A stretch of DNA of 64,000 nucleotides. Source: Anaerolineales bacterium (GTDB lineage: Bacteria; Chloroflexota; Anaerolineae; Anaerolineales; UBA11579). Below, in pieces: positions 1-64,000 of the stretch. Position 1 is the first letter of the stretch. Each line of letters starts with the position of its first letter. Both the position numbers and the translations under genes were made by a program. Location of the stretch: positions 646,174-710,173 of the forward strand of contig JAJTXV010000001.1 of assembly GCA_021463845.1 (NCBI GenBank), in the 5' to 3' direction. The notes beneath the pieces were generated by a model, which was not told the origin of the DNA, searched no databases, and saw nothing but the letters and a program-made list of their open reading frames with translations.

Positions 1-1
1 A

Positions 2-685
2 CGCGCCGAGCTGGACATTACCAAGCTGGCGCTCGCCCAGGTGACCGACCAGTTCCTGGCCTATATGCGCACGCTGCAGGAGCTCAAAGCCGAGCGCGTC
101 TCCGAATTCATTGTCGTGGCCGCCCGCTTGATGCAGATCAAGTCTGAGGCGCTGCTGCCGCGCCCGGTTGTGCGCCAGCCTGACGAAGAGGACCCCGGCG
201 AAGCGCTGGTGCAGCAGCTGCTGCTCTATAAGCGCTTCAAGGAGCTGGCCAGCCTGCTGACCCTGCGCCAGGACGGCGCGCTGCGCAGCTACTTGCGCAT
301 GGCCCCGCCTCCCAAGGTGGAAGGCCGCCTAGATCTGAGCGGCATGACTGCCGAGGACGTATACCGCGCCGCCATGAAAGTGTATGCCAAGGCGGATGCA
401 CGCGCGCCGTTGCGCACCGTGGTGGCCGCCCCGCGCGTGACCATTCGCGAGAAGATCAAGGCCATCGCGGATGTGCTGCGTCAAAAGACCGTCACAACCT
501 TCCGTGAGCTGGTCTCCAAGACTCCGGACCGCCTGCATGTGGTAGTGACCTTTCTGGCCATGCTGGAGCTGGTGCGCCGTTACCGCATCGCCGCCAAACA
601 GGATGATCTCTTCCAGGAGATCGAGCTACGCCGTGACGAGAATTGGAACGAAACCCTGGACTTTGAGTTGGAGTTCACGGAGTAA
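2..685 (+). CDS. scpA: Segregation and condensation protein A (ScpA), 5' end cut by window edge
   Basis: The frame is open from base 2 (RAELDITKLALAQVTDQFLAYMRTLQ...), so the GTG at 41 in the ORF track is internal. The sequence is ScpA-like throughout (IVVAARLMQIKSEALLP, C-terminal VVTFLAMLELV). Confidence 0.85.
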   Translation, partial: RAELDITKLALAQVTDQFLAYMRTLQELKAERVSEFIVVAARLMQIKSEALLPRPVVRQPDEEDPGEALVQQLLLYKRFKELASLLTLRQDGALRSYLRMAPPPKVEGRLDLSGMTAEDVYRAAMKVYAKADARAPLRTVVAAPRVTIREKIKAIADVLRQKTVTTFRELVSKTPDRLHVVVTFLAMLELVRRYRIAAKQDDLFQEIELRRDENWNETLDFELEFTE

Positions 686-693
686 CTCGACTC

Positions 694-833
694 GTCATTC
701 CGACGAGGGCGAAGCCCGAGGAGGAATCCTTTAGGGCACTGCAAGAACCAGCTTGACTCTTATTGTCCTAAAGGATTCCTCGGCTAAGTAAATAGAATTC
801 AACGTAGACTTATGGATACCGCCTCGGAATGAC
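694..833. repeat. Nested-palindrome intergenic element, copy A (GTCATTCCGA...TCGGAATGAC family)
   Basis: GTCATTCCGACGAGGGCGAAGCCCGAGGAGGAATCC, then the inner inverted repeat TTTAGGGCAC...TTGTCCTAAA, then GGATTCCTC ... CGGAATGAC. Nearly identical to copy B over about 95 nt; the 3' arm is interrupted by about 35 extra nt. Confidence 0.85.
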
Positions 834-852
834 GCAGATTTCAAAACACCTT

Positions 853-966
853 GTCATTCCGACGAGGGCGAAGCCCGAGGAGGAATCCTTTTAGGGCACT
901 GCAAGAACCCGCTTGACTCTTATTGTCCTAAAGGATTCCTCACTCGCTACGCTCGTTCGGAATGAC
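853..966. repeat. Nested-palindrome intergenic element, copy B
   Basis: Same outer arms (GTCATTCCGACGAGGGCGAAGCCCGAGGAGGAATCC / GGATTCCTCACTCGCTACGCTCGTTCGGAATGAC) and same inner palindrome as copy A. In direct orientation, 159 bp downstream of copy A. Confidence 0.85.
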
Positions 967-977
967 TAAACACCACG

Positions 978-1271
978 ATGCCCTACTACGTCTACATCAT
1001 GTCCAACCGCACGCGCACGATCTATACAGGCGTAACCAGCAACCTGGAAGGCCGGGTCGCACAGCACAAAGCCAAGAAGATTGACGGATTTACCAAGAAG
1101 TACGACATAACCAGCCTGGTTTACTATGAGGAACTTCGCACGGCACTTGAAGCAATAAGCCGCGAAAAGCAATTAAAATCCTTCCGTAGGGCAAAGAAGA
1201 TGGCCCTCATAAAATCACTCAACCCCAAGTGGCAAGACTTAGCTGAGGATTGGGAAACAGATGCCCCCTAA
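978..1271 (+). CDS. Stand-alone GIY-YIG nuclease family protein (UPF0213-like)
   Basis: 97 aa. YYVYIMSN..RTIYTGVTSNLEGRVAQHK ... YYEE...AISREKQLK matches the GIY-(N10)-YIG plus conserved R/E/K layout of small GIY-YIG proteins. Confidence 0.8.
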   Translation: MPYYVYIMSNRTRTIYTGVTSNLEGRVAQHKAKKIDGFTKKYDITSLVYYEELRTALEAISREKQLKSFRRAKKMALIKSLNPKWQDLAEDWETDAP

Positions 1272-3372
1272 GAAAACCACCAAAACCGCCCGCTCAAAGA
1301 ATGCTAGGGCCAAGGCAACCAAGAAGCCTGCCGCATCAGCACCCAAAGTAGACTGGGCGCAAGTCGCCCGGCTGCTGCTCACTTCACGTACCATCGACGA
1401 GATCGAAGAGCAGGAGCTGGCTCCTGCCGGCAAGGTAACCTACCAGTTCTCCTCCAAAGGGCACGAGCTCTCGCAGATCCTGCTTGGCCTGCAGCTCACC
1501 CAGGGGCACGACGCCGCCACGGTGTACTACCGTTCGCGGCCGTTCATGCTCGCCGCCGGCCTGACCCCGCAGGAAGCCTTCGCCGCCGATATGGCCCGCA
1601 CTGGCTCGCCGTCCGAAGGGCGCGATGTCGGCGTGGTGTACAGCCTTCCGCCGCGCCGTGGCGTGACGGTGCTGCCCTCCTCCGGCGATGTGGGCGCCCA
1701 ATACACGCCCGCCGCCGGCTGGGCGCAGGCCATCACCTACTACCAGAACGAGCTCAAAGACAAGGACTGGAAGAATGCCGTCGCAGTTGCCTTGGGCGGC
1801 GACGGTTCGGTGGCTACCAATGGGTTTTGGGCTGCGCTTACCATCGCCACCACGCTTGAGCTGCCCATGCTGTTCTTCATTGAGGACAACGGCTACGGCA
1901 TTTCCGTACCGCGTCACTACCAAACTCCCGGCGGCGACATCAGCGCCAACTTGCAGTCGTTCAAGAACCTGCGCATCACGACTGGCTCAGGCACTGCACC
2001 TGCTGAAGCCGCCAGCCTGATCGCGGACGCGGTCGGCTATGTACGCTCCGGCGCCGGCCCGGCCCTGCTCAAACTCAATGTGCCGCGCCTCACCGGCCAC
2101 ACCTTTGGCGAGGACCAGACCGCCTACAAGAGCGAGAAGCAGCTCAAAGAAGAGCGCAGCCGCGACCCGATCGAAACGCTGCGCAAGCACCTCGGCGCCA
2201 AGTTTGATTGGGATGGGCTCAAAGCCGAGGTCGAGCACGACGTGCGCAAGCAGTTGGCCGCGGCCGAGCAGAATCCGGAGCCGGCCGCTCTCACTGGCAC
2301 GCTGCACCTCCTCGCCAGTGGAGAGCACCGCGCCCAAGTGCCGCACACCCTCAACAAGCCCGCGCTGCGCTTTGACGCTCAGCCCGCCGCGGATGGCGCA
2401 CGTATCAACATGTCCGAAGCCATTCGCCGCACGATGGAAGTTGAGCTCGAGCACAACCCGCGCCTGCTCATCTTCGGCGAAGATGTTGGCCCGCGTGGCG
2501 GTGTGCACCGCGTCACGCTCGACCTGCAAAAGAAGTACGGCGCGGCCCGCGTCTTCGACACCTCGCTGTCCGAAGAGGGCATCATCGGCCGCGCCGCTGG
2601 CATCGCCCTGGCTGGCCTTACCGCCCTGCCTGAGATCCAGTTCCGTAAATATGCCGACCCGGCCACCGAGCAGATCAACGACACCGGCTGGATCCGCTGG
2701 CGCACCAACGGCAAGTTCGCCGCCCCGGTCGTGATCCGCATCCCCGTCGGCTACAGCAAGAAAACCGGCGACCCCTGGCACTCCGTCTCGGGCGAAGCCA
2801 TCTACGCCCACAGCCTGGGCTGGCGGGTGGCCATGCCCTCGAATGCCGCCGATGCGGTTGGCCTGCTGCGCGCCGCCCTGCGCGGGCAAGACCCCACCAT
2901 CTTCCTCGAGCACCGCGCCCTGTACGACACGCCGCCTTCGCGCCGCCCATACCCGGGCGACGAGTATGCCCTGCCCTTCGGCCAGGCCGCGATTGTGCAG
3001 CCGGGCAGCCAGCTCACCGTGGTGAGCTGGGGCGAGATGCTGCACCGCTGCCTGGAAGCCGCCGAACCCTTCGCCGGCCAGGTGGAGATCATTGACCTGC
3101 GCACCGTCTCACCCTGGGATCGCGAAGCCGTACTGGCCTCGGTGCGCAAGACCGGGCGCTGCCTGGTGGCCCACGAGGATACGCACACGGGCGGCTTCGG
3201 CGGCGAGATCGCCGCCACCGTAGCACAAGACGCCTTTGCCTATCTCGACGCGCCGGTTTCTCGCATCACCACGCCAGACGCGCTTATCCCTTACAACATC
3301 GCTTTGATGAACGCCATCATCCCCAGTGTGGAGGCCTTACGAACACGTATAGAAGAATTGCTCAAGTGGTAG
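1261..3372 (+). CDS. Thiamine-diphosphate-dependent 2-oxoacid dehydrogenase E1 component, fused alpha/beta subunits
   Basis: 703 aa. The alpha part has the TPP motif GGDGSVATNGFW...FFIEDNGYGISV. The beta part has FGEDVG..GGVHRVT..L...YG..RVFDTSLSEEGIIG. There is a roughly 30-aa Lys-rich N-terminal tail, and the start overlaps the GIY-YIG stop. Confidence 0.85.
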   Translation: MPPKKTTKTARSKNARAKATKKPAASAPKVDWAQVARLLLTSRTIDEIEEQELAPAGKVTYQFSSKGHELSQILLGLQLTQGHDAATVYYRSRPFMLAAGLTPQEAFAADMARTGSPSEGRDVGVVYSLPPRRGVTVLPSSGDVGAQYTPAAGWAQAITYYQNELKDKDWKNAVAVALGGDGSVATNGFWAALTIATTLELPMLFFIEDNGYGISVPRHYQTPGGDISANLQSFKNLRITTGSGTAPAEAASLIADAVGYVRSGAGPALLKLNVPRLTGHTFGEDQTAYKSEKQLKEERSRDPIETLRKHLGAKFDWDGLKAEVEHDVRKQLAAAEQNPEPAALTGTLHLLASGEHRAQVPHTLNKPALRFDAQPAADGARINMSEAIRRTMEVELEHNPRLLIFGEDVGPRGGVHRVTLDLQKKYGAARVFDTSLSEEGIIGRAAGIALAGLTALPEIQFRKYADPATEQINDTGWIRWRTNGKFAAPVVIRIPVGYSKKTGDPWHSVSGEAIYAHSLGWRVAMPSNAADAVGLLRAALRGQDPTIFLEHRALYDTPPSRRPYPGDEYALPFGQAAIVQPGSQLTVVSWGEMLHRCLEAAEPFAGQVEIIDLRTVSPWDREAVLASVRKTGRCLVAHEDTHTGGFGGEIAATVAQDAFAYLDAPVSRITTPDALIPYNIALMNAIIPSVEALRTRIEELLKW

Positions 3373-3746
3373 CTCTCGGCGCCCTGGCAGCCAGCCTATT
3401 GGCTGCCTGCGGCGGCCCGCCTGAGACCACGCTGCCAACCGAGCCTGTTGTCGAACTCAGCCCGCAGGAACAGCAGGGCAAGCGTCTCTTCAGCCAGTAT
3501 TGCGGCGCCTGCCACAGCATCGTCGGCGAGGCCACCATCGTTGGCCCCGCCATGACCGGCATTGCGGTCCGCGCTGAAACCCGCATTGAGGGCATGAGCG
3601 CCCACGACTATCTGGTCGAATCCATCCTTGACCCCGGCGCCTACCTGGTGCCCGGCTTCGACAACCTGATGCCCAGCACCTGGGGCACCACCCTCACGGG
3701 CGAAGAGATGGATGCGATCATCGCCTTCATGCTGACACTCAAATAG
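3366..3746 (+). CDS. Mono-haem c-type cytochrome, probable lipoprotein
   Basis: 126 aa. Lipobox-like LLAACGG and a single CXXCH motif (CGACH). The GTG start overlaps the stop of the E1 gene. Confidence 0.75.
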   Translation: MVALGALAASLLAACGGPPETTLPTEPVVELSPQEQQGKRLFSQYCGACHSIVGEATIVGPAMTGIAVRAETRIEGMSAHDYLVESILDPGAYLVPGFDNLMPSTWGTTLTGEEMDAIIAFMLTLK

Positions 3747-3763
3747 ACGTACAGGGTTATTAT

Positions 3764-3801
3764 CCTGTGAACACTATTCCTTGCGGAATAGTGTTCACAG
3801 G
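3764..3801. promoter_or_regulatory. Perfect 17-bp inverted repeat with 4-nt spacer (RNA hairpin or operator candidate)
   Basis: CCTGTGAACACTATTCC-TTGC-GGAATAGTGTTCACAGG lies between the cytochrome c stop (3746) and the AGGAG/ATG (3827) of the peroxidase gene. No U-run follows it. Confidence 0.5.
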
Positions 3802-3826
3802 ACTTAAAGAGGAGATTGATTCGCCG

Positions 3827-6067
3827 ATGAAAACATTACTGACCTGGGTTCTTCGCATTCTTGGCCTGCTGCTGGCCGCGTTGGTGATCGCGCTGGCCGT
3901 GGCGGCCTTCACCCCCGTGCCGCACGACGAGCTGCCCGCCGTGTACGGGGCCGGCGCCAGTTCCGTGCAGCCTTCTACCACTGGCTTGCTGCGCGCCTTC
4001 CCAGAACTCAACTCTCCGATCGACAATCCGCAAACGCCACAAAAAGCCGAGCTTGGCCGCCTGTTGTTCTTCGACCCGGTGCTCTCCGAAAGTAACGAGA
4101 TGAGCTGCGCCAGCTGCCATCACCCGGACCTGGGCTTCTCCGACGGCATGCAATTGGCCCAAGGTGTGAACGGCGAAGTGCAGCGCAATGCCCTCAGCTT
4201 GTGGAACGTTGGCTACAGCGCCCACTTCTTCTGGGACGGCCGCGCCCCTTCACTCGAAGCGCAGGTGCTGGTGCCGCTTGAGCACCCCAACGAAATGCAG
4301 GTCGGCGACCGCGCCGCGCTGGAAGCCGAGCTGGCTGCCATCCCTGGCTATGTAGACCTCTTCGAAAATGCCTTCCCCGGCGAGCCCATTACCGTGCTCA
4401 ATGTGCAGCGCGCCCTGGCCGCCTTTGAGCGCACGCTCATCAGCAATGACAGCCCCTTCGATGCCTACGCCGCCGGCCAGCTGGACGCGCTGACCGCCAG
4501 CCAGCGCCGCGGCTTCGCCATCTTCCGCTCGGCGGCCACGCGCTGCTTTGAGTGCCACACCGCGCCCACCTTCGGCAACGATACCTTCCGCATCACCGGC
4601 GTGGCAGACCTGCCCGATCAGGAGCACGACACCGGCCGCGCCGCGGTGGGCGATGCGCCCGATGGCGCCTTCAAGGTGCCCACCCTGCGCAACATCGTGC
4701 TGAGCGCGCCGTACATGCACAACGGCATCTTCTCCAGCCTGGAGGAAGTGATCGACTTCTACGCGGCGGGCGGCGGGCGTGCTGACGGCATCGCGAATGT
4801 CGACCCGCTCATCCGCGCCTTTGAACTCACCGATCAGGAAAAGACCGACCTGATCGCGTTCCTCTACAGCCTCACCGATGAAAGCACCCTGCCCGCCATC
4901 CCCAGTGCGGTGCCCTCCGGCCTGCCGGTGGTGACGCCGTTGCGCAACCCGCAGCGCGACATTGCCAGTGAGACCAACGCCAACCCCAGCGGTGAAACCG
5001 TGGGCAGTGGCAGCGGCCAGCAGATCGAAGTGCAGGCTGGCGAGACAATCCAGGCTGCCGTAGACCGGGCTCGCTCTGGCGATACCGTGCTCATTCCCTA
5101 CGGCGTCTACAACGAGCGCGTCGTGGTGGACCTCAACGACATCACCATCCTCGGCGTGCCCAACGATGCCGGCGAGAACCCCATTCTGGACGGTCAGGGC
5201 AAGCTCACCGAAGCGGTCATCGCCTCAGGCAATGACTTTGAGATCGGCTACCTGACCGTCAAGAACTACACCGACAATGGCGTCATCGTTGAGGGTGTAA
5301 CCAATGTGTACATGCACCATATCTACGCCGAGAACACTGGCACCTACGGCCTGTACCCTGTGCAAAGCACTGGGGTGCTGATCGAATACAGTGAAGTCAC
5401 CGGCGTGGACGATGCCGGGATCTATGCCGGGCAGAGTGAGGATGTGGTGATCCGTCACAACGTCTTGCACGGCAACGTGCTGGGCATCGAGGCTGAGAAC
5501 ACGGTGGGCGCCGAGCTGTACGGCAACCACGCCTACAACAATACCTGCGGCATTCTGGTTGTGGTGCTGCCTCACCTCACCTCCAAAGTGTCGCTCAATA
5601 CGGTGGTGTACGACAATCTGATCGAAGCCAACAACCACAGCAACTTTGCCAAAGAAGGCACGGCGGCTGCCATCATGCCGCCCGGCACCGGCATCGCCCT
5701 GATCGGCTCCGACAATGTTGAGGTCTACAACAACACCATCCGAGACAACAACACCGGCGGCATCGGCATCTTCAGCCTGACCATCGCCTTCGACAAGAGC
5801 GAGATCGATGTGGGTGACCGCCCCGAGAACATTCACATCTACGGCAACCTGCTGAGCGGCAACGGCCAGCAGCCGGATCCGTTCCTGGCCCAGCTTGGAG
5901 TGCCCGGCTCCGACATCCTGTGGGATGTCAGTGGCGCTGGCCTGAAAGTGGACCAGCCCGAGGACATCAGCATCTTCCCGCCGCTGCTGCCCACCTCCAC
6001 CTGGGGTGATTGGGCCTACAACATGTACTGGAACACGCTCAACTTCCTGATCGGCTTGATCAGCTAA
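3827..6067 (+). CDS. Di-haem cytochrome c peroxidase (CCP/MauG family) fused to a right-handed parallel beta-helix (NosD/PbH1-like) domain
   Basis: ATG 3827 is preceded by AGGAG, and the ORF-track start at 3767 lies inside the palindrome. There is an N-terminal TM/signal. Two CXXCH motifs (CASCH, CFECH) and FKVPTLRNIVLSAPYMHNG mark the peroxidase part. The C-terminal ~350 aa have recurring G.I...S.NV.I.NN repeats typical of parallel beta-helix proteins. Confidence 0.75.
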   Translation: MKTLLTWVLRILGLLLAALVIALAVAAFTPVPHDELPAVYGAGASSVQPSTTGLLRAFPELNSPIDNPQTPQKAELGRLLFFDPVLSESNEMSCASCHHPDLGFSDGMQLAQGVNGEVQRNALSLWNVGYSAHFFWDGRAPSLEAQVLVPLEHPNEMQVGDRAALEAELAAIPGYVDLFENAFPGEPITVLNVQRALAAFERTLISNDSPFDAYAAGQLDALTASQRRGFAIFRSAATRCFECHTAPTFGNDTFRITGVADLPDQEHDTGRAAVGDAPDGAFKVPTLRNIVLSAPYMHNGIFSSLEEVIDFYAAGGGRADGIANVDPLIRAFELTDQEKTDLIAFLYSLTDESTLPAIPSAVPSGLPVVTPLRNPQRDIASETNANPSGETVGSGSGQQIEVQAGETIQAAVDRARSGDTVLIPYGVYNERVVVDLNDITILGVPNDAGENPILDGQGKLTEAVIASGNDFEIGYLTVKNYTDNGVIVEGVTNVYMHHIYAENTGTYGLYPVQSTGVLIEYSEVTGVDDAGIYAGQSEDVVIRHNVLHGNVLGIEAENTVGAELYGNHAYNNTCGILVVVLPHLTSKVSLNTVVYDNLIEANNHSNFAKEGTAAAIMPPGTGIALIGSDNVEVYNNTIRDNNTGGIGIFSLTIAFDKSEIDVGDRPENIHIYGNLLSGNGQQPDPFLAQLGVPGSDILWDVSGAGLKVDQPEDISIFPPLLPTSTWGDWAYNMYWNTLNFLIGLIS

Positions 6068-6090
6068 CCGCGAGCCAAGCTCGCCGAAAA

Positions 6091-6121
6091 GAGCCTATGG
6101 CAAACGCCATAGGCTCTTTTT
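6091..6121 (+). terminator. Rho-independent terminator
   Basis: GAGCCTATGG-CAAACG-CCATAGGCTC followed by TTTTT. Confidence 0.8.
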
Positions 6122-6230
6122 ATGCCTGCCCGCCGCCGCACTCGGCGCTCAACTGTGCTAAAATTCCACGCTTTTAATCAACTCGCTCTTGGCCGCGCAG
6201 CTGAGGGCTTGCCCACGAGAAGGAGTTTAG

Positions 6231-6521
6231 ATGCGCAAGTACGAAGTAACCTTTATTGCCCACCCCGACCTTGACGGCGAAGCCTTCAAGGCCCTCAACG
6301 AACAAGTCCAGGGCTGGGTATCCAACGCTGGCGGCAAGATCGAGAAGACCGACGTGTGGGGCAAGCGCAAGCTGGCCTACCCCATCAAGAAGCAGGCCGA
6401 GGGCCAATACGTGCTCCTGCACGCTGAGATGGACCCTGCCTCCTGTGCTGAGCTGGAACGCCAGTTCCGCCTGCAAGAATCCGTCATGCGCTTCCTCATC
6501 GTGGCGGTAGACGAGGACTAA
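6231..6521 (+). CDS. rpsF: 30S ribosomal protein S6
   Basis: 96 aa. MRKYEVTFIAHPDLD...KRKLAYPIKK...GQYVL is the canonical S6 sequence. GAAGGAG lies upstream. Confidence 0.95.
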   Translation: MRKYEVTFIAHPDLDGEAFKALNEQVQGWVSNAGGKIEKTDVWGKRKLAYPIKKQAEGQYVLLHAEMDPASCAELERQFRLQESVMRFLIVAVDED

Positions 6522-6539
6522 CCCTCGTACAGAGGCACC

Positions 6540-6956
6540 ATGAGCCGCGGCCTCAACAAAGTGATGCTCATCGGCCATCTTGGCCGAGACCCTGAGCTGC
6601 GCTACACGCCCGGCAACCGGGCGGTAGCCAGCTTCAGCCTGGCCAGCAGCCAAAGCTGGACCACAGCCGAGGGTGAAAAGCGCACCGAGACCGAGTGGTT
6701 CAAAGTAGTGGCCTGGGCTGGCCTGGCCGAATTCGCAAACCAGTACCTCAAAAAGGGCCAGCAAGTCTACATAGAGGGACGGCTAAAGACACGGCGCTGG
6801 AAAGATGAGCAAGGTAACCCGCGCAGCATTGTTGAAGTGGTGGTGCGCGAGATATTGATGCTTAGTGAGCGCCGCGAAAAGCTGGAGCCTGAAGCTGAGG
6901 CCAGCTTCCCCGAAGATACGTACCCCGAAGGCGAAGAAGACGAGTTCCCCTTCTAG
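6540..6956 (+). CDS. ssb: Single-stranded DNA-binding protein
   Basis: 138 aa. The OB-fold N-terminus is NKVMLIGHLGRDPELRYTPGN, and the acidic C-terminal tip EEDEFPF is typical of SSB. Confidence 0.95.
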   Translation: MSRGLNKVMLIGHLGRDPELRYTPGNRAVASFSLASSQSWTTAEGEKRTETEWFKVVAWAGLAEFANQYLKKGQQVYIEGRLKTRRWKDEQGNPRSIVEVVVREILMLSERREKLEPEAEASFPEDTYPEGEEDEFPF

Positions 6957-6983
6957 AGAAGTTCATCTCGCAGAAAGTACAGC

Positions 6984-8228
6984 ATGGCTCGTAAATCTTT
7001 CAATCTCACTCCCAAAAATCTGGTCGGCGCCGAGCGCGACCAGTTCTACAGCCGCTTGCTCACCATTGGCACGGCCGTGGTCGTGCTGCTGGTGGTTGGC
7101 CTGGTGGGCTACTCCATCTTGCAGCAGAGCTACATCATCCCGCGCCAGACCCTGGCCGAAGTGGAAGGCACCGCCATCACTGGCGAACAGTTCCAGCAGC
7201 GCGTACGCCTCAACCGCACTCGCCTGGTCAATACCTTTCTGCAGTATTACCAGATGCAAAGCATCGTGATGGACCCCACCTTCCAGCAGCAGATCTATGT
7301 CCAGCTGCTTGGCTTGCAGCAGGAACTGGATCCTCTGGTGACGGGTGAAAACACGTTGAACGAACTCATCGATGACGAGCTGCTCAAGCTCGAAGCCGCT
7401 GAGCTGGGCATCACCGTCAGTGCAGCGGATGTGGACCGCGAGCTGCAAACATTCTTTGGCTATTTCCCTGACGGCACACCCACCAGCGTGCCAACCCGCA
7501 CGCCGTATGCCACCGCCACCTTCACTGCTCTGCAGTTGGAGATGCTCGGCGCCACTCCCACTTCTGAAGTGCCGCCCACGGCCACCGCAACCCTGGCGCC
7601 CGTGCCCACTGGCACCGCGGCCCCCACGGCCACTCCGGTGACCGAGGAGGGCTACCGCGGCCTGCTGACCGAGTACTTCAACAGCCAGAGCGCGGACTCC
7701 CAAATTAGCGAACAAGCCATCCGTGAGGCCATCTACGCCGGCCTGCTGCGCCAGGCCTTCCGTGAGCGCCTGGAAGGCGATGTGGCCCGTACGGAAGAGC
7801 AGGTTTGGGCCCGTCACATCCTCGTGGCCACCCAAGAAGAAGCCGACGACGTGATTGCCCGCCTGGATGCTGGCGAGGACTGGGCCATCATTGCTGCGGA
7901 AGTCTCCACCGATATGTCCAACCGCAATATTGGCGGCGACCTGGGCTGGTTCAACCGTGAGCGCATGGTTGCGCCATTCGCAGAGGCCGCCTTCAGTCTG
8001 CGCGTCGGCCAGACCAGTGACCCCGTGCAGACCGACTTCGGCTGGCACATCATCCAGGTGCTCGGCCACCAGGAGCAGCCCGTAAGCGAAGAAGACTTCA
8101 ACCAGCGCGTCTACACTGTGCTGAACGATTACCTGGCTGGGTTGCGCGAGAAATATTCCTGGGAGATCATTGGCGAGCGCTGGAAAGCCGCCACCCCAGA
8201 CAAGCCTAGTTTGCCCGCTTTGCAATAA
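6984..8228 (+). CDS. Parvulin-type peptidyl-prolyl cis-trans isomerase (SurA/PrsA-like), membrane anchored
   Basis: 414 aa. An N-terminal TM (LLTIGTAVVVLLVVGLVGY) is followed by the PpiC domain ARHILV...GGDLGWF.R..MV..F..AAF.L.VGQ.SDPV.T.FGWHII. Confidence 0.85.
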   Translation: MARKSFNLTPKNLVGAERDQFYSRLLTIGTAVVVLLVVGLVGYSILQQSYIIPRQTLAEVEGTAITGEQFQQRVRLNRTRLVNTFLQYYQMQSIVMDPTFQQQIYVQLLGLQQELDPLVTGENTLNELIDDELLKLEAAELGITVSAADVDRELQTFFGYFPDGTPTSVPTRTPYATATFTALQLEMLGATPTSEVPPTATATLAPVPTGTAAPTATPVTEEGYRGLLTEYFNSQSADSQISEQAIREAIYAGLLRQAFRERLEGDVARTEEQVWARHILVATQEEADDVIARLDAGEDWAIIAAEVSTDMSNRNIGGDLGWFNRERMVAPFAEAAFSLRVGQTSDPVQTDFGWHIIQVLGHQEQPVSEEDFNQRVYTVLNDYLAGLREKYSWEIIGERWKAATPDKPSLPALQ

Positions 8229-8264
8229 TAAAAAAGCCGCTCCAAATGGAGCGGCTTTTTTGTT
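8229..8264. terminator. Bidirectional rho-independent terminator
   Basis: AAAAAAGCCGCTCC-AAAT-GGAGCGGCTTTTTT has an A-run and a T-run flanking the stem. It sits between the convergent PPIase and PspC-domain genes. Confidence 0.85.
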
Positions 8265-8278
8265 TCAGGCTGTACGGA

Positions 8279-8476
8279 CTATTCAGCCGGGATGATCAGC
8301 CAGGCCAGGAAATACAGCAGCAGGCCGGGCACGCCCCCAGGCAGGAAAGCGATCACAAACGCCAGGCGGAACCAGAAGGTGCTGATGCCAAAGAAGGCGC
8401 CCAGGCCGCCACACACGCCTGCGAACACTCGGTCAGTACGGGAGCGGCGCAGCGGCCGCCCAGAAGCATTAAACAT
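8279..8476 (-). CDS. PspC domain-containing small membrane protein
   Basis: 65 aa. R....R...GVCGGLG.YFG......R..F.......G....Y...W...P is the PspC domain pattern. Confidence 0.8.
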   Translation of the reverse strand: MFNASGRPLRRSRTDRVFAGVCGGLGAFFGISTFWFRLAFVIAFLPGGVPGLLLYFLAWLIIPAE

Positions 8477-8558
8477 GTTTCACCTCGTCTCTAATCACTG
8501 AGCGAAAGCGCCCATCTGAATATGTACGCAAGTGCAACAGCTTGGTTGCATTTATTTT

Positions 8559-11500
8559 CTAGCGTGAGTAACGCTCGTCCACCTGGTCCAAGCGCAGGCT
8601 GATCACCTGGCTGGCGGTATCGCGACCCATGGTGATGCCGTAGATCACATCCGCCACCTGCACCGTGTTGCGGTTGTGCGTGATCACCACGAACTGCGTC
8701 TCCTGGCTCAATTCACGCAGCACCTCGGTAAAGCGGCCCACGTTGGCTTCATCGAGCATGGCGTCGACTTCATCCATCACACAGAACGGCGTGGGCGACG
8801 CTTTGAGCAGCGCGAACACCAGCGCCGCCGCGGTCAGACTGCGCTCGCCGCCGGAGAGCAGCGCCAGGCGCTGCGTGCGTTTGCCGGGCAGGCGCGCCTC
8901 AATGTCAATGCCGGTCTGGCCGCTCTCGGTGCCGGCCTCGGTCAGCAGCAGGCTGGCCGAACCGCCATTGAACAAACGGCCGAAGATCACCTTGAACTCC
9001 GCCGCCACCCGCTCAAAGGTGACATGGAATTCTTTCTCCATCATGACGTCCAGCTCAGAGATGACCTGCTTCAGGTCGGCCTCGGCAGAGCGCAGGTCGA
9101 TCACCTGGGCTTCCATGCTTTCGACGCGCTCTTTGATCTCCAGATACTCCTTCTGGGCTTCCGGGTTGACGGCGCCCAGGCGGCGGATCTGATTGCGTTG
9201 TTGTTTTAGGGTCTCTTCCAGTTCCGGCGCAAGCACTTCCACCACCGGAAGCATTTCGACCAGCTCGCCAAGAGGCAGCGGGGTCGGCCCTGAGACGATC
9301 TCGTCGTACTGAAAATTCACCAGCCCGAAGTCATCCTCAATGCGCCCACGCAAGGTCTCCAGCGCTTCCTGCTGGCGGGCCAGCAGGATCTGCGCCTGGG
9401 TATGGTTGCGCTCGGCCGCGCTCAGGGCTTGCAGCGTGGCAGTTTCGTTCTTCTGTGCCTCCAGCTGGGCTGCGTCTGCAGCGGCCAGCTCCGTCTCAGT
9501 CGGCTCGATCTGCACCTGCAGACTTTCGATCTCTACGCCTACTACGCCTTCCTGCTGGCTCAGCTGCTGCTTCTCGACACCGATCGCTTGCACCTGAGCC
9601 TCAAGCTCCTGTACACGCTCCTGGTGCGAGCTCAGCTGGCCCTCAGCACGTTGCAGCTGCTGCAAACGCTCGGCCACGCGGCGCTGGGCCTCCTGCTGGG
9701 CGCGCTGGGCGACCGCCAGGCGCATCTCCCAGTGAGCCACCTGGGCGTGCAACTCCTCGGCGGGTTCTTCCACCGCGATCGCCATCTCGCTCTCGAACTC
9801 AGCTTCGGCGGCGGCCATCTGAGTGGCTAGTTCGGTTTGCTTGGCGCTCAGCGTGGCGACCGACTCTTCGCCGGCGGCCTGCTCGGTTTGCAGGGTGCGC
9901 TGCTGGGTCACGAACCAATCCAGCTGGCGTTGCAATTGGCCGGCTTCCATCTCCTGGCCTTGTACCTCGCGCCGCGCCGCCTCCACCGCTGCCTGAGCCT
10001 GCTCTACGTCACGTACGGCGGCCTGGCGGGCCAACTCGCTTTGGTCAGCGCGCTCAGTTAGTTTGGCAAGTTCAGTTTCCAACGCGGCCAGATCGGCCGC
10101 GGCTTGTTCAAGTTCAACGCGCAGCTCGCGCTCCTGGCGCGGCCGGGCCAGCGCTGCAGCCGCCTTGGCGGCCCGCACCTCAATGGTGCCGGTGCGGTGG
10201 AAGACTTCGCCGCGCAGGGTAACCACCTGGCTGGCATCCGCATGCTCGGCCAGCAGGCGGCGGGCGGCCGGGCGGCTCTCAGCCACCAATACGCGGCCAA
10301 GCAATAGTTCCACCGCCGAGCGCAGTTCAGGCTCAGCCTCCACCAGATCAGCCGCCACGCCCACCAGGCCATTGCCCGGCTGGGCGTTCAGCCGCCCGGC
10401 GGACTTTAGACCGCCCAGCGGCAGCAAGGCCGCCGAGGCCTCACCGCTTTCCAGCAGGCCCAGGGCGGCTTCCGGGTCATCAACGATGACGCCATCCGCA
10501 TAGGCGCCCAGGGCGGCCGCGATGGCCGCCTCGTACTGTGTGGCTACACGCAATTCACGCCCTAAGGTACCTTTGCCGAGCTGCAGGCCTTTCTCTTTGG
10601 CGGCCTGCAGCAGCAGCTTGGCGCCTTCGGCAAATCCCGCCGCATTGGCTTCTTCCAACGCGCTGATCTCTGCCGCCAAACGCGCCTGGCGGCCCTGCAG
10701 CTGGCTGCGGCCGGCTTCCTGCTGCTTGACCTGCTCCTGCAGCCGGGTCACTTCGGCCGCCGCCTGCTCCAGGGCGCGCTGTTGCTCGCTCAGGCGGCTT
10801 TCTGCCTCTACTACCTTAGCGCGCAGCTGCTCGGTGGCCTGGTTCTGCTCAGCAATGTCGCCCTGCCCCTTGGCGATCGTGCCCGCCAGCTCGGCCAGTT
10901 CGGTTTGCTTGCGGTCCAGGCTGGCGATCAGCATTTCACGCTGGGCGCGGGAGTTGGCCAGTTGGGCCTGCAGCTCCACTACGCGCTCACGGGCGGCCCG
11001 GGTTTTGGCTTCCTTCTCGTGCTGGGCGCCCTGCTTGCTTTGCAGTTCAGCCCGTGCTTCATCCAGCTTCTTTTGGGCTTCAGCGCCTTCTTCCTCATAG
11101 CGGGCAGCGTCGTGCTCGGCTTCCTTGAGGCGCGCCTGCAAGCCAGCCAGCTCGCCTTCGACGCGCTGGCGCTCTTCTTCCAGCGCCTTGCGGCGCTCGC
11201 CCAGGGCGCGCTCGCGTTCATCCGCCACTGCCAGGTCACGGCTGGCGCCTTGCCGGCCGGAATGCAATTCGGCCAGCTTGCGATGCCATTCGTTCAGCAG
11301 GACACGCAGCTCCTGGGTCTTGCTGCGCAGCTTGTTCACTTCTTCACTGTGCTGCGCTTGCTTCTGGCGCGCTTGCGCCAGATTCTGTTCATGCAGATCA
11401 GCATCCTGGCGCAGCTGGCGCATCTCGACCTGCGAGCGGTTCCAGTGATAGCCGTACCACTCGCGCAGGGTGTCCCGCAAGCTGGCCCGCAGCGTCGAGA

Positions 11501-12152
11501 ATTCCTCAGCCCGCTCGGCCTGGCGCTGCAGGCTGCGCAAGCGCGGCTTGAGCTCAGCCAGGATGTCTTCGACCCGCTCCAGATTGCGCATGGTGGTATC
11601 CAGGCGGCGCAAGGATTGATCCTTGCGGTCACGGTAGAGACCAATGCCGGCTGCTTCTTCAAACAGGCGGCGGCGCTCGTCTGACTTCAGGGTCAGGGCC
11701 GCATCCACCAGGCCCTGGCCAATGACGGTATAGGTGCGCTCAGACAAGCCGGAGGCAGCCAGCAGTTCGCTGACGTCCTTGAGGCGCACCTTTTGATTAT
11801 TGATCAGATACTCGTTCTGGCCGTCACGGTAGGCGCGGCGGGTGACTGCCACTTCGGCAAAATCCACCGGCAGCCAGCCTTCGCTGTTGTCAAAGGTGAT
11901 CGTGACGCTGGCCATGCCGGATCGCGGGCGCGATTCAGAGCCGGCGAAGATCATGTCTTCGGTTTTGCGGCCGCGCAGCAGGGCATAGGACTGCTCGCCC
12001 AGCACCCAACGCAGCGAGTCGGCAATGTTGGATTTGCCCGAGCCGTTCGGCCCTACGACAGCCGTGATCGGCGCGCCAAACTCAAAGTTCTGCGCCGTGG
12101 CGAAGGTCTTGTAGCCATTTAGTTCAAGGGACTTTAGTCGTAATGTTTTCAC
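8559..12152 (-). CDS. smc: Chromosome segregation protein SMC
   Basis: 1197 aa. It has a Walker A motif (GPNGSGKSN), long coiled coils, a central hinge, and a C-terminal signature LSGGE plus Walker B (FCVMDEVDAMLDE). Confidence 0.97.
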   Translation of the reverse strand: MKTLRLKSLELNGYKTFATAQNFEFGAPITAVVGPNGSGKSNIADSLRWVLGEQSYALLRGRKTEDMIFAGSESRPRSGMASVTITFDNSEGWLPVDFAEVAVTRRAYRDGQNEYLINNQKVRLKDVSELLAASGLSERTYTVIGQGLVDAALTLKSDERRRLFEEAAGIGLYRDRKDQSLRRLDTTMRNLERVEDILAELKPRLRSLQRQAERAEEFSTLRASLRDTLREWYGYHWNRSQVEMRQLRQDADLHEQNLAQARQKQAQHSEEVNKLRSKTQELRVLLNEWHRKLAELHSGRQGASRDLAVADERERALGERRKALEEERQRVEGELAGLQARLKEAEHDAARYEEEGAEAQKKLDEARAELQSKQGAQHEKEAKTRAARERVVELQAQLANSRAQREMLIASLDRKQTELAELAGTIAKGQGDIAEQNQATEQLRAKVVEAESRLSEQQRALEQAAAEVTRLQEQVKQQEAGRSQLQGRQARLAAEISALEEANAAGFAEGAKLLLQAAKEKGLQLGKGTLGRELRVATQYEAAIAAALGAYADGVIVDDPEAALGLLESGEASAALLPLGGLKSAGRLNAQPGNGLVGVAADLVEAEPELRSAVELLLGRVLVAESRPAARRLLAEHADASQVVTLRGEVFHRTGTIEVRAAKAAAALARPRQERELRVELEQAAADLAALETELAKLTERADQSELARQAAVRDVEQAQAAVEAARREVQGQEMEAGQLQRQLDWFVTQQRTLQTEQAAGEESVATLSAKQTELATQMAAAEAEFESEMAIAVEEPAEELHAQVAHWEMRLAVAQRAQQEAQRRVAERLQQLQRAEGQLSSHQERVQELEAQVQAIGVEKQQLSQQEGVVGVEIESLQVQIEPTETELAAADAAQLEAQKNETATLQALSAAERNHTQAQILLARQQEALETLRGRIEDDFGLVNFQYDEIVSGPTPLPLGELVEMLPVVEVLAPELEETLKQQRNQIRRLGAVNPEAQKEYLEIKERVESMEAQVIDLRSAEADLKQVISELDVMMEKEFHVTFERVAAEFKVIFGRLFNGGSASLLLTEAGTESGQTGIDIEARLPGKRTQRLALLSGGERSLTAAALVFALLKASPTPFCVMDEVDAMLDEANVGRFTEVLRELSQETQFVVITHNRNTVQVADVIYGITMGRDTASQVISLRLDQVDERYSR

Positions 12153-12157
12153 TCGTG

Positions 12158-12889
12158 TTAGCGACCCATTTCTTCTTTTTCAAGCAAACTTAGCGCTTCG
12201 CGGGCAGCCGCTTTGCTGGCCGACTGCTTGCTCTGCCCTTCCCCGCGGGCAATGCCGCGGCCCTGCACCTGCACTTCCACCACGAAAGTCTTGCTGTGGT
12301 CCGGGCCGCTCTCCGCCACGATCTTATAGTGCGGCGCGCCCTGCCCGCGGGCCTGCGCCCACTCCTGCAGCAGGCTCTTGGGGTCACGGTCACTTTCGCT
12401 GTCCATGATGCGCTTGACCGCATCCGGCAGCAGCCGCGCCAGGAACTGGTCGACCGCCGGGATGCCCCCGTCCAGGTACAGCGCGCCGATCAGGGCCTCG
12501 AAAGCATTGCAAAGCATCGAGGTGCGCGTGCGGCCGCCGCCTTCCTCCTCGCCGTGGCCCATGCGCAGAGCCCGGTCGATGCGGATCTGGCGGCCAAACT
12601 CCCCCAGGCGCTCCGTACTCACCAGGCTGGCGCGCAGGCGGGTCATCTCGCCTTCGTTCATTTCTGGGAAATGCTGGTAGAGCCAGGCGCCCACGACAAA
12701 ATCCAGCACCGCATCCCCGAGGAACTCCAGGCGCTCGTTGTCTTCCAGCGCCTGGGGGTTCTCGTTAAGGTACGAGCGGTGCGTGAGGGCGCGCAGCAAC
12801 AAGCGAGAGTCTTTGATAGGCAACGCCAGGCGCGCGGCAAAACTTTGGGGGTCTTCCCGTTCTTGTGTTAGCTCAGGGTCATTGTGCAT
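12158..12889 (-). CDS. rnc: Ribonuclease III
   Basis: Signature ALTHRSY..E......NERLEFLGDAVL plus a C-terminal dsRBD. The start is set at MHNDPEL (ATG 12889); the ORF-track start at 12931 is also possible. Confidence 0.93.
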   Translation of the reverse strand: MHNDPELTQEREDPQSFAARLALPIKDSRLLLRALTHRSYLNENPQALEDNERLEFLGDAVLDFVVGAWLYQHFPEMNEGEMTRLRASLVSTERLGEFGRQIRIDRALRMGHGEEEGGGRTRTSMLCNAFEALIGALYLDGGIPAVDQFLARLLPDAVKRIMDSESDRDPKSLLQEWAQARGQGAPHYKIVAESGPDHSKTFVVEVQVQGRGIARGEGQSKQSASKAAAREALSLLEKEEMGR

Positions 12890-12982
12890 ACCCAGGCAAC
12901 TCCTTCCGGGAACTGAAGGAACGCTAGCCACCCCACAACAAGATGTGGGTGGCTGGCGACCCGCTAGTTCCAGAAGGCTATT

Positions 12983-14215
12983 TTATTCGTATTTTCGCAA
13001 AACGAGGACGGCATTGTGGCCGCCGAAGCCAAACGCGTTGCTGATGGCTACGTTGATCTTGGATTCGCGCGCCTTGTTGGGAATGTAGTCCAGATCACAA
13101 TCCGGGTCCGGCTCTTCGTAGTTGATGGTGGGCGGCAGAATTCCGTCACGGATCGCCAGGGCGCAGAACATGGCTTCTAGCGCGCCGGTGGCGCCCATCA
13201 TGTGGCCGGTCATGGACTTGGTGGATGAGATGGGGATGTTGTAAGCCTGCTGGCCGAAGGCGGCTTTGATGGCGGCGGTTTCCGACGCGTCGTTGAGCGG
13301 AGTGCCCGTGCCGTGGGCGCTGATGTAACCGACTTCGTCGGGGTTGACGCCGGCCGAGGCCAGGGCTTGCCTGATGGCCTGGGCACCGCCCGCCCCCGTC
13401 TCCGACGGAGCGGTGATGTGGCTGGCGTCCGCCGAGGAGGCATAGCCCGCCAGCTCAGCAATGATGTTGGCGCCGCGCTTCTTGGCGTGGCTTTCACTTT
13501 CGAGCATGAAGACGGCGGAGCCCTCGCCCATCAGGAAGCCGTCGCGGTTCTTATCGAAGGGGCGCGGGGTGGCCTCGCCCAGGGGTTTGCGCGACATGGC
13601 CTGCATGCGGTCAAAGGCAGCTACCGCTACTTTGGTGATGGTAGCTTCGGCCGCGCCGGCAAATGCGGCGTCGATGACACCGGCACGGATCAGCGTCCAA
13701 GCCAGGCCGATGCCGTCCTGGCCAGAGGCGCAGGCTGAGGCCACAGAAAGCGCCGGGCCTTTTGCGCCGTGGTCAATGCTGGTCAGACCCGCCGAGCCAT
13801 TCGGCATCATCATGGGGATGAGGAAGGGGCTGGCACGCCGTGGGCTGTCGGTATGCACATCCACGATGCCGATCTCCATGGCGGTGAGACCGCCGATGGC
13901 GGCCGAGATGATGCTGCCGACGCGGGCGGCATTGGCCTCGTTGATCTCAAGGCCGGAGTGCTTGATGGCCTGCGCCGAGGCCGCCGTGCCGAACAGCTGG
14001 TAGCGATCACGGCGGCGCGCCTCGCGGGCGTCAATATATTCGGTGATGTCAAAATTCTTGACTTCGCAGGCGATCTTGACCAGGAAGTTCTCAGGATCAA
14101 AGCAGGTAATGGGACCAATCCCGGAAACACCCTTGGTGGCGTTCTCCCAGGTTTGCTCCACAGAATTCCCAAGCGGGTTAACGGTCCCCATGCCGGTGAT
14201 GACAACTTTTTCCAT
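12983..14215 (-). CDS. fabF: Beta-ketoacyl-ACP synthase II
   Basis: 410 aa. VVITGMG..TP.G, the active-site ACASG, HGTGT, and the C-terminal NSFGFGGHNA-like NAFGFGGHNAVLV. Confidence 0.95.
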   Translation of the reverse strand: MEKVVITGMGTVNPLGNSVEQTWENATKGVSGIGPITCFDPENFLVKIACEVKNFDITEYIDAREARRRDRYQLFGTAASAQAIKHSGLEINEANAARVGSIISAAIGGLTAMEIGIVDVHTDSPRRASPFLIPMMMPNGSAGLTSIDHGAKGPALSVASACASGQDGIGLAWTLIRAGVIDAAFAGAAEATITKVAVAAFDRMQAMSRKPLGEATPRPFDKNRDGFLMGEGSAVFMLESESHAKKRGANIIAELAGYASSADASHITAPSETGAGGAQAIRQALASAGVNPDEVGYISAHGTGTPLNDASETAAIKAAFGQQAYNIPISSTKSMTGHMMGATGALEAMFCALAIRDGILPPTINYEEPDPDCDLDYIPNKARESKINVAISNAFGFGGHNAVLVLRKYE

Positions 14216-14236
14216 GCTAGACCTCTGTTTCCTTTT

Positions 14237-15340
14237 CTAAAGCGACTTTAGCCCGGACCCGGTAAGAATGAGTGCAACCGGCTCAGGCAGCTGGCTGGCG
14301 AAATCAGGCTGGTTGGATAACTGCCCCAGGCCTGCCCAGACAATGGCAGATGTTGGCTCTACAAATAACCCTGCACGAGCCAGTGCGTCGCGGGCTGGCA
14401 CTATCTCCTCCTCATCCACGGCTACGAAGCGACCGCCGGTGGCCTCCACGGCCCGCAGCAGCTCATCACCGCGCACCGGCTGGCGCACCCGCACGCCCTC
14501 GGCCAAGGTCTGGCCTTCGGTCACCCAGGCCAGGCCGGCCGGGCCTTGGGTGGTGAGCGCCCACATCGGCGCACAGGCACGCGCCTGCACGCCGATCAAA
14601 ACCGGCAAGCGCTCAATGCGCCCGGCAGCCTTGAGCGCCTCGAAACCCAGAGCGATCCCCAGCAGCAAGCTGCCGTGGCCAACAGGTGCGATGACGCTGC
14701 CCGGCGCCCGGTTGCCCAGCTGCTCATAGAGCTCAAACGCGATGGTGGCGATGCCTGGCAGCCCGAAGGGCATGTAGGCGTGGCTGGCGTAGACCGCGCC
14801 GCCCTCGGCGGCGCGCAGCACCGCGTTGGCGGCCTCCGAGCGCGGCCCGAGGATGCTGACCAGCTCGGCGCCATAGGCTTCGATCTGGGCGCGCTTCGGG
14901 CCGGAGGCATAGTCGGGAACGAAGACGCGCGCTTTCACGCCCGCCCGGGCCGCATAGGCTGCGAAGGAGGCCCCCGCGTTGCCGGAAGAATCTTCCAGCG
15001 CTTCACCAACGCCGCGCCCTTTTAGGAAACTCAGTAGCGGCGCGCTGCCGCGATCTTTGTATGAACTGGTCGGGTTGAGATATTCCAGCTTGAAAGCTAA
15101 GCGCTTGCCAAAAGCGGCGCCTTCGACCAACGGCGTGTTGCCCTCCCCCAGGGTGATGGCTTCGGCATTTTCCGGCAGGCCAAAGCTAGCGCGGTAACGC
15201 CACAGGCCGCTGTGCATCTCATCTGGCGCGTAGGCCAAGCCCCCACTTAGGCTGAAGACACCGCCGCAATGCGGGCAGCGGAACGGCGCTCCGCTGTCAG
15301 GATACGGGCGGCGGCAGTTGGTGCAGGCGTAGGCAGTCAT
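14237..15340 (-). CDS. Threonine synthase-like PLP-dependent enzyme with N-terminal zinc ribbon
   Basis: 367 aa. The N-terminus has C..C...17...C..C (CTNCRRPY...CPHCGG). The PLP-lysine motif is NPTSSYKDRG, followed by SSGNAGAS. The ATG overlaps the moaD-moaE stop (ATGA). Confidence 0.75.
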   Translation of the reverse strand: MTAYACTNCRRPYPDSGAPFRCPHCGGVFSLSGGLAYAPDEMHSGLWRYRASFGLPENAEAITLGEGNTPLVEGAAFGKRLAFKLEYLNPTSSYKDRGSAPLLSFLKGRGVGEALEDSSGNAGASFAAYAARAGVKARVFVPDYASGPKRAQIEAYGAELVSILGPRSEAANAVLRAAEGGAVYASHAYMPFGLPGIATIAFELYEQLGNRAPGSVIAPVGHGSLLLGIALGFEALKAAGRIERLPVLIGVQARACAPMWALTTQGPAGLAWVTEGQTLAEGVRVRQPVRGDELLRAVEATGGRFVAVDEEEIVPARDALARAGLFVEPTSAIVWAGLGQLSNQPDFASQLPEPVALILTGSGLKSL

Positions 15341-16053
15341 CGCGAGTCTTTGTCAGTCTGGGTGGGCAGGTATTCGCCTTCCACCCATTCTTCGCCATGG
15401 GGGCCGATCTCTTTCTTCCAGATCGGCACGATCTCTTTGAGGCGGTCAATGCCGTAGCGGGCCGCCTCGAACACGCCGCTGTCGCGGTGGCCCGCCGTGC
15501 AGGCGATCAGCACGGTGGGCGTGCCGGGCAGCAGCCTGCCAATGCGCTGGGCAATAGCGATGCCCTCCACCTGCGGCCAGCGCTGGCGGATCTCATCGGC
15601 GACCTGCTGCATCTTTGCTTCGGCCATCGGCACATAGGCCTCGTAGACCAGTTGCTGCGTGGCACGCGGCTCGCTGCGGCCAGTGACGGCGCGCACCATA
15701 CCGCTGAAGAAGCAGGCCGCGCCGGTGCTGGGCAGCGTGATGCTGGCCAGCATGGCGTTGAGGTCGAGCGTGTCTTCGGTGACGGTGAAGTGTGTGGGCC
15801 AGCCAGAGCCGCCGCTTACCGGCGGAAACAGAGCGATCTCGGCGCCCGGCGGCACTGGGTCAGCGTCGAAGGCGTATTCCTTGTTGACCGCCACCAGCAC
15901 CGCGCCGGCATAGGCAGCCAGCTGCGGAAACTTGGCGAACAGCGCCTGCTTGAAGGTGGCGATGTTGGCGCTGACCGGCAACTCAAGCTGGGTCTGCGGT
16001 ACGCCGGCTTTGTCCCGCAAGGTGGCGAAGAACAGCACAGTTACCGTGTTCAC
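15337..16053 (-). CDS. Fused molybdopterin synthase: MoaD (sulfur carrier) - MoaE (catalytic subunit)
   Basis: 238 aa. The N-terminal ~82 aa are MoaD-like and end in the internal PPVSGG. The rest is MoaE-like (GA...F.G.VR....G........YEAY..MA...M..I). The GTG start overlaps the upstream small-ORF stop (GTGA). Confidence 0.85.
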   Translation of the reverse strand: MNTVTVLFFATLRDKAGVPQTQLELPVSANIATFKQALFAKFPQLAAYAGAVLVAVNKEYAFDADPVPPGAEIALFPPVSGGSGWPTHFTVTEDTLDLNAMLASITLPSTGAACFFSGMVRAVTGRSEPRATQQLVYEAYVPMAEAKMQQVADEIRQRWPQVEGIAIAQRIGRLLPGTPTVLIACTAGHRDSGVFEAARYGIDRLKEIVPIWKKEIGPHGEEWVEGEYLPTQTDKDSR

Positions 16054-16244
16054 TTGGCCGTCTTCCGGCTGCGCGTGGCAGTCTTCTTGGTACGCGGCTT
16101 GGTTTTGGGTTTAGCTTTGCGGGCCGCGTCGGCTTTCTTTTTCTGCACTTCCTGCAAGGTGAACACGCTGCGCCCGCTCACTTGCATGCCGTACTTCTTC
16201 TTGCGCTGCTTTTCCTCGCGGCGGGTCCATTTGGCTTCCGCCAT
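16050..16244 (-). CDS. Small highly basic protein (Lys/Arg-rich), function unknown
   Basis: 64 aa. It is wedged between moaC (TAG immediately followed by its ATG) and moaD-moaE (4-nt overlap). The tight coupling argues that it is translated. No recognisable domain. Confidence 0.5.
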   Translation of the reverse strand: MAEAKWTRREEKQRKKKYGMQVSGRSVFTLQEVQKKKADAARKAKPKTKPRTKKTATRSRKTAK

Positions 16245-16724
16245 CTAGCCCGCCTCGGTGTAGTCGCCGCCCGCGCCACCCGTCTTGCTGACCAGGCGGA
16301 TGTTTTCGATACGCATGCTCTTCTCTGCGGCCTTGGCCATGTCGTACATGGTCAGGGCCGCCACCGAGACCGCGGTGAGCGCTTCCATCTCCACGCCGGT
16401 CTTGCCGCTGGTGCGGGCCGTGGCGCGGATGCGGATGCCGGGCAGGGCATCATCGAGCTCAAACTCGAGCGCGATGTGCTCCAGCGGCAACGGATGGCAG
16501 AAGGGGATCAACTCGGCGGTGCGTTTGGCAGCCTGGATGCCTGCCACCTGTGCCACGGTGAGCACATCCCCTTTTTTGAGCTGGCCGGCGCGCACCAAGG
16601 CCAACGTCTCCGGCAGCATGCGCACCTGGCCCGCCGCCACGGCGGTGCGCTGGGTCACATCCTTGCCGCCCACGTCCACCATGCGGGCGTTGCCACTCTG
16701 ATCCACGTGCGAAAGCTTAGCCAT
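16245..16724 (-). CDS. moaC: Cyclic pyranopterin monophosphate synthase MoaC
   Basis: [24 protein letters not shown]...V...........[21 protein letters not shown] is canonical MoaC. The start is set at MAKLSH; the ORF-track start at 16754 adds 10 aa. Confidence 0.92.
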
Positions 16725-16807
16725 GGCGACATTATAGCTTTCAGCGCTCAGCAAAAAGACGGCTGGCTGAACGCTGAAAGCTGATGCCTAATCGCTATAA
16801 TAGGCTC

Positions 16808-17897
16808 ATGCAAGACATCGCCGACCGCCTTACGCAAGCCCAAGATCGGATCCAATCTCTCCTGGAGCGTCTTTGACCTGCCCCAAAAAGAAGCCGAACT
16901 AGCCAGCCTTGAGCAGCAAGCCGCTGCCCCAGACCTGTGGGACAACCCCAGCCAAGCCCAACAACTGATGAAGGGTGTCTCGGCCCTGCGCGAGCAGGTG
17001 GAGAGCTGGCGCAAGCTGGAGCAGCGCATCAGCGAGAGCCGCGAGCTGGCCGAGCTGGGCGACGAGAGCCTGCGGGCCGAACTGGAAACCGAAGCCGAAG
17101 CGGTGGAGCGCGAGGTGGACCAGCGCGAACTGCGCACCCTGCTCTCCGGCCAGCATGACGGCGGCAACGCCCTGCTGAGCATCAATGCCGGCGCAGGCGG
17201 CACCGACTCGCAGGATTGGGCCGCCATGCTGCAGCGCATGTACCTGCGCTGGGCGGAAGAAGAGGGCTACAAGACCGAGATCATCGACTCGACCGCGGGC
17301 GAGGAAGCTGGCATCAAAAGCGTCACCATCGAAGTGAGCGGCCCATACGCCTATGGCTACCTGCGCCCCGAGAAGGGCGTGCACCGCCTGGTGCGCCTGT
17401 CGCCGTTTGACTCGGCTCGGCGCCGCCACACCTCGTTTGCCCAGGTGGAAGTGCTGCCCCAGGTGGAAGATGTGGACCTCGACATCAACCCAAACGATCT
17501 CCGCATCGATACCTTCCGCTCTGGCGGCGCGGGCGGCCAGAACGTGCAAAAGAACGACACCGCCGTGCGCATCACCCACATCCCCACTGGCATTGTGGCC
17601 AGCTGCCAGAACGAACGCTCGCAGGCCCAGAACCGCGAGAACGCCATGCGAGTGCTGAAAGCGCGCCTGCTGGAAGTGCTGGAGGCCGAGCAGGCCAAGG
17701 AGCTGGCCCAGCTGCGCGGCGAGTACCAGAAGGCGGAATGGGGCAGCCAGATCCGCTCGTATGTGCTGCACCCCTACCAGCTGGTCAAGGACCACCGCAC
17801 CGAGTACGAAGAGGGCAACAGCCAGGCTGTGCTGGATGGCCGGCTGAATGGGTTTATCGAGGCGTATTTGAGAAGTCAGGTGGGTGAGAAGAAGTAA
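16808..17897 (+). CDS. prfB: Peptide chain release factor 2, requiring a programmed +1 frameshift (join 16808..16873, 16875..17897)
   Basis: A short frame MQDIADRLTQAQDRIQSLLERL ends at CTT TGA C (16871-16877). The +1 frame continues DLPQKEAELASLEQQ... into the ORF-track ORF 16968-17897, which carries the SPF and GGQ motifs (RLSPFDS, FRSGGAGGQNVQK). Confidence 0.93.
16864..16877 (+). other. RF2 recoding site: SD-like GGAG, 3-nt spacer, CUU UGA C
   Basis: GGAGCGTCTTTGAC has the same architecture as the classical autoregulatory prfB frameshift site. Confidence 0.9.
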
Positions 17898-17903
17898 CTA
17901 CTA

Positions 17904-17958
17904 GAGATTCGGGAGTGGAGATTCGTGATGAAAGCGTGAATCTCCAATCTCAAATCTC
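17904..17958. repeat. GGAGATTC / GAATCTCC hairpin repeat (family shared with 58830-58877)
   Basis: TGGAGATTC (17916-17924) pairs with GAATCTCCA (17938-17946). The motif GAATCTCCAATCTC is shared with the element after the aldolase gene. Confidence 0.65.
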
Positions 17959-17976
17959 TGTTTTCAATAGGATCTA

Positions 17977-18888
17977 TTGATGGAACCCCGCCCAAATCTA
18001 ACTCGCTATGCCTGGCTCTCGATCGGCGCGGCCATCGTCACCATCGGGCTCAAGGCCGCGGCATACTGGGTGACCGGCTCGGTAGGCTTGCTGTCAGACG
18101 CACTCGAATCGCTGGTGAACCTGGCCGGCGCGGTGATGGCGCTGGGCATGCTGACCCTGGCCGCGGCCCCACCCGACGAAGAACACGCCTACGGCCACAC
18201 CAAGGCGGAATATTTCTCCAGCGTGATCGAAGGCGTGCTGATCCTGCTGGCGGCGGGCAGCATTGGGTACACGGCCATCAAGGGTCTGATCGACCCGAAA
18301 CCTATCGAAGCCATCGGCCTGGGTCTGGCGGTCTCGGTGCTGGCATCCGCCATCAACCTGGGCGTGGCGCAGGTGCTGCGGCGGGCCGCCCGCCGGCACA
18401 ACTCGGCCAGCCTGGAAGCCAATGCCCAGCACCTAATGACAGATGTGTGGACCTCGGCGGGCGTGCTGGCGGCAGTGGGCCTGGTGGCGCTGAGCGGCTG
18501 GCAGGTGCTCGACCCGATCGTGGCGCTGGTAGTGGCGGCCAACATCACCTATAGCGGCATCAAGATCGTGCGCACATCGGCAGCCGGCCTGCTGGACGCC
18601 GCCCTGCCGCCCGAGCAGCTGGCGGCGGTGCGGGCCGCGATCGAGAGCAGCCTGCCCGAGGGCGCCCAGTACCATGCGCTGCGCACGCGCCAGAGCGGAG
18701 CGCGCAGCTTCGTTTCGCTGCATGTGCTGGTGCCGGGCGGCTGGACCGTGGTACGCGGCCACCGCCTGCTGGAGCGGGTGGAGGCCGCGGTGCGGGCGGC
18801 GCTGAGCGGCGACGTCACCGTGTTCACGCACCTGGAGTCGATTGGCGATGTGGCCAGCTACGAGGACGAGGGGCTGGATAGAGATTAG
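17977..18888 (+). CDS. Cation diffusion facilitator (CDF) family metal transporter
   Basis: 303 aa. Six predicted TM segments with [18 protein letters not shown] and HLMTDVW motifs, plus a C-terminal cytoplasmic domain. Confidence 0.88.
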
Positions 18889-19985
18889 TCAGACTTAATG
18901 CAGGAATTTGATTGCAGAATAGTTCCAAGGCTTCTATTCTCCCAAGTAAAGGGAAGCCAATTCAAGGAGTAATCATCTCCTCTTGGACACAACCGCACAA
19001 CTCCACCAGCTTCTTCTAGGATGTAGGGAAACCCATCTGTCTCATTAACTTCAATAAAATCTACTGAGGACCGAATTTGAAACTCGCCACCATATGAAGA
19101 AATGACCGCATCGATTCTCTCAGATGAACCCTCATACAAAATCACAGCATCAGCAAATGAAACACTTTGCTCGGTTTCTATCTCTTTATAGCAGACAAGC
19201 CCAACTCCTTCTTGTCCCAAATTAGTGTCTGGCTCTGCAACCGTCAATATAATTGTGTTTTTAGCAAGCTCACCGTGATAAGTAGAATTTCCATTTTCTA
19301 AATAGCTTGGAGCCATAATAATTGCAGTTGCACCTGCCGGAATTACAGTAGTGTCATAAATCACATCCGCATCCGTAATCGTAAAGGCAGAGCGCTCATC
19401 CCAGCTTATCAATTGCTGCCCACCAGATGTCTCTCGGCTAGCAACAATCCAAGTCTTCGATAAATCAAAATCAGAATCTCCGTAATTAAATAGCTCTATG
19501 TACTCATTTTGCATAGCATCCTGAGGATTAGAAGAAGGTGACCGTGGGTTGCACATTACCTCGACAATAGCAATTGCTGACGATGAATTCATGCTGCCGC
19601 CCGTGGCCTCACCAGTCTCTTGAACAGTCACGGATTGACCTTCTGAGATCGACTGATCGCTAATCAGACAGTTTCTCGTCTCATAGCTGCTTAACAAGAA
19701 TTGAAACATATAGAAAACACAAAAGACCAACAAAAATATAGGGAAGATCATGGATTGAAGCCGGCTACTGATATGACCCTGTTTTATAATTGCCAGTATT
19801 AGCAACACAACAATAAATATAAGCACCGCAGCAAGTGCTTTAGCATGTACTTCATATTTTTGATAGGCATGAACACAGCCGACTGTTAAGAAGACAGAGC
19901 ATATAATAGATATCGGGGAAGCTACAACAATTCCCAGATTCTTGCCCATCGATTGCCACAAGTCAGCAAGAATTAGTTTGACCAT
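18885..19985 (-). CDS. Membrane-anchored lamin-tail-domain (LTD) protein encoded on an AT-rich island
   Basis: N-terminal hydrophobic helices are followed by [10 protein letters not shown]....[20 protein letters not shown], which matches the LTD pattern (I.E....P......E.IEL.N.G....DLS.W). The start is uncertain (19985, 19949 or 20039). The gene is strongly AT-rich relative to its flanks. Confidence 0.7.
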
Positions 19986-20097
19986 CCAGGCAAGTATAAA
20001 ACCAACTTGACACCCCACCCCAGCCCTTGTATAATCCAACCTGCCTGCCTAACCGCAGGCGGTTTTGTGAATTGACTATATAGAGAGAACAGCTGAA

Positions 20098-20283
20098 ATG
20101 ACACCGCTTCCGAAACGCAAGCATTCCAAGGGCCGCCGCGACCGCCGCCGCGCCCATGACGCGCTGCAGGCCCGCAACACGGTCACCTGCTCCAACTGCG
20201 GCCAGATGCGCCTGCCCCACCAGGTCTGCGCTAACTGCGGCTACTACAAGGGCCGCGAGGTCGTAAAGGTCGAGCGCGAGTAA
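20098..20283 (+). CDS. rpmF: 50S ribosomal protein L32
   Basis: 61 aa. PKRKHSKGRRDRRRAH followed by C..C...C..C (CSNCGQ...CANCG). Confidence 0.93.
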   Translation: MTPLPKRKHSKGRRDRRRAHDALQARNTVTCSNCGQMRLPHQVCANCGYYKGREVVKVERE

Positions 20284-20297
20284 GCTCGTTTGCACAT

Positions 20298-20335
20298 AAA
20301 AAAAAAAGACCCGCCTTTTGGCGGGTCTTTTTTTG
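20298..20335. terminator. Bidirectional rho-independent terminator
   Basis: AAAAAAAAAAGACCCGCC-TTTT-GGCGGGTCTTTTTTTG. Confidence 0.9.
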
Positions 20336-20350
20336 TTTTGCGGGAAATTC

Positions 20351-20437
20351 ACCACAGATAAACACGGATGCAAAGAGATAGACGCAGATAACTTCACATC
20401 TGTGTAAATCCGCCTTTATCAGTGTTCATCTGTGGAT
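20351..20437. repeat. CAGATAAAC / GTTTATCTG palindromic repeat family, copy 1
   Basis: ACCACAGATAAACACGGATG...GACGCAGATAAC...ATCTGTGTAAATCCGCC...GTTCATCTGTGG. Related copies lie at 21896, 33901 and 54019. Confidence 0.8.
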
Positions 20438-20440
20438 AGC

Positions 20441-20875
20441 CTATTTAGAGTCCAAATAGGCTTTTAGCTTCTGCAGGTGGTCGCCGTCTTCCTTCTTCAT
20501 GATGCCGGCCACCATGGGCAGCATCATCTTACGCAGGCCGCTGGCTTCCAGCTCGCAGACCCAACGCACCTGCGTGCCACCGGCTTCGGGCGACAGGTGG
20601 TAGTGGTACTCCACCTTGATGCCCTCGACCTCGGTGCTGATGCCGAGATGGGTATGCGGTTCGTAGGCGGTCACCAGCAGATCCGTGCTGGCTTCCTTGC
20701 CGCCCATGATACGGGTCTCGCGGAAGGTGGTGCCAACACCGATCGGGCCAGCGCTGGTCTTCTTGCTCTCCTTGATGTTGTCAAGGAACTTGCTGGCATT
20801 GGTTAGATCAGCGAGGGTGTCAAAGACCTGCTTGGGCGGCTTGGCAATATGCTCGTTGAATTCAAATCCGTTCAT
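20441..20875 (-). CDS. SRPBCC (START/Bet v1-like) family protein
   Basis: 144 aa. The length and pattern (I.A....VF..L.D......F...........G..GVGT.F.E...) are typical of polyketide-cyclase/AHSA1-like SRPBCC proteins. It is coupled to the upstream AraC gene by a 4-nt overlap. Confidence 0.65.
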   Translation of the reverse strand: MNGFEFNEHIAKPPKQVFDTLADLTNASKFLDNIKESKKTSAGPIGVGTTFRETRIMGGKEASTDLLVTAYEPHTHLGISTEVEGIKVEYHYHLSPEAGGTQVRWVCELEASGLRKMMLPMVAGIMKKEDGDHLQKLKAYLDSK

Positions 20876-21831
20876 TTCTTCCTCGTGATTTTACGTTTGA
20901 TGGGTTCGAGCGGAACATACGCGTCCGTGTGCAGCCGCTCCAAGTTTCCGTTGATACGCTCGCAGGTGTAGACCTCAAAAGGCGGTGCGGCGCGCAGGCA
21001 GAAATCGCTGCCGGGCAGCCAATCAACCCCAATGTGAGCAAAGGTCTTGGCGATCTCTTCCATGCCGCCCAAATGGCGGCGGGCTACACACAAACCCGGC
21101 TGCAGCTGCCGGTAGCCGACGGGATAGCTGGCCGCGACCGGCCGGCTGACGGGCAGGCAGGCGTCAAAGCGGATGTTGGCTTCGCTGGTCACGTAGGGAT
21201 CGTCGTGGGTGATGCCGATCAGGGTTTCGTGCGAATACTCAAGACCCTGGCGGTTGGCAAACTCGAACAGCGGCGTCCAGAGATCAAAGAAGGCTTGCGA
21301 GCCGGCGAGCAGGTTCTCGTAACCCTTGTAGCGAATGAAGAGCAGATGCTGGCCGGGCACGTTCTCCACATGCACCGGCTCCTTTTGCATATCAAAGCGC
21401 AGGGTCAGCGGAGTCTCGGGAGTAAAGCCTTGGTTGACATGCTGGCCGAATATTTCCTCGGCGCAGGCGCGGTACTCCTTGACCACATCACGGAACTGCG
21501 ACGGGTGGATATCGAACTGGCGCACGAAGGCCCGCGTGAAAGTTTCGTGGGTCTTGAAGCCAGCATCGAGGGCGATCTGCAGCACATTGTCCGGGCTGAC
21601 CTTGAGGCGATAGACGGCCCGCTCCATACGCAGGCGGCGTAAGTACTCCTTGGGCGCCTCGCCGGTGATGTGCTGGAAGATGCGGTGAAAGTGGTGCGGC
21701 GAGAACCCGGCCAGCGCGGCCAGGTGGTTGAGCGACAGCGGCTCGTCCAGGTGCTCTTCGATGTACACCAGCACGGGCAGCAGACTCTGCTTGTACTTGC
21801 TGGCTGTGGCGGAGCGGAGCGGGGCTAACAC
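20872..21831 (-). CDS. AraC family transcriptional regulator with GyrI-like effector-binding domain
   Basis: 319 aa. The N-terminal double HTH reads LNHLAALAGFSPHHFHRIFQHITGEAPKEYLRRLRMERA. The C-terminal ~160 aa resemble a GyrI/SbmC-like domain. Confidence 0.85.
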   Translation of the reverse strand: MLAPLRSATASKYKQSLLPVLVYIEEHLDEPLSLNHLAALAGFSPHHFHRIFQHITGEAPKEYLRRLRMERAVYRLKVSPDNVLQIALDAGFKTHETFTRAFVRQFDIHPSQFRDVVKEYRACAEEIFGQHVNQGFTPETPLTLRFDMQKEPVHVENVPGQHLLFIRYKGYENLLAGSQAFFDLWTPLFEFANRQGLEYSHETLIGITHDDPYVTSEANIRFDACLPVSRPVAASYPVGYRQLQPGLCVARRHLGGMEEIAKTFAHIGVDWLPGSDFCLRAAPPFEVYTCERINGNLERLHTDAYVPLEPIKRKITRKK

Positions 21832-21895
21832 GCTGTCACTATAGCATTCTGGAAGTGGCGATACTCGACATTTTTTGCGAATTCAAGACAATCAG

Positions 21896-21980
21896 CCGCA
21901 GATGTGCGTGGCTTCGCCACGCCGCAGATAGATACAGATGAAAATCATGTATCTGTGTTCATCTGCGTCTATCTGCGGCA
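21896..21980. repeat. CAGATAAAC / GTTTATCTG palindromic repeat family, copy 2
   Basis: GCCGCAGATG...GCCGCAGATAGATACAGATGAAAATCATGTATCTGTGTTCATCTGCGTCTATCTGCGGC. It generates the false N-terminal extension of the fabD ORF in the track. Confidence 0.8.
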
Positions 21981-22002
21981 ATTTGTAGTCTACAATTCAC
22001 GC

Positions 22003-22950
22003 ATGACTTTAGACCCCAAGACCACCGCCTTCCTCTTCCCCGGCCAGGGCTCACAAAAAGTGGGCATGGGCAAGGAGCTTGCCGCCGCCCATCCCGAAGC
22101 CAGGCAGGTGTTCGAAGAGGCCGACGCCACGCTGGACATCGGCCTCTCCACGCTGGCCTGGGATGGCCCCGAGGCTGAACTCAACGATACGGTGAACACG
22201 CAGCCGGCCCTGCTGGTGCATTCGGTGGCGGCGCTACGCGCGCTGCAGAAGCTGCAGCCCGGCTTCACGCCTGCCTATGTGGCCGGCCACAGCCTGGGCG
22301 AGCTGAGCGCGGCCGTGGCGGCCGGCGCCATGGACTACCCCTCTGCGCTGCGCCTGGTGCGTCGTCGCGGCGAGCTGATGAAAGAGGCCGGCGCCCAGCA
22401 GCCGGGCGGCATGGCCGCCATCCTGGGCCTGGACATCCCGGCGCTGGATGCGATCTGCGCAGAGGCCAGCACCGACGGCGAAGTGGTGCAAGTGGCCAAC
22501 GACAACTGTCCCGGCCAGGTGGTGATCAGCGGACATGCCGGCGCGGTGACCCGCGCGATGGAGGCTGCCAAGGCGGCCGGCGCCAAGCGGGCATTGCCGC
22601 TACCGGTCAGCATCGCGGCCCACTCGGCGCTGATGAGTACCGCACAGGCGGGCTTCAATGATGCCGTGGCGGCGGCCAACATCGTAGACCCCACCACCCC
22701 GCTGATCGGCAATGTGAGCGCCGCCCCGCTGGCGGACGCAGCCGCCCTGCGGGCAGACCTGCAAGCCCAGCTGACCAGCCGCGTGCGCTGGACGGAGACG
22801 ATCCAAGCACTGCGGGCGGCAGGTGTCACGACGTTCATCGAATTGGGCACGGGCAACGTGCTCGCCGGGTTGCTCAAGCGCATCGATGCCGAAGCAGTCG
22901 GCATGGCGCTCGGCAACCCCGAAGATTTCGAGAAACTGCAAGCCAGCTAG
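22003..22950 (+). CDS. fabD: Malonyl-CoA:ACP transacylase
   Basis: Starts MTLDPKTTAFLFPGQGSQKVGMG. The active site is GHSLGE and there is a later AHS motif. The ORF-track start at 21904 reads through the repeat and is rejected. Confidence 0.93.
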   Translation: MTLDPKTTAFLFPGQGSQKVGMGKELAAAHPEARQVFEEADATLDIGLSTLAWDGPEAELNDTVNTQPALLVHSVAALRALQKLQPGFTPAYVAGHSLGELSAAVAAGAMDYPSALRLVRRRGELMKEAGAQQPGGMAAILGLDIPALDAICAEASTDGEVVQVANDNCPGQVVISGHAGAVTRAMEAAKAAGAKRALPLPVSIAAHSALMSTAQAGFNDAVAAANIVDPTTPLIGNVSAAPLADAAALRADLQAQLTSRVRWTETIQALRAAGVTTFIELGTGNVLAGLLKRIDAEAVGMALGNPEDFEKLQAS

Positions 22951-22955
22951 AAGCA

Positions 22956-22988
22956 ATAATAGGCGGGTCATAGACCCGCCTATTATTT
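22956..22988 (+). terminator. Terminator-like hairpin after fabD
   Basis: AATAATAGGCGGGTC-ATA-GACCCGCCTATTATT followed by TT. Confidence 0.7.
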
Positions 22989-22995
22989 CGGTGGT

Positions 22996-23447
22996 GTCAT
23001 TGCGATCGCAGCGAAGCAATCTGCTTCTTATAGAAATTCTTTGGGGATTGCATCTTCCGTCTGGAGCTTGCATTACATGCAAGCTCCAGTATTCCTCGCA
23101 ATGACGGTGACTCTATGGAGCGAAGCATGCCCGTATTTCGTGCATCCCGAGCGTAGCGAGGGATCCTCGCTGGCATATAGATGAAACATGCCTTGCGTGG
23201 AAATGTGCCAGCAAGGATCCTTCGCTGGCCTGAGTTCGGCGGTCTGATGGGGATGTAGAAACCCGCTCAGGATGACACGGGTGTTGTGGGCGAAGCATGC
23301 ATCACCCTCTCGGCTGGCAGAGGCTTGTCATTCCGAGCGTAGCGAGGAATCCGTACTCAGATAATTTGTGCGGCAACATATATGCTGCAATTCAAATTTG
23401 CGTTTAGCGGATTCCTCCTCGCGGCTACGCCGCTCGTTCGGAATGAC
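22996..23447. repeat. Cluster of at least four GTCATTSCGA / TCGSAATGAC-type palindromic elements
   Basis: GTCATTGCGATCGCAGCGAAGCAATC (22996); GATTGC..hairpin(GGAGCTTGCAT..ATGCAAGCTCC)..CTCGCAATGAC (23046-23106); CATCCCGAGCGTAGCGAGGGATCC...GGATCCTTCGCTGG (about 23143-23250); GTCATTCCGAGCGTAGCGAGGAATCC...GGATTCCTCCTCGCGGCTACGCCGCTCGTTCGGAATGAC (23327-23447). Confidence 0.8.
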
Positions 23448-23466
23448 AAAGTAGCCCTTCACGCTT

Positions 23467-25107
23467 TCAAGGCGCAAAGTACTCTTCGTACAGGGCCTCG
23501 TTCACAAAAACCAGCCCAAACCCATCGCGATAGACCAGCTCATAGCCCACGATCTCGCCTGCATTAGCGTCGGCGTAGAAGAGGCGGCTGATCTCCAGAC
23601 GTTGCGGGTCGATACCCACCGCGTCCTCGTTCAAATAATCCCAAATGCGTGACTGGCTGAGGAAGAGGACCTGGAAAGCGTTTGAGCGGATGAAGTCATA
23701 GTCCAAGGTTTCGAAGCGAGCGCTGCGCGTCCAGCCGGCGTCTTGCGGGATATAGATGTTGACATCGGCGTAGATGTTGTAGGCGGCCGGCGGCAACGGG
23801 GCCAGCGCCGCGCTGGCATCCGCGTAGAAAGCCAGCGCGGGATGATTATCCTGCCGCGCCAGCTGGGTCTGATAGATAGCCAGGGTATGCGGCAGCATGC
23901 TGGCGGCCGCATAGACCCACACCGCCAACACGGCTGCGGCCAGCAGCGCCCAATTGCGTTGCTTATCCCACCACTCGACCGCCTGCACGCGGCTGTACGG
24001 CAGCGCAACGACGAGGCAAGAGAGCAGCGGCAGCGCCGCCGGCAGCCAGTACTGAAACTTGACAATAGAAAATCCAAACACGTATACGGCCAGGGGCAAA
24101 GCCCAGGCCAGGATAAGGCGGTACAGCAGCGGCTGCGGGCGGCGCAGGGCGGCGTAGGCAGCGGCCAGCGTGCTGGCGGCCAGCAGCAGCCAGCCGCCAA
24201 AGTTGTCGTTGAGCATACGCGTCACTTCCGGCAGGCCGCGCGCATACTGCAGCTCAAAGCCCTGCGCCATCAGGCCGGACTGGGCGCCAAGTGTATTGAA
24301 GTAGGTACTGCGCGCCCCGGCGTAAAGCAAAATAGGATTGCTGGCGAAGAAGGCCGACACCATGACAGCCACGAAACCGGCCGCGGCCAGCAGCAGCTGG
24401 CGCAGCCCGCGGCCATCCCGGTATCCATGCCACAGATACACGAGCACGGCCAGGAAGAAGTACACGCCGATCAGCTTGGTCTGGGCGCTCAGGCCGCAGG
24501 CGGCAGCTGCCACATAGAAGTTGCGCCCGAAACGCAAGTCATCCCGCATCAGGAAGAACAGGGTTAGCACGGCGAACAAGATCGCCAGGCTGTCCGGATG
24601 CCACCAGAAGTTGTTGTACATGACACCGGGTAGTAGAGCGAGGAACGCGAACAGCACCACGGCGCGGTAGTCATTGAAGCGCGTGTGCAAATACACCAGC
24701 AGCCAGATAGCGGCCAGCATGGGCAACACGCTGACAAAGTTGCGCAGCACGCCCATCACCAGCGGCAGGTTGCCCAGCTGGCCCAGCCACTTTAGCGGCA
24801 GCAGCAGCAGGGCTGAGTAAGCAAAGTGGGGAAAGCCGTAGAAGTAATATTCGTAAGCGAGGAAGTTGGCTACCGTGTGCTTAAGGCTCCCCTTCGCCTC
24901 CAACATGTCTTGCAAGTACGGAAACGGGATGGCCTCGTCGGCTTCGAAGGCCAGCACCATGCCGAGATCTTCGGAGGCGGTGGTGTTGGGCAGCCACAGC
25001 GCCGCGAACAGCGCCACGGAAAGCAGGGCCAACACGGCCGCGAAATAGAGTCGGTTGGGCTGCGCCATGCGCCGGAATGGTATCACCTTGACTATGCCCG
25101 AGGCCAT
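23467..25107 (-). CDS. Polytopic membrane protein, GT-C-fold glycosyltransferase-like (ArnT/PMT-like)
   Basis: About 547 aa from MASGIVKV (ATG 25107). It has more than 10 hydrophobic segments, an acidic first-loop motif (FEADEAIPF) and a soluble C-terminal domain. The longer ORF in the track runs across the tRNA-Asp gene and is rejected. Confidence 0.6.
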   Translation of the reverse strand: MASGIVKVIPFRRMAQPNRLYFAAVLALLSVALFAALWLPNTTASEDLGMVLAFEADEAIPFPYLQDMLEAKGSLKHTVANFLAYEYYFYGFPHFAYSALLLLPLKWLGQLGNLPLVMGVLRNFVSVLPMLAAIWLLVYLHTRFNDYRAVVLFAFLALLPGVMYNNFWWHPDSLAILFAVLTLFFLMRDDLRFGRNFYVAAAACGLSAQTKLIGVYFFLAVLVYLWHGYRDGRGLRQLLLAAAGFVAVMVSAFFASNPILLYAGARSTYFNTLGAQSGLMAQGFELQYARGLPEVTRMLNDNFGGWLLLAASTLAAAYAALRRPQPLLYRLILAWALPLAVYVFGFSIVKFQYWLPAALPLLSCLVVALPYSRVQAVEWWDKQRNWALLAAAVLAVWVYAAASMLPHTLAIYQTQLARQDNHPALAFYADASAALAPLPPAAYNIYADVNIYIPQDAGWTRSARFETLDYDFIRSNAFQVLFLSQSRIWDYLNEDAVGIDPQRLEISRLFYADANAGEIVGYELVYRDGFGLVFVNEALYEEYFAP

Positions 25108-25129
25108 GTGATAAACTCCTGCCGTTAAC

Positions 25130-25208
25130 GGTCTCGTGGTGTAGCCTGGTTCAACACGCTGCCCTGTCAAGGCAGAGACCGCGGGTTCAAATCCCGTCGA
25201 GACCGCCA
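25130..25208 (+). tRNA. tRNA-Asp (anticodon GTC), CCA encoded
   Basis: Manual cloverleaf: acceptor GGTCTCG/CGAGACC, D stem GTGT/ACAC, anticodon stem CTGCC/GGCAG with loop CTGTCAA, T arm GCGGG-TTCAAAT-CCCGT, discriminator G, then CCA. Confidence 0.9.
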
Positions 25209-25210
25209 GC

Positions 25211-25241
25211 AAAAAGCCGCTCTTCGGGAGCGGCTTTTTTG
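25211..25241 (+). terminator. Rho-independent terminator after tRNA-Asp
   Basis: AAAAAGCCGCTC-TTCGG-GAGCGGCTTTTTTG. Confidence 0.85.
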
Positions 25242-25284
25242 TTCCTGAGGGTGCGATGCTCGCCTTGTGTTTATAATCCGCCCC

Positions 25285-26487
25285 ATGCCCATCCCTTCCC
25301 CACTCTACAGCCGCACCGCTGCCTTGTGCACCACCCAAGAGTGGCGAGACTGGTCCGGCTACTTCTCCGCCATCACCTACGGCCCCAGCCACGAAGTGGA
25401 GTACTACGCTGTGCGCAACGCCGCCGGGCTGATGGATGCCTCTCCTCTATATAAATACGAGATCACCGGGCCGGACGCCGAACGCCTGCTCGACCGCATG
25501 GTGACCCGCAACGTGGCCAAGAGCCGGGTCGGCCAGGTGCTGTACACGCCCTGGTGCGACGAGGACGGCAAAGTCATCGACGACGGCACGCTGGCCCGCC
25601 TCGGCCCGCAGCACTTCCGCCTCACCGCGGCCGACCCCAGCCTGCGCTGGCTGCAGGACGTGGGCTATGGATTGGACGTGGAGCTGCGCGATGTCTCGAC
25701 CCAGCTGGCCGCATTGGCCCTGCAAGGGCCGAAAAGCTACGCCATTCTCCAATCTCTATTCTCCAATCCCAAATTGGCAACACTGCGCTACTACAACCTG
25801 CTTCAAACCGAATTCAACGATTCTCCGCTCACCATCACCCGCACTGGCTACACCGGCGACCTCGGCTATGAGCTCTGGATCACGCCTGAACAGGCGCCGG
25901 CGCTGTGGGACCGTATCATGGAGACTGGTGCAGGCTACGGCATCATGCCGTTGGGCCTGGCCGCGCTCGACATCTTGCGGGTGGAAGCCGGCCTGCTGCT
26001 GATCGAGGTGGACTACAGCAGCACGCTGCACGCACGCATCCCGGAGCAGCAGAGCAGCCCGTACGAGATCGGCCTCGGCTGGGCGGTGGACCTGGACAAG
26101 CCGGATTTTATTGGGAAGCAAGCCCTGCAGGCCGAGCATGCGGCTGGCACGCCGCGTAGCCTGGTGGGATTAGAAGTGGACTGGCACGACCTGGAGCGTC
26201 TGTTTGGCGAAGCCAAACTGCCGCCCCAGGTAGCAGGCCGAGCCAGCCGCACGGCGGTGCCGGTCTACGCCGACGGCGAGCATGTGGGCCAGGCCACCAG
26301 CATGGTGTTCTCGCCAATCCTAAAAAAGTACATCGCCCTGGCCACCGTGCGCAGCGAATATGCGGCGTCTGGCACCCCACTCGAATTCGAGATCACCGTT
26401 GAATATGTGCGCCAGCGGGCCAGCGCCACCGTGGGCAAAATGCCCTTCTACAACCCGCCGCAGAAACGAGCGCTGCCCAATGGCTAA
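25285..26487 (+). CDS. Aminomethyltransferase (GcvT) family, folate-binding protein
   Basis: About 400 aa. Y.AVRNAAGLMD.S.L.K.EI.GPDA..LL......N......G...YT..C.E.GK.IDD and TRTGYTGDLGYELW are GcvT-family signatures. The start ATG 25285 lies 7 nt after a TATAAT. Confidence 0.8.
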   Translation: MPIPSPLYSRTAALCTTQEWRDWSGYFSAITYGPSHEVEYYAVRNAAGLMDASPLYKYEITGPDAERLLDRMVTRNVAKSRVGQVLYTPWCDEDGKVIDDGTLARLGPQHFRLTAADPSLRWLQDVGYGLDVELRDVSTQLAALALQGPKSYAILQSLFSNPKLATLRYYNLLQTEFNDSPLTITRTGYTGDLGYELWITPEQAPALWDRIMETGAGYGIMPLGLAALDILRVEAGLLLIEVDYSSTLHARIPEQQSSPYEIGLGWAVDLDKPDFIGKQALQAEHAAGTPRSLVGLEVDWHDLERLFGEAKLPPQVAGRASRTAVPVYADGEHVGQATSMVFSPILKKYIALATVRSEYAASGTPLEFEITVEYVRQRASATVGKMPFYNPPQKRALPNG

Positions 26488-28078
26488 GCAACAAGAGTAC
26501 GACGCGATCGTGATCGGTGGCGGGCACAACGGGCTGGTCAACGCCGCCTACCTGGCCCGCGCCGGCCTGAAGACGCTGGTGCTGGAGCAGCGCCATGTGT
26601 TGGGCGGCGCCACGGTGAGCGAGGAGATCTACCCGGGCTTCAAGTTCAGCGTGTTCTCGTACGTGGTCAGCCTGATGCGGCCTGAGATCATCCGCGAGCT
26701 GGAACTGGTGCGCCACGGGCTCACCATCCTGCCACTGGAATCGACTATCACCCCCCTGCCCGACGGGCGTTACATCTACCGCGGCCCCGACTCGGCGGCC
26801 ACCTTCCGCAACATCAGCCAGTTCTCGACGCGCGACGCCGAGGCGTACCGCGAATACAGCTACGCCATGTATCACATGGCCAAGGCGGTCAAGTACATCC
26901 TAAGCATCCGCCCGCCCGACCCGACATCGTTCGATCCGCGTGAGCTGCTGGCTTTGCTCAAGCTGGGCAAGCACTTTCTCAGTCTGGGCGAGGAGAACAT
27001 CTACACTCTGGCCAAGCTGATGACGATGAGCTCGGCTGATTTTCTGGAGGAGTGGTTCGAGACCGACCCGCTCATAGCCACCCTCTCAGCCAGCGGCATC
27101 ATCGGCACCTTCCTCGGCCCGCGCTCGCCCGGCAGCGCGTATGTGCTGCTGCACCACTACATGGGCGAGATCGATGGCGTGTTCCGCGCCTGGGGCTTTG
27201 CCCGCGGCGGCACTGGCGGCGTGGCCGAAGCCATCGCCAGCTCGGCGCGTGCGCTGGGCGCCGAGCTGCGCACCGAAGCGCGCGTGGCGCATGTCATCAC
27301 CCGCAACGGCCGCGCCGTGGGCGTGGCGCTGGAGAACGGCGACGAGATCTACGCCAAGCGCATCATCTCCAGCCTCGACCCCAAGCTGACCTTCCTGAAA
27401 TTGGTTGACCGCAGCGAACTGCCGGATGATCTGGTAGCCCGCGTGGGCAAATTTGACAGCTACGGCTCCTCTGGCAAGGTCAACCTGGCGTTGGACGGCA
27501 TGCCCGATCTCAGCTGCCTGCCCGGTTACGGCGAGCACATGCGTGGCGCGATATCGATCAGCCCCAGTGTGAATTACATCGAGCGTGCCTACGACGAAGC
27601 CAAGTACGGCCGCTTTGCCAAGAAGCCGTATGTGGACATCATCTTCCCCTCAGCGATCGATCCGGGTATGGCGCCGCCCGGCAAGCACGTCATGTCGTGC
27701 TTCGTGCAGTACGCGCCCTACACGCTGGCCGAGGGCGACTGGAACAGCCAGCGCGAAGCCTTTGGCGATGCGGTGGTGGACACCCTGAGCGAGTACATGC
27801 CCAACTTGAAGAATCTGATCCTGCACCGCCAGGTGCTTTCGCCGTGGGATATTGAGCAGACCATTGGCTTGAGCGGCGGCAACATCTTCCAGGGCGAGTT
27901 GAGCTTGTCGCAGTTGTTCTTCCTACGCCCGGCGCCGGGCTACGCCCAGTACCGCACGCCGATCACCAACTATTACCAGTGCGGCTCCGGAACCCATCCC
28001 GGTGGCGGCATCACCGGCGCCCCTGGACGCTTGGCCGCCATCGAGATCCTCAAAGACGCTGGCAAGGTGCTGCAATGA
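26480..28078 (+). CDS. Phytoene desaturase (CrtI)-family NAD(P)/FAD-dependent oxidoreductase, paralogue 1
   Basis: MAKQQEYDAIVIGGGHNGL..AAYLARAGLKTLVLE.R...GG is a dinucleotide-binding fold, and the C-terminus reads CGSGTHPGGGITGAPG. The ATG overlaps the GcvT-like stop (ATGGCTAA). Confidence 0.8.
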   Translation: MAKQQEYDAIVIGGGHNGLVNAAYLARAGLKTLVLEQRHVLGGATVSEEIYPGFKFSVFSYVVSLMRPEIIRELELVRHGLTILPLESTITPLPDGRYIYRGPDSAATFRNISQFSTRDAEAYREYSYAMYHMAKAVKYILSIRPPDPTSFDPRELLALLKLGKHFLSLGEENIYTLAKLMTMSSADFLEEWFETDPLIATLSASGIIGTFLGPRSPGSAYVLLHHYMGEIDGVFRAWGFARGGTGGVAEAIASSARALGAELRTEARVAHVITRNGRAVGVALENGDEIYAKRIISSLDPKLTFLKLVDRSELPDDLVARVGKFDSYGSSGKVNLALDGMPDLSCLPGYGEHMRGAISISPSVNYIERAYDEAKYGRFAKKPYVDIIFPSAIDPGMAPPGKHVMSCFVQYAPYTLAEGDWNSQREAFGDAVVDTLSEYMPNLKNLILHRQVLSPWDIEQTIGLSGGNIFQGELSLSQLFFLRPAPGYAQYRTPITNYYQCGSGTHPGGGITGAPGRLAAIEILKDAGKVLQ

Positions 28079-29655
28079 ACGCAGCTGCAATGAACGCCAA
28101 CTACGACGCAGTCATCATCGGCGGCGGGCACAACGGCCTGGTCGCCGCGCTCAAGCTGGCCCGCGCCGGGCGCAGCGTGCTGGTGCTGGAGCGCCGCACG
28201 CAGCTGGGCGGCGCCGCCAGCACTGAGGAGCTGATTCCCGGCTTTCGTTTCAACACAGGTGCGCCCAACGCCAACCTGCTGGCCGAGCAAGTTTTTGCCC
28301 TGTTCCGCCAGCACTCGCCAGCCTTCATCATGCCCGCCGTGCGCGCCTTCGCACCGCAGCCAGATGGCACTGGCGTGACCATCTGGCGTGACAGCGAGCG
28401 CACCGCCATGGAACTGGCGCAGCGTTCGGCCAGCGATGCCAAAGCCTACTGGGAGTTCGCTCGCCAGCTCGACCGCTTTGCTGGCGTGCTCTCCAAGATG
28501 GCGCAGCTGCGCCCGCCCAGCCTGACCCAAAACCCGGCCCGTCTGCTTTTTGCTTGGGCGCGCCTGGCATTGCAGGTACGCGGCCTGGGCGGCAAGGACA
28601 TGATGGACTTCATGCGCGTGCTGCCCATGGGCGCCGCCACCTGGTTGAACGAACACTTTGAAAGCGACGCGATCAAGGGCCTATACGCGGCCTATGCCAC
28701 GACCGGAATCATGCAAGGCCCGCGGGCCAGCGGCACCGCCTTCATGCTGCTGTACCAGCACATGGGCGGCGCGCTGCAGCGAGTTGTGCAAGGCGGGGTT
28801 GGCGCGGTGAGCGGGAGCCTGGCCAAAGAAGCCAAACTGGCCGGAGCAGAGATTCGCACCGGCGCCAGCGTGGCGCGCATCCTGACCACAGATGGCCGCG
28901 TGAGCGGCGTGGAACTGGAAGATGGCGAGCGCATCACCGCCCGCCAGGTGCTCTCGAATGCCGACCCGCACACCACTTTCCTGAAACTGCTCGGCCCGGC
29001 CCAGCTGGAGCCGCGGGTCTACCGCCGCTTCCGCAGCCTTAAGCTGCGCGGCAGCAGCGCCAGCGTGCACTTTGCGCTCAGCGGCGCGCCGCAGTTCCTC
29101 GGCGCGGTTGGCCACCAGGACCAACTGCAGGGCGACATCATCATCAGCCCCAGCGCCGATTACGCCGAACAGGCCTATGACGACGCCAAACACGGCCGCC
29201 TCTCGGCCGCGCCGGTGCTGATGGCGCGCATCCCCAGCCTGCTGGACAGTACGCTGGCCCCGGCGCGCAAGCACACCCTCTCCGTCACGGTGCGTTACGC
29301 GCCTTACGCGCTGGCTGAAAGCCACTGGGATGCCGAGCGCGAACGCCTGGGCGACCTGGTGCTCGAAACCCTGGCTGAATACGCGCCCAACCTGCGCACC
29401 TTGGTCGAAGACCGCCGCGTCATCACCCCGCTCGATTACGAACGCGAGTATGGGCTTAGCGGCGGCAGCGAGATGCACGGCCAGATGGGGCTTGACCAGT
29501 TGCTGCTGCAGCGCCCGGTTGCCGGCAACGTAGGCTACCGCCTGGGCGGCCATGCCCCGCGCGGCATATACATTTGCGGCGCGGGCGGCCACCCCGGCGG
29601 CGGGCTCACCGGCCTGCCCGGGCTGCTGGCAGCCGAGCAAGCCCTGAAAGAATAA
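28075..29655 (+). CDS. Phytoene desaturase (CrtI)-family NAD(P)/FAD-dependent oxidoreductase, paralogue 2
   Basis: MNAAAMNANYDAVIIGGGHNGLVAALKLARAGRSVLVLERR..LGG at the N-terminus and CGAGGHPGGGLTGLPG at the C-terminus. Collinear similarity to paralogue 1. ATGA overlap with the upstream stop. Confidence 0.8.
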   Translation: MNAAAMNANYDAVIIGGGHNGLVAALKLARAGRSVLVLERRTQLGGAASTEELIPGFRFNTGAPNANLLAEQVFALFRQHSPAFIMPAVRAFAPQPDGTGVTIWRDSERTAMELAQRSASDAKAYWEFARQLDRFAGVLSKMAQLRPPSLTQNPARLLFAWARLALQVRGLGGKDMMDFMRVLPMGAATWLNEHFESDAIKGLYAAYATTGIMQGPRASGTAFMLLYQHMGGALQRVVQGGVGAVSGSLAKEAKLAGAEIRTGASVARILTTDGRVSGVELEDGERITARQVLSNADPHTTFLKLLGPAQLEPRVYRRFRSLKLRGSSASVHFALSGAPQFLGAVGHQDQLQGDIIISPSADYAEQAYDDAKHGRLSAAPVLMARIPSLLDSTLAPARKHTLSVTVRYAPYALAESHWDAERERLGDLVLETLAEYAPNLRTLVEDRRVITPLDYEREYGLSGGSEMHGQMGLDQLLLQRPVAGNVGYRLGGHAPRGIYICGAGGHPGGGLTGLPGLLAAEQALKE

Positions 29656-30173
29656 TGGCACCCACCCCGATCATCCTGCGCCCCTACAGCGAAGACGACT
29701 TTGAAATTCTGCGGGCCACGCTGGGCGTGGCGGAGATGACCGCCTATCTCGGCGGGCCTGAAAGCGAAGAGAAGTTACGCTCGCGTCACGCCCGCTATGT
29801 TGCATTACCGAACACCGGCCACGACGCCATGTTCGTGATCCTGGCTGGCCCGCAGCAACAGCCCGCTGGCACCGTGGGTTACTGGGAACATGACTACCAG
29901 GGCCAGCCTGCCTGGGAGACTGGCTGGGCGGTGCTGCCCGGCTGGCAGGGCCAGGGCATTGCCACCCAGGCTACGCTAGCCGCCGCGGCGCTGGCCCATG
30001 CGCAGCAGCGCCATCGCTATTTCTTCGCCTACCCGACTGTCGAGAACCTGCCATCCAACGCGGTCTGTCGCAAAGCCGGCTTTGAGCTGCTCGGCACCAG
30101 CGCCTACGAATATCCAAAAGGCAATCCCATCACCAGCAATGTATGGCGGTTGGATCTGCAGGCGCTGCCTTAA
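29655..30173 (+). CDS. GNAT family N-acetyltransferase (RimJ/RimL-like)
   Basis: 172 aa. LRPYSEDDFE.L at the N-terminus, then the acetyl-CoA motif WQGQGIATQA and ENLPSNAVCRKAGFEL. TAATG overlap with the upstream gene. Confidence 0.8.
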   Translation: MAPTPIILRPYSEDDFEILRATLGVAEMTAYLGGPESEEKLRSRHARYVALPNTGHDAMFVILAGPQQQPAGTVGYWEHDYQGQPAWETGWAVLPGWQGQGIATQATLAAAALAHAQQRHRYFFAYPTVENLPSNAVCRKAGFELLGTSAYEYPKGNPITSNVWRLDLQALP

Positions 30174-31630
30174 CGCATACTCATCTGATTTCATCTATAC
30201 TTCCGTTGTACGTGGCAAAGAGCAAGGCATTCCCCTTTATTCCATTTCTTATACTGGCAGTTTCCATCAGCATCGCTCTTGGAGTGTTTGCATGGGCTGG
30301 AACCTATGCACGCATGTGGGCTGACGATTATTGCTATTCAGCGGTGGCGCAAGACCACGAAGTGCTCGATAGTGCGTGGTTCTGGTATCAGAATGGCGGC
30401 AATCGATTCTCCGCGATCCTGGCTGTAGAAGCTAGCGACCGCTTCGGCCCGTACATCGTGGCAGGGCTGCCCAGCTTAGTGCTCTTGGCCTGGGTGCTGG
30501 CAAGCTGGCTACTGCTGCATCAAATTGCCAAACGCGTTTTTGTCGCCGCCAATGGATTATGGAGCTTACTGGGCGGATTGACTTTGGTGTTCTTTAGCGT
30601 GCTCATGTTTCCCAGTCTGCAAGAGTCGCTGTACTGGCGCATGGGCATGCTGCACTACACGTTGCCGCTTTTGCTTTTTACGCTGTTTGCTGGGCTGCTG
30701 ATTCTGCTCTGGCCACATCTCCGTTCCAGTAACAATCTCCGCTGGGTAACCGCTCTCACCCTGGCGCCCATCGCTTTCCTGGCGGCCGGGTTCTCAGAAA
30801 CATACGCTGCCTTCCAGGCCAGTGCGCTTGGCCTAGCGATCCTGCTCAGCGTTTGGCAGCGCAGAGGTGCGTTAGCGGCAATATTGCTCCCCGGGCTGAT
30901 CGGAACACTTGCGGCGATCGTGCTCATGGCCCTGTCGCCTTCCAATGAATGGCGGCAGGAACTGATGCCGCCGCCCAGCAGCCTGCTTGAACTCATACTC
31001 TTTACGCTGCGTTTCACGGTTGATTTCTACATTGCCACACTAAGCTCCCTGCCGGTGCCCAGCGCAGTCTTTAGTGTCACCAGCCTTAGCCTGGGCGCGA
31101 TTGCTTACACCCAGCTGCGCCATACGCCCAAGCCTCGCGAACTGGCAGCCTGGATGCTGCTTGGCTTCGCTGCCGGCTTCGTTCTTGTTGCCGCCGCGAT
31201 CGCGCCCAGCGCCTATGCAGGTTTGCAGTACCCAGCCGAACGGGCTCTCTCCGTAGCGCTCTATGGTCTGCTGCTGGGATTAGGCAGCGGCATGCTGCTG
31301 GCCGGAAGCCTGCTGCGCTCTGTGCTGCGTCCCGAAGCCAAGCTGTGGCGTATCACAGTTGCACTAACCCTGCTTGCAGCCGCTGTCTATGTTCCAACTA
31401 CCCTGGACTATCCTCTAACAGAGGTACAGGGGTTGCAGCGGCGCGCAGCTCGCTGGGACAACCGTCACGCCTTCATTCTTGAAGCGCACCAGAACGGTGA
31501 GCAAAACATTACTGTGCAGGATGTTGTGATCGTTTCAGGATTGGAAGACCTGCGACGCAATCCACAACACTGGGTCAATTCGTGTGTGGCGCGCTACTAT
31601 GATCTGACCTCAATTGTAGAAACACCCTAA
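30143..31630 (+). CDS. Polytopic membrane protein, GT-C-fold glycosyltransferase-like
   Basis: About 480 aa with more than 10 hydrophobic segments. An acidic motif WADDYCYS follows the first TM. The 5' part is lower in G+C. The start is uncertain because the ORF-track ATG overlaps the GNAT gene by 31 nt. Confidence 0.55.
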   Translation: MAVGSAGAALTHTHLISSILPLYVAKSKAFPFIPFLILAVSISIALGVFAWAGTYARMWADDYCYSAVAQDHEVLDSAWFWYQNGGNRFSAILAVEASDRFGPYIVAGLPSLVLLAWVLASWLLLHQIAKRVFVAANGLWSLLGGLTLVFFSVLMFPSLQESLYWRMGMLHYTLPLLLFTLFAGLLILLWPHLRSSNNLRWVTALTLAPIAFLAAGFSETYAAFQASALGLAILLSVWQRRGALAAILLPGLIGTLAAIVLMALSPSNEWRQELMPPPSSLLELILFTLRFTVDFYIATLSSLPVPSAVFSVTSLSLGAIAYTQLRHTPKPRELAAWMLLGFAAGFVLVAAAIAPSAYAGLQYPAERALSVALYGLLLGLGSGMLLAGSLLRSVLRPEAKLWRITVALTLLAAAVYVPTTLDYPLTEVQGLQRRAARWDNRHAFILEAHQNGEQNITVQDVVIVSGLEDLRRNPQHWVNSCVARYYDLTSIVETP

Positions 31631-31708
31631 ACTAGCACATAAAAAATCCCTAAGCCCATCCAAAACAAAGTCAGCTAGAATGCGGCAATAGACCTAACGG
31701 AGAAACCA

Positions 31709-32578
31709 ATGTCATTCAATGATCGTAAACGACTAGACCCATCACAAGTGCAAGACCGCCGCGAGCGCAGCACAGGCCGCACGGTGTTGGTAGGCGGAGG
31801 TGGGCTGGGTCTTATCCTGCTATTGGTTTCCATGTTCCTGGGCGTTGACCCTTCCGTCTTGCTTGGCGATCCATCCTCAAGCTCGGATGGCTACTATCAG
31901 GACGCCGCCGACCTGGCCTCTGAGTGCCAGACCGGCGCAGACGCCAACCAGCGCGAGGACTGCCAGCTGGTCGGGTATGTGAACAGCATCCAGGCGTTCT
32001 GGGCCAGCGAATTGCCGCAATACGGCATGAACTATGTGCCGGCCCAAACCGTGCTCTTTTCCGGCTCTACGGAAGCCGCCTGCGGTTTCGCTTCCAGCGC
32101 GTCCGGTCCCTTCTACTGCCCGCGCGATCAAATGGTGTATGTGGATCTGTCGTTCTTCGACACGCTGGTCAGCCGCCTGGGCGCACGAGGCGGCCCGTTG
32201 GCGATGGCCTATGTCATTGCTCATGAATATGGGCATCACATCCAGAATCTTTTCGGCGTGCTCAACACCTCTGGCATGATCCGGGACACCGGGCCTGACA
32301 GTGAGATCGTCTTCACGGAGCTGCAGGCCGACTGCCTGGCCGGCATCTGGCTGCACCACGCCACCGAAACCGGCTACATCACCAACCTCACCCGCGAGGA
32401 CATCATCCAGGCGCTCGACGCGGCCGTTTCCGTAGGCGATGACCGCATTCAGCAGCAAACGCAAGGCTACATCGTTCCGGATGCATGGACGCACGGCTCG
32501 TCTGAGCAGCGCCTGGAGGCGCTGCAGGATGGTCTGGCCTCTGGCGACATCGACAGCTGCAACACGCCCGGCTGGTAA
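31709..32578 (+). CDS. Neutral zinc metallopeptidase (YpfJ-like)
   Basis: 289 aa. The N-terminus has a basic stretch, a Gly-rich stretch and a TM (GGGGLGLILLLV). GP.YCP.D..VY.DL.F and AYVIAHEYGHHIQ (HExxH) follow. Confidence 0.82.
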   Translation: MSFNDRKRLDPSQVQDRRERSTGRTVLVGGGGLGLILLLVSMFLGVDPSVLLGDPSSSSDGYYQDAADLASECQTGADANQREDCQLVGYVNSIQAFWASELPQYGMNYVPAQTVLFSGSTEAACGFASSASGPFYCPRDQMVYVDLSFFDTLVSRLGARGGPLAMAYVIAHEYGHHIQNLFGVLNTSGMIRDTGPDSEIVFTELQADCLAGIWLHHATETGYITNLTREDIIQALDAAVSVGDDRIQQQTQGYIVPDAWTHGSSEQRLEALQDGLASGDIDSCNTPGW

Positions 32579-32591
32579 CTCTCTTGAAACA

Positions 32592-32618
32592 AAAAGCCCT
32601 TCTTACGAAGGGCTTTTA
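32592..32618. terminator. Bidirectional terminator between convergent genes
   Basis: AAAAGCCCTTC-TTAC-GAAGGGCTTTT. Confidence 0.8.
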
Positions 32619-32623
32619 TTGTT

Positions 32624-33874
32624 TTAAGTGTCCAGGCTGGCCACCCAGGCGGCGGCGACGAACAGCGCCGCCGCCAAGCCGTACAAAGTCAAATAGCCCA
32701 GCGTGCCGGCTGGGGTGAGCATATTGAGCGGGTCGATCAGCAGGCCGCCCAGCACACGCGCCACCGTGCCGCCGGCCGCGCCAGCAATGCCCGCCAGACC
32801 GATATAGCGCCCTGCCTCCAGCTTGGGCACGATATCGGTCAGTTGGGCAAAGTTGGCCGAGAGATAGGTGCCCGCCCCGCAGCCGATCAGGCCAGCGGCC
32901 AGGGTCAGCCAGTTGAGGTCACGCAAAAACAGCACCAGCAGTGTGCCCAGCGCCGCCATCAGGCAAGCGACGATGACGACGGGCGCGCGGCCATAGCGGT
33001 CCGCCAGGCGGCCGGCGGGCACCGCCACCGCCAATATCGCGCCACCCAGCACGATGGAGAGGCGCGCCAGGTAGCGCTGGGCATCGGCTTCGGGCAGGCC
33101 AACCACATCCACCACGAACAGCAGCAGGAACTGGCTCAGGGTGACAAAGCCGATCCAGAACAGGAAGCGGTTGGCAAACCACCAGCGGAAGGCGCGCTGG
33201 CCGCGCCAATCGAAACGGAAGCTATCAATGTAGGTCTTGAGCAGCGGCTCGCGCACCGGCTCGCCCTGCTCATATGGTTCGTCGCGCATGCCCAGCCAGG
33301 TGAACAGCAGCGCCAGCAGCAGCCCGGCCACCGGCACCGCCATGGCGGCGAAGACCGCCGCATCGCCGAGTTGGGGCTGGCGCGCCAGCAGCTCGCCGGC
33401 GGCCAGGCGGCCCACCAGCACAGCCAGGATCTCGGTCAGCGATTTGAGGCCAGACGCCAGGCCGCGCTGGGTCGCCGGCACGCGGTCGGCGTACAGCGCC
33501 TCCCAGGGGGCGAAGATAATGTTGTCACCAAAGCGCCATAGCAGCACGCCCAGCACGAAGACCCACACCGCCGGCGCCATGCCCACAATGAGCAGCCCTG
33601 CGATCATCAGCGGCACGCCGACGAGGAAGTATGGCAGGCGGCGACCCAGCGGTGAGCGCGTGCGGTCTGACAGCAGGCCCACCAGCGGCCCCATTAGCAG
33701 CACCAGCAGCGAGCCGGCCGCGGTGCTGAAGCCCAGCAGCGTGTTGGGATTGTCAGGGGCCAGCTGCAGTACCTTGTAGCCATACAGCGCCGGGTCGAGC
33801 GTGTTGCTGAACAGGGTCAGCGCAAAACCAAACGATGCGATAGCCAGCAGGCGCAGCAGCGGCAGCGGATTCAT
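32624..33874 (-). CDS. MFS transporter
   Basis: 416 aa with 12 predicted TM segments and a loop motif GLLSDRTRSPLGRR between TM2 and TM3. Confidence 0.85.
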   Translation of the reverse strand: MNPLPLLRLLAIASFGFALTLFSNTLDPALYGYKVLQLAPDNPNTLLGFSTAAGSLLVLLMGPLVGLLSDRTRSPLGRRLPYFLVGVPLMIAGLLIVGMAPAVWVFVLGVLLWRFGDNIIFAPWEALYADRVPATQRGLASGLKSLTEILAVLVGRLAAGELLARQPQLGDAAVFAAMAVPVAGLLLALLFTWLGMRDEPYEQGEPVREPLLKTYIDSFRFDWRGQRAFRWWFANRFLFWIGFVTLSQFLLLFVVDVVGLPEADAQRYLARLSIVLGGAILAVAVPAGRLADRYGRAPVVIVACLMAALGTLLVLFLRDLNWLTLAAGLIGCGAGTYLSANFAQLTDIVPKLEAGRYIGLAGIAGAAGGTVARVLGGLLIDPLNMLTPAGTLGYLTLYGLAAALFVAAAWVASLDT

Positions 33875-33900
33875 GGCGAAGATTGTAAATCTAACTTATC

Positions 33901-33967
33901 CACAGATAAACACAGATGAACACAGATGGAGGCTTCATCCGTGTTTATCTGTGTACATATGTGGACG
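33901..33967. repeat. CAGATAAAC / GTTTATCTG palindromic repeat family, copy 3
   Basis: CACAGATAAACACAGATGAACACAGATGGAGGCTTCATCCGTGTTTATCTGTGTACATATGTGG. Confidence 0.8.
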
Positions 33968-34025
33968 ATCCTGCGGTTAGAATACGCTCACACTACCGGT
34001 CTTTACATTCACAGGAGCATCCCCA

Positions 34026-35156
34026 ATGTCCACATACATTCCTGGCCTGCAAGGCGTCGTTGCCGTGCAGACCAACAAGAGCAAAGTAGATGGCCAGGCC
34101 GGCGAGCTGGTCATCGCAGGTTTCAAGCTGGAAGAGATCGCCAGCCGAGCCAGCTTTGAAGAAATGGTCTATCTGCTGTGGTTCGATAAGTTGCCCAACG
34201 CAGCCGAGCTCAAAGACTTCACCGAATCGCTGGCGCAGTTGCGCGCCCTGCCGGATGCCACGCTAGCGCTGCTGAAAGCCAGCGCCAGCCCCAAGCTGGA
34301 TCTAATGGACGCGCTGCGCATGGCCACCGGCACGCTGGGCCTCGACGCGCCGGAGGCGGACGCCGACGATTGGCTGGCCAAGCGTCTGCTGGCCACCTTC
34401 CCCACCATCGTGGCCGCTGCCTGGCGCCTCTCGCAGGGCAAAGACGCCATCGCTCCGGACCCCAGCCTGGGCCATGCCGCCAACTATCTCTACATGCTGG
34501 AGGGCGCCGCACCCAGCGCCGCCCGCGTGCGCGGGCTGGAAACCTACCTGAACACTGTGATCGATCACGGCTCGAATGCGTCCACCTTCACGGCCCGCGT
34601 GATCATGTCCACGGATACGGATTTCGTCTCGGCCATCGTCGGCGCCATCGGCGCCCTCAAAGGCCCGCTGCACGGCGGCGCACCCGGCCCGGCGCTCGAC
34701 ATGGTGTTCGAAATTGGCAAAGCGGAGAACGCCGAAGGCGTGCTGCGCAAAAAGCTCGACGCGGGCGAGTTGCTGATGGGCTTCGGCCACCGCGTCTACA
34801 AAGTGCGTGATCCGCGCGCCGATGTGCTCTCCAAGGCGGCGCGCGAATTCTACGAAGCCGACGGCGACATGGCGCTGTACAACCTGGTGCAGGACGTGGA
34901 GAAGACCGCCATCCGCCTGCTGGAAGAGTACAAGCCCGGGCGAAATTTACAGACCAACGTGGAGTTCTACACCGCCCTGCTGCTACACGGGCTGGACTTC
35001 CCCATTCCGCTGTTCACGCCCACTTTCGCCGTCAGCCGTGTGGGCGGCTGGCTGGCGCACTGCTTCGAGCAGCGCGCCGAGGGCCGCATCATCCGCCCGC
35101 AGTCTGAGTACACGGGCGTGGATGATCGCAAGTGGGTGTCGGTGGAACAACGGTAA
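34026..35156 (+). CDS. Citrate synthase (small, CitZ/2-methylcitrate synthase type)
   Basis: 376 aa. YIPGL.GV.A..T.I, LHGGA (GPLHGGAPG), GFGHRVYK..DPRA and the C-terminal IRP...Y.G. Confidence 0.92.
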   Translation: MSTYIPGLQGVVAVQTNKSKVDGQAGELVIAGFKLEEIASRASFEEMVYLLWFDKLPNAAELKDFTESLAQLRALPDATLALLKASASPKLDLMDALRMATGTLGLDAPEADADDWLAKRLLATFPTIVAAAWRLSQGKDAIAPDPSLGHAANYLYMLEGAAPSAARVRGLETYLNTVIDHGSNASTFTARVIMSTDTDFVSAIVGAIGALKGPLHGGAPGPALDMVFEIGKAENAEGVLRKKLDAGELLMGFGHRVYKVRDPRADVLSKAAREFYEADGDMALYNLVQDVEKTAIRLLEEYKPGRNLQTNVEFYTALLLHGLDFPIPLFTPTFAVSRVGGWLAHCFEQRAEGRIIRPQSEYTGVDDRKWVSVEQR

Positions 35157-35168
35157 CCACGAGCAACC

Positions 35169-35345
35169 AGATTGCTTCGTCGGCGCAGCAATGCTGCGCC
35201 TTCTCCGAGGGCCGCAAACGGCCCTCGGCTCGCAATGACGGAACGGGCACCCCTCACTCCGTGCGGCTGCGCCGCACACCCTCTCCCTTAGGGAGAGGGG
35301 AAACCACAAGTCACCCCTGGCAGGAAATCCTCGGGGTGAGGGTTG
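35169..35345. repeat. Composite palindromic repeat block
   Basis: AGATTGCTTCG..hairpins (GCGCAGCAATGCTGCGC; GAGGGCCGCAAACGGCCCTC)..CTCGCAATGAC, then CCCTCTCCCTTAGGGAGAGGG and CCTCGGGGTGAGGG motifs. Confidence 0.75.
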
Positions 35346-35375
35346 AAGTTTATAATCACTAATTGCCACACGAAA

Positions 35376-35407
35376 AAGAAAGAGCCGCTTTCAGCGGCTC
35401 TTTCTTT
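35376..35407 (-). terminator. Rho-independent terminator of the DUF2200 gene
   Basis: GAAAGAGCCGCT-TTC-AGCGGCTCTTTC, flanked by A/T runs. Confidence 0.8.
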
Positions 35408-35408
35408 G

Positions 35409-35780
35409 TTACGCACTCACGGGTTGGCGCAATATCTTCTCCATCGCTTTGCCCTTGGCCAGTTCATCCACCAGCTTGTCAAGGTAGCGCATCTCTTTCA
35501 TCAGCGGGTCTTCGATCTCCTCGAGGCGCACGCCGCACACCACGCCGGTGATCAGCTCGCGGGCCGGGTTCATATCCGGCGCTTCGGCGAAGAAGGTCTC
35601 GAAGGTGGTCTCGCGTTTGATCTGCGATTCCATCTGCTTCTTGTTGTAGCCGGTCAGCCAATGAATGATCTTGTCGACCTCAGCCTTGGTGCGGCCCTTC
35701 TTCTCCGCCTTTTGCACGTACATGGGGTACACGCTGGCGAAGGTGATCTTGTAGATCCGCGGGTTGAAGGTTTTGGCCAT
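35409..35780 (-). CDS. DUF2200 domain-containing protein
   Basis: 123 aa. [35 protein letters not shown] matches my memory of the DUF2200 family. Confidence 0.7.
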
Positions 35781-35808
35781 GGCTCAGCTCCGTAAGAAAG
35801 ATTCTACC

Positions 35809-36558
35809 TTACCCGCCGAGCAGGCTGCCGATCACATCGCCGGCCACGCCGCCGCTCTTCTTGCCGCCGGAGCGCTTGGCCCCCGCCAGGATGCGGTCGG
35901 CCAGGCGCGAGAGCGGCAGGCTCTGCAAATACACCTTGCCCGGCCCGGTCAGCTGGGCCAGGAACAGGCCCTCGCCGGCGAACAGCGCATTGGTGAAGCC
36001 CTTCATCATCTTGATGTCGTAATCCACGCTGGGCGCAAAGGCCACCAGGCAGCCGGTATCCACCCGCAGGGTTTCGCCGGGGGCCAGGGTCTTCTCGATC
36101 AGCGTGCCGCCGGCGTGCACCCAGGCCATGCCGCTGCCTTCCAGGCGCTGCAGGATGAAGCCTTCGCCGCCGAAGAGGCCCGCACCCAGCCGCCTGGTGA
36201 AAGCGATCTCGATCTCGACGCTGGTGTCCGCACACAGGAACGAATCCTTCTGGCAGATGAACTTGCCGCCCTCGGCGGTCAGGTTGATGGGCAGGATGCT
36301 GCCCGGGTACGGCGCAGCAAAGGCCACATGCGAGACGGCCTGGCTGGTATTGCTAAAGGTTGAGATGAAAAAGCTCTCGCCGGTGAACATACGCTTCAGG
36401 CCCTTGAAGATGCCGCCGACACCGGTCTGCATCTCGACGCCGCTCTCCATGAAGGTCATGGTGCCGGCTTCGCCGCGCACCGCCTCGCCGGGGTCAAGCT
36501 CGATCTCGAGCAGCTGCAGGTCATCACCGTGGATCTTGTACGTAATCTCGTTTGGCAT
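35809..36558 (-). CDS. AIM24/TIGR00266 family protein (DUF124)
   Basis: 249 aa. Y.I.G...Q.L.I.L.PGE.V..E.G.M..M..GV and F..Q..G.G..W..A.G are characteristic. There is a Gly/Lys-rich C-terminus. Confidence 0.75.
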   Translation of the reverse strand: MPNEITYKIHGDDLQLLEIELDPGEAVRGEAGTMTFMESGVEMQTGVGGIFKGLKRMFTGESFFISTFSNTSQAVSHVAFAAPYPGSILPINLTAEGGKFICQKDSFLCADTSVEIEIAFTRRLGAGLFGGEGFILQRLEGSGMAWVHAGGTLIEKTLAPGETLRVDTGCLVAFAPSVDYDIKMMKGFTNALFAGEGLFLAQLTGPGKVYLQSLPLSRLADRILAGAKRSGGKKSGGVAGDVIGSLLGG

Positions 36559-36707
36559 TTTTACTCTCCTACTTCTATAAGGATCACTTCACCGGGGGAG
36601 CGTCTTGGTATTTTGCATCAAGGCGCTTAACCCAAACGCACGGCTGTGCATCCGAGTATATACGCTGGGCCGGGCGGCTGGTTTCAGCAAACACTCATCT
36701 GAAAGGC

Positions 36708-36739
36708 TTGACGTTGAGCCTATTTGTTTTATAAAATAG
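36708..36739 (+). promoter_or_regulatory. Sigma-70-type promoter of the PadR operon with overlapping palindrome
   Basis: TTGACG (36708-36713), a 16-nt spacer, then TATAAA (36730-36735). The inverted repeat CTATTT-N8-AAATAG (36720-36739) spans the -10 box. The ATG is at 36747. Confidence 0.55.
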
Positions 36740-36746
36740 AAAAATA

Positions 36747-37073
36747 ATGGAGAAAATACTCTCACGAACAGAAGAGACCCTGCTGCTGGCGGTGTGGGCG
36801 CTGGCGCCGAACGCCTACGGCCTGGCGATCGGCGAGCACTTACGCAAGCTGACCGGCAAACGCTGGTCCGTCGGCGCGATCTACATCCCGCTGGAGCGCC
36901 TGGAGGCGCGCGGCCTGTTGGCGGCGCATGAAGGCGAGCCGACCCCGCAGCGCGGCGGGCGCAGCAAGCGCTTCTTCACGCTGACCCCGCAGGGGCTGAA
37001 GGCGCTCAACGAGGCCCGGCGGCTGCACGAAGCGCTGTGGGCCGCGGTGCCTGATGAGGGAGGGCTGGCTTGA
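36747..37073 (+). CDS. PadR family transcriptional regulator
   Basis: 108 aa. The winged-HTH pattern is LLLAVW......YGLAI..HL.....K.WS...GAIY..L.RLE.RGLL. Confidence 0.82.
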   Translation: MEKILSRTEETLLLAVWALAPNAYGLAIGEHLRKLTGKRWSVGAIYIPLERLEARGLLAAHEGEPTPQRGGRSKRFFTLTPQGLKALNEARRLHEALWAAVPDEGGLA

Positions 37074-37720
37074 TGCACAACACCATCCAGCCGCCCGCCC
37101 AGGCCACCCGCCTGCTGCGCAGCGTGTTGCCACAGCCGAGCGCCGAAGCCATTCTGGGCGACCTGCACGAAGCCTTCGTGCAGGCGGCCCACGAAGACGG
37201 CTTGCTGGCGGCCCGCATCTGGTATTGGAAAGAAGCGCTGCTGGCGCTGCCTGGCTTCGCCCTGCTGGCATTGCAAAACACGCACACTCGGAGGCAACTT
37301 GTGAACGGAAACATGGTTAGCGAAAACTGGTTTGGCAAGAACAATGGCCGCACGGCGGCCATCACGGGGATGCTGCTGCTGGTACCCGCCCTGCTAGTTG
37401 AAGGCTTTGCAGTGGCCTACGTACTGTCTGGCCGGCCGATGGCGGCGGTGATGAACACGCCGGGCCTCTCGCACCTGATGGCGGCCATGGAGAGCGGCTA
37501 TCTGAACATCGCCGGCGCCGAGCTGCCGATCGGCATTCTGGTGCTGGCGGGCATCCTGCTGGCGGCCATCATCAACTTCTTCGCCGTGGTGCAGGTCAAG
37601 CTGGAAACGGTGGAGGACGGCTACCAGGCCACGCTGACCGCTCGCCGCAAGCTGTGGAACCTGCTGCTATTGGCGCTGGTCGCAGTGCTGCTGCTGGGCA
37701 TGGACTGGCTCATCAGCTAG
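37073..37720 (+). CDS. PadR-associated membrane protein
   Basis: About 215 aa. The N-terminal cytoplasmic segment (ILGDLHEAF....R.WYWKEAL) resembles the prefix domain found next to PadR genes, and it is followed by 3-4 TM helices. TGATG overlap with padR. Confidence 0.6.
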   Translation: MHNTIQPPAQATRLLRSVLPQPSAEAILGDLHEAFVQAAHEDGLLAARIWYWKEALLALPGFALLALQNTHTRRQLVNGNMVSENWFGKNNGRTAAITGMLLLVPALLVEGFAVAYVLSGRPMAAVMNTPGLSHLMAAMESGYLNIAGAELPIGILVLAGILLAAIINFFAVVQVKLETVEDGYQATLTARRKLWNLLLLALVAVLLLGMDWLIS

Positions 37721-37810
37721 CCACCTAAGTAATCCAAAGCCTCAGGCATATGCCTGGGGCTTTTTTATTTGCCCTAAAATCGGCTAAACTTGCATTCTAG
37801 GAGCGCACAC

Positions 37811-38164
37811 ATGAAATCAATCGCGAAAATTGCATCCTGGATCCTGATCTTCTTTGGCGTGCTCTTCATCTGGGCTGCGTTTGGCACCCAGACCAGTTGG
37901 GGCAACCTGGCCACCGGCCTGATCACCGTGGGCCTGGGCTTTGGCCTGATGTGGTACGCCAACCAAAAGCTGGCCGCCCCCGGCGAACAAAAGGTGACCT
38001 ACAACGTGGACCTGACCGGCGATGTGAAGCTGGAGAAGTTCCTGTGCCAGCAGTGCGGCGGCGCCCTGAGCGACAAGAACGTGGCCCTAGTGGGCGGCGC
38101 GCTCAACGTCACCTGCCCCTACTGCGGCGCGGTCTACCAGATCGAAGAAGCCCCCAAGTGGTAA
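37811..38164 (+). CDS. Small membrane protein with C-terminal zinc ribbon
   Basis: 117 aa from MKSIAK, with AGGAG 9 nt upstream. Two TM helices are followed by CQQCGG...17...CPYCG. Confidence 0.6.
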   Translation: MKSIAKIASWILIFFGVLFIWAAFGTQTSWGNLATGLITVGLGFGLMWYANQKLAAPGEQKVTYNVDLTGDVKLEKFLCQQCGGALSDKNVALVGGALNVTCPYCGAVYQIEEAPKW

Positions 38165-38231
38165 GCGCCCTGAGCGCAGTAACCAACTTCATCCCTCAGC
38201 CGTTCACTTCAAGCAGGACAGGTTCTGACCG

Positions 38232-39920
38232 ATGAAACTACGACACCGCATTCTCTCTCTTATTCTGTTGCTGCTGGTCGTGTGCGTGCCGCTCAGCGTG
38301 GCCTATGCACAGACCTATGCCTTCCAGGTGCCAACCCAGCGCGTAGATGTGTACTGGGAGCCCAACGGCACCCTGAGCGTCACCTACGAGATCACCTTTC
38401 GCAATGAGAGCTACGCGGACCCGATCGATTATGTAGACGTGGGTCTGCCCAACAATAGCTATTCGGTCTCCAACGTCAGCGCATCCATTGACGGCCGCCC
38501 CATCACCCACATTGCCTACTCGCCCTACATTGATGTTGGCGTGGAACTGGGGTTGGGCGCGTATGCGATCCAGCCCGGCCAGACCGGCACGGTGCGCATG
38601 ACCGCCACCAACGTCAGCAACGTGCTGTATGAGGATAACGAGGACAGCAGCTATGCCAGCGCGCTGTTCATGCCCAACTATTTTGACTCGGACTTTGTCA
38701 ACGGCAGCAGCGACATCACGGTGGTGTTCCACTTGCCGCCGGGCGTACAGCCCAGCGAGCCGCGCTGGCACACCGCCGGCCACCCTGGCTTCCCCGATAC
38801 ACCTGTCACCGGCGTGGATAACTCCGGCCGCATCACCTACACCTGGCGCAACACCAGTGCCAACGCCGGCGAAGACTATTTGTTCGGCGCCTCGTTCCCG
38901 GCCCGCTATGTCGCCAGCGGCAGTGTGACCGTGCCCACTTTCTGGCAGCGCTACGGCATCGATCCTGACGTGGTCATCGGCCTCCTGGTGTGCCTGTGCT
39001 TCGCCGGCTTCTTTGCTTTCATCGTGATCATCGCAGTGAGGGCTGAGCGCAGCCGCAAGCTCAAGTATTTACCGCCCAAGATCTCGGTCGAAGGGCACGG
39101 CATCAAGCGCGGCCTGACCGCGCCGGAAGCCGCCATCCTGCTTGAACAGCCGATGGACAAGATCCTCTCAATGATCATGTTCTCGGTGGTGAAAAAGGGC
39201 GCGGCGGAAGTGGTGACCCGTGACCCGCTGGATGTGGCGCGCGTCACCAAACAGCCAACCGGCTTGAAGGAATACGAGAACGACTTCCTGAACGCGTTCG
39301 CCGAAAGCGACAAAGCCAAGCGCCGGCGCGAGCTGCAGCAGATGATGGTGCGTATGGTGCGCGGCGTGGCCAACAAGATGCGCGGCTTCAGCAAGCGCGA
39401 GACGGTTGAGTTCTACAAGAAGATCACCGCTGATGCCTGGGCCGAAGTGGAAGCCGCGGATACGCCCAAGGTGAAGAGCGAAGCGTTCGACGAGAACCTG
39501 GAATGGACCATGCTGGATCCGAACTACGACCGCCGCACGCGGGATGTGTTCTCAGATGGGCCGGTGTATCTGCCGCGCTGGTATGGCGGCTACAACCCGG
39601 CCTACAACACAGCGGGCAAGACCTCATCCGCCCCCAGCGTGGGCCGCAGCAGCGGCAGCCCCACCCGCAGCACCGGCAGCCCCTCGCTGCCCACCCTGCC
39701 CGGCGGCGACTTCGCCGCCTCGGTGGTGGGCGGCGTGCAGAGCTTTGCCAGCAGCGTGGTGGGCAACCTGTCTGACTTCACCGGCGGCGTGACCAAGGTC
39801 ACCAACCCGCCGCCCCCGCCCTCTACCAGCAGCGGCGGTGGCGGCTTCAGCGGCGGCGGCTCGTCGTGTGCGTGTGCATGCGCAGGCTGCGCCTGCGCAT
39901 GCGCCGGAGGAGGCCGCTAA
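38232..39920 (+). CDS. DUF2207-like single-pass membrane protein with Ser/Gly-rich C-terminus ending in a Cys-Ala repeat (CACACAGCACACAGGGR)
   Basis: 562 aa. It has a signal peptide and an extracytoplasmic domain (Y.F.V....VDV...NG.L.V.YEI.F.N), one TM, and a cytoplasmic domain with the GIKRGLTAPEAAILLE motif. The low-complexity tail is PPPPPSTSSGGGGFSGGGSSCACACAGCACACAGGGR. The cytoplasmic domain is paralogous to 41700-42701. Confidence 0.75.
   Translation: MKLRHRILSLILLLLVVCVPLSVAYAQTYAFQVPTQRVDVYWEPNGTLSVTYEITFRNESYADPIDYVDVGLPNNSYSVSNVSASIDGRPITHIAYSPYIDVGVELGLGAYAIQPGQTGTVRMTATNVSNVLYEDNEDSSYASALFMPNYFDSDFVNGSSDITVVFHLPPGVQPSEPRWHTAGHPGFPDTPVTGVDNSGRITYTWRNTSANAGEDYLFGASFPARYVASGSVTVPTFWQRYGIDPDVVIGLLVCLCFAGFFAFIVIIAVRAERSRKLKYLPPKISVEGHGIKRGLTAPEAAILLEQPMDKILSMIMFSVVKKGAAEVVTRDPLDVARVTKQPTGLKEYENDFLNAFAESDKAKRRRELQQMMVRMVRGVANKMRGFSKRETVEFYKKITADAWAEVEAADTPKVKSEAFDENLEWTMLDPNYDRRTRDVFSDGPVYLPRWYGGYNPAYNTAGKTSSAPSVGRSSGSPTRSTGSPSLPTLPGGDFAASVVGGVQSFASSVVGNLSDFTGGVTKVTNPPPPPSTSSGGGGFSGGGSSCACACAGCACACAGGGR
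39876..39902 (+). other. Perfect 12-bp hairpin inside the Cys-Ala codons, just upstream of the next gene's SD
   Basis: GCATGCGCAGGC-TGC-GCCTGCGCATGC, followed by GGAGGAGG (39906-39913) and ATG 39920. Confidence 0.7.
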
Positions 39921-41083
39921 TGGGCTTTCTGGACAAACTGCGCGGCGGCGAGAAGGCTCAGCCGCTGGAACCCGGGCTGTTCTCCTACACCTCGCCGGCC
40001 AGCCACCCCAACCACTACCGTTTGCACTTGCGGGTTGAGCCGGGCGGCGAAGGCCTGCTGGTCATCAACGCCAGCACGGTATTGCACCTCAACCAAACCG
40101 CCACAGAGATGGCTTGGCACTTCATCCGCCTGACGCCGCCTGAGCAAGTGGCCGAGCAGGTATCCAAGCGCTATAGCACCAACAAGAAGCAGGCGGCCGA
40201 CGATTACGCCGAATTTGCCAAGACGATCCAGACCCTGATCGAAACGCCCGACCTGGACCCGGTGACGTATCTGGATGTCGACCGCGCCACACCCTATGAG
40301 GACCTGAGCGCGCCGTACCGGCTGGATATTGCACTGACCTACCGCCTGCCGGAGGGCGCCCCTGCCGAGGCGGCGCCCAGCAAGCGCGTTGAGCGCGAGC
40401 TGAGCACGGACGAGTGGAAGCAGGTGATCGACAAGGCCTACAACGCCGGCATCCCGCACATCACCTTCACGGGCGGCGAGCCGACCCTGCGCGAAGACCT
40501 GGCCGAGCTGCTGCAGCACGCCGAAGCCCGCGGCCTGGTAACCGGCCTGGTGACCGACGGCCACAAGCTCACCGACACGCGCTACCTCAAGACCCTGCTA
40601 GACGCGGGTCTGGACCATGCCATGATCGTGCTGCAGCCCAGCGGCACGCAGACCTGGGACTCGCTGGCCAGCTTTGCCTATTGGCGTGAAGTGCTGAACG
40701 ATGACATCTTCATCGCTGCCCACCTGACGCTGACCAAGGACAACGCCAGCCAGGCCAATGCGCTGATCGACAAGCTGTCGGGCAGCGGCATCCGCGCCCT
40801 CTCGCTGAGCGAAGCGGACACCTCGCTGCACGAGGCGCTGCAGGCCGCCCGCGACCATGCCGGCGCGCTGAACTTGCCGCTGGTGTGGGACCTGCCCGTG
40901 CCGTATTCGGCGCTCAATCCGGTCAGCTTGGAGCTGGCAGCCGCCCACGGCCAGGATACTCCGCAGGGGGCAGGCAAGGCCTGGCTCTACGTAGAGCCGG
41001 ATGGCGACGTGCTGCCCGGCCAGGGCGGCAAGAAGGTGCTAGGCAATTTTGTGCGCGATGAGTGGAGTGGGATTTGGAGGTAG
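39920..41083 (+). CDS. Radical-SAM-like pseudoenzyme (no CxxxCxxC, no SPASM cysteines) with N-terminal PqqD/RRE-like domain
   Basis: 387 aa. Collinear with 42876-44510, but APYRLDIALTYRLPEGAP replaces APYKVDIALTYGCNNECPHCYN, and LYVEPDGDVLPGQ replaces LCIEPNGNVLPCQ. The GGE-type motif ITFTGGEPTL is retained. The ATG overlaps the upstream TAA (TAATG). Confidence 0.75.
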   Translation: MGFLDKLRGGEKAQPLEPGLFSYTSPASHPNHYRLHLRVEPGGEGLLVINASTVLHLNQTATEMAWHFIRLTPPEQVAEQVSKRYSTNKKQAADDYAEFAKTIQTLIETPDLDPVTYLDVDRATPYEDLSAPYRLDIALTYRLPEGAPAEAAPSKRVERELSTDEWKQVIDKAYNAGIPHITFTGGEPTLREDLAELLQHAEARGLVTGLVTDGHKLTDTRYLKTLLDAGLDHAMIVLQPSGTQTWDSLASFAYWREVLNDDIFIAAHLTLTKDNASQANALIDKLSGSGIRALSLSEADTSLHEALQAARDHAGALNLPLVWDLPVPYSALNPVSLELAAAHGQDTPQGAGKAWLYVEPDGDVLPGQGGKKVLGNFVRDEWSGIWR

Positions 41084-41123
41084 TAGCGTAACAACTGCTG
41101 GCCAGTTACGCTAAAATTATCCC

Positions 41124-41378
41124 ATGAGCGCAGAGCGAAATTTCTCTTTTCGAGTAGTGATCGAGCCGGATGACCCGGAAGGGTTTCATGGATTCGTGCC
41201 ATTGCTACCCGGCGTTCACACTGTGGGGGATACTGTCGAACAGACTAAGCAAAATCTGCGCGAGGCAATTTTGGTTCATGTAGAAGGCCTTCTGAAGGAT
41301 GGCGAAGAAATCCCTCAAGAAGGCAAGGTGCTCGAGTTGGTTGAGACCTTTTCCAGCAAGGATTTTTCCTCAAGCTAG
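41124..41378 (+). CDS. hicB: HicB family antitoxin (short form, no DNA-binding domain)
   Basis: 84 aa. The F.V.IE.D...GF...VP.LPG..T.G.T.E....N..EAI..H.E pattern is typical of HicB/UPF0150. Confidence 0.8.
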   Translation: MSAERNFSFRVVIEPDDPEGFHGFVPLLPGVHTVGDTVEQTKQNLREAILVHVEGLLKDGEEIPQEGKVLELVETFSSKDFSSS

Positions 41379-41609
41379 ATGCCAAAGCTGCCTGTTGTAA
41401 AAGCGAGGGAACTATTGAACGCGCTTCAAAGAATGGGCTTTGTTGTCCATCACCAGCGCGGCAGCCATATTCAACTCAAGCATGCGGATGGCAGACGCGT
41501 CACTGTTCCCATGCATGCAGGTACAGACATACGCAGAGGCACGCTGCGAGCAATCATCAGAGACATCGGGCTTAGTGTCGACGAATTTTTGGAACTACTG
41601 AACCGCTAA
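41379..41609 (+). CDS. hicA: HicA family mRNA-interferase toxin
   Basis: 76 aa. K.RELL.AL...GF......GSH.QLKH..GRR.TVP.H.G.DI..GTL..I..D.GLS..EF. It starts immediately after the hicB stop (TAGATG). Confidence 0.85.
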   Translation: MPKLPVVKARELLNALQRMGFVVHHQRGSHIQLKHADGRRVTVPMHAGTDIRRGTLRAIIRDIGLSVDEFLELLNR

Positions 41610-41634
41610 GCATCCTTCATAGAGAGTACAAGCC

Positions 41635-41692
41635 AGATTGCTTCGGGCTGAAAGTTGCATGCTCATGCAACTTTCAGCATCCTCGCAATGAC
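41635..41692. repeat. AGATTGCTTCG-hairpin-CTCGCAATGAC element (near-identical inverted copy at 62552-62609)
   Basis: AGATTGCTTCGGGCTGAAAGTTGCATGCTCATGCAACTTTCAGCATCCTCGCAATGAC. The reverse complement of 62552-62609 differs at only a few positions. Confidence 0.85.
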
Positions 41693-41699
41693 GGGGAGA

Positions 41700-42701
41700 T
41701 CACCCGTAAAACGTAGTTCTACGAATATCGCTTAGCAGCGCGGCGGTCACTGCATCGCTCTCATCCCCCAAGTCGAGCTTGACGTCGCCTTCGTCTACTA
41801 TGCCGTCGAGCTCGGTGTAGACAGCCTGCACCCAGCGGGCGAAGGTGTGGCCGCCGAGGTGCACCGGCTGCTTGCGCAGCCATTGCGGCACATAGGAATA
41901 GTCCGGCTGGTCGAGCACGCTGACGAAGTCGGCGCCCAGCAGTACCCAGCCTAGGTTGCGGTTGAATATCCGCTCACGGTCGAAGGTCAGCTTGCCGTCG
42001 CTGCGGGCTTCCTTGGGGGCGCGGTCAATGATGAGGTCGTAGTAGGTGCGGGTTTCGTCGAGGCTGTAGCCCCCCGCCCGCCCGGCCACATAGCGCACCA
42101 GCGGCTGCACCGCCACGCCTAGGTCAAGCTGGCGCACGGGAACTCCAGGATGGGTCTCGATGATCTCAAGGAACGGCTCTTCAAAGGCGTGGAGGGCCGC
42201 ATTGATGGCCTGGGCGGCCAGGCGGCGGCGCTCGCCGCGCTGCTGGACGGTCAGCGCGAGACCATGCGTGCGGAAGGCTTCCTCGACTTCGACAGTGAAC
42301 GGCTCGCCGTGCGTCTGGCGCAGGATGCCTTTACGCAACAGCTCGAACAGCAGCAGAGTCAGCGTGATGTTGATCGGCCGGCCAAGCAGCACAGCCGCCT
42401 CGGGCGGCGTGAGGCCGCGCTTGACGCCGCCGCCCTCGATGCGGGCTACGGCGGGCTGGTAGCCCGCCGCCCGTGCCCGGCGCCAGGCAGCCCAACCCAG
42501 CAGGCCCAGCAACGGCACGAAGGCCAGCAGCTGCGCCAGCGGCCAAACGGCGAACAGCGCCAGCAGCCCGGCGGCTAGGGCGGCAAAGAGCAGCCGGCCC
42601 TGTCCGCGGGCCAGCTGCAAGAACAATAGCCACAGCAACGCCGTGAACACGGCGGCTGTGGCTATGCGCAGGATAGCGTTGGCTTCAAGGGCGGCGAGCA
42701 T
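41700..42701 (-). CDS. Membrane protein paralogous to the cytoplasmic domain of the DUF2207-like protein (no Cys tail)
   Basis: 333 aa. Three N-terminal TM helices precede ARIEGGGVKRGLTPPEAAVLLGRP (compare ISVEGHGIKRGLTAPEAAILLEQP). Further collinear matches: GYSLDETRTYY vs GFSKRETVEFY, RNLGWVLL vs ENLEWTML, YVPQWL vs YLPRWY. Confidence 0.7.
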   Translation of the reverse strand: MLAALEANAILRIATAAVFTALLWLLFLQLARGQGRLLFAALAAGLLALFAVWPLAQLLAFVPLLGLLGWAAWRRARAAGYQPAVARIEGGGVKRGLTPPEAAVLLGRPINITLTLLLFELLRKGILRQTHGEPFTVEVEEAFRTHGLALTVQQRGERRRLAAQAINAALHAFEEPFLEIIETHPGVPVRQLDLGVAVQPLVRYVAGRAGGYSLDETRTYYDLIIDRAPKEARSDGKLTFDRERIFNRNLGWVLLGADFVSVLDQPDYSYVPQWLRKQPVHLGGHTFARWVQAVYTELDGIVDEGDVKLDLGDESDAVTAALLSDIRRTTFYG

Positions 42702-42707
42702 GGAGCG

Positions 42708-42737
42708 ATTATACGAGCTGCAAAGCTTTCACCACAA
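42708..42737 (-). promoter_or_regulatory. Candidate promoter giving a leaderless transcript for 41700-42701
   Basis: Minus strand: TTGTGG (42737-42732), an 18-nt spacer, TATAAT (42713-42708), then CGCTCC and ATG (42701). No SD is present. Confidence 0.45.
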
Positions 42738-42872
42738 AGACACGAAGAACACAAAGTTTGGAAATCGTGCGCAGTTCTGTGCGGCTGGCAATAACAGGAT
42801 GGGCGTATAAATCTGCAATCAGAAATCGAAAATCAGAAATACCTTTGTGCTCTTTGTGATTTTGTGGCCCGG
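42725..42872. repeat. MITE-like element with imperfect terminal inverted repeats (CCACAAAGACACGAAGAACACAAAG family)
   Basis: CACCACAAAGACACGAAGAACACAAAGT (42730-42757) and CCTTTGTGCTCTTTGTGATTTTGTGG (42842-42867) are inverted copies matching at about 22 of 26 positions. They flank about 85 nt that contain CAGAAATCGAAAATCAGAAAT. Confidence 0.7.
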
Positions 42873-42875
42873 TAT

Positions 42876-44510
42876 TTATTGCCCGCTCATTACACCGATC
42901 TCGTCCAGCCCGATCATGTCAAAGTTGCCGCTGGCGCGGGTCTTGGTGCGGGTCGTGCTGGGCGACGGCGTGAAGCCGCCAGCAGGAATATACCCAGCGG
43001 TGTGCGAGTGCCCCTTCACCTGATGGGCTGAGTTGCCAGTGCCGCAGCTGCCGCTGCAGCCCGAGCAGCCGCCCCCGCTGCCCTCGGCCACACGCACACC
43101 GTCACGCGCTTCGCGTTCGATGCGGCAGCCGCCGCCGCACAGCGGCAGGTCCGGGCAGGTCCAGCATTTTTCGGGCAGGCCGTAACCCTTGGGGTCCAGC
43201 TCGCGGTAGCGGAAGCTGCGGAACAGCTCGCCATCCCAGATCTTTTCCCATGGGTCGTGCAGGATGTTGCCGGCCGACACGTAGTACGACTGGCACGGCA
43301 GCACGTTGCCGTTGGGCTCGATGCACAGCGAATACTCGCCGGCGTTGCAGCGCTTGGCGCCAATCTCAAGCTCAACCGGCGACATGCGGCAATACTCAGT
43401 GGGCGTGTACCACAGGAAGCGCATGCCAAGCTCGCGGGCCTTGTCACGCACGCGCACCAGCAAGGCCGGCATCTCTTTCTCGTCAATGGCGTTGGAGTGC
43501 GCAAAACCACCGCCGGAGTAGATGAGGCCATTCATAGCGAAGGTGCGGATGCCGAGCGAATACAGGAACTCAATGATCTCCTCGACATGGCCCATGTTGG
43601 CGCGCATCAGGGTGGTGTTGGTGATCACATGCACCCGGCTGGCGATGGCATTCTCGATACCTTGCACGGTCTGGTGCCAGGCCTTGGCGCCCATCATGGC
43701 GTTGTGTACATCCGGGCGGTTGGAATCGAGCGTGAACTGCACATGGTTCAAGCCGGCCTCAGCCAGCTCTTGCATGTACTCATTGTGGGCAATGTGGCGG
43801 CCGTTGGTGTTGAGGCCGACGACCATGCCGAGCTGATCGGCATAGCGAATGACCTGCGGCAGGTCCGGGTGCAGAGTGGCTTCACCGCCAGTGAGGATCA
43901 GGTGCGGCACGCCCAGCTCGGCCAGGCGGTCGAGCACCGCGTACCATTCATTCAGCGGCAGCGAGGGCATGTTGAGGCGGTCGGCCTCGTTATAGCAGTG
44001 CGGGCACTCGTTGTTGCAGCCATAAGTCAGGGCGATGTCGACTTTGTACGGCGCGTTGACTTCCACGCTGAACATAGGCGACATTTCCAGCGTATCGCTC
44101 AGCTCGCAGGTCGGGCAGTCACCGTCCGGGTGGGCAAAGCCCTCGACCATGTCGTAGATCTGGGTCAGCTCGCGCTCGATCTGGGCCAGCGGCGCCTCAG
44201 GGTGCCAGCCGCCGATGCGGGCGCGAGCTTGCGCCCGCGGCACGCCGTCGAGGGCCATCTTGGCCATCAGGGCGGCGGTGTGGTTGAGGTGGACCACATC
44301 GGTCACATCCACGAACATCACGCCGTTGCCGCTGGGCTCGATGCGTAAGTGAATACGCATGCTGCGCCCATTGGCCATTGCGATGTCATAGGTATGCAAA
44401 CCGGTGCGGGGTTTTTCGGGCTGGGAAAAGGCCGCCAGGAAATTGGCCGTGTCGCTGCGCACTCCCTGCCACAATTTATTGACGGAAGCAGAACGGATAT
44501 CGAGGGCCAT
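42876..44510 (-). CDS. Radical SAM/SPASM enzyme with N-terminal PqqD/RRE-like domain and Cys/Ser/Gly-rich C-terminal extension
   Basis: 544 aa. CNNECPHC is the CxxxCxxC motif and LILTGGEATL is the GGE motif. The SPASM motifs are C..8..CIEPNGNVLPC and CWTCPDLPLCGGGC. The N-terminal ~130 aa resemble PqqD/RRE domains (VVHLNHTAALMAKMAL...). About 85 aa extend beyond SPASM and contain GSGGGCSGCSGSCGTG. Confidence 0.85.
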   Translation of the reverse strand: MALDIRSASVNKLWQGVRSDTANFLAAFSQPEKPRTGLHTYDIAMANGRSMRIHLRIEPSGNGVMFVDVTDVVHLNHTAALMAKMALDGVPRAQARARIGGWHPEAPLAQIERELTQIYDMVEGFAHPDGDCPTCELSDTLEMSPMFSVEVNAPYKVDIALTYGCNNECPHCYNEADRLNMPSLPLNEWYAVLDRLAELGVPHLILTGGEATLHPDLPQVIRYADQLGMVVGLNTNGRHIAHNEYMQELAEAGLNHVQFTLDSNRPDVHNAMMGAKAWHQTVQGIENAIASRVHVITNTTLMRANMGHVEEIIEFLYSLGIRTFAMNGLIYSGGGFAHSNAIDEKEMPALLVRVRDKARELGMRFLWYTPTEYCRMSPVELEIGAKRCNAGEYSLCIEPNGNVLPCQSYYVSAGNILHDPWEKIWDGELFRSFRYRELDPKGYGLPEKCWTCPDLPLCGGGCRIEREARDGVRVAEGSGGGCSGCSGSCGTGNSAHQVKGHSHTAGYIPAGGFTPSPSTTRTKTRASGNFDMIGLDEIGVMSGQ

Positions 44511-44550
44511 AGATGAAAGTATATATGATTAATCGACGGAGTGACTAACA

Positions 44551-44568
44551 GACTAGTCAACTAGTCAG
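44551..44568. promoter_or_regulatory. Tandem ACTAGTCA / palindromic GACTAGTC motif in the divergent promoter region
   Basis: GACTAGTCAACTAGTCAG lies 3 nt upstream of TATAAT (44572-44577). It sits between the radical SAM gene (minus strand) and the methyltransferase gene (plus strand). Confidence 0.4.
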
Positions 44569-44586
44569 CCATATAATCCCTGAACG

Positions 44587-45318
44587 ATGCAACCTGCCCT
44601 CGCACACCAGCGCTATACCCAGCAAGCCGCCTGGACCGCCCCAGCCCGCCGCCACCTGCTGGCGGCGGCCGGGCTGCCGAATGCGCGCCGCATACTGGAG
44701 GTGGGCTGCGGCACAGGCGCCATCCTGCGCGGCGTAGCCATGCCGCCGGGCGGCCGTCTGCATGCGCTGGACATAGACCGCGCCGCCCTCACGCTGGCCC
44801 GCCAGCACGCGCCGCAGGCGCACCTGGCGGCGGGCGACGCGCATACCCTGCCCTACCCTCACGCCAGCTTTGACATTGCCTATTGTCATTTTGTGCTGCT
44901 ATGGCTGGCAGACCCAGAACGCGGTCTGGCTGAGATGCGCCGCGTGGTGCGGCCCGGCGGCGCGGTGCTGGCATTGGCCGAGCCGGACTACAGCCAGCGC
45001 AGCGACGAGCCAGCCGAACTGGCCGCGCTGGGGCATGCGCAGACCGAAGCCCTGCGCGCCCGCGGCGCTGACCCCGCTGCGGGCGGCCAACTGCCTGCGT
45101 TGTTTGCGGCGGCCGGGCTGCACATCGTCGACGCCGGGCCGCTGCAAGTCAGCAGCCCGGCCGCAGAAGGCGAAGCCAGCACGCTGCGCGTCGACCTGAG
45201 CGGGCATGTGCCCGCCGAGCAGCTGGAGCGATGGCTAGCGCAGGACGCTGCGGCCTGGGCAGCGGGCACGCGCAGGCTACATGTGCCCACCTACTACGCC
45301 TTCGGGCGGGTGCGGTAG
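44587..45318 (+). CDS. Class I SAM-dependent methyltransferase
   Basis: 243 aa. Motif I is ILEVGCGTGAILRG, followed by the post-I region and FDIAYCHFVLLWLADPERGLAEMRRVVRPGGAVL. Confidence 0.85.
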   Translation: MQPALAHQRYTQQAAWTAPARRHLLAAAGLPNARRILEVGCGTGAILRGVAMPPGGRLHALDIDRAALTLARQHAPQAHLAAGDAHTLPYPHASFDIAYCHFVLLWLADPERGLAEMRRVVRPGGAVLALAEPDYSQRSDEPAELAALGHAQTEALRARGADPAAGGQLPALFAAAGLHIVDAGPLQVSSPAAEGEASTLRVDLSGHVPAEQLERWLAQDAAAWAAGTRRLHVPTYYAFGRVR

Positions 45319-45369
45319 CGCTGAAACCTAATTGCCGCCCAGGCGTATAATCAGTCAGACGGAGGCTTC

Positions 45370-46023
45370 ATGTTCAAAGACAGCCGCAACATTCTTGGAA
45401 TCGTACTTATCCTGGCCGGAGCCTTTCTGGCGCTCGAGCAGTTTGACCTGATCCCTGGCTCAGCGCGGGATGGATTCTTCGGCGTGCTGTTGGCCATCGC
45501 CGCGATCGCGCTGCTCTCGCTGTTCCTGGCCGACCGCAGCCGCTGGTGGGCCGTGATGGTGGGCTGCTTCGTTTCCGGCCTGGCCCTCATAAGCCTGCTG
45601 GGCACCTTCCTGCCGGAAGTGAGCGAAACCCTCGGTGGGCCGATCTTCCTGGGCTTTATGGGCTTGGGCTTCCTTTCGGTATTCACTTTGAATCGCGAAA
45701 TGTGGTGGGCGCTGATCCCTGGCGGAGTGATGTTCTCGCTGGCTGCGGTCGCTTATTTTGAAAGCCTGCCGGGCAACCTGCCTTTTGATCCTGCTGGCCT
45801 GCTCTTCATTGGCCTGGGCCTCACCTTCATTGTGCTATCAACGGTCAAAGTCGGCAATCTTCGCCTTGGCTGGGGCGTGTACCCCGGCATCCCGCTGCTG
45901 CTGTTCGGCCTTATGCTGGCGCTGGGCTCGGAAGCGCTGTGGTCCTATATCGGCCCGCTGATGCTGATCGCGGGCGGTGCGTGGCTGCTATACAGCTCTC
46001 TGCGAAACAAAAGCGGCGCCTAG
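45370..46023 (+). CDS. Integral membrane protein with internal duplication
   Basis: 217 aa and about 8 hydrophobic segments. Repeated half-motifs are DRSRWWAVMVG and NREMWWALIPG. GGAGG lies upstream. Confidence 0.6.
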   Translation: MFKDSRNILGIVLILAGAFLALEQFDLIPGSARDGFFGVLLAIAAIALLSLFLADRSRWWAVMVGCFVSGLALISLLGTFLPEVSETLGGPIFLGFMGLGFLSVFTLNREMWWALIPGGVMFSLAAVAYFESLPGNLPFDPAGLLFIGLGLTFIVLSTVKVGNLRLGWGVYPGIPLLLFGLMLALGSEALWSYIGPLMLIAGGAWLLYSSLRNKSGA

Positions 46024-46034
46024 GCGCCGCTTTT
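46009..46034. terminator. Bidirectional terminator
   Basis: AAAAGCGGCGCC-TA-GGCGCCGCTTTT, followed by TTG. Confidence 0.8.
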
Positions 46035-46054
46035 TTGTTCGCTTGTTTCTAAGT

Positions 46055-46834
46055 TTAATCGATTGACTCTGCAATGCGCACGAGCTCGCGCAGTGGCAGA
46101 TTGGCCTCGATGCGATAGGTCAGCTCACCCATCTGCCAGATCAAAGCCGGAGCCTGTACTAAAACGCCTCTGTATGTTTCGTTGTGCGTACTCAGGAAAT
46201 GGTCGCCAATCACTAGCGCACCCAAACTGTCGTGCACCCATAGCCGTTCCACCACCTCAGGCTCATCCTTATGCAAGCGCACGCTCGGGCCTAAGATGTA
46301 GAGTGCCGTCTCAACCTTATCGGCATTCTCGTCGTCCAGCCACACCAGGATCACGTAACGCGCATCCACTTCGCCCTGCAAGTAGACTTTGTCCGGTTCA
46401 CCCAACCCTGCAGGGTAACGAGGCAGCGTGATCTCAAAGCCGGCTTGCTGGCGCACTTGTGCCAGCGTCAGCGCGCCGCTCAAATCAGCCAGCGGCACGA
46501 TCTCGCCATATTGCCCAAGCGCTTTGGCCAGGGGTTTCGTTGTGCTCAATTTGGAAACTCCCTCCGCCGGGAGGTTGATGTGCACGCCGCCCACCTGCAG
46601 CGCGGCCAGCACACGGGCGCGCACATCCGGCACGGCCAGCAGGCTGGCCGCCAGCGCCAGCACGGCTGCGGCGGCCCAGGCCAGCCGCGGCAGTGGGTGC
46701 GTGCGGCGCAATGCCGCACGCGGTGCGGGCTGTGGCGAAATTTGCGCTGCAATATCCGGCGTAGCTGGATATTGCAAGCCGCGCCCGGCCTGCTGCAGTG
46801 AAACTTCCAGATGAGCCAGCCTGCGGTCATCCAT
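46055..46834 (-). CDS. Anti-sigma factor-like single-pass membrane protein
   Basis: 259 aa. A short cytoplasmic N-terminus precedes one TM (LAWAAAAVLALAASLLAV) and an extracytoplasmic domain. It overlaps the stop of the upstream ECF sigma gene by 8 nt. Confidence 0.6.
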   Translation of the reverse strand: MDDRRLAHLEVSLQQAGRGLQYPATPDIAAQISPQPAPRAALRRTHPLPRLAWAAAAVLALAASLLAVPDVRARVLAALQVGGVHINLPAEGVSKLSTTKPLAKALGQYGEIVPLADLSGALTLAQVRQQAGFEITLPRYPAGLGEPDKVYLQGEVDARYVILVWLDDENADKVETALYILGPSVRLHKDEPEVVERLWVHDSLGALVIGDHFLSTHNETYRGVLVQAPALIWQMGELTYRIEANLPLRELVRIAESID

Positions 46835-47411
46835 GGCGGTCCTCCTCCAACTGCGGAAACTCTGAACGAATGATCTCGTGCAATTTTTGCAGAGCTCGGT
46901 GCGTCTGCGACTTCACTGTGCCGGTGGCCTGGCCCAGCGCCTCGGCAGTCTCCTCCACCGAAAGCTGCATGAAGTAACGCAGATAGATCACGCTCTGCAG
47001 GCGGGCCGGCAGTGTGCGCACCGCGCTCCATAGCTCATGGGCCTGCTGCGCGGCTTCGCTGCCGGCCTGCGGTCCCTCGGCCGCTTGCGGCTGCTGGCGG
47101 GCTGCCCGCTGCAGCGCGGCCCAATAGCGGCTGGCGCTACGCTGGCGGTTGCGCGCCAGGTTGGATACGATGCGCAGTAGCCAAGGCCGCAGCGGCCGCT
47201 GGGCGTCAAAGCGGCCGAGGTGCTTGTAGGCGCGCACGAAGCAATCCTGCGCGGCGTCCTGAGCCTCGGCCGCATCGCCCAGGTGCAAATACGCCAGGCG
47301 GAACACAGCCTCCTGGTGCAGGCGCACGAGTTCGGCCCAGGCGGCCTGGTCACCGCGGCGGGCTAGGGCTACGACGTTGGCTTCATCCAAACATTGCCTC
47401 GAGGCGGTCAT
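46827..47411 (-). CDS. ECF-type RNA polymerase sigma-70 family factor
   Basis: Region 2 (AF..L...H...V.RLAY..LGD..EAQDAAQD.FVRAY) and region 4 (VIYLRYF..LSVEETAEALG...GTVKSQ.HRAL.KL). The start is set at MTASRQ. Confidence 0.85.
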   Translation of the reverse strand: MTASRQCLDEANVVALARRGDQAAWAELVRLHQEAVFRLAYLHLGDAAEAQDAAQDCFVRAYKHLGRFDAQRPLRPWLLRIVSNLARNRQRSASRYWAALQRAARQQPQAAEGPQAGSEAAQQAHELWSAVRTLPARLQSVIYLRYFMQLSVEETAEALGQATGTVKSQTHRALQKLHEIIRSEFPQLEEDRHG

Positions 47412-47533
47412 GAAGACCGCTAGCACTGATACTACCCCGCTGCCCTCGTGCAGGTTCCCATCCCGGCACTTTGCTATATAATTCAACTAATTACGAACTT
47501 CACAAAAGTTCTATCACTACCCAAGGAGCTCCA

Positions 47534-48586
47534 ATGGCAACACGAGCTGCGGCCCGCAAGACCGCAAAGACCCACCCCATCCCGCTGGTCAAGCGCTGGC
47601 AGATGGTTCTAAATGGCTGCAACATCCCCCAACTTGAACTTGCCGATGGCCTCACCCGCTGGCTGGTGATCTCACGAGCTTGCGTGTTCTCGATGTCGTT
47701 CACGTCTGGCATGCTGGGCTTGCTAATTGCGGCCGAGCAGGTGGGCATCGGCAATGTGGACTGGCTGCTGGGCTTCCTGGCCGTGATCGGCATTGTGGCC
47801 GCCCATGCCTCCAACAACCTGCTCAACGATTATTTTGACGTGCGCCAAGGTGTTGACACTGAAGATTATCCGCGTGCACAGTACAGCGTGCATCCCATCC
47901 TGGGTGGTCTCACCACCCCCAAGGGTTTGCTGCTGGCCGCCGGCCTGCTGAACCTGGTGGACCTCGCCATCATGCTGTACTTGTACAGCCAGCGCGGCGT
48001 CCTGATCGTTGGCTTTGCACTGGCCGGCTTGCTGCTGAGCCTGCTCTACACCAGCGTGCTGAAGCGTGCCGGCCTGGGCGAGCTGACCGCCCTGGTGGTA
48101 TGGGGTCCGCTGATGATCGGCGGCACCGCTTTCGCTGCCTCGGGCGTGATCTCCCCCGCCATCTGGGTGCTCTCGCTGCCCTACGGCCTCATCGTGGCCT
48201 CGGTGCTGATCGGCAAGCACATCGACAAGATCAAGCCCGACAAGAAAGTGGGCGTGAACTCGGTGCCGGTGCTGCTGGGCGAGAAGCGCTCCCTGCAGCT
48301 CAACAAGGTCACCTTCATCATCTTCTATATCCTGATCATTGCCATGGTGGTGCTGAAATACACCGGCCCCTGGGTACTGCTGACCTTCCTGGCGATCCCG
48401 CGCCTGCGCCAGACCTGGAAGGCCTACTCCGAGCCCAAGCCGGCCAAGCCCCCCGCGGGCTGGACAGTATGGCCGCTGTGGTACGTGAGCTGGGCCATGC
48501 TGTTCAACCGCAAGGCCGGCGAGTTCTTTACGCTGGGCCTGCTGCTGAATCTGGCTACTCCGTACGTGATGGGGTTATTTAGCTAA
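47534..48586 (+). CDS. UbiA-superfamily prenyltransferase (MenA-like)
   Basis: About 350 aa with 8-9 TM segments. The Asp-rich motif is NNLLNDYFDVRQGVD. AAGGAG lies 6 nt before ATG 47534. Confidence 0.8.
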   Translation: MATRAAARKTAKTHPIPLVKRWQMVLNGCNIPQLELADGLTRWLVISRACVFSMSFTSGMLGLLIAAEQVGIGNVDWLLGFLAVIGIVAAHASNNLLNDYFDVRQGVDTEDYPRAQYSVHPILGGLTTPKGLLLAAGLLNLVDLAIMLYLYSQRGVLIVGFALAGLLLSLLYTSVLKRAGLGELTALVVWGPLMIGGTAFAASGVISPAIWVLSLPYGLIVASVLIGKHIDKIKPDKKVGVNSVPVLLGEKRSLQLNKVTFIIFYILIIAMVVLKYTGPWVLLTFLAIPRLRQTWKAYSEPKPAKPPAGWTVWPLWYVSWAMLFNRKAGEFFTLGLLLNLATPYVMGLFS

Positions 48587-48589
48587 GAC

Positions 48590-50016
48590 GTGCTCAGGTA
48601 TACCAAGACCAGACAAGGTTTCTGGGACGCAGTGCATGCAAAAGCTAGCCGGAGTTTCCGGCTAGCTTTGCATTATCACAGGCAGCTTGCGCGGCACTAC
48701 CAGGCCCTGGTGCCCAAAGGCCAGCGCGTGCTGGAGCTGGGCTGCGGCGACGGCAAGCTACTGGCCGCGCTGGAGCCAGGCTTCGGGGTTGGCGTAGACT
48801 TCAGCAGCGCCGCGGTGCAGGCCGCCCGCAAGGCGCACCCGCACCTGCATTGGGTGCAGGCCGATGTCCACAGCCTGCCGCTGCAGGGGCGCTTTGACGT
48901 CATCATCCTGTCTGACCTGCTGAACGATGTGTGGGATGCCCAGCTTTTGCTGGAGCGGCTGCGGGCTCTTTGCCATACGCGCACGCGCATCATCATCAAC
49001 TCGCACAGCCGGCTGTGGCAGCTGCCGCTCTCCGCAGCAGAAGCGTTTGGCCTTAAAAAGAAAGTGCTGACACAGAACTGGTTCACTACAGAAGACGCTG
49101 TCAATCTGCTGGACCTGGCCAGTTATCAACCCGTTAAAGGCAGCCGCGAAATTCTGCTGCCACTGAACATTCCTTTGCTCACTGACTTCTTGAACAGCTT
49201 TCTGGTGAAGCTCCCTTTTTTTAGCGTGTTTGCGCTCACCAACTACATTGTGGCCCGGCCGCTGGATGCAGGCCCGCGGGTTGGCGCCAGCACGCCACCC
49301 AGCGTTTCGGTGATCATCCCGGCCCGCAATGAAGCGGGCAACATCGCCGAGATCTTCCGGCGCGTGCCGGCGCTGGGCAGCCACACCGAGCTCATCTTCG
49401 TCGAAGGCCACTCCAAGGACGATACCTACGCAGTGATCGAGCAGGAGATCAAGCGGCATCCGCACATCAAGGCCCAACTGCTGAAGCAAACCGGGATCGG
49501 CAAAGCCAACGCATCATGGCAGGGTTTTGCGGCCGCCAGCAACGATGTGTTGATGATCCTGGATTCTGATCTCTCGGTACCGCCCGAGGATCTGCAGCGC
49601 TTCTATGACGCCATCGCTGCCAATAAGGGCGAATTCATCAACGGCACGCGCCTGGTCTACCCCATGGAGCAGAACGCCATGCGCACGGCAACCTGATCGG
49701 CAACAAAGCCTTCAGCCTGATCTTCTCCTGGCTGCTAGGCCAGACGGTCAAGGACACCTTGTGCGGCACCAAGGTGCTGTATCGCGAGGACTTTGAACTA
49801 CTCAAGCGTGAATACACGCTGTTCAGCAAAGTGGACCCGTTTGGAGATTTTGACTTGCTGTTTGGAGCGACCAAACTCAACTTGCGCATCGTCGACCTCC
49901 CCATCCGTTACCGCGAACGCGTCTATGGGCAGACCAACATTCAGCGCTGGCGGCACGGCGTAATGCTCCTGCGCATCACGGTCGCCGCAACACTCTCGCA
50001 GAAATTCGTGGCATGA
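48590..50016 (+). pseudogene. Methyltransferase-glycosyltransferase family 2 fusion, interrupted by a frameshift near 49682-49690
   Basis: The N-terminal methyltransferase part has VLELGCGDGKLL and the GT2 part has VSVIIPARNE...DSD. The frame stops at TGA 49694. The -1 frame continues without a stop as ..GNLIGNKAFSLIFSWLLGQTVKDTLCGTKVLYRED...DPFGDFDLLFGA...PIRYRERVYGQTNI to 50016. Confidence 0.75.
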
Positions 50017-52007
50017 AACCCAAACAAAACGCAATCCGCGTTGATACCAAAGAGTCGAAGTGGCATACAAAGCTGCTATTAGTCTCCGCAGCCTTGTTCT
50101 TAACTGTCCAGACATACCTGACACTGGCTCCCTTCCTGGTCAGAGAGCTACCCGTTGAAGCGGACGACGCATACTCCTACATTCAGAAGGCAGAGCAAAT
50201 GCGCACCTGCTTTCTCCAAGATTGTGAAGCGCTGGCTAACCTACAAGAGCAGTTGCTTGCACCATCTGACCAGGAAAGCGTCAGCGCACAGCAAATCCGG
50301 CAATATCACCGCCTCTTTGTTATCTATCACCCGTTGCACTCAGTCCTCCTGCTTGCTTTGGGCGGGCTGGGCTTTAGTTTTGAGACGGCATATTTGCTTT
50401 TAGCAGTGACTACGAAGCTTTTTCTGTCAGTAGGGATCGTCTACTGGCTCTCCACATTGTTCAAACACTCGGTCAGCGCGATAGCAGTGTTACTGCTCAT
50501 ACCCGTGGTGTACATAGGCACAGGCATCCATACCATCGTTCCAAGCTCTATGGCATTGGCGCTTGCTTTATGGCTTTGGGCATTCGTGATCAGGCGTAAA
50601 CACAATATTCAAGCAATTTTCATCCTGCTTTCTCTAAGCATGATTGTTTTTCACCAAGCAGGCAAACTGTACGCTGGCGTTGCGCTTGGCCTGTATATCC
50701 TACTTAACCTCCCACTAATGAAAGAGAGGCGGCAGCAACTCTTTGTGGCTGGGATAGGTTTGCTAATTGGAGTCTCGCTGCTATTGCCTTATCTGCTCAC
50801 CAAGCCACAACTAAATTTCGATCCGACAAGCTTCTACCCTTTTGATTGGGACCTGCTGGCTGAGATCATCCCAGCCAGTGCGTACCCAATTGATATCATG
50901 ACAACATGGCTCTGGGCGTTCAGCTTTCCAATTGTTGGGGCGCTGCTACTCCTGGTTGGCTTACATGGCGCGTGGCAGCAGAAGAGACGGGCAGCTCTTT
51001 ACATGGCCGCTTTACTCACGCTATTGGCAGCTGTAAGCATGCTTTATGTGGTTCCCTGGTTTGGCGCCTTATTTTTTGAACGCGCCTGGGTACCCTTGGC
51101 TATCCTTCTGACTGGTTTCGTGGCACTGGGTATTCACGCCGCTATAACCCAGTTGCCTGCTGCTCTAGCAAATCTTAAGCAGCGAAATCTCAGAGCCCTG
51201 TATCGCCAGCCCATTCTGCTTGCTGGAGCCACCATGGCCTTGGTTGCAGCAGCCAGCATCACCTACCCTCAATTCTACGCTCGCCACTACGGGCTTACTC
51301 TCCACAATCAAATCGATCGCCAGGATTTCTCTTTTAGCCAGGAGCAACCGCAAGACCTATTTTCGCTGCGGATCCTGCCAGGAGAGTTTGTTCTGTATTC
51401 GCACGAGCTGCCGCTTTACTATTACCTCACGTATGGCGGCCTGGCACATGGTGCGATTTTCCTGCCAGTTATACAAGGCACTCCTGAAGAGGAGTACTGG
51501 TTGGCAGAGCACGCAGAAGACATTCGCTACTTAGCTGCCCTGTCTCCTGTACCTGAGCGAAAAGGCATCCCAATGGAAGGCGAAGTTAGGATCTCGACGC
51601 CAAGTACAAACAAGATCATCGCAGATATTGTTCAGATATACATCACTAGCCTTGACGCAGACGCCAGATTGGATGTGCGCCTACAGCAAGGAGATGAAAG
51701 CATCTCCTTGCCAGTGACCATTCCAGCAGGCTTCCAAGGCTGGCTTGAGCTTGCAACTTCAGTGGAAGCCGACGAGATTTTGCTTTCTACAAACACGCAA
51801 CTCCGCATTTCAGGTTTGCGAGTAGGCAGTGAGCAGCACACATATTGGCCATGGCAGGCTGGCATCAGTATGCAAGTTGGCTTGGACTCTGAAGTCACCC
51901 AATATGATTTCAGGCCGTCATCGCTACTGCCAGACGCCGGTTTCAACGTAGAAGTTCTTGACGATGAAGGCTCAATCATTCTTGCAGAGCTGAGTGCGGC
52001 AAAATGA
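50013..52007 (+). CDS. Large polytopic membrane protein, GT-C-fold glycosyltransferase-like, with soluble C-terminal domain
   Basis: 664 aa with more than 12 hydrophobic segments. The acidic motif EADDAYSY follows the first TM. G+C is lower, and the ATGA start overlaps the upstream stop. Confidence 0.6.
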   Translation: MKPKQNAIRVDTKESKWHTKLLLVSAALFLTVQTYLTLAPFLVRELPVEADDAYSYIQKAEQMRTCFLQDCEALANLQEQLLAPSDQESVSAQQIRQYHRLFVIYHPLHSVLLLALGGLGFSFETAYLLLAVTTKLFLSVGIVYWLSTLFKHSVSAIAVLLLIPVVYIGTGIHTIVPSSMALALALWLWAFVIRRKHNIQAIFILLSLSMIVFHQAGKLYAGVALGLYILLNLPLMKERRQQLFVAGIGLLIGVSLLLPYLLTKPQLNFDPTSFYPFDWDLLAEIIPASAYPIDIMTTWLWAFSFPIVGALLLLVGLHGAWQQKRRAALYMAALLTLLAAVSMLYVVPWFGALFFERAWVPLAILLTGFVALGIHAAITQLPAALANLKQRNLRALYRQPILLAGATMALVAAASITYPQFYARHYGLTLHNQIDRQDFSFSQEQPQDLFSLRILPGEFVLYSHELPLYYYLTYGGLAHGAIFLPVIQGTPEEEYWLAEHAEDIRYLAALSPVPERKGIPMEGEVRISTPSTNKIIADIVQIYITSLDADARLDVRLQQGDESISLPVTIPAGFQGWLELATSVEADEILLSTNTQLRISGLRVGSEQHTYWPWQAGISMQVGLDSEVTQYDFRPSSLLPDAGFNVEVLDDEGSIILAELSAAK

Positions 52008-52792
52008 ACGGCCACAAGCTCAAGCAGTGGCTGGCCCACCCACTCACCCAAGGCAAGGACATTGATAGTCCTGAAACAACGGCGCTACGCCGTACGATCA
52101 TCAACAGTAAGCCATTCCTAAAAAGGATCTATGCTGAATGGTACGCCATTATTCAGCAAGCCTTGTCTGAAGGCCCGGATAATCTATCAGTACTGGAACT
52201 AGGCTCAGGTGCAGGGTTTCTTGACGAGTATGTTCCAAATCTGATCACCAGCGAGGTTTTTTATCTTCAAGGCATTAAGATCGTGCTTGACGCGCAATAC
52301 TTGCCATTTAAACCGGGCGCTCTAAAGGGCATTGTGATGACAAACGTGCTCCACCATATTCCTGATCCAGAGCTGCTATTCGGTGAAGCCCAGCGCTGCA
52401 TTGCCCGAGGCGGAAAGATGGTGCTACTAGAGCCCTGGCTGACACCCTGGTCTCGTTTTGTCTATGGCAACTTGCATCACGAACCCATTGATGATGCAAC
52501 CGCGAGCTGGAAAATAGATGGTGATGGTCCGCTTTCACGAGCAAATTCTGCTCTGCCTTGGATCCTTTTCGGGAGAGACCGAAGTGAATTTGAAGAGGCC
52601 TTCCCCAAGCTTAAGATCGAACGGGTAGAGCCATACATGCCGTTCAGGTACCTTGTTTCAGGAGGCATCTCGCTGCGCAGCTTGATGCCCGGCTGGAGCT
52701 TTACCGCATGGCGTTGGTTTGAGGCACTCTTATACCCCCTTAGAAAGTGGCTTGGCATGTTTGTAATTGTTACACTTACACGAGAAACGTAG
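52004..52792 (+). CDS. Class I SAM-dependent methyltransferase
   Basis: 262 aa. VLELGSGAGFL (motif I) and MTNVLHHIPDPELLF.EA.R.I..GGKMVLLEP. ATGA overlap with the upstream gene. Confidence 0.8.
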   Translation: MNGHKLKQWLAHPLTQGKDIDSPETTALRRTIINSKPFLKRIYAEWYAIIQQALSEGPDNLSVLELGSGAGFLDEYVPNLITSEVFYLQGIKIVLDAQYLPFKPGALKGIVMTNVLHHIPDPELLFGEAQRCIARGGKMVLLEPWLTPWSRFVYGNLHHEPIDDATASWKIDGDGPLSRANSALPWILFGRDRSEFEEAFPKLKIERVEPYMPFRYLVSGGISLRSLMPGWSFTAWRWFEALLYPLRKWLGMFVIVTLTRET

Positions 52793-52798
52793 GCGCAT

Positions 52799-53524
52799 AT
52801 GACAACACAACGCTCACTACATGAGATCGAACATGGTAAGTTCCTTGCCAGCCAGGGAGCTGAGGATTCTTGGGGCTGGGGCACTCCTGCAGGCAAGAAG
52901 CGCTCGGAAAAGCGCGCCCAGAAAGTCATCAGTGCCGCCCAGCTAGCAAGCGGAAAGACGGCGCTGGAGCTCGGCTGCGGAACGGGCATGTTCACACGAA
53001 TGTTCAGCGAGAGCGGCGCCAGGGTCACGGCCAACGACATTTCGCCTGACCTGATCAAGATCGCTGAAGCCAACAATCCCGAAGTCGAATTCATTTGTGC
53101 ACGCTTTGAAGATCTGCCAGAAAACCAACTCTACGATGCGGTGATTGGCTCCTCGGTACTTCATCACCTTGAAGTGGAACAAGCCATCGCCAAAAGCTAC
53201 CGTTTGCTGAAACCGGGCGGCAGGTTTGCGTTTGCAGAACCCAATATATTGAACCCACAGGTCTTTGCCGAGCGAACCTTTCTACGCAAAGCTCTGACAT
53301 ATGTTTCACCAGATGAGACCGCTTTCATACGCTGGCCACTTGCTCAAATGCTACGTACTCACGGCTTTGTAAACATCCAGATCACTCCATTTGATTGGCT
53401 GCACCCCGCGATCCCTGCGAGTTTGATCAAGTTTGTCGAAGGCATTGGCACCATATTTGAGATGCTTCCTGTCGTCCGCGAATTTTCAGGTTCGCTATTG
53501 ATCAGAGCACAAAAGGCGGAATAA
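52799..53524 (+). CDS. Class I SAM-dependent methyltransferase
   Basis: 241 aa. ALELGCGTGMFT, V.A.DISPDLI and VLHHL......A....LLKPGGRFAF.EP. Confidence 0.8.
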   Translation: MTTQRSLHEIEHGKFLASQGAEDSWGWGTPAGKKRSEKRAQKVISAAQLASGKTALELGCGTGMFTRMFSESGARVTANDISPDLIKIAEANNPEVEFICARFEDLPENQLYDAVIGSSVLHHLEVEQAIAKSYRLLKPGGRFAFAEPNILNPQVFAERTFLRKALTYVSPDETAFIRWPLAQMLRTHGFVNIQITPFDWLHPAIPASLIKFVEGIGTIFEMLPVVREFSGSLLIRAQKAE

Positions 53525-53526
53525 GC

Positions 53527-54045
53527 ATGACCCTCCAAGACTTCCGTGCTGGCAAAGATGAATTCTTTGCCAGCAGCCCACAATCCCCACTCACACCGGA
53601 GCAGCGCGAGCACTTCACCGCGCTGAGCTACTTCCCTGAGAACCCGGCCCTGCGCCTGGAAGTGGCGATCGAGCCGTTTGCCGAGCAGACGATGGTTGAG
53701 ATGCCCACCTCCACCGGCGATGTGAAGAGTTACAAGCGCTATGGCCGTTTTGGCTTCGAAGTCGATGGCCAGACCGCCGAGCTGACCCTGTTCTCAAGCC
53801 CGCACGGTTACTTCCTGTTGTTCGTCGACTCGCTGGCAGGCGCCGAAACCTATGGCGCCGGCCGCTACCTGGACCCCGAGCAGCTGCCGGATGGTCGATT
53901 CCTGATCGATTTCAACCTGGCGTATAACCCGTACTGTGCCTACAACGAAATGTGGAACTGCCCCATCCCGCCGGCAGAGAACCGGCTGAGCGTGCCGATT
54001 CGCGCCGGCGAAAAAATACCGCAGATGAACGCAGATAAACGCTGA
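53527..54045 (+). CDS. DUF1684 domain-containing protein
   Basis: 172 aa. R..KD.FF......SPL..E.R..F..L.YFP.......... and GRYL...........DFN.AYNP.CAY...W.CP..P..N.L...I.AGEK. The last 8 codons and the stop lie inside a repeat element. Confidence 0.8.
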   Translation: MTLQDFRAGKDEFFASSPQSPLTPEQREHFTALSYFPENPALRLEVAIEPFAEQTMVEMPTSTGDVKSYKRYGRFGFEVDGQTAELTLFSSPHGYFLLFVDSLAGAETYGAGRYLDPEQLPDGRFLIDFNLAYNPYCAYNEMWNCPIPPAENRLSVPIRAGEKIPQMNADKR

Positions 54046-54086
54046 TAGAAGGCTTTTATCTGCGTCCATCCGCGTTTATCTGCGGT
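54019..54086. repeat. CAGATAAAC / GTTTATCTG palindromic repeat family, copy 4
   Basis: CCGCAGATGAACGCAGATAAACGCTGATAGAAGGCTTTTATCTGCGTCCATCCGCGTTTATCTGCGG. Confidence 0.8.
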
Positions 54087-54109
54087 AAAGCTGCCTTTAG
54101 AATTGTGAA

Positions 54110-55294
54110 ATGACTAATACTTCCAAAATCCTCATCGTCGGCGGCGGCACCTTTGGCATCAACACCGCCCTGGAGCTGCGCAGCCGCGGCCACGCCGTGA
54201 CGTTACTCGAGCCCGGCCCGGTGCCCCACCCTGACGCGGCCTCCACTGACATCAGCAAAGTCATCCGCATGGACTATGGCCGCGATGAGTTCTATATGGA
54301 GATGATGGAGGAGTCGCTGGCGCTGTGGCGCCAGTGGAACGCCGAACTCGGCGAGACCGTCTTCCACGAAACCGGAGTGCTGTACTTCACGCTGGATGGC
54401 ATGGGGCCGGGTGACTTTGAGTACGAGAGCTACCAATTGCTGCTCAAGCGCGGTCACGCCATTGAGCGCTTGAACTCTGATGAGATCCGCAAGCGCTACC
54501 CCGCCTGGAACGCGGATAAATACCCGGATGGCTACATCAATCCGCAGGGCGGCTGGTCACCCAGCGGGCGCGTGGTCACGCTGTTGGCGGCCCGTGCCCG
54601 CTCCGCCGGCGTCAGCATCATCGAAGGCGCTCGCTTCACCGAACTCATTCAGGATGGCAGCAAGGTCATCGGCGCCCGCACCGCCGACGGCGGCGCGCAT
54701 CACGCCGATACGGTGGTGGTGTGCGCCGGCACCTGGACCAGCACGCTGCTGCCCTGGCTACAGAACGTGATCTGGTCCACCGCCCAGCCGGTGATGCACT
54801 TCCAGGTGCCCGCCGCCGAGCTGGCCCGCTACCAGCCGCCGCTGTTCCCGGTGTGGACGGCGGATGTGGGCAAGACTGGCTGGTACGGCTTCCCCGCCCA
54901 GGCAGACGGCACGCTCAAGCTGGCCAACCACGGCCCGGGCTGGCCCATGGACCCCACCCTGCCGCGCATCATGCCCGCCGAGACCGAGGTGATGTTCCGC
55001 AAGTTCCTGGGCGAAAGCCTGCCCGGTCTGAAAGACACCCCGCGCATCTTTGAGCGCCTGTGCTTCTACAGCGATACCTTCGATGGTGATTTCTGGATCG
55101 ACCGTGACCCCGAACGGCCCGGCCTGGTGGTCAGTGCCGGGGGCAGCGGGCACGCCTTCAAGTTCACGCCGCTGATCGGCAAGGTCACCGCCGATGTAGT
55201 GGAAGGCAAGCCCAACAAATACGCCCACCGCTTCACCTGGCGCGAACGCGGCGAGGTGACGGCGGAAGAAGCAAGATTTGTGGAGCGGAAGTAG
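54110..55294 (+). CDS. FAD-dependent oxidoreductase (sarcosine oxidase / fructosyl-amine oxidase-like, DAO family)
   Basis: 394 aa. ILIVGGGTFGINTALEL..RGH.VTLLE at the N-terminus and C.Y.DT.DGDFWID..P...GL.V..GGSGHAFKF.P..G at the C-terminus. Confidence 0.8.
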   Translation: MTNTSKILIVGGGTFGINTALELRSRGHAVTLLEPGPVPHPDAASTDISKVIRMDYGRDEFYMEMMEESLALWRQWNAELGETVFHETGVLYFTLDGMGPGDFEYESYQLLLKRGHAIERLNSDEIRKRYPAWNADKYPDGYINPQGGWSPSGRVVTLLAARARSAGVSIIEGARFTELIQDGSKVIGARTADGGAHHADTVVVCAGTWTSTLLPWLQNVIWSTAQPVMHFQVPAAELARYQPPLFPVWTADVGKTGWYGFPAQADGTLKLANHGPGWPMDPTLPRIMPAETEVMFRKFLGESLPGLKDTPRIFERLCFYSDTFDGDFWIDRDPERPGLVVSAGGSGHAFKFTPLIGKVTADVVEGKPNKYAHRFTWRERGEVTAEEARFVERK

Positions 55295-55354
55295 AGGGTT
55301 GACAAGTCAGTGGTGAATATGACATGATTATTTATCAGCTATTTAGGAGGGAAT

Positions 55355-55636
55355 ATGAATGTCCAAATTTCTTGCATCAACAAGGTAAATCGCCATGACC
55401 CATATGACGCTATCGACAATTTTGGTGGTCTTAACGCGGATGGTTCTAGGTGGAAAGCAGATCTTGCCAAGATGATTAACTGGATTGAAACTGGGACACA
55501 TTCTTTTTATGTCAAACGTGATGCAATGCAAGTAAAAGTGATTATCGCAGTCTCACCGAGCGGCAACAAATATCTGAAGACAGAAGCAGATAATGCAACC
55601 TCAAACAATCTACTAAGCCTGCCTGAGTGCCCATAG
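55355..55636 (+). CDS. DUF3892 domain-containing protein
   Basis: 93 aa. I.C.NK..R.DP...I...GG.......W.......I..IE.G.. F.V and the overall layout match my memory of DUF3892. The gene is AT-richer than its flanks. Confidence 0.65.
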   Translation: MNVQISCINKVNRHDPYDAIDNFGGLNADGSRWKADLAKMINWIETGTHSFYVKRDAMQVKVIIAVSPSGNKYLKTEADNATSNNLLSLPECP

Positions 55637-55657
55637 CCCGGAAATCCATTTGGTTTA

Positions 55658-55687
55658 AAAAAGGCCGCAGCGAAAGCTGCGGCCTTT
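55658..55687. terminator. Bidirectional terminator
   Basis: AAAAGGCCGCAGC-GAAA-GCTGCGGCCTTTT. Confidence 0.85.
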
Positions 55688-55711
55688 TAGATTCTTGCAT
55701 ACAAGCCAGTA

Positions 55712-56743
55712 TTACCCGCCGAGGAACTTTTCCATGGCCTTCTTGGTGATGCGGTAGCTGCCGCCCACCTTCTTGGCGCTCAGTTCCTTGGCTTCGATGG
55801 CGGCCACAATGTCGGCTTCGGTCACTTTCAAGACCTGGGCCGCTTCCGCGGCGGTCATCACATCCGGCATGGCGGCAGCCGCCGCGGCCGCGGTGGTGCC
55901 GGCGCCCTTGAGCGCCTCGCTCATCACCTGGCCAATGCCCACACCGGCGCCGATGCCGGCCGTCAGGCCGGCGCCGCCGCTGGGGTTGTTGGCCGCTTCA
56001 CGCATGGCGTCAGCCGCCTGCAGCTGCGTATAGGTGGCGGTGTCGAGCAGGCCCATACTGCGCAGCGCCTCAGCCGTGGTGGCCGAAGGCGTCATGTTGG
56101 CAATCACGAACGCTTTCAGGGTCAGGCCGCGGGCTTCAAAGTCATCCTGCGCCTTGGCGCGCACGGCCGCGCTGATCTCTTCCTGATTGCCGATGATGTC
56201 CTGCACGGTGGTGTACTTGCCCTTCATCTCACCCAACAGGTCAGAGAAGGAGCGCAGCAAGCGCGAGCGCAGATCGTTCTCGATGTCCACGGTGTCGTAC
56301 ACGCCCTGCGTGCCGACCACCTGGGTCACGAACTGCTGCGGATCCTCCACCGAATAGGCGTAGGTGCCGAAGCCCTGCAGCAGCAGCCAGCCCAGGCCCA
56401 CGCCAGGGGTCTGCATGACGATAGGCTGGGGCGTGCCCCACTTGCGATCAAGGAACTCGCGGCGGGAGACGAAATAGACCTCAGCCGTGAACGGGCTGCG
56501 GTCATTGAAGGCCTTGCCGATCAGATCGATCAGAAACGGTATATTGGCAGTGGCGATCGTGTGGCGGCCGGGCTTGAACACATCCAGCGCCTTGCCGTCT
56601 CGGAAGAAGACCGCGCTCTGCGATTCGCGCACGATCACCTGCGAGCCGATGCGGAAGTCGCCCGCTCCGCTCTCAGGGAAGCGATGGACGATCTCTTCCT
56701 TCATTTCATTGGGGTATTCGATTACGTCAAAAATGCGAGCCAT
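55712..56743 (-). CDS. SPFH (band-7, YdjI/COG4260-like) domain protein fused to a C-terminal excisionase-type HTH domain
   Basis: 343 aa. The N-terminus F.VIE.........HRFPE.G...I..GSQ.IV.E.Q.AVF..DGKA.D.F.PG.H is COG4260-like. An Ala/Gly-rich linker follows. The C-terminus MTAAEAAQVLKVTEADIVAAIEAKELSAKKVGGSYRITKKAMEKFL is an excisionase-family HTH pattern. Confidence 0.7.
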   Translation of the reverse strand: MARIFDVIEYPNEMKEEIVHRFPESGAGDFRIGSQVIVRESQSAVFFRDGKALDVFKPGRHTIATANIPFLIDLIGKAFNDRSPFTAEVYFVSRREFLDRKWGTPQPIVMQTPGVGLGWLLLQGFGTYAYSVEDPQQFVTQVVGTQGVYDTVDIENDLRSRLLRSFSDLLGEMKGKYTTVQDIIGNQEEISAAVRAKAQDDFEARGLTLKAFVIANMTPSATTAEALRSMGLLDTATYTQLQAADAMREAANNPSGGAGLTAGIGAGVGIGQVMSEALKGAGTTAAAAAAAMPDVMTAAEAAQVLKVTEADIVAAIEAKELSAKKVGGSYRITKKAMEKFLGG

Positions 56744-56767
56744 GGTCTAGTCTCCTCTTGAGGCCGG

Positions 56768-57292
56768 TTACTCAGCCGGCTGAGCCGTGATCACTTCACT
56801 GCGCTGGTCGAAGGCGGCCACCAGGTCACGGCTCTGCGTCACCACATGGCGCACAGCCGCCTCCATGCCGTCAGTCCCCACCGAAGCAGCCACATTCTGC
56901 ACGCCGCGCTCAATGTCATCGGCGTGGGTCAGCAGCGCCAGGTCATACTCGTACAGGCTGGCCAGCTCGTCCTCATTGATCTTGATGGCCTCAAAGAAGC
57001 TGCTGTTACCGTAGGCGGCGGTGCGCACTTTGTCCACAAAGGTTTGCAGCTTGGTAGCCGCCCCTTCCAGGTCGTCAATGTATTTCAGCTCCTGGGCAGA
57101 TGCCAGGTCCTTCTGTACGTTGCTGAGTTGCTTGCGAATGGCCTCAAATCGGTCAGCCAGGCTCTCACGCAGGATCTTGTCAGCCGCGCGGCGGTTCTCC
57201 CGCTCAATATAGCCGGAGAAACCGGGCAGCTTGCTTGCCAACCTACGAAATGGGTCCTGGTCTGCAGTCACTTGGTCAAACAAATCGCTCAT
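56768..57292 (-). CDS. Predicted all-helical protein of unknown function, co-oriented with the SPFH gene
   Basis: 174 aa from MSDLFDQ, with GAGG 6 nt upstream. There is a 24-nt gap to the SPFH gene. No recognisable motif. Confidence 0.55.
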   Translation of the reverse strand: MSDLFDQVTADQDPFRRLASKLPGFSGYIERENRRAADKILRESLADRFEAIRKQLSNVQKDLASAQELKYIDDLEGAATKLQTFVDKVRTAAYGNSSFFEAIKINEDELASLYEYDLALLTHADDIERGVQNVAASVGTDGMEAAVRHVVTQSRDLVAAFDQRSEVITAQPAE

Positions 57293-57400
57293 GTTTAGCC
57301 TCACTCTGCACGGTTAACGTACATCAACCGGATTATACGACAGATGATATATACGTTTTATAAATATCAGCAGCGGCGCCTATAGTAAAATCAGCCTATC

Positions 57401-58822
57401 ATGACTGCTGAAGCCCCCTCCTCCATCCTCTCCGCCCTCGGTTCGGCCGCCGCCCAATACACGAACGGTGCCGTTCACATCTCAGATGAAGCCGCCGTGC
57501 GCCGCAACATCGGCCAGCTGGTACGCCTGGCCGGCCTCGGCAGCGAGACCGAGCAGGCCTGGGCGCGCTACCTGGTGCGCCTGATCGCGCTGGAGCTTGG
57601 CGCCATCCCGGCCAGCGTTCACGACCTGTATATGGCGCGGGGCCGCGGCGAGGTGCCGCCCAGCTTCACCGTGCCGGCCATGAACCTGCGCGTGCTGGCC
57701 TACGAGGCCGCCCGCGCCGTCTTCCGCGTGGCCCAGCGCATGGATGCGGGGGCCTTTATTTTCGAGATCGCCCGCTCGGAGATCGGCTACACCGCCCAGC
57801 GCCCGGCCGAGTACGCCGCCAACATCCTAGGCGCCGCCGTTGCCGAGGGCTACCGCGGCCCGGTCTTCATCCAGGGCGACCATTTTCAAATTTCCGCCTC
57901 CCGCTACAAGCAAGATGCAGACAAAGAGATCGCCGCAGTGGAGGAACTCACCGCTGAGGCGCTGCAGGCCGGCTTCTTCAACATTGACGTGGACACCTCG
58001 ACCCTGGTGGATATTCACCTGGATGGTGAACGCGCCCAGCAAGCCATGAACGCCGAGCTTTCGGCGCACTTTACCCAATTCATCCGCCAGCACGAGCCCG
58101 CCGGAGTGACTGTCTCCGTGGGCGGCGAAATTGGCGAGGTGGGCAGCCAGAACTCCACCGAGGAAGAGCTGCGCGCCTATGTGGATGGCTACCAGGAAGC
58201 CCTGTCAGCCAAAGACGGCAGCCTCGAAGGGTTGAGTAAGATCAGCATCCAGACCGGCACCTCCCACGGCGGCGTAGTGCTGCCGGATGGCAGCGTGGCG
58301 CAGGTCAAGGTGGACTTTGACACCCTGCTGCACCTCAGCCGCGTGGCGCGCAGCTACGGCTACGCCGGGGCCGTGCAGCACGGGGCCAGCACCCTGCCGC
58401 AGGACGCATTCAGCAAGTTTGTGGAAGCGGAAGCCTGCGAGGTGCACCTGGCCACCAACTTCCAGAACATGGTCTTCGAGCGTCTGCCCAAGCCCTACCT
58501 GAGCGCGGTATATGCCTACGTCAAAAAGCACTACAGCGTTGACCGGAAGGCCAACCACACCAACGAGCAGTTCCTTTATGAGAACCGCAAGCGCGCCATT
58601 GGCCCGTTCAAGGAAGCGCTGTGGGACCTTTCCGCCGAGGACCGAGACAAGATCACTGCCGCGTGGGAGCAGCAGTTCGCCACGCTGTTTGACTCACTGG
58701 CCCTGGCTGGCACGCGCCGCTATGTTGAGCAAACCGTCAGCCCGGCCAAGGTTGCCCCGCAACGCAGCTTCTACTTCGGCAAAGAAGCCGAGCAGGAAGA
58801 AGTGAAGGACCTTTCGGACTAG
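57401..58822 (+). CDS. Class II ketose/fructose-bisphosphate aldolase family protein (long form)
   Basis: 473 aa. P.....QGDHFQ, NIDVDTS, QTGTSHGG and VQHGASTLP are metal/substrate motifs of class II aldolases. Confidence 0.8.
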   Translation: MTAEAPSSILSALGSAAAQYTNGAVHISDEAAVRRNIGQLVRLAGLGSETEQAWARYLVRLIALELGAIPASVHDLYMARGRGEVPPSFTVPAMNLRVLAYEAARAVFRVAQRMDAGAFIFEIARSEIGYTAQRPAEYAANILGAAVAEGYRGPVFIQGDHFQISASRYKQDADKEIAAVEELTAEALQAGFFNIDVDTSTLVDIHLDGERAQQAMNAELSAHFTQFIRQHEPAGVTVSVGGEIGEVGSQNSTEEELRAYVDGYQEALSAKDGSLEGLSKISIQTGTSHGGVVLPDGSVAQVKVDFDTLLHLSRVARSYGYAGAVQHGASTLPQDAFSKFVEAEACEVHLATNFQNMVFERLPKPYLSAVYAYVKKHYSVDRKANHTNEQFLYENRKRAIGPFKEALWDLSAEDRDKITAAWEQQFATLFDSLALAGTRRYVEQTVSPAKVAPQRSFYFGKEAEQEEVKDLSD

Positions 58823-58829
58823 AGAAAAC

Positions 58830-58877
58830 GAGAATAGAGATTGGAGATTGCAAACTGAATCTCCAATCTCTATTCTC
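58830..58877. repeat. Perfect 19-20-bp hairpin of the GGAGATT / AATCTCC family
   Basis: GAGAATAGAGATTGGAGATT-GCAAACTG-AATCTCCAATCTCTATTCTC. It shares GAATCTCCAATCTC with 17938-17951. Confidence 0.8.
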
Positions 58878-58887
58878 TAGTCACCAC

Positions 58888-59403
58888 ATGACCAATAATC
58901 CCCAAAAATTCAACAAGACTCGCTACCAGTTCATCCCGCGCGTACTGGTCTTCCTCACGCGTGGTGACGAGGTGCTGCTGATGCGCCGCGCCGATGACCG
59001 CCCGGTCTTCCCGGGCCTGTACAATGGCCTGGGCGGCCACGTGGAGCGTAGCGAGAGCATGCTGGCGGCGGCCTTCCGTGAGATCGAAGAAGAGTCTGGC
59101 TTGAAGCCGCAGCGCCTGTGGCTATGCGCAAATGTGGCCATCGACACCGGCGACCCTGACGTAGGCATCCACATGAGCGTCTTTTGCGGCCCGGCGCCTC
59201 AAGACGGCGAACTACGCCAATCAGACGAAGGCACGCTGCAGTGGGTCAAAGTGGCTGAGCTGGCCGACCTGGCGATGGTGGAAGACATCCCCACCCTGCT
59301 GCCAAAAGTGCTGGCCGTGCCGCCCGGTGGCGCGCCGCTGTGGGCCTTGTACACCTACAACGCCGCCGGGGAGCTGCATATGCATTTTGAAGAGACGGAA
59401 TAA
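58888..59403 (+). CDS. NUDIX hydrolase
   Basis: 171 aa. The Nudix box is GLGGHVERSESMLAAAFREIEEESGL. Confidence 0.85.
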   Translation: MTNNPQKFNKTRYQFIPRVLVFLTRGDEVLLMRRADDRPVFPGLYNGLGGHVERSESMLAAAFREIEEESGLKPQRLWLCANVAIDTGDPDVGIHMSVFCGPAPQDGELRQSDEGTLQWVKVAELADLAMVEDIPTLLPKVLAVPPGGAPLWALYTYNAAGELHMHFEETE

Positions 59404-59414
59404 ACCAGCCGACC

Positions 59415-60458
59415 CTACGGCCCCCAGCGCGGCTGCCAATCACAAATATCGTTGCTGGTCAGACGCCGGGCATCGCTACCATCCACACGCATGATGTAAA
59501 TTTCGCAGCCCAGGTCCTGGCGCGGGTTGTCGCGGTACGACATAAAAGTGAGCCACTGCCCATCCGGAGAGAAGCTGGGCGCCAGGTTGTTGCCGCCATC
59601 GGTCAGCTGCACCACGTTCTCGCCCTGCGTGTCGAACACATATATATCGCGGTCCCACGAGCTGCCCAGGTAAGTTGCCAGCAGGCCATCGACTGACCAG
59701 TCATTGCGGCCGCGCACGCCGCTCAAGTCTGTGACCTGGCGAGTCTGCGAGCCATCTGCATTCATGGCGAACAGCTGCGGGAAGCCATTGACTTCTCCGG
59801 CGAACTGGATGCGGGCGCCATCCGGCGACCAGACCGGGTCCCAGCCGCCGCCGCGGCGCTGGGTGAGCTGCAGCGCGCCCGTGCCATCCCGGCGCATCAC
59901 CCAAATATTCTGGCTCTCGGGGTACTGCTGGCCGTCGAGCGCGGCGTAGAACACCACCCAGCGCCCATCCGGTGAAGCTGCTGGCGCATAGGCGCTGATA
60001 TTGTTGAACTCGGTGAGCTGGGTCAGCTGGTCAGTGGCCAGTTCGTACTCGTAGATCTGATAGCGCCCGGTGCGGTTGGAGACGAACAGCACAAACTGCC
60101 CATCCGGCGTGATGGAGGGAAAGAAATCATCATACTGCCCACCCTGCGTCAGCACGCGCGGGTCGCTGCCGTCTGCGTTCATGATGCAGATCTGGTTGCG
60201 GCCAGACCGCTTGCTGTATTGGCACACGTAGACGATCTTGCCACGCGGCCGCCCGCCGGGCTCAAAAGTGGCGGTCGGCATGGGCGGCACCTCGGTGGCG
60301 GTTGGCGGCGTGCTGAACGGCCGCGCCGTCAGCGTGGCGGCGATGGCGGTCTGCACCGGGTTGCCCTCGGGGGCAGCCGGTGCGCAGGCCGCCAGCAGCG
60401 CGGCAAGCAGCGCCAGCAGCCAGACGCGCAGGGTCTTGCCTAGGCGGCGTTGCTCCAT
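59415..60458 (-). CDS. TolB-like beta-propeller (PD40 repeat) lipoprotein
   Basis: The start is set at MEQRRLGKTLRVWLLALLAALLAAC (lipobox). There are multiple SPDG-containing PD40 repeats. The ORF-track start at 60692 overlaps the DUF456 gene and is rejected. Confidence 0.8.
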   Translation of the reverse strand: MEQRRLGKTLRVWLLALLAALLAACAPAAPEGNPVQTAIAATLTARPFSTPPTATEVPPMPTATFEPGGRPRGKIVYVCQYSKRSGRNQICIMNADGSDPRVLTQGGQYDDFFPSITPDGQFVLFVSNRTGRYQIYEYELATDQLTQLTEFNNISAYAPAASPDGRWVVFYAALDGQQYPESQNIWVMRRDGTGALQLTQRRGGGWDPVWSPDGARIQFAGEVNGFPQLFAMNADGSQTRQVTDLSGVRGRNDWSVDGLLATYLGSSWDRDIYVFDTQGENVVQLTDGGNNLAPSFSPDGQWLTFMSYRDNPRQDLGCEIYIMRVDGSDARRLTSNDICDWQPRWGP

Positions 60459-60955
60459 ACCCACAAACCCCACGTGAAGATCATCACCACGCCGATGGCA
60501 AAACGCGCCAGGAAGGACCAGCCCCAGCCCACGGCCAAACCGCGGGTGGTCTTGAAGGCCCTGCTCCAGTCGCGATGGCGCCACCACTCCGAGAGGGCCA
60601 GGCCAACCGGCGCGCCGATCAGCCCGCCGAACGGCGGTACGAACAGCGTGCCCAGCACGCCGGCCGTGGCGGCCCAGAACAGGCTCCACCACGAGGCGCC
60701 GCTGCGCAGGGCTTCCTTGCCCATGAGCACATTGTCCACCAGCGAGCAGGCCACCATCAGCAGCGTGATGATGGCGAAGAATATCCAGCCCCAGGTGCTG
60801 AAGCCAACGGCAATGCCATACAACAGCGCCCCGATCCAGATGATGACCCCACCCGGAAAGATGGGGATGATCAGGCCAAACAGGCCCACCAGCATCAGCA
60901 GGAACGGCAGGCCGATCTGGAACAAGCGCATCATCACTTCAGAGAATTCAGTCAC
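60440..60955 (-). CDS. DUF456 domain-containing membrane protein
   Basis: 171 aa with four TM segments. IPIFPG..I...G.L.Y and G...G...G.F...PFGGLIGA..G....E motifs. Confidence 0.7.
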   Translation of the reverse strand: MTEFSEVMMRLFQIGLPFLLMLVGLFGLIIPIFPGGVIIWIGALLYGIAVGFSTWGWIFFAIITLLMVACSLVDNVLMGKEALRSGASWWSLFWAATAGVLGTLFVPPFGGLIGAPVGLALSEWWRHRDWSRAFKTTRGLAVGWGWSFLARFAIGVVMIFTWGLWVWSNAA

Positions 60956-62224
60956 TTAGCCAGTGATCCTTTCTATGCCACCCATCCAGGGCCGCAGCAC
61001 TTCAGGCACTATTACCGAGCCGTCAGCCTGCTGGTAGTTCTCCAGCACGCCGATCAGCGTCCGCGGCAGGCCCAGGCCGGAGCCGTTGATGGTGTGCAAA
61101 AAGCGGCTGCCCTTCTCGCCGCTGGGGCGGTACTTGATGGCCGCCCGGCGGGCTTGAAAATCGCCTACACGAGATATAGACGAAACTTCGAGCCATTCGT
61201 TGCACCCAGCCGCCCATATCTCGATGTCGTAGCTGATATGGGCCGACTCGCTGGTGTCGCCGGCTGCTTTCAGCAGCAGGCGGTACGGCAGGCCCAGCGC
61301 CTGGCAGGTGGCCTCGGCATCCGCCACCATCTGCTCGAACTCGGCCTCGGATTGCTCGGGCGTGGTGAACTTGTACATTTCTACCTTATCGAACTGATGA
61401 CCACGCTTAATGCCGCGCACATCCCGCCCGGCGCTCATCTTCTCGCGGCGGAAGCACGGCGAATAGGCCGTATAGCGCAGCGGCAGTTGCTCCTCGGCCA
61501 GGATCTGGTCCATGTGCAGCCCGGTCAGCGGAACTTCGGCGGTGGGGATCATGTACAGGTCTTCTTCGGCATCCTTGTACAGGTTGTCCTTGAACTTAGG
61601 CAGCTGACCGGCGCCGTACAGTGTCTCACCCTTGACCATGAAGGGCGTGTATTTCTCGGTATAGCCCTGGCGGGCGTGCAAATCCAGCATCCAGGCGATC
61701 AGTGCACGCTGCAAGCGGGCGCCGGCCCCGCTGAGCACGTAGAAGCGGCTGCCGGTGACCCGCACCCCGGCATCAAAATCAATGATGCCGAGCTGCTCGC
61801 CCAGCTCCCAGTGCGGCTTGGGCTCAAAATCGAAGGCGGGCTTGCCACCCCACTCCTTGGCGACGATGTTGTTCTCCTCACCGCCGGCTGGCACTTTATC
61901 CTCGACGAGATTGGGGATGACCGAGATGGCTGCGTCAAAATCTGCATCCACAGCAGCCAATTCCGCATCGAGCGCGGCGATCTTGTCACCAACGACACGC
62001 ATATCTGCAATGCGGGCGTCTTTGGCGGCCTTGTCCTGCATGGCGCTGATCTCTTTGGAGACCACGTTGCGCTCGGCTTTCAGCGCTTCGACCCCTTTGA
62101 GCAGGTCACGCCGGCGGGCGTCCAGCCCGGCGGCCTGGTCCACCAGGGCCGGGTCCATGTTGCGTTTGACCAGGCTGGCCTTGACCAGCTCAGGCTCTTC
62201 ACGAATGAGATTAATATCCAGCAT
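60956..62224 (-). CDS. serS: Seryl-tRNA synthetase
   Basis: 422 aa. MLDINLIRE...V is followed by the coiled-coil arm and the class II motifs (FRRE, GLHMDQIL, TINGSGLGLPRTL). Confidence 0.96.
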   Translation of the reverse strand: MLDINLIREEPELVKASLVKRNMDPALVDQAAGLDARRRDLLKGVEALKAERNVVSKEISAMQDKAAKDARIADMRVVGDKIAALDAELAAVDADFDAAISVIPNLVEDKVPAGGEENNIVAKEWGGKPAFDFEPKPHWELGEQLGIIDFDAGVRVTGSRFYVLSGAGARLQRALIAWMLDLHARQGYTEKYTPFMVKGETLYGAGQLPKFKDNLYKDAEEDLYMIPTAEVPLTGLHMDQILAEEQLPLRYTAYSPCFRREKMSAGRDVRGIKRGHQFDKVEMYKFTTPEQSEAEFEQMVADAEATCQALGLPYRLLLKAAGDTSESAHISYDIEIWAAGCNEWLEVSSISRVGDFQARRAAIKYRPSGEKGSRFLHTINGSGLGLPRTLIGVLENYQQADGSVIVPEVLRPWMGGIERITG

Positions 62225-62465
62225 GTTCGCTCCTTAACAAAAAACGCCCCATTCCTTTGCAGGACGGGGGCGCCGTGGTGCCACCTGCATTCGTGCCCGC
62301 CAGCTTTCGGCGCACACCTCGATGCTCGCGTTATCGGGCGAAACCCGTTGCCTTTGCGCTGCTGCGCAGCGCGGCGGAGTGGAAAGCGGGCGGTCTCTGC
62401 TGCCTTGCATCGTCCGGCAGCTTGCTGGGAGAGAGTGTGCTCGCGTAGTTCCGCAGGCGAATAAT
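62225..62465 (-). promoter_or_regulatory. T-box riboswitch leader of serS (transcription attenuation type)
   Basis: Minus strand. The antiterminator is GCAGG-UGGCACC-ACGG-CGCCC-CCGU-CCUGC (62288-62259). It is mutually exclusive with the terminator GGCGCCCC...GGGGCG + U6 (62274-62239). The Stem I-like hairpin is UCUCU/AGAGA and CUGCC/GGCAG, with a 5' bulge CCCAGCAAG and an 11-nt loop GGACGAUGCAA (62434-62394). UCC-A lies at 62383-62380. Confidence 0.8.
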
Positions 62466-62467
62466 TG

Positions 62468-62476
62468 ATTATAGCA
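62468..62476 (-). promoter_or_regulatory. Extended -10 promoter element (TGCTATAAT) for the serS leader
   Basis: The minus strand reads TGCTATAAT. No good -35 is visible. Confidence 0.5.
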
Positions 62477-62487
62477 GAGAAGCTACG

Positions 62488-62856
62488 CTGCGCGCATTGT
62501 CATTCCGAACGAGCTGCGTAGCAGCGAGGAGGATGACTGAACAACAAGTCCGTCATTGCGAGAATGCTGAAAGTTGCATGCGATGCAACTTTCAGCCTCG
62601 AAGCAATCTAGGTTTATGTTCCAGAAGCTAACCCAGATTGCCACGCACACAGGCCGCAAGCGGCCTGTGGCTCGCAATGACGAAAAAGACTTCACTGGGT
62701 CGGAAAGAATGGAGCAATGGAGCTAGCAATAAATCCGTCATTGTGAGAGAGGCCGCATGCCAATGCGGCCGACCGAAGCAATCTGGGTTTATTTTCCAGC
62801 AGCTAACCCAGATTGCCACGCACACAGGCCGCAAGCGGCCTGTGGCTCGCAATGAC
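62488..62856. repeat. Repeat block: one GTCATTCC...GGATGAC hairpin plus a 185-bp tandem duplication of a composite palindromic unit
   Basis: Unit 1 is 62552-62681 and unit 2 is 62737-62856. Each reads GTCATTG(C/T)GAG-hairpin-GAAGCAATCT(A/G)GGTTTAT(G/T)TTCCAG(A/C)AGCTAACCCAGATTGCCACGCACACAGGCCGCAAGCGGCCTGTGGCTCGCAATGAC. The 3' halves are nearly identical, while the first hairpins differ. Confidence 0.85.
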
Positions 62857-62875
62857 GGGAACAGCCGGGTGAGGG

Positions 62876-63085
62876 TTACTTCCTAAACGCCAGCACAGCG
62901 TCCTTCAACGCCTTTCGCAAGGTGGGCATCGAAGCTGGCCCCACCCCATGCAGCGCCAGAATCTCTTTCTCGGTGTACTTAGCCAGTTTGGTAAGTGTGT
63001 TGATGCCGGCGTGCTCCAGTGCGCTGCGTGCCGGGTTGGACAGCTGCGCCAGAAAAGCGCTAGCGGGCTTTTTCTGCGCGGCCAC
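62876..63085 (-). CDS. Small helix-hairpin-helix protein (RNA polymerase alpha-CTD-like)
   Basis: 69 aa. L....AR..L...GI.TL..L......E.L.L.G.G......L...L is an HhH pattern. The GTG start overlaps the lysS stop by 1 nt. Confidence 0.5.
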   Translation of the reverse strand: MAAQKKPASAFLAQLSNPARSALEHAGINTLTKLAKYTEKEILALHGVGPASMPTLRKALKDAVLAFRK

Positions 63086-64000
63086 TACTCCCCTTCGCGC
63101 TTACGCAGGTGCGGGAACAGGATGACTTCACGGATATTGGGTTGGTCGGTGAACAGCATAGTGATGCGGTCAATGCCCATGCCAAAGCCGCCGTTGGGCG
63201 GCATGCCATAGCGCATGGCCCGCAAATAGTCTTCGTCCATCGGGTGCAGGTCTTCGTCGCCAGCCTTGAGGCTGCGGCCCATCTCTTCGAAGCGGGCCTG
63301 CTGATCCAGCGGGTCGTTGAGTTCGCTGAAGGCGTTGCAAATCTCAAAGCCGCCCATGTAGCCTTCGAAGCGCTCCACCGTGCTGGCATCGCCCGGCTGG
63401 CTCTTGGCCAGCGGCGAGACTTCGCGCGGGTAGTCGTACAGGAAGCTGGGCTGGATCAGGCGCGGCTCCACATGGTCGCCCACCAGGTCCTCGATCAGCT
63501 TGCCGCGGCTGCCGCCGGCGCGCACTTTGTATTTCTTCTCGGCCATCACTTTGGAGAGGCTGGCCGCGTCGGGATACTTGCTCAGGTCAATCCCGGCGAA
63601 CTCCTGCACGGCATCCGCGATCGAGATGCGCGGCCAGGCATTCGCCAGGTCGATCGCATGGCCCTGGTAGCTGAACTTGCTGCCGCCCAGCACCTGCTTG
63701 CCGACGAAGTTCATCATCTCTTCCGTAAATTCCATCACACGCTGGTAGTCGGCATACGCCATGTAAAACTCCAGCATGGTGAACTCAGGATTATGGGTGC
63801 GGTCCACGCCTTCGTTGCGGAAGTCGCGCCCGATCTCATACACACGCTCGATCCCGCCCACCAGCAGGCGCTTGAGATACAGCTCGAAAGAGATACGCAG
63901 GTACAGATCCTGCTTGAGCTGGTTGTGGTGAGTGACGAACGGCCGCGCCGCTGCGCCGCCGTACACTGGCTGCAGCACAGGCGTCTCGACTTCGAGGAAG
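63085..64000 (-). CDS. lysS: Lysyl-tRNA synthetase (class II), C-terminal part; 5' end beyond window
   Basis: The frame is open to the window edge ([21 protein letters not shown]...). FRNEG.D..HNPEFT.LE.Y.AY.DY and the C-terminal GMGIDR..M are LysRS motifs. Confidence 0.93.

Follow-up and report, generated by a model that had tools for sequence, protein, structure and literature searches.

In the window (the whole 64,000-nucleotide stretch of Anaerolineales DNA that was analysed), the membrane protein gene T is followed by PSI, a homologue of radical SAM peptide maturases that has lost every cysteine and that, judged from its substitution pattern, is a functional gene under strong purifying selection. 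On the evidence of gene order, the partner to which PSI is linked most tightly is T and not the enzyme. The best-supported reading is that PSI acts by non-catalytic binding or scaffolding, a reading in which our confidence is about evenly balanced by doubt. The genes concerned form a cassette consisting of Z, T, an intact radical SAM/SPASM enzyme (R), PSI and a methyltransferase (MT), and in the window they lie, together with the membrane protein gene M, as follows:

37790 to 38164, plus strand: Z, which opens the cassette and encodes a small membrane protein whose C-terminus carries a CxxC...CPYC zinc ribbon (open reading frame; weak zinc-ribbon Pfam matches)
38232 to 39920, plus strand: T, a bitopic membrane protein of 562 amino acids (open reading frame; AF2 model)
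39920 to 41083, plus strand: PSI, a cysteine-free RRE/radical-SAM-barrel/truncated-SPASM paralogue of 387 amino acids (open reading frame; homology; AF2 model; dN/dS)
41700 to 42701, minus strand: M, a membrane protein of 333 amino acids, paralogue of the T cytoplasmic domain (BLASTP)
42876 to 44510, minus strand: R1, an intact RRE/radical SAM/SPASM enzyme (Pfam Radical_SAM, 97.8 bits; SPASM, 44.4 bits)
44587 to 45318, plus strand: MT, a class-I SAM-dependent methyltransferase (Pfam Methyltransf_11 at 6e-23)

The PSI reading frame runs from an ATG at 39920 to a stop ending at 41083, and none of its 387 residues is a cysteine. The preliminary description held that PSI aligns end to end with R1 and has lost all of the Fe-S ligands, and both statements were borne out. 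BLASTP aligned the two proteins over the whole length of PSI (E=1e-49, 27% identity), placing PSI residues 13-386 on R1 residues 29-425, so that the match stops within the R1 SPASM domain, at its first half. The cluster-binding segment of R1, LTYGCNNECPHCYN, lies opposite LTYRLPEGAPAEAAP in PSI, and the SPASM/twitch segment LCIEPNGNVLPCQ lies opposite LYVEPDGDVLPGQ, as had been described. PSI also ends (...GIWR) before the CxxCx5Cx3C motif, which in R1 is C449-x2-C452-x5-C458-x3-C462. The segments of PSI discussed below are:

39962 to 40243, plus strand: RRE (PqqD-like) domain, approximately residues 15-108 (Pfam PqqD; AF2 model; conserved residues)
40334 to 40390, plus strand: former radical-SAM cluster loop, ALTYRLPEGAPAEAAPSKRV in place of ALTYGCNNECPHCYN (alignments)
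40472 to 40480, plus strand: retained GGE motif inside FTGGEPTL (alignment A1; G185, G186 and E187 invariant)
40967 to 41080, plus strand: remnant of the SPASM/twitch first half (AGKAWLYVEPDGDVLPGQ...GNFVRDEWSGIW), without cysteines and truncated before CxxCx5Cx3C (alignments)

R1 carries the CX3CX2C cysteines, which in this superfamily supply three ligands to the SAM-binding [4Fe-4S] cluster, and eight more in its SPASM region (alignment A4), a region in which seven or eight cysteines hold one or two auxiliary [4Fe-4S] clusters, as well as a clade-specific C-terminal extension, GGGCSGCSG. Opposite its C165, C169 and C172, PSI has L, A and E; of the SPASM cysteines, C374, C388, C396 and C406 have given way to other residues, and the truncation has removed C449, C452, C458 and C462. 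The same holds across the family: when 62 intact enzymes and 68 PSI proteins were aligned, all 12 cysteine columns conserved in the enzymes were substituted or deleted in the PSI proteins, whereas 45 other columns, the GGE and RRE residues included, were identical in both groups. The CX3CX2C motif is missing from 68/68 PSI orthologues, and the sole match among the PSI homologues, in P0061, falls in a mis-called N-terminal extension and is not genuine. Among the 120 closest homologues, 117 have between zero and two cysteines. Because it has no cysteines, PSI almost certainly cannot bind an iron-sulfur cluster of its own and, lacking cluster ligands, it is predicted not to cleave SAM reductively to the 5'-deoxyadenosyl radical. 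The former cluster loop has acquired a family-wide consensus of its own, LPxGAPxxAAPxKRV, and is modelled with a pLDDT below 50 at residues 141-155. What is left of the SPASM domain is a cysteine-free beta-hairpin (EPDGDVLPGQ...GN..W..IW); Pfam SPASM (PF13186) gave no match on PSI, compared with 44.4 bits on R1.

The loss of all catalytic cysteines together with a truncated C-terminus could fit a pseudogene in decay, or a broken radical SAM gene that annotation has mistaken for a real one. However, the frame is intact, and comparison with the two closest genomes gives dN/dS values of 0.083 and 0.125, to be set beside 0.07-0.09 for T, 0.023 for R1 and 0.02-0.03 for Z. Length and losses alike are unchanged in family members down to about 31% identity, and this architecture persists at deep divergence, and in a conserved operon position, in hundreds of homologues of 370-400 amino acids. 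Since dN/dS is 0.08-0.13 and the losses are shared down to about 31% identity, PSI is not decaying, and we regard the pseudogene explanation as refuted by the conservation data, with practically no chance of being correct.

In sequence identity, PSI is nearer to the operon-internal R2 type of intact enzyme (35%) and to a Heimdallarchaeal enzyme (33%, E=3e-74) than to R1 (27%), so R1 is not its closest active relative. All PSI proteins formed one clade in an NJ tree (distance-based, midpoint-rooted and without bootstrap), in which R1 and R2 were sister clades.

An RRE-like N-terminal domain had been claimed, and Pfam PqqD (PF05402) indeed matched residues 50-102 with 25.8 bits against a cut-off of 23.4; the AF2 model has strands at 19-24, 34-39, 45-49 and 53-57, followed by helices at 59-69, 74-85 and 89-108, and the HLR and LN residues of the RRE are conserved in PSI and the active enzymes alike. 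Pfam Radical_SAM (PF04055) matched with 44 bits (cut-off 29.5), the match being confined to positions 21-108 of the 166 in the profile. Confidence in the modelled barrel is good, and the whole model (pTM 0.71) aligned with SuiB, SkfB, PqqE, BlsE and MoaA; the top matches, SuiB, SkfB and PqqE, are RRE-bearing peptide maturases. The GGE motif, previously noted as a SAM contact and known in radical SAM enzymes to touch the amino group of SAM, lies within FTGGEPTL (residues 183-190) and is present in 68/68 orthologues; in PSI it is a candidate SAM-contact motif. T-[DN]-G in beta-3, AGLDH and further barrel residues are likewise identical in PSI and the active enzymes. Such strict retention of GGE and the SAM pocket would not be needed by a pure scaffold and hints at ligand binding. 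PSI might accordingly sense a ligand or regulate the maturase allosterically, with a working nucleoside/SAM pocket (for SAM, 5'-deoxyadenosine, SAH or methionine), or might catalyse a non-radical reaction on the tail of T, and the conserved pocket residues and well-modelled barrel speak for such a function. However, radical SAM enzymes anchor SAM through its methionine moiety to the cluster's unique iron, and this is missing from PSI; GGE is lost in the deep family members P0257, P0260, P0269, P0277, P0283 and P0291; and we could propose no catalytic residues in PSI. We therefore consider a sensory or non-radical catalytic role rather improbable.

The presumed object of this machinery is the C-terminus of T. 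T has a signal/transmembrane helix, a beta-sandwich ectodomain and a second transmembrane helix; the cytoplasmic domain follows, and after it come a conserved leader-like segment and the Cys-Ala tail. The ectodomain is ribophorin-I-like and the cytoplasmic domain winged-helix-like. T belongs to no Pfam or NCBIfam family, and its homologues are nameless or annotated as 'hypothetical protein'. An assignment to DUF2207 (PF09972) was rejected, the match spanning profile positions 6-164 of 172 at 10 bits (E=0.99) against a threshold of 24.4, and a DUF2207 search with four other T homologues gave no matches; we treat the resemblance in architecture as a lead only. Two segments of T are of particular concern here:

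39690 to 39809, plus strand: leader-like segment, LPTLPGxDFAASVVxGVQxF...FTxGVTxxTNP (invariant columns P487 to P526 in alignments A2 and A6)
39864 to 39917, plus strand: cytoplasmic C-terminal tail, SCACACAGCACACAGGGR, the presumed core or substrate (homologue alignments A2 and A6)

T ends in ...CACACAGCACACAGGGR, and the ending ...CACACA(CA)GCACACAGGGR, with 6-7 closely spaced cysteines, recurs in 119 of the 120 best T homologues, is invariant in alignments A2 and A6 and is found again in a Heimdallarchaeaceae homologue. The leader-like segment stands just upstream of a PPPP linker and the tail, and is modelled as two helices (492-524, pLDDT 50-65); it may serve as a recognition sequence. 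In sequence, the cytoplasmic C-terminus of T resembles a RiPP precursor fused to a protein, with a leader-like segment, a proline linker and a core of the form (CA)3-4 G (CA)3 GGGR. The modelled topology places the tail in the cytoplasm. Among the archaeal relatives, those with the Cys tail on T also have an intact enzyme (L091 and L092), whereas tail-less T homologues go with Cys-poor pseudo-enzymes (L087, L088 and L089). Because the tail is invariant in 119/120 homologues, is modelled as cytoplasmic and in archaea accompanies the intact enzyme, we infer that it is the substrate of the radical SAM enzyme, which would install some modification on it.

A further idea is that PSI is half of a split radical SAM enzyme: the tail would enter its barrel and supply the [4Fe-4S] ligands in trans, and SAM cleavage would be restored solely on docking of PSI to T. 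The SAM-pocket motifs are still there in PSI although its cysteines are gone, and the tail offers an invariant set of closely spaced cysteines, made together with PSI. However, the CxCxC spacing is unlike CX3CX2C, 58/62 loci already contain an intact enzyme, tail-less T homologues still pair with pseudo-rSAMs, and the loop of one PSI homologue is filled by a zinc-ribbon-like insert instead. To our knowledge, a split radical SAM enzyme with ligands in trans has no precedent, and we judge this possibility to be very slight.

Production of PSI appears to be tied to that of T. The stop codon of T (TAA, 39918-39920) shares its final A with the PSI ATG (39920-39922), forming TAATG, and a putative Shine-Dalgarno sequence, GGAGGAGG, lies 7-14 nt upstream of this ATG, within the GGGR codons of T. 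The one-nucleotide overlap occurred in 11 of the 22 loci in which PSI directly follows T, far above chance. The translational coupling that had been claimed is thus supported at the sequence level. A cluster-less protein made stoichiometrically with T in the window, and bearing the same RRE signature as the enzyme, could in principle be a competitive decoy or timing regulator, its RRE shielding the bound leader or tail from the intact enzyme and so limiting or ordering the modification. Gene context alone cannot separate a decoy from a presenting subunit, but universal retention in a biosynthetic operon is more typical of a positive factor, and we think a decoy distinctly unlikely.

Two architectures were seen among the Anaerolineae. 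In 51 loci the order is Z-T-R2-PSI-MT on one strand, whereas the clade of the window has Z-T-PSI with a divergent R1-M pair; since T, R2, PSI and MT share one strand in most genomes, the layout of the window is the derived one. MT, which is divergent from R1 in the window and directly downstream of PSI in the common operon type, is found in most loci. Nearly every locus, the Heimdall locus L091 among them, has Z upstream of T; in the window the likely start of Z is the ATG at 37811, and a terminator-like hairpin (37736-37763) lies just upstream of the gene. M, downstream of R1, has neither ectodomain nor Cys tail (BLASTP of T residues 279-450 against M residues 81-274, E=1e-10), and it adjoins R1 in type-B loci, an arrangement that is conserved.

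PSI was found downstream of T in 62/62 Anaerolineae loci with enough sequence, and an intact radical SAM/SPASM enzyme in 58/62. Three of the remaining loci (L014, L017 and L021) have T-PSI, and the roughly 9.9 kb that follow T contain no intact enzyme, although one could sit elsewhere in the genome; the fourth, L031, is too short to judge. These three loci count against a scaffold that serves the enzyme. The preliminary description saw in PSI a candidate pseudoenzyme partner, as would be expected of a non-catalytic substrate-presenting or scaffolding subunit. Its cluster-less nature, the purifying selection, its linkage to T in all 62 loci and the presence of an intact enzyme in 58 speak for a non-catalytic partner; on the other hand, R1 is not its closest active relative, and substrate presentation, like physical binding to T or to the enzyme, is a proposal.

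The archaeal relatives bear on the same question from two sides. In the Heimdall and Bathyarchaeota versions, which have the tail and an intact enzyme, PSI was not found in the sequence examined, so PSI is probably accessory to the chemistry and not needed for it; as the chemistry would then proceed independently of PSI, this too weighs against a scaffolding role. The archaeal contigs L087, L088 and L089, conversely, couple tail-less T homologues to other Cys-poor pseudo-rSAMs, with no intact enzyme within 10 kb in L089; this is a small sample, in which two contigs of the three are short. These pseudo-rSAMs fell outside the PSI clade in the NJ tree, suggesting that cysteines were lost repeatedly while the pairing was kept. 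Tail-less pairs without a nearby intact enzyme suggest a role that concerns the membrane protein itself and not substrate presentation and, taken with the three enzyme-less Anaerolineae loci, mean that the conserved partner of PSI may be the cytoplasmic domain of T rather than the active enzyme.

PSI could, on this evidence, be mainly a constitutive cytoplasmic subunit of T-family proteins with a structural, regulatory or signalling function, exerted for example by docking on the winged-helix-like domain and independent of enzyme and tail chemistry. A radical-SAM-family partner would then always bind T-family proteins, catalysis being an add-on that can be lost. The T-PSI linkage (62/62) is tighter than that between PSI and R (58/62), the archaeal pseudo-rSAMs seem to have lost their cysteines independently, and the tail-less paralogue M of the window also has a radical-SAM-family partner, R1. 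However, PSI in Anaerolineae virtually always shares an operon with an intact enzyme, the tail and the methyltransferase, and its RRE residues are identical to those of R, fitting the binding of the same peptide segment; with archaeal examples so sparse, we regard the constitutive subunit as a serious but unlikely alternative.

For the preferred reading, that of a non-catalytic binding partner or scaffold, we propose the following course of events in a cassette that is built around T. In the lineage leading to the cassette-bearing Anaerolineae, the RRE/radical SAM/SPASM maturase gene would have been duplicated. One copy, PSI, has lost all ligands of the radical-SAM cluster and of both auxiliary clusters as well as the second half of SPASM, has kept the RRE, the barrel and the GGE motif, and is maintained by selection as a paralogue that would be catalytically dead. 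In the window, translational coupling would keep PSI synthesis in step with that of T. With its RRE and the cluster-less barrel cavity, PSI would then bind the cytoplasmic region of T, be it at the leader-like segment, at the tail or at the cytoplasmic domain. It would hold or present the Cys-Ala tail for modification by MT and by the intact radical SAM/SPASM enzyme, which is R1 in the window and R2 elsewhere, or shield the tail until then. More broadly, and with more reserve than for the scaffolding role itself, we suggest that Z-T-R-(PSI)-MT is an unrecognised cross-domain system of Anaerolineae, Heimdallarchaeaceae and Bathyarchaeota in which the radical SAM/SPASM enzyme modifies the Cys-Ala C-terminus of T, with PSI as an obligatory non-catalytic T-binding subunit in Anaerolineae; this is a possible picture to which we do not yet commit ourselves. 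If true, PSI would be the first functionally defined radical-SAM pseudoenzyme.

We compared PSI with known systems. Like PqqE, SuiB and SkfB, it begins with a PqqD-like RRE, continues with a partial TIM barrel and ends in a SPASM/twitch region (best matches: PqqE 6c8v, E=5e-19; SuiB 5v1s, E=1e-10; SkfB 6efn, TM 0.59), and the cassette as a whole recalls RiPP maturation in its leader-like segment, Cys-rich core, maturase and tailoring methyltransferase. Unlike these enzymes, PSI lacks the cluster cysteines and the second SPASM half, and in place of a small precursor peptide the presumed substrate is the C-terminal end of a bitopic membrane protein of 560 aa. PSI is not PqqE: TIGR02109 scored 84.5 against 381 bits, over residues 129-251 only, and no pqq genes lie nearby. 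Among the best 25 of 36 NCBIfam families for PSI, all were far below their cut-offs. One of the families rejected was TIGR04347 (pseudo-SAM/SPASM protein, Halobacteria), with 57.8 against a cut-off of 525 bits over residues 151-239 only; this match reflects generic homology, because intact R1 scores higher (100.4). TIGR04150, the pseudo-rSAM protein of the GG-Bacteroidales system, was outside these best 25, with the presence of its model in the scanned release unconfirmed. PSI shares with both families the state of a conserved radical-SAM homologue without CX3CX2C. The GG-Bacteroidales pseudo-rSAM adjoins an intact rSAM/SPASM enzyme and a peptide precursor, the same pairing of active and pseudo forms as in PSI. 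A SPASM domain is retained in both families, but in PSI all of the SPASM cysteines are gone, and taxa and substrates differ.

The proposed job of PSI, that of a non-catalytic leader binder delivering the core to the enzyme, is also that of stand-alone or fused RRE proteins (PqqD; the lasso and thiopeptide RREs). These are domains of 90 aa, whereas PSI is a full-length enzyme relic with RRE and barrel, and it would be the second RRE of the cassette because the intact enzyme already has its own. In non-canonical radical SAM heteromers of the Dph1-Dph2 type, two paralogous subunits are combined, one of them dispensable for the cluster chemistry, which resembles a catalytic subunit with a paralogue of reduced or absent competence. 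Their fold is unrelated to the classical radical SAM barrel, however, Dph2 still binds a cluster, and a PSI-enzyme heterodimer is hypothetical.

We found no curated family (NCBIfam or Pfam) and, in the literature searched, no paper covering the PSI system, nor any on the function of pseudo-rSAM families, TIGR04347 and TIGR04150 included; the PSI system is a new variant within pseudo-rSAM, RiPP-like maturation. Radical SAM enzymes are one of the largest enzyme superfamilies, and their cluster-less paralogues have so far been noticed merely as names of database families. The PSI family is an unusually clean test case, with 0-2 cysteines, strong purifying selection, unfailing linkage to T and an active paralogue in the same operon. 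Its function would reveal how a dead radical SAM barrel with an RRE is used, be it for leader or tail binding, chaperoning or regulation. Because the likely substrate tail is obvious, invariant and short, it could be followed by mass spectrometry, and solving the cassette would reveal what is done chemically to a (CA)n tail shared in identical form by Chloroflexota and Asgard archaea and explain why a bitopic protein with a ribophorin-I-like ectodomain needs such a tail. PSI genes are at present labelled "radical SAM protein" or "organic radical activating enzyme", names that are misleading for a protein of this kind.

The cysteine-free radical-SAM paralogue PSI is encoded by an intact open reading frame of 387 codons, and no cysteine was counted in its product. 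The genes of the cassette to which it belongs are arranged in the window as follows.

37790-38164, upstream of T: Z, a small membrane protein with a zinc ribbon
38232-39920, + strand, upstream of PSI: T, a bitopic membrane protein of 562 aa with a Cys-Ala tail
39920-41083, + strand: PSI
41124-41609, + strand, between PSI and M: a HicB/HicA pair (HicB-like antitoxin, 84 aa; HicA toxin, 76 aa)
41700-42701, opposite strand, after R1: M, a membrane protein and paralogue of the T cytoplasmic domain (E=1e-10)
42876-44510, - strand: R1, an intact radical SAM/SPASM enzyme of 544 aa
44587-45318, divergent from R1: MT, a class-I methyltransferase

The HicB/HicA pair seems to be an insertion in the intergenic space of the cassette, and a promoter-like site was noted near it (41088-41117).

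BLASTP aligned PSI residues 13-386 with R1 residues 29-425 (27% identity, E=1e-49), in keeping with the end-to-end relationship proposed earlier for the two proteins. In the aligned sequences, ALTYGCNNECPHCYN of R1 is replaced by ALTYRLPEGAPAEAAP in PSI, YCRMSP by YSALNP and LCIEPNGNVLPCQ by LYVEPDGDVLPGQ, and the PSI C-terminus (...GIWR) falls short of R1's CWTCPDLPLCGGGC. The Pfam Radical_SAM profile scored 44 bits with PSI, where only the portion of the profile past the cluster loop was matched, and 97.8 bits with R1; the SPASM profile had no match in PSI and scored 44.4 bits with R1, and the PqqD profile matched PSI at 25.8 bits (cut-off 23.4). None of the three clusters carried by its relatives has a cysteine ligand in PSI, and PSI retains the RRE, the barrel and the GGE motif, the last found in 68/68 PSI proteins. 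In addition, the T stop codon TAA (39918-39920) and the PSI ATG share one base, and the Shine-Dalgarno sequence GGAGGAGG for PSI sits inside the final codons of T. The alignments, the Pfam scores and this overlap confirmed the preliminary description in every detail, including the replaced cluster and SPASM/twitch segments, the end before the SPASM CxxCx5Cx3C motif, the retention of the RRE-like N-terminal domain and GGE, and, at the sequence level, translational coupling to T.

When 5.8 billion proteins were searched, the best 120 matches to PSI were 55-97% identical and nearly all 370-430 aa long, and the named ones among them were mostly from Anaerolineales or Chloroflexota. These close homologues contained 0-2 cysteines in 117 of 120 cases, and the sole CX3CX2C match lay inside a mis-called N-terminal extension. 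When representatives clustered at 50% identity were searched exhaustively, more distant members were added, down to about 31% identity, with the same length and no CX3CX2C. In an alignment of 68 PSI proteins with 62 intact enzymes of the same loci, all 12 enzyme-conserved cysteine columns (one lying upstream, three that ligate the radical-SAM cluster and eight within the SPASM region) were substituted or deleted in PSI, and the former cluster loop had a consensus of its own, LPxGAPxxAAPxKRV. A total of 45 columns were identically conserved in PSI and the intact enzymes, including the RRE residues HLR and LN, APY..D.A.TY, GGE, AGL.H and EP.G.V.P.Q...GN..W. The SAM-pocket residues retained in this way might give PSI a ligand-sensing role, which we consider one of the lesser alternatives. 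For the two closest genomes, the dN/dS of PSI was 0.083 and 0.125, similar to that of T (0.07-0.09) and more relaxed than that of R1 (0.023). PSI is under purifying selection, and a decaying pseudogene is excluded because dN/dS is low and the family is deep.

The CX3CX2C-like motifs of three PSI homologues (L017, L019 and P0061) were dismissed as artefacts of over-called ORF starts. Such starts run into tail-coding DNA in another frame (window 39866-39919, L017 5342, L019 5836 and P0061), and the false N-termini, for example MCVCMRRLRL or MCLCLCLC, are able to mimic CxxxCxxC. Another homologue, P0058 (431 aa), carries a zinc-ribbon-like insert, CPYC...CSNC, exactly at the former radical-SAM cluster loop (columns about 174-205 of the alignment of PSI homologues).

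In an AlphaFold2 model of PSI (pTM 0.71), a beta-sheet and three helices form the N-terminal part, next to a barrel and, at the C-terminus, a small hairpin; confidence was low in the former cluster loop and the linkers. The closest PDB structures to the model were those of three peptide maturases that contain an RRE, SuiB, SkfB and PqqE, and the top sequence-profile match was also PqqE (E=5e-19). Structure prediction, suggested earlier as a check, is consistent with PSI keeping the RRE-like sheet and helices and the barrel. PSI descends from the RRE-rSAM-SPASM peptide maturases of the PqqE, SuiB and SkfB type and is predicted to work likewise; however, it differs from functional radical SAM/SPASM proteins, because the absence of CX3CX2C and of the SPASM cysteines deprives it of the defining features of both. 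Cluster-less radical-SAM homologues already exist as curated families, such as TIGR04347, of which PSI is no member (57.8 bits against a cut-off of 525; the intact R1 scores higher). TIGR04150, which adjoins an intact radical-SAM gene in Bacteroidales, is a second family of this kind. PSI, R1, T and M all fell below every NCBIfam cut-off, and T and M had no family in NCBIfam or in Pfam, even on a permissive rescan of the latter, the only hint being a sub-threshold one of DUF2207. Full-text literature searches found no report on the Z-T-R-PSI-MT cassette or on what pseudo-rSAM proteins do.

With T as the anchor and one genome per species scanned, 126 genomes were found and 80 loci were kept, with labels that nearly always read Anaerolineae or Chloroflexota. 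Gene context, analysed by script in 85 loci, showed two architectures. The common one (51/85) comprises Z, T, R2, PSI and MT on the same strand, R2 being an intact radical SAM/SPASM enzyme of about 450 aa; in the window's architecture (19/85), Z, T and PSI are accompanied by R1 and M on the opposite strand, with MT divergent from R1. Downstream sequence reached 3.2 kb or more in 62 loci; PSI lay downstream of T in all of them, and 58 contained an intact enzyme; three of the four exceptions had none in about 9.9 kb of downstream sequence, and the fourth is a short contig. A 1-nt overlap was found at 11 of 22 T-PSI junctions. PSI is genetically inseparable from T, with an intact paralogue and a methyltransferase nearly always alongside. 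Linkage to T that is tighter than linkage to the enzyme favours the main alternative, in which PSI would be primarily a constitutive partner of the membrane protein and independent of the chemistry; we assign this a fairly low probability.

Two further observations concern individual loci. In L014, L017, L021 and L030, T is followed by PSI, and an intact rSAM/SPASM enzyme is absent from the available sequence (up to 9.9 kb past T); MT is also present in L021 and L030, and an unrelated 455-aa ORF separates T from PSI in L021. The R2 of L056 was considered as a second pseudo-enzyme and rejected: it has a single C-to-W change at the first radical-SAM cysteine, with the other cysteines intact, which is probably a sequencing error (MAG, 3.5x coverage).

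In a neighbour-joining tree, one clade held all PSI proteins, with the window's type nested within the common type, and R1 and R2 formed sister clades separate from PSI. By this topology the window's layout is a derived variant of the five-gene operon, and R1 is an orthologue of R2 that was relocated and extended. PSI and R parted by a duplication older than the cassette's spread through the lineage. R1 was ruled out as the parent of PSI by this topology and by identity, PSI being 35% identical to R2-type enzymes compared with 27% to its neighbour R1. The proposal that PSI is a pseudoenzyme partner, with a substrate-presenting or scaffolding role, is unproven and is the best available reading; it requires amendment in that the most constant partner of PSI is the membrane protein T and that the gene order of the window is a derived one.

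The R1 clade has a C-terminal extension past SPASM with an invariant GGGCSGCSG (window 42876-43080, - strand; R1 residues about 477-544), which is absent from the operon-internal R2 enzymes. The extension is similar to the Gly/Cys-rich end of T; it might serve as an additional metal site or as a substrate in cis.

The model of T begins with a signal/TM helix and a confident beta-sandwich ectodomain (residues 31-223), followed by one TM helix (245-278), a cytoplasmic helix-helix-hairpin and helical bundle, a disordered linker, two helices in a conserved segment, a proline linker and a disordered tail. The segment bearing the two modelled helices is strongly conserved (LPTLPGxDFAASVV..FT..VT..TNP), and the tail, ...SSCACACAGCACACAGGGR, is identical save one extra CA unit in 119/120 homologues. 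PSI might instead be half of a split enzyme, with the T tail giving it cluster ligands in trans, or might serve as a decoy or timing factor; we rank both among the lesser alternatives. The T ectodomain (window 38310-38900, + strand) was modelled with pLDDT >90, and its best matches were ribophorin I/Ost1 of oligosaccharyltransferase and the N-terminal beta-sandwich of M1 aminopeptidases. Tandem T pairs, both with the Cys-Ala tail, occur in L031, L034, L045, L053, L056 and L065, and T proteins of about 770 aa with a duplicated ectodomain form a group (L090, 6316-8625).

Outside Anaerolineae, the Heimdallarchaeaceae locus L091 (3962-8611; GCA_054384195.1) contains Z, then T and an intact rSAM/SPASM enzyme, with a methyltransferase nearby. 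Its T matches the window's T over the full length (E=6e-55) and ends in GGGGGGCACACACACACAGGGR; the enzyme gene overlaps T by 1 nt, its product is 33% identical to PSI (E=3e-74), and no PSI was found within 6 kb on each side. In the Bathyarchaeota locus L092 (5524-7353; CP070636.1), a T-like C-terminus, ...SSCVCACAACACVCACVSCACACASGGVG, whose tail is a Cys-Val/Cys-Ala variant, is followed by an intact enzyme. The arrangement of Z, T and intact rSAM/SPASM without PSI is found in Asgard and Bathyarchaeota archaea, and the (CA)nGGGR tail is common to both domains. Contigs that look archaeal and have an L15e neighbour carry T homologues that lack the tail and match T over the ectodomain, TM and cytoplasmic domain (E=4e-18). 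Translational coupling links these homologues to other pseudo-rSAMs, which are poor in cysteine and 440-465 aa long.

L087, 5822-8460: tail-less T and pseudo-rSAM
L088, 86-3108: tail-less T and pseudo-rSAM
L089, 8715-11395: tail-less T and pseudo-rSAM

On one 31-kb contig of this kind, no intact enzyme was found within 10 kb. These three pseudo-rSAMs fall outside the PSI clade, suggesting that cluster ligands were lost repeatedly and that the membrane-protein pairing outlasted the losses. The coupled pairs show that rSAM-family proteins remain paired with T-family proteins even once catalysis is lost, and they speak for PSI as a constitutive partner. In the few non-Anaerolineae cases, the tail pairs with an intact enzyme and the lack of a tail with a pseudo-enzyme only, a pattern that supports the T tail as the radical-SAM substrate. 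PSI itself may be a non-catalytic subunit that binds the T cytoplasmic region and then holds, presents or protects the tail, a role to which we give about an even chance. Candidate targets on T are the leader-like segment at residues 487-526, the tail peptide at 540-562 and the folded cytoplasmic domain at 280-450, and the intact enzyme and the methyltransferase would modify the tail that PSI holds, presents or protects. The cassette system is clean, deeply conserved and common to both domains, and is uncharacterised in the databases and literature searched.

Envelope-stress-type genes flank the cassette (36747-37720, +; 45370-46023, +; 46055-47486, -), among them a PadR regulator with a 'permease prefix domain 2' protein and a LiaF-like membrane protein; the pair at 46055-47486 was judged by eye to be a candidate ECF sigma and anti-sigma factor. 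A strong terminator-like hairpin (37736-37763) lies between the PadR operon and Z. An AIM24-family gene (35809-36558, - strand) is located a few kb upstream of Z, as in many loci of the same clade (L002, L006, L007, L010, L011, L016 and L024), a proximity that probably reflects synteny rather than function.

What the first reader, a model, noticed from the sequence alone, without database searches (positions are those of the whole stretch)
42876..44510. RRE-rSAM-SPASM enzyme carrying its own Cys/Ser/Gly-rich C-terminal extension
Beyond a complete SPASM domain (ending CGGGCRIE), the enzyme continues for about 85 aa: AEGSGGGCSGCSGSCGTGNSAHQVKGHSHTAGYIP...NFDMIGLDEIGVMSGQ. The GGGCSGCSGSCG stretch resembles the CACACAGCACACAG tail of the membrane protein in the opposite module, whereas the membrane protein of its own module has no such tail. 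There is also an extra CPTC between the RRE-like domain and the core.

The extension could be a fused substrate (self-modification or modification in trans) or an additional metal site.
Basis: partly seen in the sequence, partly recalled or inferred. Interest (0 to 1): 0.62.

Follow-up and report, generated by a model that had tools for sequence, protein, structure and literature searches.

The report
Conserved cysteine-bearing tail on radical-SAM enzyme
The radical-SAM enzyme really ends in an 82-residue tail kept under selection in Chloroflexota relatives, but its first cysteine is most likely the normal last iron-sulfur ligand of the SPASM domain and the rest a flexible arm, not a fused substrate.

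Summary
The ORF 42876-44510 (-) encodes a 544-aa RRE-like/radical-SAM/SPASM enzyme, with the tail and the CPTC as described.

**What the tail is**
- It is not junk. All 120 closest orthologues (60-99% identity) carry it, and its dN/dS is 0.06-0.25.
- "Beyond a complete SPASM domain" is inaccurate. The seven-Cys SPASM motif needs one more Cys about 18 residues after CX3C. C482 lies 20 residues after C462, fits that place, and is lost in only 1 of 76 sequences.
- C485 and C489 are extras. They were gained or lost at least 10 times on the tree.
- The distal 55 residues are predicted disordered but hold conserved motifs (TAGFIP, RxSG, LIxLDEI).

**What it is not**
- The likeness to the membrane protein's CACACAG tail is compositional only (hhalign probability 0.35%).
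- Enzyme tail and Cys-Ala tail coexist in ancestral-type loci, and the own-module membrane protein never carries a Cys tail. So no tail was transferred.

**Origin of the two modules**
The window looks like a merger of two paralogous cassettes with reciprocal losses.

**Best reading**
An AuxII ligand plus accessory thiols plus a docking arm. A fused substrate is unlikely, and a fourth metal site is not excluded. Moderate interest; a new variant of a known kind.

The parts
44121..44510 (-). N-terminal RRE-like (PqqD-like) domain, residues 1-130
   Evidence: The AF2 model has four strands (37-75) followed by three helices (77-126), with pLDDT 80-95. The region aligns with the paralogue's N-terminus, which hits Pfam PqqD. 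Best fold matches are the RRE-bearing SkfB, SuiB and CteB. This protein itself has no Pfam PqqD hit.
44106..44117 (-). CPTC (C132, C135) in the linker between the RRE-like domain and the core
   Evidence: Invariant in 103 orthologues. It is retained in relatives that keep only one tail Cys (17 sequences). A single 'CP' persists in several distant homologues. pLDDT here is about 56.
43563..44030 (-). Radical SAM core, with the CX3CX2C cluster motif C165/C169/C172
   Evidence: Pfam PF04055, E = 1e-27, residues 161-316. The three Cys are invariant.
43065..43349 (-). SPASM domain as defined by its Cys motif: C388-X12-G401-X4-C406, C449-X2-C452-X5-C458-X3-C462, then a 19-residue gap to C482. C374 and C396 are further invariant Cys.
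   Evidence: Pfam PF13186 covers 388-453. Invariant columns are listed. The PqqE alignment puts C449/C452/C458/C462 on PqqE C310/C313/D319/C323. The position of the last ligand comes from PMC5715301.
43044..43067 (-). Cys triad C482-SG-C485-SGS-C489 in a Gly-rich loop. C482 is the probable AuxII ligand; C485 and C489 are surplus.
   Evidence: DNA read. C482 is invariant, C485 is present in at least 90% and C489 in fewer. dN = 0 in 8 of 10 pairs. The extra Cys changed state at least 10 times; the first Cys was lost once.
42879..43043 (-). Distal tail, residues 490-544. It has a variable spacer (490-503), motif A T504-P515 (TAGYIPAGGFTP) and motif B R525-I538 (RASGNFDMIGLDEI).
   Evidence: P515 and R525 are invariant; G512, G528 and I533 are at least 90% conserved. 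pLDDT is below 50 for 476-505 and 522-544 and 51-63 in between. dN/dS for 506-544 is 0.03-0.38. A hydrophobic end motif persists even in the shortest tails, for example GFIPLSVIS.
41700..42701 (-). Own-module membrane protein (333 aa, no Cys). It looks like a degenerate relative of the Cys-Ala-tailed membrane protein of type-2 cassettes.
   Evidence: It is 26% identical to the opposite-module membrane protein over 234 aligned residues. It is 33-43% identical to type-2 membrane proteins and 26-29% to type-3 ones. Orthologues end in ..ATFYG without Cys.
38232..39920 (+). Opposite-module membrane protein with the CACACAGCACACAGGGR tail, the presumed substrate of the cassette
   Evidence: The tail is near-invariant in 49 loci. 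The protein is 40-52% identical to type-3 cassette membrane proteins.
39920..41083 (+). Cys-less radical-SAM paralogue ('twin')
   Evidence: It is 27% identical to the enzyme and has no CX3CX2C motif. Pfam gives a partial Radical_SAM hit and a PqqD hit. It is 48-54% identical to type-3 twins and 23-26% to type-2 twins.
37790..38164 (+). Membrane-anchored zinc-ribbon protein, a constant companion of the cassette
   Evidence: tblastn finds it in most of the 80 loci, next to the tailed enzyme in type-2 loci. Pfam gives only weak zinc-ribbon hits.

Best explanation
The tail is a lineage-specific, selectively maintained extension of the SPASM domain. It is not a substrate. I read it in three parts.

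1. **C482.** This is the seventh SPASM cysteine and supplies the fourth ligand of the distal auxiliary [4Fe-4S] cluster (AuxII). This is inferred from spacing and conservation.
2. **C485 and C489.** They lie in the same glycine-rich loop, at the surface next to AuxII. I take them to be accessory thiols: spare or alternative ligands, or a small redox or metal-handling pair. They help but are dispensable, because several lineages have lost one or both. This is inference.
3. **Residues 490-544.** These form a flexible arm. Its conserved short motifs (TAGFIP, RxSG, and a hydrophobic-acidic end LIxLDEI) most likely dock on another component of the cassette: the RRE-like domain of the inactive twin, the cytoplasmic domain of the membrane protein, or the zinc-ribbon protein. 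That would hold the only active enzyme near the membrane-bound Cys-Ala tail that it presumably modifies. This is inference and the partner is not identified.

The 'tail on the enzyme here, tail on the membrane protein there' pattern comes from a merger of two paralogous cassettes with reciprocal losses, not from moving a tail.
For: **C482 as the SPASM ligand**
- The alignment to PqqE places C449/C452/C458/C462 on C310/C313/D319/C323.
- The last AuxII Cys lies 18 residues after that motif in PqqE and anSME (PMC5715301). C482 lies 20 residues after.
- The full SPASM motif is then satisfied.
- C482 is invariant in 103 orthologues and lost in 1 of 76 tree rows. The 3-Cys state changed at least 10 times.
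- Outgroups at 46-58% identity end with a single Cys 13-17 residues after CX3C.

**Tail under selection**
- dN/dS is 0.06-0.25, against 0.04-0.09 for the core.
- P515 and R525 are invariant.

**Flexible arm**
- pLDDT is below 50 for 476-505 and 522-544.

**Not a substrate**
- hhalign probability is 0.35% against the Cys-Ala tails.
- Both tails coexist in type-2 loci.
- No free peptide homologue was found.
- The own-module membrane protein never bears a Cys tail.

**Merger**
- Type-3 cassettes in the same order have zinc-ribbon, Cys-Ala-tailed protein, tail-less active enzyme, Cys-less twin and methyltransferase, in that order.
- The window's twin and Cys-Ala-tailed protein are closest to these (48-54% and 40-52% identity).
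- The window's enzyme is closest to type-2 enzymes (56-70%, against 41-44% for type-3).
- The genome holds only this one active enzyme and the twin.
Against: - No cluster stoichiometry, structure or contact was observed. AlphaFold2 models no Fe-S clusters, gives low confidence for the whole AuxII region (455-465), and I could not read its coordinates.
- The last SPASM Cys is not universal in the wider family. The three type-3 enzymes examined and several distant homologues have no Cys after CX3C, and L052 has lost it. So the ligand role of C482 is not obligatory.
- The protein has five Cys more than three standard clusters need: C132, C135, one of C374/C396, C485 and C489. That would be enough for a fourth site.
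- The docking role of the distal motifs is pure inference. No partner co-varies with the tail: all components exist in every genome type looked at.
Confidence: 0.5

Rival explanations
1. Additional fourth metal site. C485 and C489, possibly with C482 or with the invariant C132/C135 (CPTC) or C374, bind an extra [4Fe-4S], [2Fe-2S] or rubredoxin/zinc-type centre. That centre would relay electrons to AuxII or tie the tail to the RRE-core linker.
For: - The protein has sixteen Cys, five more than three standard clusters need.
- CX2CX3C is a plausible cluster motif, and CPxC is a typical metal knuckle (general knowledge).
- The Cys segment has dN = 0 in most close pairs.
- From my own memory, not checked here: the radical-SAM tetraether lipid synthase GDGT-MAS carries a rubredoxin-like iron besides its clusters.
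Against: - The second and third tail Cys were lost repeatedly, with at least 10 state changes.
- CPTC stays intact in 17 sequences that keep one tail Cys and in 34 with CxxC only. So CPTC and the extra tail Cys do not co-vary.
- The spacing varies among lineages: CxxC, CxxxC, CxxxxC.
Confidence: 0.22
2. Built-in substrate or pseudo-substrate. The enzyme modifies its own Cys-rich stretch (in cis or between subunits), or the stretch occupies the active site as an autoinhibitory mimic of the Cys-Ala tail until the real substrate arrives.
For: - The small-residue/Cys composition is like that of the Cys-Ala tail.
- In a scattered subset of orthologues the enzyme ends with a leader-like LIxLDxI motif, a spacer and a terminal CxxxxCxC(R/H). 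This looks like a precursor-peptide layout: 10 of 119 sequences, 7 state changes on the tree.
- Radical SAM/SPASM enzymes do act on whole Cys-rich proteins, as with CrpC/CrpA (PMC13692751).
Against: - There is no profile similarity to the Cys-Ala tails.
- The tail coexists with the real Cys-Ala-tailed protein in the same operons.
- The first Cys sits at the canonical ligand position, and the next two are only 3 and 7 residues away from it. I infer that this is too close for them to reach the SAM-cluster active site if C482 holds AuxII.
- The extra Cys are dispensable in many lineages.
- No free peptide version exists.
- The window's protein lacks the terminal CxxxxCxC.
Confidence: 0.12
3. A functionless low-complexity linker produced by slippage of a GGC/AGC/TGC-rich stretch.
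For: - A weak 9-bp repeat lies at 43041-43072.
- The Gly/Cys run is expanded in some relatives, such as L058 and P0113.
Against: - There is strong purifying selection at the protein level with saturating synonymous change.
- Distal residues are invariant.
- The tail is conserved down to 55-60% identity.
Confidence: 0.03

Closest known systems
RRE-fused radical SAM/SPASM (or twitch) peptide maturases: SkfB (6EFN), SuiB (5V1Q), CteB (5WHY)
   Same: Same three-part build: an N-terminal peptide-recognition-like domain, a radical SAM barrel and a C-terminal auxiliary-cluster domain. These are the best fold matches (E 1e-15 to 4e-12) and the best sequence matches in the PDB.
   Different: Identity is only 14-21%. 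Those enzymes end shortly after the last cluster ligand and act on small free peptides. This enzyme continues for about 60 residues past C482 and sits in a cassette whose likely target is the tail of a membrane protein.
PqqE (6C8V; NCBIfam TIGR02109) and anSME (4K36), the reference SPASM structures
   Same: The CX2CX5CX3C block aligns residue for residue with PqqE. The last AuxII Cys lies 18 residues downstream in both references and 20 residues downstream here.
   Different: The score is 121.5 bits against a TIGR02109 cut-off of 381, so this is not PqqE. Neither reference has two further Cys after the last ligand or a long C-terminal arm.
CrpC/CrpA of Methanococcus voltae (PMC13692751) and StsB/StsA (PMC10288494)
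   Same: These are radical SAM/SPASM enzymes that form thioether links in Cys-rich targets. CrpC acts on a whole protein. The StsB family is among the NCBIfam hits (94 bits).
   Different: The score is far below the StsB cut-off of 625 bits. The substrates there are separate polypeptides. The abstracts I read mention no Cys-bearing C-terminal extension on either enzyme.
The 'Cys-Ala tail' cassette noted earlier in this scan (membrane protein ending in (Cys-Ala)n-GGGR, radical SAM/SPASM enzyme, inactive twin, zinc-ribbon protein, methyltransferase)
   Same: This enzyme is the active radical SAM component of that cassette.
   Different: The tail is a feature of only one sub-lineage of the cassette's enzymes (types 1 and 2). 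Type-3 enzymes of the same bacterial order lack it entirely.

Membership tests
Radical SAM superfamily (PF04055) | CX3CX2C motif binding the SAM-cleaving [4Fe-4S] cluster, within a partial TIM barrel | tested here: met
   C165-X3-C169-X2-C172 is invariant. PF04055 E = 1e-27, 97.8 bits against a cut-off of 29.5. The AF2 core has alternating strands and helices with pLDDT 85-96.
SPASM subfamily (PF13186 / TIGR04085-type motif) | Seven-Cys motif CX9-15GX4C, gap, CX2CX5CX3C, gap, C | tested here: met
C388-X12-G401-X4-C406; C449-X2-C452-X5-C458-X3-C462; C482 after 19 residues. PF13186 scores 44.4 bits against a cut-off of 21.5.
SPASM subfamily | Two auxiliary [4Fe-4S] clusters actually bound | not testable with these tools
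   This needs Fe/S quantification, EPR or Moessbauer, or a structure.
RRE (PqqD-like, PF05402) fused maturases | N-terminal winged-helix domain with a three-stranded sheet and three helices that binds a leader peptide | tested here: inconclusive
   This protein has no Pfam PqqD hit at E <= 0.01. The paralogue hits PqqD (25.6 bits) and aligns over the same region. AF2 secondary structure (strands 37-75, helices 77-126) and the fold matches to SkfB, SuiB and CteB fit. Peptide binding was not tested.
PqqE (TIGR02109 equivalog) | Score above the curated cut-off; PQQ operon context | tested here: not met
   121.5 bits against 381.35. No pqq genes are nearby.
StsB-family sactipeptide maturases (NF045574) | Score above the curated cut-off; StsA-like precursor next to it | tested here: not met
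   94.1 bits against 625. No small precursor was seen in the loci.
Enzyme-fused RiPP precursor (substrate fused to its own maturase) | The tail is homologous to free precursors or to the cassette's substrate, and is covalently modified | tested here: not met
   hhalign probability is 0.35% against the Cys-Ala tails. No free homologue of 42-133 aa was found. Modification itself cannot be tested here.

The most novel reading that the evidence does not exclude
The Cys-bearing arm is a working part of the chemistry, not an ordinary ligand loop. It would be a built-in pseudo-substrate or thiol/metal relay that is transiently or permanently modified by the enzyme, or that hands sulfur, electrons or a metal from AuxII to the Cys-Ala tail of the membrane protein. 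The patchy extra terminal CxxxxCxC motif of some orthologues would then be a second, fused acceptor. That would make this a radical SAM maturase carrying part of its own substrate or cofactor arm.
Probability: 0.12. Interest if true: 0.7.

Novelty: new variant of a known kind. Interest (0 to 1): 0.36.

Why it matters
The enzyme is the only active radical SAM protein of a widespread but uncharacterised cassette whose likely target is the invariant Cys-Ala tail of a membrane protein.

Three points matter for anyone who wants to express or reconstitute the system:
- Where the SPASM domain really ends. A construct cut at 'CGGGCRIE' would remove a probable cluster ligand.
- Which cysteines are core (C482) and which are optional (C485, C489).
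- That a conserved flexible arm probably mediates assembly.

The comparison also shows that the two-module layout in this genome is a merger of two paralogous cassettes with complementary losses. That explains the odd pairing of an active enzyme with a tail-less membrane protein, and of a dead enzyme with the tailed one. The tail itself is a modest elaboration rather than a new principle.

Tried and rejected
1. **Tail swapping between enzyme and membrane protein.** Rejected. In type-2 loci both tails are present, and own-module membrane-protein orthologues never carry one.
2. **Extra tail Cys track the presence of the Cys-Ala-tailed protein.** The clade with 0-1 tail Cys (L042, L045, L048, L049, L052, L073) lacks that protein in the locus. 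But whole-genome searches found it, with the twin, on another contig in all six genomes. Rejected.
3. **CPTC and the tail CxxC form one four-Cys site.** I looked for co-loss and found none. Weakened, not excluded.
4. **Homology of the enzyme tail to the Cys-Ala tail or its upstream NLSGxDKVTGDIF motif.** hhalign found nothing.
5. **Stand-alone peptides like the tail.** None found. The caveat is that the search is word-based and small genes are often not called.
6. **Cis-docking of the C-terminal motif on the enzyme's own RRE-like domain.** AlphaFold2 with 103 sequences leaves the tail disordered. This is weak negative evidence.
7. **Reading Cys-Cys distances from the model.** Coordinates are not exposed to the Python box.
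8. **Literature.** Searches for this cassette or for a C-terminal Cys extension on SPASM enzymes gave nothing specific.

Full report
**1. What is there**

The ORF 42876..44510 on the minus strand encodes 544 residues with exactly the quoted C-terminus.
- Pfam finds Radical_SAM at 161-316 (E = 1e-27) and SPASM at 388-453 (E = 2e-11).
- No NCBIfam model reaches its cut-off. The best are PqqE (121.5 bits against 381), NirJ2, AhbD and the GeoRSP enzyme, with the StsB family at 94 bits against 625.
That module holds a zinc-ribbon protein, a 562-aa membrane protein ending in CACACAGCACACAGGGR, and a Cys-less radical-SAM paralogue.
- The paralogue is 27% identical to the enzyme. The two membrane proteins are 26% identical over 234 aligned residues.
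- The genome has only these two radical-SAM relatives of this kind.

**2. The tail is real and under selection**

- A search of 5.8 billion proteins returned more than 1,400 relatives. The best 120 (60-99% identity, mostly Anaerolineales and other Chloroflexota metagenome bins) all carry a tail of the same design: CGGGCRIEREAR-DG-R, then GGGC-x-GC-x-G-x-CGT, a variable spacer, (H)TAGFIP, R-x-SG-x-M and LI-x-L-[DE]-[DE]-I.
- In an alignment of 103 of them, C482, P515 and R525 are invariant. C485, G512, G528 and I533 are at least 90% conserved.
- Pairwise Nei-Gojobori estimates give dN/dS of 0.06-0.25 for residues 463-544, against 0.04-0.09 for the core and 0.05-0.27 for the N-terminal domain.
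- Over residues 482-492, dN is zero in 8 of 10 pairs, with dS 0.3-1.5 where it could be estimated (undefined in one pair).
- The DNA there is a weak 9-bp repeat. Conservation is at the protein level, so a slippage-made junk linker is excluded.

**3. Where the SPASM domain ends**

- Sequence and profile searches of the PDB align C449-X2-C452-X5-C458-X3-C462 with PqqE C310, C313, D319 and C323.
- In PqqE the remaining AuxII ligand is C341, and in anSME it is C348. Each lies 18 residues after the last Cys of that block (PMC5715301).
- Here C482 lies 20 residues after C462. With C388-X12-G401-X4-C406 upstream, the full seven-Cys SPASM pattern is met only if C482 is counted.
The Pfam model simply does not cover that far.
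- Homologues at 35-58% identity end 6-37 residues after CX3C, about half of them with a single Cys 6-17 residues downstream.

**4. Which cysteines matter**

- On a tree of 76 enzymes built from the core only, the three-Cys state occurs in all major branches of the tailed clade, so it is probably ancestral there.
- That state changed at least 10 times to two, one or no Cys, with variable spacing (CxxC, CxxxC, CxxxxC). The first Cys was lost once, in L052.
- So C482 behaves like a structural ligand, and C485/C489 behave like accessories.
- CPTC (C132/C135) is invariant. It stays intact in lineages with one or two tail Cys, which argues against a joint CPTC + C485/C489 site but does not exclude one.
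- Counting all invariant Cys, the protein has five more than three standard clusters need. A fourth site therefore remains a live rival.

**5. The distal arm**

- AlphaFold2 with the 103-sequence alignment gives a good core (pTM 0.79; many blocks have pLDDT above 90).
- pLDDT is below 50 for 476-505 and 522-544, and only 51-63 for 506-521.
- The tail is not docked on the enzyme's own N-terminal domain. Coordinates could not be read.
- The best fold matches are SkfB, SuiB, CteB, PqqE and anSME.
- The most persistent feature of the arm across the clade is the short hydrophobic or hydrophobic-acidic end: LIGLDEI, FISLDSL, GFIPLSVIS.
- Conserved Pro, Gly, Arg and alternating hydrophobic residues in a disordered segment are typical of a short linear docking motif. 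That is my inference for its role. The partner is not identified.

**6. Not a substrate, and not a transferred tail**

- A profile-profile comparison of 70 enzyme tails with the last 100 residues of 48 Cys-Ala-tailed proteins gave probability 0.35% over four columns.
- In type-2 loci the order is zinc-ribbon protein, tailed enzyme, twin that keeps five Cys, a ~625-aa membrane protein with the invariant CACACAGCACACACAGGGR end, then methyltransferase. The enzyme tail and the Cys-Ala tail stand side by side there.
- Own-module membrane-protein orthologues never have a Cys tail.
- No free 42-133-aa protein resembles the tail.
- A clade with 0-1 tail Cys seemed to lack the Cys-Ala-tailed protein. 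Whole-genome searches found it, with the twin, on another contig in all six genomes. That apparent correlation was only a split operon.

**7. Why the window looks the way it does**

- Sampling 200 genomes of the phylum showed that other families of the same order have a third layout: zinc-ribbon protein, Cys-Ala-tailed protein, a tail-less active enzyme, Cys-less twin, then methyltransferase. In the three loci I read in full (L092-L094), two of those enzymes are 457 aa and none has a Cys after CX3C.
- The window's twin (48-54% identity) and its Cys-Ala-tailed protein (40-52%) are closest to this type-3 lineage.
- The window's enzyme is closest to type-2 enzymes (56-70% identity, against 41-44% for type-3). 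Its 333-aa neighbour is closest to type-2 membrane proteins (33-43%, against 26-29%).
- The simplest reading is a merger of two paralogous cassettes followed by reciprocal loss. The type-3 half lost its active enzyme. The type-2 half lost its twin, and its membrane protein lost its N-terminal domain and Cys-Ala tail.
- The enzyme's tail is older than this event.

**8. Verdict**

- Best explanation (about 0.5): C482 is the AuxII ligand, C485/C489 are dispensable accessory thiols at that cluster, and residues 490-544 are a conserved flexible docking arm.
- Rivals: a fourth metal site (about 0.2), a built-in substrate or pseudo-substrate (about 0.1), and junk (rejected).
- A scattered subset of orthologues adds a terminal CxxxxCxC(R/H) after the hydrophobic motif. 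This keeps the substrate-like reading from being dismissed for the family as a whole, but the window's protein lacks it.
- It is a new variant of a known enzyme kind, inside a cassette that is itself undescribed in the literature I could search but already flagged elsewhere in this scan.

Noticed in passing
window 37790-45318; loci L092-L094 (G084:C1:1754000-1772000 and others): The two convergent modules look like a merger of two paralogous cassettes with complementary losses. The zinc-ribbon / Cys-Ala-tailed protein / Cys-less twin module matches a 'type-3' cassette that elsewhere has a tail-less active radical SAM enzyme between the membrane protein and the twin. That enzyme is missing here.
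   Followed up: partly
P0050, P0059, P0063, P0064, P0083, P0087, P0091, P0099, P0107, P0117; L039:7965-9659: Ten of 119 orthologues, plus L039, end with an additional CxxxxCxC(R/H) motif 20-50 residues after the LIxLDxI motif. Examples are ..GGCGSGQCSCH and ..RCGSGHCGCG. The motif is scattered on the tree (7 state changes).
   Followed up: partly
L058:2373-4706; P0113: In two relatives the Gly/Cys stretch of the enzyme tail is expanded into (GGGGC/GSGGC) repeats with 5-6 Cys. This suggests slippage-prone DNA in this segment.
   Followed up: no
L039:9716-11026, L028:9613-11001, L033, L064, L066: The inactive twin of type-2 cassettes has lost CX3CX2C but keeps five conserved Cys: one upstream Cys plus CxxCPGLAICAADCP. 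The window's twin has none. The degree of 'deadness' therefore differs between lineages.
   Followed up: no
L042, L045, L048, L049, L052, L073 and L089-L091: In one clade of large (6-8 Mb) genomes the cassette is split. The zinc-ribbon protein and the enzyme (short tail, 0-1 Cys) are at one locus. The twin and the Cys-Ala-tailed protein are on another contig.
   Followed up: yes
window 41124-41609: Two small ORFs (84 and 76 aa) sit between the convergent modules. The second begins MPKLPVVKARELL..HQRGSHIQLKH, which looks like a HicA-type toxin, and a HicB-like protein precedes it.
   Followed up: no
window 43389-43391 (C374) and relatives: A Cys in WYTPTEYC(R/x)xxP, 14 residues before the first SPASM Cys, is invariant in the tailed clade and widely kept (sometimes shifted by two residues) in distant homologues. 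Its role is not assigned by the standard SPASM ligand scheme.
   Followed up: no
loci L024-L080, last 100 residues of the Cys-Ala-tailed proteins: Upstream of the Cys-Ala repeat these proteins share conserved motifs (FGDVAASFAGWTENTMG and NLSGxDKVTGDIFKAL), 15-60 residues before the repeat. These are candidate recognition elements for the enzyme or the twin.
   Followed up: no
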